DNA of 20,943 nucleotides, from assembly GCA_965649215.1 (NCBI GenBank), contig CBFGJZ010000017.1, forward strand, positions 1-20,943. Reading direction: 5' to 3'. Source of the DNA: a candidate division WOR-3 bacterium (GTDB lineage: Bacteria; Hydrothermota; Tepidihabitantia; Tepidihabitantales; CAIPLT01). Position numbers and translations under genes: made by a program. The notes under the pieces are model-generated. The model saw only the letters and a program-made list of their open reading frames with translations, had not been told where the DNA came from and searched no databases. Positions 1-20,943 of the stretch are shown here, in pieces; position 1 is the first letter of the stretch; each line of letters begins with the position of its first letter.

Positions 1-1404
1 TTTACCAATTTGTTCAAAGATCTCACATAAATCGCATATTTTATCTTCTTTGTCATATGGAATTGTATTGCCACAGGATTGGCAAATATCTTTTTTCCCT
101 TTAATTTTTTCTTTGGGCGATAAAATACTTTTTCTTTTTTCGTCTTGTTGTAATAAATTTTTTAGTTTCTGTTTTTTTAGAGCGTTTATTTTATTATCTA
201 CTCTTTTTAATACATCATCCCAATTTGTAAAGTCTAATGGAGAAACTTCGGTATCAGCAAAAATAAAACCCAATTTGCCATTTGTCCATATAAACATTAG
301 CTCATTAATCTCGTCAAGAATTACGTTAAGTTTGTCTTTACATTCTTTTGTATTTGGTAACAAAATCTGAAATTCGCCACTACTACAATAAAGAATATTT
401 ACAAAAGAAAGTTCTAATTCATATACAATATATCTTGCAATAATATCAGTTAATAATGAAACACAACATGACCTTCCGCGTAAACGCTTAGAAGTTCCTG
501 GTTCATTCGAAGGCGTGTAAACAAAATCCTGAATACCAAACATATCGGCAGAAAGCAATAAAACAAGAGGGATTTTTTGTAGTTCTTTAAATTTACCCGT
601 TGCATTTTTTGCGGTTATCGCTTGATATAATTGAGCTAAATTAACTTTTAAATTGTCTAAAAGTCTATCTTTAACTTTAAAAATACAAGAAGCGATTGCC
701 GCAACAACTTTAGTGTGATCGAATAATGAAATGTCTGGCATATCTTCTTTTCCGCCTGTCGAAGTTGCACCCCAAATATATTTATATAAAATAAAATATA
801 TGGAAATAATATTGTCTTGTTGTATTTTTTCAAACTCTCGTTTAAAACTGTTGTATAAATCTATGTAATTCTGTATATTAGGAAATTCTGACTTAGGAAA
901 TAAAATTTCTTTATCAATTGCTGTTAATGCCTGCGGTAAATAATTTATCGACTCAGATTTTAATATATGAGAACCAAGATTTACTTCATCAAATACAGAT
1001 TGAAAAGGCACTTCTACGCGGTCTTTAATTTTCTGTTTTGTTCCGTCAAGACTTTTATTTATATCTTTGCCTTTTCGTTCTTTAGCAGATAATTTATCTG
1101 CAATGGAAACTATCCTCGCATTGTCTTGTTGTTTTGGAGTTCGGTTAGCAATATTTAAACATTCGGGTGCATTTGGGGCTTCCGGCTTACTATGATGTGC
1201 AACTATATCTATAATCTCTTCAGGATTTGTGAATTTTTTTTCTTCTTCTTGGATAAAAAATGCGCTTAAATTTTCATGTCGATTCTTTTCATCTTTTTTC
1301 TCTTCCTTGTTTAAAGTTAATGTCAAAAAAATTATCTTTCCAATGTCATGAAGTAATGCCCCTAAAACTATTGTCTTTAACTCTTTATCTTCGTTACAAC
1401 TCAT
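1..1404 (-). CDS. cas10: Type III CRISPR Cas10/Csm1 large subunit, N-terminal part (3'-truncated by window edge)
   Basis: Not in the ORF track. I translated segments by hand from the ATG at 1404, which overlaps the cas6 stop (TGATG) and follows GGAGGTG. Start: MSCNEDKELKTIVLGALLHDIGK...RHENLSAFF...VAHHSKP...IVSIADKLSAKER (HD nuclease). Later: MPDISLFDHTKVVAAIASC, ADMFGIQDFVY...KRLRGRS (Palm1) and the Zn finger CQSC...CDLC near 30-90. The Palm2 GGDD lies outside the window. Confidence 0.93.
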   Translation of the reverse strand, partial: MSCNEDKELKTIVLGALLHDIGKIIFLTLTLNKEEKKDEKNRHENLSAFFIQEEEKKFTNPEEIIDIVAHHSKPEAPNAPECLNIANRTPKQQDNARIVSIADKLSAKERKGKDINKSLDGTKQKIKDRVEVPFQSVFDEVNLGSHILKSESINYLPQALTAIDKEILFPKSEFPNIQNYIDLYNSFKREFEKIQQDNIISIYFILYKYIWGATSTGGKEDMPDISLFDHTKVVAAIASCIFKVKDRLLDNLKVNLAQLYQAITAKNATGKFKELQKIPLVLLLSADMFGIQDFVYTPSNEPGTSKRLRGRSCCVSLLTDIIARYIVYELELSFVNILYCSSGEFQILLPNTKECKDKLNVILDEINELMFIWTNGKLGFIFADTEVSPLDFTNWDDVLKRVDNKINALKKQKLKNLLQQDEKRKSILSPKEKIKGKKDICQSCGNTIPYDKEDKICDLCEIFEQIGK

Positions 1405-2321
1405 CACATCACCTCCATCTTATATTTTCCCATGCCAAATACTGTTCCTTTGCCAATATGAACCATTTCGCCTATTTTAAGGTAGGGAATAAAGTCTGTC
1501 AAGTCGCCTTGATAGGTGATTTCACCAATCATACCCGCACTTGGTATTCTACGATGTTGTCTTGTTGAGAATCGAAACTGGTCTTGTAATCTTAAGTCTG
1601 AATGTATTGTCTTAATCTTTTCTGCCTTGGCAATTAAATTGGTAAAATCTATGTCATATGGTTTTTCAGAATGAAAGTATGATAATAAGCCAAGCCGTCG
1701 TAAAAGACTTCTTATTAAAATATGAAAATCAAGACTTTGTGCAACTTTACCTTCATAAACAATTCTAAAAGGAGTGAGAAATTTTATTCTTATCGCATTT
1801 ACAGGTTTTCGCGGTTTGTTTATTGCTAATTCTTTGATTTTAATCTGACCTTTAATTTTTTTGTGTTCACCATCATAAATTATTTGTTTGCCTTGTTTTA
1901 CTGAAAGCAATTCTAATTTACCCCGATTTCTTCCCAAGCCATTTTTACCCATCTCATCCAACGCATAAATAAAATAAGGTAAGTAATCAATTGCTTTACC
2001 AATCAGGGTTAGGGCAAAGGTAAATTTTTCTCCTTGTTGATATTCTTGTTTATTTTTAACGGGCGGTTCAAAAATAAATGGTCTGGGAACAGTTTCGTAT
2101 TTGCGCATAATTTGAGCGTCTTCAGGTCTTGGTGTCTCAAAGATATAAGCATAAACACATTTTGTTTTTAAGATACATTCTACACATTGTTTGTCTCTAA
2201 TCGGACAGGTAGTTCTTCTAAATGCATAGCCAAACGCACCTCTTAATATGGCACCTTGAAAATTTGAGAGTTGTAATTTTTCTTTAAGGGTATATGTGAT
2301 ATTTAGATAAGCAATCAACAC
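1404..2321 (-). CDS. cas6: CRISPR pre-crRNA processing endoribonuclease Cas6
   Basis: N-terminal GAILRGAFG, Cys cluster CPIRDKQCVECILKTKC, PRPF motif, C-terminal Gly-rich loop HIGKGTVFGMGKY; directly upstream of cas10; GTG start. Confidence 0.93.
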   Translation of the reverse strand: MLIAYLNITYTLKEKLQLSNFQGAILRGAFGYAFRRTTCPIRDKQCVECILKTKCVYAYIFETPRPEDAQIMRKYETVPRPFIFEPPVKNKQEYQQGEKFTFALTLIGKAIDYLPYFIYALDEMGKNGLGRNRGKLELLSVKQGKQIIYDGEHKKIKGQIKIKELAINKPRKPVNAIRIKFLTPFRIVYEGKVAQSLDFHILIRSLLRRLGLLSYFHSEKPYDIDFTNLIAKAEKIKTIHSDLRLQDQFRFSTRQHRRIPSAGMIGEITYQGDLTDFIPYLKIGEMVHIGKGTVFGMGKYKMEVM

Positions 2322-2329
2322 TTAATATA

Positions 2330-2357
2330 AAAGTATCTGAATTTATAAAAATGTCAA
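2330..2357 (-). promoter_or_regulatory. Putative sigma70 promoter of the cas6-cas10 operon
   Basis: TTGACA (2357-2352), 16 nt, TACTTT; 8 nt before the GTG start; no SD. Confidence 0.5.
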
Positions 2358-2379
2358 GGATTTAATATGTATTTGTATA

Positions 2380-2408
2380 TTTACAAACCGTCTTTTTGTC
2401 TTTAAAAT
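2380..2408 (+). promoter_or_regulatory. Putative sigma70 promoter of murJ
   Basis: TTTACA (2380-2385), 17 nt, TAAAAT (2403-2408). Confidence 0.55.
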
Positions 2409-2422
2409 GACGAGAATAGAAT

Positions 2423-3958
2423 ATGCTCGATAAGTTTACAAAGCGAGTTGGTAATTTTACAATTGGTACTTTAATCAGCCGGATTACTGGTTTGGTACGA
2501 GAATCGGTCTTTGCTTATCTGTTTGGCGCAGGTTTTGCAACCGATGCATTTCAAGTGGCGTTCCGAATCCCGAATTTATTGCGAGATTTATTTGCAGAAA
2601 GTGCTTTGTCTGCTGCATTTGTGCCAACTTTTGTTGATAGTTTGGCACACCAAGAGCGTAAAACAGTCTGGCGATTCGCATCTAATGTCTTTAATACGAT
2701 GTTTGTTTTTTTAGGTGTTTTAAGCATCTTGGGTATTGTGTTCGCACCGCAGATTGTAAAGTTAATTGCCTATGGTTTTGGCACTACCCCAGGCAAACAA
2801 GAACTGACCATTGCTTTAACTCGAATAATGTTTCCGTTTTTACTTTTCGTTGCTTTAGCGGCCTGGGCAATGGGTATTTTAAACTCATTTAAGCATTTTT
2901 TTATTCCTGCTTTAGCACCCGCTTTTTTTAATGTCTTTTCAATTGTGGTACCGGTTTTATCATATCAGTATTTTACCCGACACGGGATGGAACCGATTTT
3001 AGGTATGGCTTATGGGGTTACAATCGGTGCGATTTTTCAGTTTGCAGTGCAGTTGCCATTATTGTATAAAAGAGGTTTTCAATATCATTTTTATTTAAAT
3101 CTTAAAGATAAGCAATTACAAAGAGTATTTTTCTTGTGGTTACCGACCGTGCTCGGTTTTGCATCGTATCAGATTAATTTTGCAGTAAATACTTTTTTAG
3201 TGACATTTTTAGCGGAACGTTCGATTACTTATCTGAATTATGCGTATCGGGTGATGCATTTGCCAGCTGGTCTTTTTGGAGTAGCGATTGGAAGTGTTGC
3301 AATTGCTGAATTTTCGTCTCAGGTAGCGTTTAATACTTTTGATATCTTAAAAGAGCGATTACGCCATGCTTTAAAACTGGTTTCGCTTTTGACAATGCCA
3401 ATCGCAACTTTGTTTTTAGTTTTAGCCGTTCCGATATGTCGGGTGATTTATGAGCGCGGTAAATTTACTGCTGAAGACACTTTATTTACAGCGCAGGCTT
3501 TAATGCTATATGCCCCAGGGATTTTTGCTTCGGCAGGTGTGCGTAGCGTTGCAGCTTGTTTTTATGCCCTTAAAGATACAAAAACACCAGCTTTGGTTGG
3601 TCTGGCTACCGTCGTGATTAATTTTATTATCAATCGGAGTTTAATGTATCGGATTGGTTTTCTTACCTTTCCATTAGCAACTTCATTTTGTGCGTTTGTT
3701 AATTTTGGTGTCTTATTCTATCTCTGTCGTCGAAAAATCGGTCCTTTAGGTGGTAAGATAGTTCTTAAGACATCACTTTTGTCATTATTGTTTTCAATAA
3801 TTAGTGGCGCAATTAGTTATTTAATCTTAAAATTGTTGATTATTAGATATGCGATCAGCAGTTTTGGTCAGTCATTAGTTGTTTTGGGTGTTGTCGGTAT
3901 TATTGGATTGGGAATATTTTATGGGTTAGTTAAAATCTTTAAGGTGGCACGTAATTGA
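2423..3958 (+). CDS. murJ: Lipid II flippase MurJ (MviN)
   Basis: 511 aa, many TM segments; SRITGLVRE, DAFQVAFRIPNLLRDLFAE and LPAGLFGVAI motifs. Confidence 0.96.
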   Translation: MLDKFTKRVGNFTIGTLISRITGLVRESVFAYLFGAGFATDAFQVAFRIPNLLRDLFAESALSAAFVPTFVDSLAHQERKTVWRFASNVFNTMFVFLGVLSILGIVFAPQIVKLIAYGFGTTPGKQELTIALTRIMFPFLLFVALAAWAMGILNSFKHFFIPALAPAFFNVFSIVVPVLSYQYFTRHGMEPILGMAYGVTIGAIFQFAVQLPLLYKRGFQYHFYLNLKDKQLQRVFFLWLPTVLGFASYQINFAVNTFLVTFLAERSITYLNYAYRVMHLPAGLFGVAIGSVAIAEFSSQVAFNTFDILKERLRHALKLVSLLTMPIATLFLVLAVPICRVIYERGKFTAEDTLFTAQALMLYAPGIFASAGVRSVAACFYALKDTKTPALVGLATVVINFIINRSLMYRIGFLTFPLATSFCAFVNFGVLFYLCRRKIGPLGGKIVLKTSLLSLLFSIISGAISYLILKLLIIRYAISSFGQSLVVLGVVGIIGLGIFYGLVKIFKVARN

Positions 3959-3982
3959 ATTAATTTTTTACTCTTTTCCTTC

Positions 3983-4010
3983 TTGACAAATTATATTTTT
4001 TATTTACAAT
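3983..4010 (+). promoter_or_regulatory. Putative sigma70 promoter
   Basis: TTGACA (3983-3988), 16 nt, TACAAT (4005-4010); GGAGGAG SD before ATG 4061. Confidence 0.65.
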
Positions 4011-4060
4011 TTTTACCGACATAGGGATTTTAAAAACACAATATAATAGATGGAGGAGTT

Positions 4061-5020
4061 ATGATAAAAAAAATAAGCACTGTACTTATGATTTTAGTGT
4101 TTATGAACTTACTCCAAGCACAGAGCCCAACTGATTTAATCCAACGGATTGGTGAGCAGGTTTTAACTGGTTATACTAGACCCTTAGTGAGCGCATTCGG
4201 TTCTGCATTGAATACAGGTCTTTTCCATACTGCTAATTCACATAAACCCGGTGGTTTTGATTTACAGTTAAAAGCGATGTATATACCAATTCCTGAAGAT
4301 GGCAAAACCTTTCAATATCGCGTGCCGGGTTTATATGTTAACACATCGACCATGACTGTTGATACTTTCTGGTTTAGTGGTTCTGCTAGTACGGTTTTTG
4401 GTCCTGAAGATTCTACTATCGTTTATCAGGGCCAAGATACAGTCGCAATTCCATCGGTTCTGCCAGGAGGGACAGGGATTTCGTTCTTTCCATTTATAAT
4501 GCCGCAATTGAGCGTGGGCGTATATTACGGCTCAGAAATTTTAATACGATTTATTCCCAGTTTTACAATTCCGGGTTTAGATGAAAAAGTTAGTTTTTGG
4601 GGAGTTGGAATAAAAGAAGATATAACTGAACTGCCGTTTGATTTTCTACAAAATCTACCGGTTGATATTGCCTTGCAAGGTGTTTACCAAAATCTTAAAG
4701 TTGGTGATATTATTACTTCTTCAGCATTGAATTTTAATCTCCAAGCAAGTAAGACTTTTTCAGTGATTACTCCTTATTTGGGTTTAGGTTGGGAAGATGC
4801 CAAGCTGAATTTTAATTATGATTTTACTTATGATGAATTACAGCCGAATGGCCAAGTCCAACCGCGAACAGTAAATATTAATTTTGATGTGCCTGCCGAT
4901 AATAAGATACGATTAGTAGCTGGTTTTAGTTTGAATTTAGGACCGGTTTTATTTAACGCAGCATATAATCTTTCAAAATATAGCGCAATTAGTGCCGGTC
5001 TGGGACTTTCGATAAGATAA
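4061..5020 (+). CDS. Secreted / outer-membrane beta-barrel protein (DUF6588-like)
   Basis: Sec signal peptide (MIKKIST...LLQA-Q), alternating hydrophobic beta-strand pattern, C-terminal AISAGLGLSIR strand. The family name is from recollection, not a search. Confidence 0.7.
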   Translation: MIKKISTVLMILVFMNLLQAQSPTDLIQRIGEQVLTGYTRPLVSAFGSALNTGLFHTANSHKPGGFDLQLKAMYIPIPEDGKTFQYRVPGLYVNTSTMTVDTFWFSGSASTVFGPEDSTIVYQGQDTVAIPSVLPGGTGISFFPFIMPQLSVGVYYGSEILIRFIPSFTIPGLDEKVSFWGVGIKEDITELPFDFLQNLPVDIALQGVYQNLKVGDIITSSALNFNLQASKTFSVITPYLGLGWEDAKLNFNYDFTYDELQPNGQVQPRTVNINFDVPADNKIRLVAGFSLNLGPVLFNAAYNLSKYSAISAGLGLSIR

Positions 5021-5070
5021 AAGTAGGCTGTAAAGGTTAGATAGATAATCTTTAAGTTGTAATTGAGATA

Positions 5071-5099
5071 TTGACAATTTATGAGGGTTGTTGTAAAAT
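5071..5099 (+). promoter_or_regulatory. Strong sigma70 promoter with no adjacent ORF (upstream of structured element)
   Basis: TTGACA (5071-5076), 17 nt, TAAAAT (5094-5099). Confidence 0.75.
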
Positions 5100-5152
5100 A
5101 TAAATGTAAGATGAGATAATCTTATAACAATTTAGTTGGTCAATAAGTTTTT

Positions 5153-5297
5153 AGGAATTAGGGAAAGGTGTTCTCAGACACCCACCCTAAAAGCATCTTA
5201 ACCTCCTTCATCGCTATTCAGACCCCGAATAGCGATGTAATGCAAACCTCCTTTCAAGCTGTCTGAGAACTTGACCCCACTTTCCCTAATTCCTTTT
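5153..5297 (+). ncRNA. Putative structured non-coding RNA (rod with internal bubble; sRNA or 6S-like)
   Basis: Three nested perfect stems: 5153-5167/5280-5294 (15 bp), 5170-5180/5260-5270 (11 bp), 5209-5219/5227-5237 (11 bp). Ends in a short T run. GC-rich relative to its flanks. Upstream consensus promoter. Strand is inferred from the promoter. Confidence 0.65.
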
Positions 5298-5334
5298 AAG
5301 TTTCAATGAGTTCTCAATTAGATAATTTTCTGTC

Positions 5335-5363
5335 TTGTCAGAATTGTTTAGTTGCTTTATTAT
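5335..5363 (+). promoter_or_regulatory. Putative promoter of the Mut7-C gene
   Basis: TTGTCA (5335-5340), 17 nt, TATTAT (5358-5363); 11 nt to ATG. Confidence 0.5.
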
Positions 5364-5374
5364 TATGATGGGTT

Positions 5375-5845
5375 ATGGCAATTAGATTTTTGGTTGATTT
5401 TATGCTGGGTAAATTGGCTCGGGAATTGCGAATGCTAGGTTTTGATACTGTCTACCTCAACAACGAAGATATTACGAATCAGTCAATCTTTTCCCTTCTT
5501 AATCGAGCAAAACAAGAAGGTCGAATATTATTGACTCGTAATCATAAATTGATCGGCTATGCTGAGATATTTTTTATTAAGAGCGAAAAGGTTAGTGCTC
5601 AAGTAAAAGAAGTTTTAGAAGGTTTTAAGTTATATTCAGCCCTAAAACCTTTTAGTAGGTGTTTACGATGTAATGAGTTGTTAATGGTCGTAAAAAAAAC
5701 AGAAGTTAAAGGTAAAGTGCCGTTTTATATTTATCAAACCAAAGAAGAATTTGCTTACTGTTCAAAATGTGATAAGTTCTATTGGCGCGGTAGTCATTTA
5801 AAAAATATGCAAGAACGCTTGAAAGAGATTTTAGAGAATAGTTAA
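5375..5845 (+). CDS. Mut7-C RNase domain protein (PIN fold with Zn ribbon)
   Basis: RFLVDFMLGKLARELRMLGFD, RILLTR, SRCLRCN and CSKCDKFYWRGSH motifs. Confidence 0.9.
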   Translation: MAIRFLVDFMLGKLARELRMLGFDTVYLNNEDITNQSIFSLLNRAKQEGRILLTRNHKLIGYAEIFFIKSEKVSAQVKEVLEGFKLYSALKPFSRCLRCNELLMVVKKTEVKGKVPFYIYQTKEEFAYCSKCDKFYWRGSHLKNMQERLKEILENS

Positions 5846-6613
5846 TTAATATGTCTTTAGAACTGCTTTGAGTTCTTGCTGGGGGTTTAAATAAATTTTC
5901 TTACCATTAACTTCTTGCCATAATTCTAAATGGAGATGCGGGGCAGTTGACTTTCCTGAAATGCCGACATAACCAATGATATCACCCGCTTTGACCGTTT
6001 CGTTTGTTTGCTTAATAAATTTGTAGAGATGTCCATAAAAGGCTTTGTAATTATCTCCTAAATCTAAGATGATATAATTACCATAAAAGGTATCCGTGCC
6101 AACTTCACTAATTTTACCAGCACCAACTGCATAGACAGGCATTCCTAATTGAGTGGCTAAATCCAGCGCTTCATGATTTTTTGAATAACCCCGAGAAATT
6201 ACATAACCCGTGGTTGGGGCAGCTTGAAAGCGACGATTACTCAGCAATATTTCTGGTTCTGAATAAGGGCGGTATTCGTCTTGTAAGTCTTGAAGCGAAA
6301 ATGGAGGCGGATTTTTATCTGCTCCTAACATTAATGCAATTTTACTTTTCTCGGCTTCTAAATAATTGAGTCGGTTTTCTAATTCCGCAATTTTTTTATT
6401 TTCTTGTTCCAGTTGAAAATTTCGTTCCATCAAATAATGAAGAGTTAGATTTTGCTGATTGGTATAATGAAGCAAAAAAATTCCTAATCCACCTAATAAA
6501 ATAAAGAAGATAAGGCCAATGATAATTAAACGAAATTGCCATAAGCTTAAACGCCGTTGGAAAGTTTTTGGTTTGTATAAAGCGGTGATGATAATTTCAA
6601 TCTCTTTTTTCAT
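5846..6613 (-). CDS. M23 family metallopeptidase (TM + coiled coil + M23)
   Basis: N-terminal TM helix, coiled coil, HEALD (HxxxD), YGHL and GKSTAPHLHLE. Confidence 0.92.
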   Translation of the reverse strand: MKKEIEIIITALYKPKTFQRRLSLWQFRLIIIGLIFFILLGGLGIFLLHYTNQQNLTLHYLMERNFQLEQENKKIAELENRLNYLEAEKSKIALMLGADKNPPPFSLQDLQDEYRPYSEPEILLSNRRFQAAPTTGYVISRGYSKNHEALDLATQLGMPVYAVGAGKISEVGTDTFYGNYIILDLGDNYKAFYGHLYKFIKQTNETVKAGDIIGYVGISGKSTAPHLHLELWQEVNGKKIYLNPQQELKAVLKTY

Positions 6614-6637
6614 AAATAGTTTGATTACCTAACTTAA

Positions 6638-7525
6638 TTATAGAAGGCTATTTTTAATAATGAGTTTAATTAATCGATTAAGGTCATCATCAGAATAGAA
6701 TTCAATGGTAATAACACCTTTTTGAGCATGTTTATTAATATTTACTTTGGTGCGCAAATAGTTTTGTAATTGTTCTTGCAAATCCATTAAATGAGCGTCA
6801 AGTTCAGTTGCTCTTGATATTGTTTTTATTGAGCGATTACGGGTTTTAAGATTAGGCATACAGAGTTTTTCAACATCCCGTACCGATAAATCCTCATTAA
6901 TTATACGTAGACACATTTCTTCTTGTTGTTGACGAGTTGAAAGCGCGAGGAGTGCGCGCGCATGTCCTGCTGTAATCTTGTTCTGCATCAATGCATTACG
7001 CACAGATTCTGGGAGGGTTAATAATCTTAAGGCATTTGTGATGGTACTACGACTTTTCCCTACTCGATCAGCGATCATTTCATGGGTCATCGCAAAGTCT
7101 TCCATTAATTTTTTGTAAGCTAAAGCTTCTTCAATAATGTTAAGGTCCGAACGTTGAATGTTTTCAATAAGTGCCCATTCAATCATTTCAAGGTCAGTAA
7201 GGTCTTTAACAATCGCAGGAATCTTATCTAAACCAGCTTGTTGTGCCGCCCGAAATCGGCGTTCACCGACTACTAATTCATAATTTATTGTGTCGGTGTT
7301 AACTTCTTTGCGGGTTCGCACTAAAACCGGTTGTAAAATACCTTTTTCTTTAATCGAAGCGACTAAATCAGAGAGATCTTCTGCGGGATTGACTCGCGGT
7401 TGATAGGGATTAGGTTTAATAATTTTAATATCTAAATATTGGATTATATCAGGTTCAGTTTCAATCTTGTCCGGCGTTTGGGATAGTAAAGCATGAATTC
7501 CTTTACCTAATGCTTTTTTCGTCAT
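6638..7525 (-). CDS. parB: Chromosome partitioning protein ParB/Spo0J
   Basis: ALGKGIHALL N-peptide, PNPYQPR, GERRFRA, ENIQRSDL, HTH VGKSRSTITNALRLL. Confidence 0.96.
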   Translation of the reverse strand: MTKKALGKGIHALLSQTPDKIETEPDIIQYLDIKIIKPNPYQPRVNPAEDLSDLVASIKEKGILQPVLVRTRKEVNTDTINYELVVGERRFRAAQQAGLDKIPAIVKDLTDLEMIEWALIENIQRSDLNIIEEALAYKKLMEDFAMTHEMIADRVGKSRSTITNALRLLTLPESVRNALMQNKITAGHARALLALSTRQQQEEMCLRIINEDLSVRDVEKLCMPNLKTRNRSIKTISRATELDAHLMDLQEQLQNYLRTKVNINKHAQKGVITIEFYSDDDLNRLIKLIIKNSLL

Positions 7526-8330
7526 AATTATTTCCTGTGTTTAAATTATTGTTTATAAAACTTGAAAGATTGTTTTGTTTGTTTAAAAATTCTTGTGCTA
7601 ACGCACGATAGGCTACTGCGCCAGGTGAGTTCGGGTCGTGTTGAAAAATAGTTTTACCGAAACTGGGCGCTTCGGCTAAACGCACTGAGCGAGGAATGGT
7701 CGTTTCGTAGACTTTGTCATTGAAAAATTTTCGTACTTCGTCTGCAACTTGAAGAGAGAGATTAATGTGTTTTGAAAACATTGTTAAAACAATACCTTCA
7801 ATTATTAAATTGGGATTGATGTGTTTTTTTACTAGTTCAATTGTATCCAGTAATCGAACAATTCCTTCTAAAGCATAATATTCGCATTGAATAGGGATAA
7901 TAATGCTATGTGCAGCAACTAAACCATTAATGGTAATCAAACCCAAGGTTGGAGGGCAATCAATAAAAATATAAGAGTAATTTGCCGCGATTGTATTAAT
8001 CGCTCTTTTTAAGCGATTTTCTCGATCTAAAAGAGATACTAATTCAACTTCAGCACCTGCCAAAGAGATATTGGAGGGCAATAAATCAAGATAGTCATTG
8101 ATTTTAATATAGATATCTTTTGTTTTGTTCTGATCTAGAATTGCATCATAAATGGATTGCGTAACGGTTTGCTTTTGAATGCCAAGGCCTAATGTGGTAT
8201 GGGCTTGGGGGTCGATATCGACAAGCAACACTTTAATGTTTTCTAATGAAATTGCGGCGGCCAGATTAATCGCAGTAGTAGTTTTACCAACCCCACCTTT
8301 TTGGTTGGTAATAGCAATAATTTTTGCCAT
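7503..8330 (-). CDS. parA: Chromosome partitioning ATPase ParA/Soj
   Basis: Deviant Walker A NQKGGVGKTT, DIDPQ, IDCPP, QCEYYALEG, IPRSVRLAEAPSFG. Confidence 0.96.
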   Translation of the reverse strand: MAKIIAITNQKGGVGKTTTAINLAAAISLENIKVLLVDIDPQAHTTLGLGIQKQTVTQSIYDAILDQNKTKDIYIKINDYLDLLPSNISLAGAEVELVSLLDRENRLKRAINTIAANYSYIFIDCPPTLGLITINGLVAAHSIIIPIQCEYYALEGIVRLLDTIELVKKHINPNLIIEGIVLTMFSKHINLSLQVADEVRKFFNDKVYETTIPRSVRLAEAPSFGKTIFQHDPNSPGAVAYRALAQEFLNKQNNLSSFINNNLNTGNNYDEKSIR

Positions 8331-8336
8331 TAGTTT

Positions 8337-8365
8337 ATATTACAAATAAATAAAGATAGGGTCAA
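8337..8365 (-). promoter_or_regulatory. Promoter of parAB operon (predicted leaderless)
   Basis: TTGACC (8365-8360), 17 nt, TAATAT (8342-8337), 6 nt, ATG. Confidence 0.65.
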
Positions 8366-8393
8366 GTAGCAATTAATATCAAAATGTGACAAT

Positions 8394-9788
8394 CTAAATA
8401 GTTGAATTAAGCGGATAATTATTTCGAAGATATTCATATCCCTGTTCTTTGGTTGTGATCTTACCTTCAAGTTGGAGTTCTTCTAATTCCTGTAAAATGG
8501 TTTTAAAAATGGGACCTGGTTTATATCCCCATGCGATTAAATCATCACCATTAATTAAACGAAGTACCTTTTTTTTGGCAGCATCAACTTGCTTTAATTT
8601 TAACATTCGATTAAAAGTGATCTCCAAATGTTTAGTCATTTTGGCGGTTGCGTAACCATCTGCATATGTTAATATCATTAGACCAAAATACTCATCATCA
8701 ACATCGCGAAAGAATCTACGGATGGCGCGATCGGTCAGTTCTGGTGCAGTTGCTAAGAGATGTAAACGCATGTGATAGGCAACTAATTTCTTAAGCATTA
8801 GTGTTTGTTTGCGAGAAAGACGAAGATTTTCATAAGCGATACGACTTACCATTTTTGCCCCCAGATTATCATGGCCATAAAAATGAACCTCGCCAGTTGG
8901 AGTTTTAAATTCGGTGTGGGGTTTGGCAATATCGTGAAAAAGACCAGCAATTTTTAATAAAGCGCGACGAAATGGAAAATTGTTAAAGTATTTAGCAAAT
9001 TCATCGGTGAATTGAGAAAAATAACTTTTTCGAGAAAGAAGTGATTCAATTTTTTTATAAGTGCGTAAAGAGTGGGCAAACAATGCTTTGTCATCAAATA
9101 ATTTCTTGGCCAAGGGGAATAACTGCGCCAGGATATTAAGGTCATACAAAATTTTAAGAGAGTGATACGACTTAGCTGATTCACAGATGCGTAATAATTC
9201 ATAACCAATGCGTTCTGGGGCCACTGAAGAGAGTTTAATGTTTTTAGCCAATTCGAAAACTTTATTGCTAACGGTAAAGTTTAATTCTAGAGCGATGCGA
9301 AAAGCACGAAGGATGCGGAGGGGATCTAAGATTAATGATTTATTGGTAGTTGGGAAGATTGTTTTTGATTTGAGATGTGTTAAACCGTGAAATTTATCGA
9401 TGATTTTTGTTGGTTTGTGTAAATCTATGGCTAAAGCGTTTATCGTAAAATCTCGTCTTAACAAATCTTCGCGGATAGTCTTATCACCAAGACCATTAAA
9501 ATCAAAAATAATGCCGTTGGGGAGAACAACTCTTGCTTCATCGTCTTTTTCAGACAAGAGAACAAAAGCCGACTTAGTTTTTAAGGCAAACTTTCGAGCA
9601 AATTCAATGCCTTTGCCACTAATCGCAAAATCAAAATCATTAGGAGTTCTTTCTAATAAATAATCACGCAGAGCACCACCTACTAAATATATTTTAGTTT
9701 TTGTACTATTTGTTAAGAGTTGAGATAGAATTGATTTTAATTCTTGGCTATAAAAGATATCATCCAAAAGAGAACGCTTTATCTTCAT
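8394..9788 (-). CDS. Class II tRNA nucleotidyltransferase with HD domain (probably CC-adding type)
   Basis: YLVGGALRD, DFDF, EDLLRRDFTINA, DPLRILRAFR, ERI, and the HD domain LFHDIAKP. Confidence 0.9.
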   Translation of the reverse strand: MKIKRSLLDDIFYSQELKSILSQLLTNSTKTKIYLVGGALRDYLLERTPNDFDFAISGKGIEFARKFALKTKSAFVLLSEKDDEARVVLPNGIIFDFNGLGDKTIREDLLRRDFTINALAIDLHKPTKIIDKFHGLTHLKSKTIFPTTNKSLILDPLRILRAFRIALELNFTVSNKVFELAKNIKLSSVAPERIGYELLRICESAKSYHSLKILYDLNILAQLFPLAKKLFDDKALFAHSLRTYKKIESLLSRKSYFSQFTDEFAKYFNNFPFRRALLKIAGLFHDIAKPHTEFKTPTGEVHFYGHDNLGAKMVSRIAYENLRLSRKQTLMLKKLVAYHMRLHLLATAPELTDRAIRRFFRDVDDEYFGLMILTYADGYATAKMTKHLEITFNRMLKLKQVDAAKKKVLRLINGDDLIAWGYKPGPIFKTILQELEELQLEGKITTKEQGYEYLRNNYPLNSTI

Positions 9789-9800
9789 AAATCAATATAG

Positions 9801-9828
9801 ATAATAACAAAACTATTAGAAATGTCAA
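9801..9828 (-). promoter_or_regulatory. Putative promoter of the nucleotidyltransferase gene
   Basis: TTGACA (9828-9823), 16 nt, TATTAT preceded by TG-n (extended -10); 12 nt to ATG; no SD. Confidence 0.55.
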
Positions 9829-9844
9829 AATAATTTGGGAGAAA

Positions 9845-10972
9845 TCAGTGTTTTTTTATGAGATAATAGTAATAATCTTCAATCTGTTTTGTAATTTTGG
9901 GCCAAGCGTACTGTTGCGCTTGGAGATGTCCATTATTTGCTAAAGTTTTTCGTAAGTTATTATCTTTAATGAGTTGAGTTATTTTAGTAGCTAAATCATC
10001 AGCAGAATTGGGTGTAAAGAGCAAACCAGTTTTACCATCTTCAATTACTTCATCATAACCACCAATATTAGATGCAATAACTGGTGCCGCACATGCCATT
10101 GCTTCAAGTAAAACAATACCTTGAGCTTCGCCTCCTAAGGTTGGTGCGATATAGATATCACAGGTCCGATAAAAGCGAGGTACATCTTCTCGTGGAACAT
10201 AACCAAAAAAAGTACAGCGATTTTCTAATCGATTTTCTTTAACATATTGACGCGCTTTTTCCAAAAGAGGTCCTTTGCCAACAATGTATAAGATAAGGTT
10301 GGGAAATGTGTCTTTGAGTTTTAAGAAAGCTTCAAGGAGCACCCAAATGCCTTTCTTTTGATCAAGTCGACTAACATAGAGGAGAATAAATTTGTCGGAT
10401 TCGCGAGCGAATGGTTCTACGGAGAGAGAAAATCTTTCGGTATCAACACCATTAGGTATCACGCGATAATCGCCTGGATAATATGGTTCGTTCCAAATTC
10501 GCGCCAAGTTGGAAACATAGATACGGCCATGAATTTTTTTAATATATTTTCGAAAAAGTAATGAACCAATATTAAAAGCAATATTTCGTTTAAAACCAAC
10601 AGTATGAGGCGTTAGGACATTAGTTGTGTGAGAAAAAATAAGGGTCCAAAAACCTAATTCCAACGGATAACAGCTATGCATATGAATAATATCATAATTT
10701 TTCTGAATGAGAATTTGTCTTACTTTAAAGGGTATTTCGAAACCAATTGAAAAAGGAGAAGTGCCTTGATTAATTGTAAGCATTAAGGCTCGACCAACGC
10801 GGATAGTTGGAATTTCGTTGGGTTCACAACTATGCGATAGGGTTGGATAATTGGTGGTCAGAATAGTGACATCATGACCTAATGATCTTAATCCTTTGCT
10901 AAGATAATAGACATGCTCAGAACCGCCACAGGGATGCGGCCAATAGGCAGTACTTACCAACAAGATCTTCAT
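9845..10972 (-). CDS. Glycosyltransferase family 4 (PimA-like, GT-B)
   Basis: MKILLVSTAYWPHPCGGSEHV start (ATG 10972 preferred), IPNGVD, SRLDQKKG, EAQGIVLLEAMA (ExxxxxxxE). Confidence 0.92.
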   Translation of the reverse strand: MKILLVSTAYWPHPCGGSEHVYYLSKGLRSLGHDVTILTTNYPTLSHSCEPNEIPTIRVGRALMLTINQGTSPFSIGFEIPFKVRQILIQKNYDIIHMHSCYPLELGFWTLIFSHTTNVLTPHTVGFKRNIAFNIGSLLFRKYIKKIHGRIYVSNLARIWNEPYYPGDYRVIPNGVDTERFSLSVEPFARESDKFILLYVSRLDQKKGIWVLLEAFLKLKDTFPNLILYIVGKGPLLEKARQYVKENRLENRCTFFGYVPREDVPRFYRTCDIYIAPTLGGEAQGIVLLEAMACAAPVIASNIGGYDEVIEDGKTGLLFTPNSADDLATKITQLIKDNNLRKTLANNGHLQAQQYAWPKITKQIEDYYYYLIKKH

Positions 10973-10982
10973 TTTACGACTG

Positions 10983-11011
10983 AGTATACTTTTGATAGTA
11001 AATAATGTCAA
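10983..11011 (-). promoter_or_regulatory. Promoter of GT4 gene
   Basis: TTGACA (11011-11006), 17 nt, TATACT (10988-10983), 10 nt, ATG. Confidence 0.7.
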
Positions 11012-11045
11012 TATTGTGAACTGGTAATATTTTAACGAGGTATAC

Positions 11046-11073
11046 TTGTCAATAAACAATAAAATAGTATAAT
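11046..11073 (+). promoter_or_regulatory. Promoter of PLD-family gene
   Basis: TTGTCA (11046-11051), 16 nt, TATAAT (11068-11073), 8 nt, ATG. Confidence 0.65.
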
Positions 11074-11081
11074 AACCATTA

Positions 11082-12164
11082 ATGAACTATACAATTCTAA
11101 TTGACGATGAATTTCCAAGAGATCTTAACCAGAAGATTGCTCAAGCGCAAAAGCGTATTTATGTTCAATTTATGACATTTGAGGGGGACAGCGCAGGTTG
11201 GCAATTAGCTCAACAGTTAATCACAGCAAAGAAACGAGGAATTGATGTAAAAGTTGTGATTGATTATTATACGAATTTTTTTGTCAGCACCCGTTACTAT
11301 CGGTTTAAATCAGTACGAGCCGAAGCCCAACAAACCCAAGAGATGATAAAAATGATGCGTGACGCAGGTATTGAAGTTTATCGAACACGACCATATGGTC
11401 CATTTAATATTTTTTTCGCCAGCAGAAATCATAAAAAACTTGTTATTATTGATGATTACGGATATTTAGGTGGATTTAATATTAGCGACCATAATTACGC
11501 ATGGCACGATATGATGATTAGATTTGAAGAACCGGCAATTTTAAGGACCTTATTAAAAGATTACGAAGCAACTTTAGCGGGTAAAAGAGTAAATTTAGAT
11601 GAGAATTATATCATTAGCAATGAAGTTATTACTGAGCGATTTAACAAATTAATTCGTGAAGCGAAAGAAGAAATAATCATATCCTCTCCATATTTTATCA
11701 GTAAAGATATTATTGACCTCGCTAAGCAAAAAAAGATTACAATTAAATTTTTAACCGTTAAAAAGAATAATTATCAAATTGCTAATTTGATGGCTAAGAT
11801 AATATATCCATTATTTATTAAGTATAATATTGAGATTTATTTTTATGAAAAATTCAGCCATGCTAAGTTTATTATTGTTGATCGAGAAAAGGTGCTTTTA
11901 GGTTCATCTAATTTCTGTATAAATAATTTGCCCTATGAGCAAGAAATTGGTATCTATATCGAAGATAAAAAGTTTGCTGAGGAAGTTTACAATAAATTAG
12001 TAACAAATCAGATGAGCAAGCTACAAAGATATCAAAGAAAATTCAGTTGTTTTCGAGGTTTAGTGTCAGCGCTTATCTTATTTTTGATTGTTCATCTTTC
12101 GTATCCGATTTTTTTCTTCTATGCCTTAATAACAAAGCTGTATATTCGGGAAATTAAGAAATAA
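11082..12164 (+). CDS. Phospholipase D superfamily protein (cardiolipin-synthase-like, no N-terminal TM)
   Basis: Two HKD motifs: RNHKKLVIID...GGFN and SHAKFIIVD...GSSN; hydrophobic C-terminal tail. Confidence 0.88.
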   Translation: MNYTILIDDEFPRDLNQKIAQAQKRIYVQFMTFEGDSAGWQLAQQLITAKKRGIDVKVVIDYYTNFFVSTRYYRFKSVRAEAQQTQEMIKMMRDAGIEVYRTRPYGPFNIFFASRNHKKLVIIDDYGYLGGFNISDHNYAWHDMMIRFEEPAILRTLLKDYEATLAGKRVNLDENYIISNEVITERFNKLIREAKEEIIISSPYFISKDIIDLAKQKKITIKFLTVKKNNYQIANLMAKIIYPLFIKYNIEIYFYEKFSHAKFIIVDREKVLLGSSNFCINNLPYEQEIGIYIEDKKFAEEVYNKLVTNQMSKLQRYQRKFSCFRGLVSALILFLIVHLSYPIFFFYALITKLYIREIKK

Positions 12165-12181
12165 ATTATAAATATTAACTC

Positions 12182-12229
12182 TTGACAAATTTTAAATATT
12201 TTGTATAATGGAAATGGCAGTTCTTTGAA
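12182..12229 (+). promoter_or_regulatory. rRNA promoter P1 plus boxA-like antiterminator
   Basis: TTGACA (12182-12187), 16 nt, TATAAT (12204-12209); GTTCTTTGAA at 12220-12229. Confidence 0.8.
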
Positions 12230-12297
12230 TTCCTTAATTTGCTATAACAGTAAAGATACAGGATGGGTATCTTTACCGTTATACGCTGGAAATTCAC

Positions 12298-12325
12298 TTG
12301 ACAAATTTTATAAATTTATTATAAT
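12298..12325 (+). promoter_or_regulatory. rRNA promoter P2
   Basis: TTGACA (12298-12303), 16 nt, TATAAT (12320-12325). Confidence 0.8.
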
Positions 12326-12384
12326 TATGGTTAGCCAAAGAATCCATTAATTTGGATCTGTGGTTAAAATAAATTGACAATAAG

Positions 12385-12419
12385 TGTTCTTTGAAAATTT
12401 GGAACATAGTTTTTATAAT
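12385..12419 (+). promoter_or_regulatory. Second boxA overlapping a possible promoter P3
   Basis: TGTTCTTTGAAAA (12385-12397); TTGAAA (12391-12396), 17 nt, TATAAT (12414-12419). Confidence 0.6.
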
Positions 12420-12430
12420 GGCAGGCTCAT

Positions 12431-15445
<3,015 letters not shown>

Positions 15446-15481
15446 TGCCTGCCATTTCTAATAGTGAATATGGTTAATTAT

Positions 15482-15599
15482 ACCCGGTGGCAATACCGGA
15501 GGGGCAACACCTCTTCCCATACCGAACAGAGTCGTTAAGCCCTCCAGGGCCAATGGTACTGTGCTGGTAACGGTACGGGAGAGTAGGTCGTCACCGGGT
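15482..15599 (+). rRNA. rrf: 5S ribosomal RNA
   Basis: Terminal helix ACCCGGTG/CACCGGGT, CCCATACCGAAC, GAGAGTAGGTCG; followed by a T run. Confidence 0.96.
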
Positions 15600-15774
15600 T
15601 TTTATTTTTACTAAAAAGTTTGCTTACCCCTACTCGAAAATTTTAAGATAACTCAATTATAAACTTAATTTTGTAAAGTAAAAATTAGATTAATTGAGCT
15701 AACTATATTGAAAAATAAATAAATAGCAAAGATAAAAATGAAAAGACAAAACAGCTTACAAATCCATAAAAGTC

Positions 15775-15802
15775 TTGACAAAAAGAATTTTATTGTTAAA
15801 AT
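15775..15802 (+). promoter_or_regulatory. Promoter of pilin-like gene
   Basis: TTGACA (15775-15780), 16 nt, TG-n-TAAAAT (15797-15802); SD-like AAGGGGGTG before ATG 15887. Confidence 0.7.
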
Positions 15803-15886
15803 TTGGTAGTGAGTAAGGGTAGTGGATTTATGAAAATTTATAGTAAGAAAGTGTTATTCTATAAAAGAAAGGGGGTGAATTAAGAA

Positions 15887-16525
15887 ATGAGAAACGAAAA
15901 AGGATTCACCTTAATCGAATTGTTAGTCGTGATTTTAATCATTGGTATCTTGTTAGCATTAATGATACCGAACTTCGTCTTGTTCCAAGAAAGAGCACGC
16001 CGAACCAGTGTTAAGAACAATATGCACATTGTCCAGACATCACTGGAAGCATATGCTACAGACCATTATGGTAACTTCCCTGGCGAAGATGTATCTTGGG
16101 AAGAAGGTGATGATACTGGTATTTGCTTATGGTTCCCTGGTGGTGATGCTATTGTTAATATGGATGGCGAAGTTACACCTGGTCGATTCCCAGTTAATCC
16201 ATATTCATCCCGTCGTTACAATGATGCCGATCTGGGTAATTTGGATTTGGACTATGACACTCACTATGGCGCATTTGAATTCAAAGGTCAGAACGCAATC
16301 ACCCGTGGTGCGGAAGATGATTGCTATTATTTAGACCAAGAATTTGAATTTGCCGGTGGTATCGCAATTGCAACCTGGTTAAACGCAAATAACCAAGACC
16401 TACCAGCAGAATATGGTATCTTTGGTTATGGTCGTGACCCAATCCAACCAATGTACGATATAGATCCGACCGCTGATGATCCAGCAGATCCGACATATTG
16501 GAATTTCTTTGTTCTCCACAACTAA
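15887..16525 (+). CDS. Type IV pilin / pseudopilin-like protein (prepilin cleavage-methylation motif)
   Basis: MRNEKG|FTLIELLVVILIIGILLALMIP class III signal with E5; monocistronic with promoter and terminator. Confidence 0.9.
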   Translation: MRNEKGFTLIELLVVILIIGILLALMIPNFVLFQERARRTSVKNNMHIVQTSLEAYATDHYGNFPGEDVSWEEGDDTGICLWFPGGDAIVNMDGEVTPGRFPVNPYSSRRYNDADLGNLDLDYDTHYGAFEFKGQNAITRGAEDDCYYLDQEFEFAGGIAIATWLNANNQDLPAEYGIFGYGRDPIQPMYDIDPTADDPADPTYWNFFVLHN

Positions 16526-16541
16526 TACCTATTTTATTTAC

Positions 16542-16567
16542 AAGGGGGCAGAAATGCCCCCTTTTTT
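16542..16567 (+). terminator. Rho-independent terminator
   Basis: AAGGGGGCA-GAAA-TGCCCCCTT followed by a T run. Confidence 0.9.
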
Positions 16568-16595
16568 ATTTTGCTTTTATAAAATTGCAGGGCAC

Positions 16596-16835
16596 AGTTT
16601 AACCTTATAAGTTATTAAATAGTTAACTTGGTAGGTCACCTTATAGGTTGCCTATTAGGTAGCCCCCCGGCTCACCTATTATATGAAGAATTGGGTCGTT
16701 ATTCAGCTCACTAAATAGGTCATCTATTATATTATTTACTAAGTTAATTTGTAGGTTATATGGATTATTGGCTAATATATTGTCTTGATGGTGACTGACT
16801 GGGTTATTTAGATGGTTAAGTAGGGTCTGGAAAGT
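16596..16835. repeat. Degenerate tandem array of 20 x 12-bp units, best-conserved form TAGGTCACCTAT
   Basis: In 12-nt register from 16596, all 20 units have T at position 5 and a purine at position 7. Examples: taggtcacctta (16632), taggttgcctat (16644), taggtagccccc (16656), cggctcacctat (16668), taggtcatctat (16716), taggttatatgg (16752). Confidence 0.75.
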
Positions 16836-16861
16836 GTTTTATTATATATTAGTGATGTTTG

Positions 16862-18481
16862 TTAATGCTTTGGTTTTAACCAATAGATAATTTTTTTGAG
16901 ATTGGTTTTTATTGGTCGGCTGGTATCAATTTCTAAGTAATTTTTTATATCTTTAACCGCTTCAAAGTTTTCCCGAATCCGATAGTATATTTCGGGAGTG
17001 GCATCAGAAAGCGAGAATTCTTGTTGGCGTTTCTTCATTCTCTGCAATACCAATCGTTCCGGACAAGTGCAATTAATAATATAGAAATCAGCGTTATTTT
17101 TAATTGCGAGTTCTTTTGCTTCGTTGCGGGATTGTTGATAAGAAAAAGTCGCATCTATAATGACCGCTTTACTTTGTGTTAAGTAATTTTCTGTTCGCTC
17201 ATAGAGGGTTTGATAGGTCTGAGCAGAAATTTCTTTGGTATAGATACCTTTACCATAACCTTCAAAGCAATGTTTTTCAATCGGTGTATTAGTAATTTCT
17301 TTACGAATAATATCAGTCGAAAAGTGATAGGCACCGATTGCATCGGCTAAATGCTGGGCTAAATAGGTCTTGCCGACGCCTGGTAATCCCATAATCATGA
17401 TTAAAGTTGGTTTTGAGTTAAGACAGTCAAGATATTTTTCTGCTAAAGCGAAATATTGACGGGCAATTTTTAAGGCACTGGCTTTTTCTTGCCTGGACAT
17501 ACCTCGGTCATTTAAGTTAAAACTGGTTACTTTACCGCGCACATAAGCACGATAACATTTATAAAAATCAAGGAGTTTTAAGAGTTCGTAGTCTTGGGTA
17601 TAATGGAGATAACGGTTGATGAAAAAATCAGCCAAATGTTTATGGCGATAAAATTCTAAATCCATTACAAAAAAGGCAATTTCTGAGGCAACATCGGATA
17701 CGGCAAAGCGAGGATTGAATTCAAGACAATCAAAGATATAGACTTGGTCTTGAATAAAAATATTACGAGAATGGAGATCACCGTGACATTGTTTGATTTT
17801 ATGCTCAACAATTCGTTTTTGGAAAAGGTCTTGATGTGTATGATAAAATTGTTCAACCGCGGCTTTAATTTTCGCATAACTCTGCTTTTTAATGGTAATA
17901 TCAATAAAAGGTTCGGTCTGAGCAAAGTTTTCATCCCAATTGTACTTGATAGTTTCTATACTGCCATATTTTTGATATTCGGCTTTAAATTTTGATGATT
18001 TGTGAAAATGAGCGATAATTTTAGCGATTTGATCAATAGTTGAATAATTGACTTGGCGTTTAAGTAAAAGATTGGTCATAATTGTCTGTTGGGGTAGTTC
18101 TTTCATTTTTATCGCATAATCAAGAATCGTATAATGAGATTTAGGCTTTTTATTAGTTAGGCGAGCAGTCTTAGATAACATTATTTGTTTGCCTTTTTTG
18201 ACGATTGGTATAACTTGATAATAGATGTCAGGTGCTAAGGTTTGGTTGATGCGAAATTCTTCTTCACAGAAATGTTTACGAGCGGATAAGGTCGTATAAT
18301 CTAAAAATCCAAAAAAGACAGGCTTTTTAATCTTATAAGCATATTTACCCGTTAAAAATACCCACGAAGTATGAGTTTGAATGAGATTGACTTTGTGACA
18401 GTACTTGCCCCAAAAAGATGGTTTTAGAAGTAATTGGAGATAGTTGAGAATTGAATTGTTTTCTGAGTTATTAACTTTCAA
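16862..18481 (-). CDS. Bifunctional aminoglycoside-phosphotransferase-like kinase / AAA_33 P-loop kinase (Rv2004c-like)
   Basis: QTHTSWVFLTG..AYKIKKPV, CHGDLHSRNI, FDCLEFN, Walker A GLPGVGKT, IIDATF, SDAT; TTG start uncertain. Confidence 0.88.
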   Translation of the reverse strand: MKVNNSENNSILNYLQLLLKPSFWGKYCHKVNLIQTHTSWVFLTGKYAYKIKKPVFFGFLDYTTLSARKHFCEEEFRINQTLAPDIYYQVIPIVKKGKQIMLSKTARLTNKKPKSHYTILDYAIKMKELPQQTIMTNLLLKRQVNYSTIDQIAKIIAHFHKSSKFKAEYQKYGSIETIKYNWDENFAQTEPFIDITIKKQSYAKIKAAVEQFYHTHQDLFQKRIVEHKIKQCHGDLHSRNIFIQDQVYIFDCLEFNPRFAVSDVASEIAFFVMDLEFYRHKHLADFFINRYLHYTQDYELLKLLDFYKCYRAYVRGKVTSFNLNDRGMSRQEKASALKIARQYFALAEKYLDCLNSKPTLIMIMGLPGVGKTYLAQHLADAIGAYHFSTDIIRKEITNTPIEKHCFEGYGKGIYTKEISAQTYQTLYERTENYLTQSKAVIIDATFSYQQSRNEAKELAIKNNADFYIINCTCPERLVLQRMKKRQQEFSLSDATPEIYYRIRENFEAVKDIKNYLEIDTSRPIKTNLKKIIYWLKPKH

Positions 18482-18536
18482 TGGCGACGATTAGTAGCGA
18501 TTGGTTTTACTAATATTGTTATGTTGGGTAACGATT

Positions 18537-19070
18537 TTAACATCGGTTTTGGGCAATTTCCACACCCAAGTCAAGGGCTTGGAGATTGTTTTCTAATGTT
18601 GCCGGTGGTACATGATGGCGAATTGCTTGTTTTAGCGATTCAACTGAAGTGATTTTGGTAATTTCTGCTAAACTGCCTAATAAAACAATATTCATAAATA
18701 TTTCTCGACCAAAACGCTCTCGAGTTTTAAGAGCTAAAGGTAAACCATAACAATGTTTCGTGACACAACTGCGGACATAGAAATTGTCATAAATCATAAT
18801 TCCGTTTGGTGCAATATCTGTGAGATAAGAATCAACTGCTTTTTGGGATAGACAAGCCAAGATATTAACTTTTCGTGCCTTGGGATACCAGATCTCGTGG
18901 TCAGAAATTATGATATCAGTCTTAGATGCCCCGCCCCGAGCTTCGGGTCCATAACTTTGCGTTTGAATAACTTTTTTACCTTCGTAAACACCAACCGCTT
19001 CGGCTAAAATTACCCCGGCTAAAATTAAACCCTGACCTCCGGTACCTGCTAATCTAATTTCGTTCCTCAT
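18537..19070 (-). CDS. korC: 2-oxoacid:ferredoxin oxidoreductase gamma subunit
   Basis: GTGGQG and QTQSYGPEARGGAS; ATGA overlap with the beta gene. Confidence 0.92.
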   Translation of the reverse strand: MRNEIRLAGTGGQGLILAGVILAEAVGVYEGKKVIQTQSYGPEARGGASKTDIIISDHEIWYPKARKVNILACLSQKAVDSYLTDIAPNGIMIYDNFYVRSCVTKHCYGLPLALKTRERFGREIFMNIVLLGSLAEITKITSVESLKQAIRHHVPPATLENNLQALDLGVEIAQNRC

Positions 19071-19879
19071 TTTTGCTGCGCCAGTTGAATAATTTTTTGA
19101 TAGGTTTGATAATATTCAGGCGCTTCGATATCGTGGAGAACTCCAATGACGATCTTACCAATCGCATCCGCGGGATTTTTTACCTGCGAAATAGGAATTG
19201 AATTTGCTTTGTAATATTCAAGCATCTTTACCGCATCGCCTAAACGATTGAGCCGCCCGTATAAAGTTGGACATTGGGCAATAACTTCGACAAAAGCAAA
19301 ACCATTTTTCTTCATCGCTTGTTTGAGTATACCTTTTAAATGGGGTACATGATAAGTAGTGCTACGCGCAACAAAAACTGCGCCACTTCCCTTGGCCATT
19401 TCGCAAGCATCAAAGTCTCGTTCAACACATCCATAAGGTGCAGTTTTTGCACGTCTGCCTTGTGGCGTTGTGGGTGAAGCTTGGCCACCAGTCATGCCAT
19501 AATTATAATTATTGATTAAAATTACAGTCATATCAAGATTCCGCCGAGCAGCATGAATAAAATGATTACCACCAATTGCTAATAGATCGCCATCACCAGC
19601 AATAACAATTACTTCTTTTTCAGGATGGGCGAGCTTGACGCCGATTGCAGAAGGAATCGCGCGACCATGAAGGGTATGGAAAGTGTCCGCATCAATATAA
19701 CCAGGAACTCGCGAAGAGCAACCGATTCCCGAGACCACACAAATATCATCATTGGTCATACCCGATTCATCAATTGCCCGAATCATTGCATTCATCGCCG
19801 AACCAATGCCACAACCCGGACATAAAATATGAGGAAAGCGATCGTCTAAACGAAGAAATTTAACGATTCTTGGATTCAT
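19067..19879 (-). CDS. korB: 2-oxoacid:ferredoxin oxidoreductase beta subunit (TPP-binding)
   Basis: CPGCG, SGIGCS, HGRA, GDGD...NN TPP motif, YGMTGGQASPT. Confidence 0.94.
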   Translation of the reverse strand: MNPRIVKFLRLDDRFPHILCPGCGIGSAMNAMIRAIDESGMTNDDICVVSGIGCSSRVPGYIDADTFHTLHGRAIPSAIGVKLAHPEKEVIVIAGDGDLLAIGGNHFIHAARRNLDMTVILINNYNYGMTGGQASPTTPQGRRAKTAPYGCVERDFDACEMAKGSGAVFVARSTTYHVPHLKGILKQAMKKNGFAFVEVIAQCPTLYGRLNRLGDAVKMLEYYKANSIPISQVKNPADAIGKIVIGVLHDIEAPEYYQTYQKIIQLAQQK

Positions 19880-20943
19880 AAGACTGCTAAAACCTCTTCA
19901 GGAGTTATTAATTCTCCATCATAACGATTGACATTAGTAATTTCAACATCACGACGAAGCACCCGAGCAATTTCACGAGTCATCTGACCTTGATTCATTT
20001 CGACAACCACGACTCGCTTGGCATGTTGTAACAATTCAGCCATTTTTTGATAATGAAATGGCCAGATTGTGATTAATCTTAAAAAACCAATTTTATGGCC
20101 AGTTTTTTGTTCATATTCATATTTTGCTTCGATTGCAGTCCGAGCCGAACTGCCATAGGATACCAAAATCGTATTGGCATCAAGATCCGAGTGTTCAACT
20201 AAATGTAGCCAATCTCGATTTAAATCGGTCTTATTACGCAAACGGTCCATTTTCCATTTGATAATTTCGGGGTCATTAGTAGGAAAACCATCTTGACGAT
20301 GAGTTAGTCCTGAGATATGAATGCGATAACCATCGCCAAAATGAGCAATTGGTGCATCAAAATTGGTTTCATCGCCATAATGTAAATATTCATCTGGTGG
20401 TTTGTTAGGCTTTTTTCGTTCATAAATAGTGATATTTTTCGGAACATCAATAACTTCACGCATATGTCCAATAATTTCGTCAGAAAGAATGATTACCGGC
20501 AATCGTAACCGTTCGGAAAACTCAATAGCTTTGAGTGTAAGCGTAAATGATTCTAAAACACTCCATGGTGCCAAGGCGACAATAGGATGATCGCCGTGCG
20601 TACCCCAACGAGCAGCCATTACATCGCCTTGTGCTACTTTTGTTGGAAGACCAGTAGCTGGCCCACCTCGTTGGACATTTACGATCACACAGGGTACTTC
20701 AGTCATTATTGCATAACCAATGCCTTCTTGCATTAAAGAGAAACCCGGACCAGAAGTTGCGGTCATTGCTTTCATGCCCGCCGCCGAAGCACCAATAATA
20801 GCACAGATGCTGGCAATTTCATCTTCCATTTGAATGAAGATACCACCGACTTTCGGTAATTCTTCTGCCATTAATTCTGCGATTTCTGTGGAAGGGGTAA
20901 TTGGATAGCCCGCAAAAAAACGAACTCCACCGATTAGGGCACC
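19876..20943 (-). CDS. korA: 2-oxoacid:ferredoxin oxidoreductase alpha subunit (5'-truncated by window edge)
   Basis: The frame continues upstream of the track's Met as GALIGGVRFFAGYPITPSTEIAEL; QMEDE, TATSGPG and QRGGPATGLPT motifs. Confidence 0.94.
   Translation of the reverse strand, partial: GALIGGVRFFAGYPITPSTEIAELMAEELPKVGGIFIQMEDEIASICAIIGASAAGMKAMTATSGPGFSLMQEGIGYAIMTEVPCVIVNVQRGGPATGLPTKVAQGDVMAARWGTHGDHPIVALAPWSVLESFTLTLKAIEFSERLRLPVIILSDEIIGHMREVIDVPKNITIYERKKPNKPPDEYLHYGDETNFDAPIAHFGDGYRIHISGLTHRQDGFPTNDPEIIKWKMDRLRNKTDLNRDWLHLVEHSDLDANTILVSYGSSARTAIEAKYEYEQKTGHKIGFLRLITIWPFHYQKMAELLQHAKRVVVVEMNQGQMTREIARVLRRDVEITNVNRYDGELITPEEVLAVL

Follow-up and report, generated by a model that had tools for sequence, protein, structure and literature searches.

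In the alpha-proteobacterial alpha-r14/NfeR1 RNAs, an ultraconserved anti-Shine-Dalgarno (anti-SD) motif lies in unpaired regions, the stems are variable, and mRNAs are silenced at the ribosome-binding site (RBS), as described in the parts of the source that deal with this group (PMC10746234). According to the same parts, alpha-r14 shows CCUCCUCCC in the loops of all three of its hairpins, and NfeR1 of Sinorhizobium meliloti is Hfq-independent and occludes the RBS of several mRNAs (PMC10746234). For the cia-dependent csRNAs of streptococci, the passages concerned state that all of them hold sequences able to pair with the RBS and the AUG (PMC4507080). Here we compare with these systems an RNA gene of a candidate division WOR-3 bacterium (genome G000; 1.64 Mb, 95% complete), located in a stretch of 20,943 nt that was analysed as a whole and is called the window below. 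Further points of reference are RoxS/RsaE, whose C-rich regions carry the motifs CCCC or UCCC; CsrB and 6S RNA, which work as decoys for their partners; and the RNA antitoxins of type III systems, which are marked by a tandem array of direct repeats that precedes a nuclease gene and is never found apart from it.

Judged from its sequence and from that of its relatives, the plus strand of 5071-5298 is a stand-alone small RNA gene, complete from promoter to terminator (Table 1). The predicted RNA has about 190 nt here, with a structured core of 142 nt. An earlier note, made from the letters of the window, had placed a promoter, three stems of 15, 11 and 11 bp and several C-rich motifs at this locus, and all of its coordinates agree with the sequence. 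The general features of a trans-encoded small RNA were found as well, namely an own promoter and an intrinsic terminator, no fixed downstream gene and a conserved single-stranded seed.

Table 1. Features of the RNA gene, with positions in the window.
Feature	Position	Strand	Evidence or remark
Sigma-70-type promoter: -35 TTGACA, 17-nt spacer, -10 TAAAAT	5071..5099	+	11/12 consensus; alignable in f1
Possible weaker second promoter TTGTAA-18-GATAAT, TG ahead of -10	5091..5120	+	9/12
Small hairpin in 5' leader	5105..5126	+	present in MFE and centroid folds
RNA leader, from start near 5106 to stem 1		+	predicted
Stem 1, 5' arm (partner 5280-5294, 15 bp)	5153..5167	+	perfect inverted repeat
Stem 2, 5' arm (partner 5260-5270, 11 bp)	5170..5180	+	perfect inverted repeat
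Large loop, 5' half: CCCACCC (5181-5187) and first anti-SD motif	5181..5208	+	letters invariant in f1
Invariant 13-mer CATCTTAACCTCC, reverse complement of GGAGG-TTAAG-ATG	5194..5206	+	44/44 homologs
First anti-SD motif AACCTCCTT	5200-5208	+	
Stem 3 (5209-5219/5227-5237, 11 bp) with 7-nt loop AGACCCC (5220-5226)	5209..5237	+	perfect inverted repeat
Large loop, 3' half, with second anti-SD motif AACCTCCTTTC (5245-5255)	5238..5259	+	
Stem 2, 3' arm	5260..5270	+	inverted repeat, covariation
C-rich asymmetric internal loop TTGACCCCA, including GACCCC (5273-5278)	5271..5279	+	
Terminator-like end: stem 1 3' arm (5280-5294), then TTTT	5280..5298	+	T-run kept in homologs

A scan of the AT-rich stretch returned four promoter-like sites where 3.2 were expected, which by itself is chance level. 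The promoter at 5071-5099 was accepted despite this because it is conserved: a site with at least 10 of 12 consensus letters (TTGACA/TATAAT) was found in the roughly 100 nt upstream of the RNA, on the plus strand, in 41 of the 44 homologs described below, compared to 1/44 on the opposite strand. Four or more T residues in a row stood 3' of the closing helix in 37/44 homologs, again compared to only 6/44 on the opposite strand. The distance from the end of the -10 element to stem 1 was about 45-59 nt in the family of the source genome (f1), except in G005 with 20 nt, and 9-32 nt in the family f2. Between the promoter and the next gene (5375), the only open reading frame of at least 30 aa was a 32-aa frame starting with GTG (5168-5266, plus strand), and the f1 alignment disrupts this frame through gaps of 1, 2 and 3 nt. 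The read sets listed for positions 4600-5900 comprised six DNA rows, each with a share of at most 0.17, and no RNA run.

The plus strand folded with a minimum free energy of -60.3 kcal/mol (z = -6.5), and none of 200 shuffled sequences was as stable. All 37 stem pairs are Watson-Crick pairs in the source genome, so that both strands fold equally well there (minus strand -68.7 kcal/mol, z = -5.9); since both fold, a single sequence cannot settle the strand, nor whether the locus acts as an RNA or as a DNA palindrome. The minus strand moreover reads as an SD, five nucleotides and ATG, and could be taken for an mRNA-like leader with the perfect RBS AAGGAGGTTAAGATG and a tiny ORF, just as the repeats could be taken for a palindrome or MITE that functions at the DNA level. 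The alignment of homologs argues against both. Fourteen cells of the f1 alignment are G-U pairs on the plus strand and would be A-C mismatches on the minus strand, the promoters and T-runs likewise favour the plus strand, and the ORF behind the ATG ranges from 2 to more than 15 codons and is unrelated between genomes. The element is also single-copy in the source genome and hence not a repeat element. The plus strand is the RNA strand, and a functional minus strand or a DNA palindrome is scarcely credible.

In the f1 alignment (n = 10) the three helices were paired in 350/350 cells and ten pairs showed compensatory changes, while slid controls of the same alignment paired in only 35-48% of cells. 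When the alignment was compared to 500 shuffles on five measures, its values were matched by 0-1/500 shuffles on four of them and by 500/500 on the fifth, the count of further pair types. Stem 1 was 100% paired over its 13 modelled pairs in all ten genomes; stems 2 and 3 each showed compensatory changes at 4/11 pairs, and stem 3 also contained G-U pairs on the plus strand. Across f2 and f4, in an alignment that was fitted to the covariance model and includes two spurious rows, compensatory changes were found at 24/24 pairs of helices 1 and 2 (13/13 and 11/11, respectively), and 96% of the cells paired. Stem 3 is different (non-homologous) in f2 and missing in f4, where a single open loop of about 50-57 nt occupies the place that the hairpin has in the source genome. 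The inner hairpin is dispensable.

Homologs were found in 44 of the 66 genomes of the order, with all members in f1 (10/10) and f4 (4/4), a majority in f2 (30/44) and none in f5 (0/6) or f3 (0/2). BLAST detected the element in all nine other f1 genomes at 76-92% identity, and a covariance model built from f1 gave weaker full-length matches in f4 and f2. The final set of 44 was obtained by searching for the invariant 13-mer, followed by unfiltered scoring of the matches with the model; its five weakest members (E 0.02-0.18) rest on the model and the common 13-mer, with L089, L090 and L091 inspected by eye. A phylum-wide search with the model scored few candidates per genome and missed the known members G028, G031, G016 and G019, and therefore says little about absence elsewhere. 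Scanning the genome collection with an f1-specific pattern yielded five loci, of which three were f1 members and two were unrelated, one being a tandem-repeat array and the other the antisense of an RBS.

Compared to Rfam at gathering score, the whole window contained only 23S and 5S rRNA, with no match for the element. In a search of 4950-5450 with E values up to 10, six chance-level matches appeared, the best at E = 1.4 and all far under the gathering scores. Full-text searches of the literature, in which the name of the lineage was not among the terms, found no description of this RNA. It represents a newly defined small RNA family, new to Rfam, of a known regulatory kind. The suggestion of the earlier note that the locus encodes an undescribed small RNA has therefore held: the gene is defined in strand from promoter to terminator, its stems covary, the 13-mer that contains CCUCC is kept in 44/44 homologs, and the lack of a family match leaves its novelty standing.

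As an alternative, the same note had considered a divergent 6S RNA, i.e., a decoy of RNA polymerase, on the basis of a closing stem, a central bubble and a terminal stem. The overall shape alone does fit: like 6S RNA (RF00013), the element has a long closing helix and a large internal bubble, and it looks like an abundant RNA with a stand-alone gene. However, the genome has its own canonical 6S RNA on another contig (G000:C6:49525-49699; 61.1 bits, above the Rfam cut-off), and no 6S-family match was obtained in 4950-5450 at E values up to 10. Homologs in f4 lack the terminal hairpin, and the loop, rich in C and poor in G, displays a C-rich seed and does not resemble a promoter. We give the 6S interpretation practically no credence. 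The SRP RNA of the genome was located on contig C12 and is likewise not encoded at this locus.

The genes around the RNA differ between the families. In f1 a DUF6588 gene stands upstream and the gene of a Mut7-C RNase downstream, in f4 the RNA lies between a GltD-like gene on its upstream side and an RtcA gene that converges on it, and in f2 there is an RtcA or TPR gene upstream and a convergent PdxA gene downstream. Because the neighbours vary, and because a convergent gene follows in f2, f4 and the f1 genus g3, the RNA is regarded as a stand-alone unit and not as the leader of a fixed gene.

The position of the Mut7-C gene nevertheless calls for a closer look, as it follows the RNA on the same strand in 7/10 f1 genomes. 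In genus g2 its ATG lies 14-18 nt past stem 1, too close for a promoter of its own to fit in between, and judging by this spacing RNA and Mut7-C gene are likely co-transcribed there. The RNA might accordingly be a cis element of the RNase gene, either as a co-transcribed 5' leader or as an RNA partner or antitoxin similar to those of type III toxin-antitoxin systems. Yet in f1-g3, f4 and f2 it is an unrelated, convergent gene that follows the RNA, and the Mut7-C gene lies elsewhere, e.g., at a distance of 11 kb to 250 kb on the same contig. The gene is also present in f5 and f3, both of which are devoid of the RNA, and occurs in 62/66 genomes of the order whether these bear the RNA or not, so no phyletic link between the two was found. 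In the source genome a separate promoter-like site (5335-5363) stands ahead of the Mut7-C gene. As to an antitoxin, the sole direct repeat of the unit is the 9-nt pair of AACCTCCTT at 5200 and 5245, and no tandem array is present. Taken together, a cis role for Mut7-C is very unlikely.

Given the RtcA genes, a structured RNA acting together with RNA-repair proteins, either Y-RNA-like or Rtc-linked, was also considered. RtcA adjoins the RNA in f4 (two loci scanned, convergent) and stands upstream on the same strand in f2-g6 (one locus scanned, with ORFs of like size in three more). In the source genome, however, RtcA lies on another contig, and inherited gene order combined with a local inversion can account for the adjacency. 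Neither a TROVE/Ro protein (PF05731) in this 95% complete genome nor a Y_RNA match was found, and we regard a link to RNA repair as highly improbable.

The part of the RNA that is most strongly conserved is predicted to be single-stranded. The 13 nucleotides CAUCUYAACCUCC are identical in 44/44 homologs (Y is U in f1, while f2 and f4 have C), and they form the only block that is invariant over the three families, while the sequences of the stems are wholly different between them. The block is located on the 5' side of the large loop and is the complement of a core SD, a 5-nt spacer and the AUG (GGAGG-UURAG-AUG). Over the 44 homologs the mean predicted unpaired probability was 0.83 for the 13-mer and 0.92 for AACCUCC, compared to 0.44 for the whole RNA. 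In the spacer of a target, the position opposite the variable letter would be the middle one of a UAA or UGA triplet, an observation that we record as a lead only.

The remaining unpaired parts have a similar composition, as internal unpaired positions in the 44 homologs are 43% C and only 5% G, and every family has a C-rich loop at the position of the asymmetric internal loop. Two anti-SD motifs had been noticed in the window at the outset. Both are present, and the first is indeed the most conserved part and unpaired, but the second is confined to f1; at this position f2 and f4 carry CCCACC, CCCCACC or CCUCCCC. The f1 version, ACCUCCUUUC, matches 10 nt of the 16S rRNA 3' tail GGAUCACCUCCUUUCU exactly. 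This tail is canonical and was read from six 16S genes of five relatives; the 16S gene of the source genome itself ends at a contig edge before the tail. The resemblance to the 16S tail that underlay the earlier view is borne out for these 10 nt, while the invariant part is the 13-mer, which includes the spacer and AUG complements in addition.

With these features the RNA can be set beside the described systems, as far as the cited parts of the sources reach. It shares with alpha-r14 an ultraconserved unpaired anti-SD motif, stems that are free to vary and redundant C-rich seeds; occlusion of the RBS is documented for NfeR1 and would be expected here. NfeR1 is Hfq-independent, and no Hfq was found in the source genome. 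On the other hand, alpha-r14 presents CCUCCUCCC on three separate hairpin loops, whereas the RNA of the source genome has CCUCCUU twice, no CCUCCUCCC and nested helices, and its 13-mer spans the spacer and start codon within one large loop enclosed by two nested helices. The two RNAs come from different phyla and show no relation in sequence or in Rfam. With the csRNAs the RNA has in common an unpaired stretch complementary to both the RBS and the AUG and a similar size (87-151 nt in the csRNAs), but the csRNAs are Firmicute RNAs that occur as several sibling copies driven by CiaR, while here a single copy with a consensus sigma-70 promoter and no Rfam match was found. A common working principle with the csRNAs is evident, and is not evidence of descent. 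RoxS/RsaE of the Firmicutes resembles the RNA in having several C-rich, G-free single-stranded regions aimed at SDs and in its conservation over a wide group; its motifs and fold are different, and no RsaE match was obtained here. Neither in sequence nor in fold is any of these families related to the RNA.

By analogy with alpha-r14/NfeR1, csRNAs and RoxS, we favour a trans-acting, Hfq-independent anti-RBS small RNA, a reading that could equally well prove right or wrong. The RNA would be transcribed from the near-consensus sigma-70 promoter and end at the long closing helix and its U-run. The two conserved helices would serve as a scaffold that keeps the large, G-poor, C-rich loop open, and the working part would be the single-stranded 13-mer, aided by the further C-rich motifs and in f1 also by the second anti-SD. 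This loop may then pair with G-rich translation-initiation regions, i.e., with the SD GGAGG and, where they fit, with the spacer and the AUG, which would exclude the 30S subunit and lower the translation of selected messages. Pairing with mRNAs, repression and independence from Hfq are what we infer from the features described above.

Only some of the genes in this organism have an SD. In the source genome, GGAG/GAGG showed a peak at positions -13 to -8 relative to the first start codon, with 356 occurrences compared to 15 at control sites. Of 1292 ORFs, 21-29% had such an SD (5% at controls), and the full GGAGG was found in 7-10%. SD-led genes are a real minority. The earlier impression of many leaderless-looking genes is fair insofar as these have no SD, although the absence of an SD does not make the remaining genes leaderless.

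The search for individual targets in the source genome returned no site, other than the RNA itself, that came as close as a single mismatch to the 14-nt target motif (the 13-mer complement plus one base), and no match to the 13-mer complement even when G-U pairs were allowed; in the ten f1 genomes the 13-mer occurs in the RNA alone. A duplex-energy scan did not separate start regions (10,916 energies) from internal controls (2,390); the first percentile was -17.4 kcal/mol for starts and -17.0 kcal/mol for controls, some values of the latter being failed folds. Two candidates were followed and rejected. The best SD-led candidate was an 85-aa gene (C5:52840), whose RBS has two mismatches to the 14-nt motif, but no specific co-conservation was seen: its spacer varies freely, and its orthologs have GGAGG 4-6 nt ahead of ATG in 28/30 loci, with or without the RNA in the genome. 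The longest k-mer match, a 14-nt complement of AAAAGCAUCUUAAC at the start of a 384-aa gene (C13:17518), is attributed to chance, as the upstream part of the match is not conserved in the RNA. By eye, the N-terminus of the latter gene's product resembles a clamp-loader subunit.

Over the whole phylum, the 13 letters were found in 176/272 genomes. Of 100 loci outside the order, most lay antisense to real gene starts (an ORF criterion placed 53 of the second 60 in this class, and inspection by eye a majority of the first 40), and a few lay inside coding sequence; the matches within the order that do not belong to the RNA are likewise antisense of gene starts and concern unrelated genes. As most of these matches lie antisense to real gene starts, mRNAs with a perfectly complementary RBS do exist in the phylum. 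The idea that GGAGGUURAGAUG marks a special class of RBS was dropped, as the sequence heads unrelated genes and occurs at about three times the expectation for a uniform spacer: it accounts for 276 of 40,756 GGAGG-N5-ATG sites (0.68%, including 44 antisense copies in the RNA genes), the uniform spacer giving 0.2%.

In genomes that bear the RNA, only 13/5504 GGAGG-N5-ATG sites were RBSs perfectly complementary to the 13-mer, compared to 219/35208 in the other genomes of the phylum. The difference is significant in a naive Fisher test that ignores relatedness (p = 1.5e-4), but within f2 it was not (12/4307 vs 8/1815, p = 0.33). An avoidance of perfectly complementary RBSs in RNA-bearing genomes is therefore only a hint, drawn from site counts.

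The main rival to pairing with RBSs is a decoy that titrates a protein, in which the scaffold would present its C-rich single strand to a protein with a preference for C-rich RNA, such as a KH, S1 or cold-shock protein, or to some factor normally in contact with the 16S 3' tail. Such a role would account for a motif without any variation, and it fits the observations that 13/13 letters are unchanged in 44 homologs, that no conserved complementary RNA was found, that the promoter is as strong and near-consensus as expected of an abundant RNA, and that 10 nt of the 16S tail recur without change in the second motif of f1. However, no candidate protein co-occurs with the RNA; its neighbours change between families, and Mut7-C is distributed regardless of it. 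The copy of the 16S tail is absent outside f1, and the RNA is without the GGA motifs that CsrA would need, with no CsrA match above the cut-off in the source genome. We consider the protein decoy improbable, though a serious contender. An invariance of 13/13 letters exceeds the needs of a typical multi-target seed; it would also fit recognition by a protein.

If the RNA does pair with initiation regions, its action might be far more general than the repression of selected messages. With CCUCC as anti-SD and CAU as the triplet of the initiator anticodon on one strand, at the canonical spacing of 5 nt, it would mimic the initiating 30S subunit itself. As an abundant decoy it would clamp whole RBSs and set the translation of the SD-led minority, about a quarter of the genes, as a class, and would thereby play the part in translation initiation that 6S RNA plays at promoters. 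The scarcity of perfect RBSs in RNA-bearing genomes is a weak hint that fits the pressure expected from such a mimic. At present, a general mimic appears distinctly unlikely.

Regulatory RNAs in uncultured candidate lineages are almost unknown, and the family described here can be defined as an RNA family entry: 44 sequences are available, two helices covary, the strand is fixed, and both promoter and terminator are identified. Its 13-mer is unusual in that it mirrors a complete RBS and not the SD alone, and in that it was preserved when everything else in the molecule changed. It offers a precise and testable handle on translation control in organisms where SDs serve a minority of genes. Should the general mimicry of the 30S subunit prove right, the RNA would add a new layer of global control; otherwise, it would be one more independent invention of an anti-SD small RNA.

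In the genome that carries the window (G000), a GGAG or GAGG Shine-Dalgarno motif precedes only about a quarter of the ORFs genome-wide and the full GGAGG 7–10% of them; the usual start context is AAAGGAGGU. Among the five gene starts read in the window, a strong Shine-Dalgarno sequence (GGAGGAG) was found only at the DUF6588 gene, the upstream neighbour of the predicted sRNA. Ribosome-binding sites perfectly complementary to the seed, the invariant 13-mer in the loop of this RNA, were absent from the 672 GGAGG-N5-ATG sites of ten genomes of f1, the family of G000, whereas 10 of 563 such sites (1.8%) carried the complementary sequence GGAGGTTRAGATG in family f5. This was the highest share seen, and it occurred in AT-rich genomes that lack the RNA (G013, G017, G020, G023, G025, and G027).

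The promoter-RNA unit as a whole is flanked in the window by the two arms of an inverted repeat, each 9 nt long and perfectly matched (TAATTGAGA / TCTCAATTA), which may be a product of chance. Farther downstream on the contig, the 16S rRNA gene lies about 20 kb beyond the 23S and 5S genes and none is located ahead of them, which means that the rRNA genes are not linked. The 16S gene ends at model position 1387, cut by the contig end, and the 23S match contains several insertions (3017 nt versus a model of 2925 positions). No tRNA genes were found in the window.

Features around the RNA and at other loci
Feature	Position	Remark
Inverted repeat, arms	window 5060-5068 / 5312-5320	
DUF6588 gene	window 4061-5020	upstream of the RNA; family match E = 2.7e-57
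23S + 5S rRNA genes	window 12431-15599	no 16S gene ahead of them
16S rRNA gene	G000:C17:35243-36654	same contig and strand as 23S/5S
Locus L107	G228:C45, around 17235	
Locus L184	G224:C7, around 131661	

The start of the Mut7-C RNase gene lies 14–18 nt past the closing helix of the RNA in genus g2 (loci L027 in G002 and L028 in G006). The 3' internal loop of the G002 RNA contains TTGACC, followed after 17 nt by TATTAT, and this pair could serve as a promoter inside the RNA gene, giving a Mut7-C mRNA with almost no leader; otherwise, the Mut7-C gene would be read through from the RNA. The gene for the RNA 3'-phosphate cyclase RtcA adjoins the RNA at L034, L039, L040, and like loci, convergently in family f4 and upstream on the same strand in genus g6 of family f2, and in G000 it is located on a different contig from the RNA.

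One pattern match, L097 on a MAG contig, is followed by a tandem array of approximately 23-nt units, each with TTAACCTCC-like letters, and has no relation to the RNA family. A 20-mer, CCCCACUCAUCUUAACCUCC, is common to L107 and L184, two non-coding loci from other families of the same class as the RNA's order. The two have different scaffolds: at L107 a consensus promoter is accompanied by a C-rich 5' stretch as well as a strong terminator hairpin, and L184 comes after the end of a gene. Possibly the seed is older than the scaffold of the RNA at window 5071-5298.
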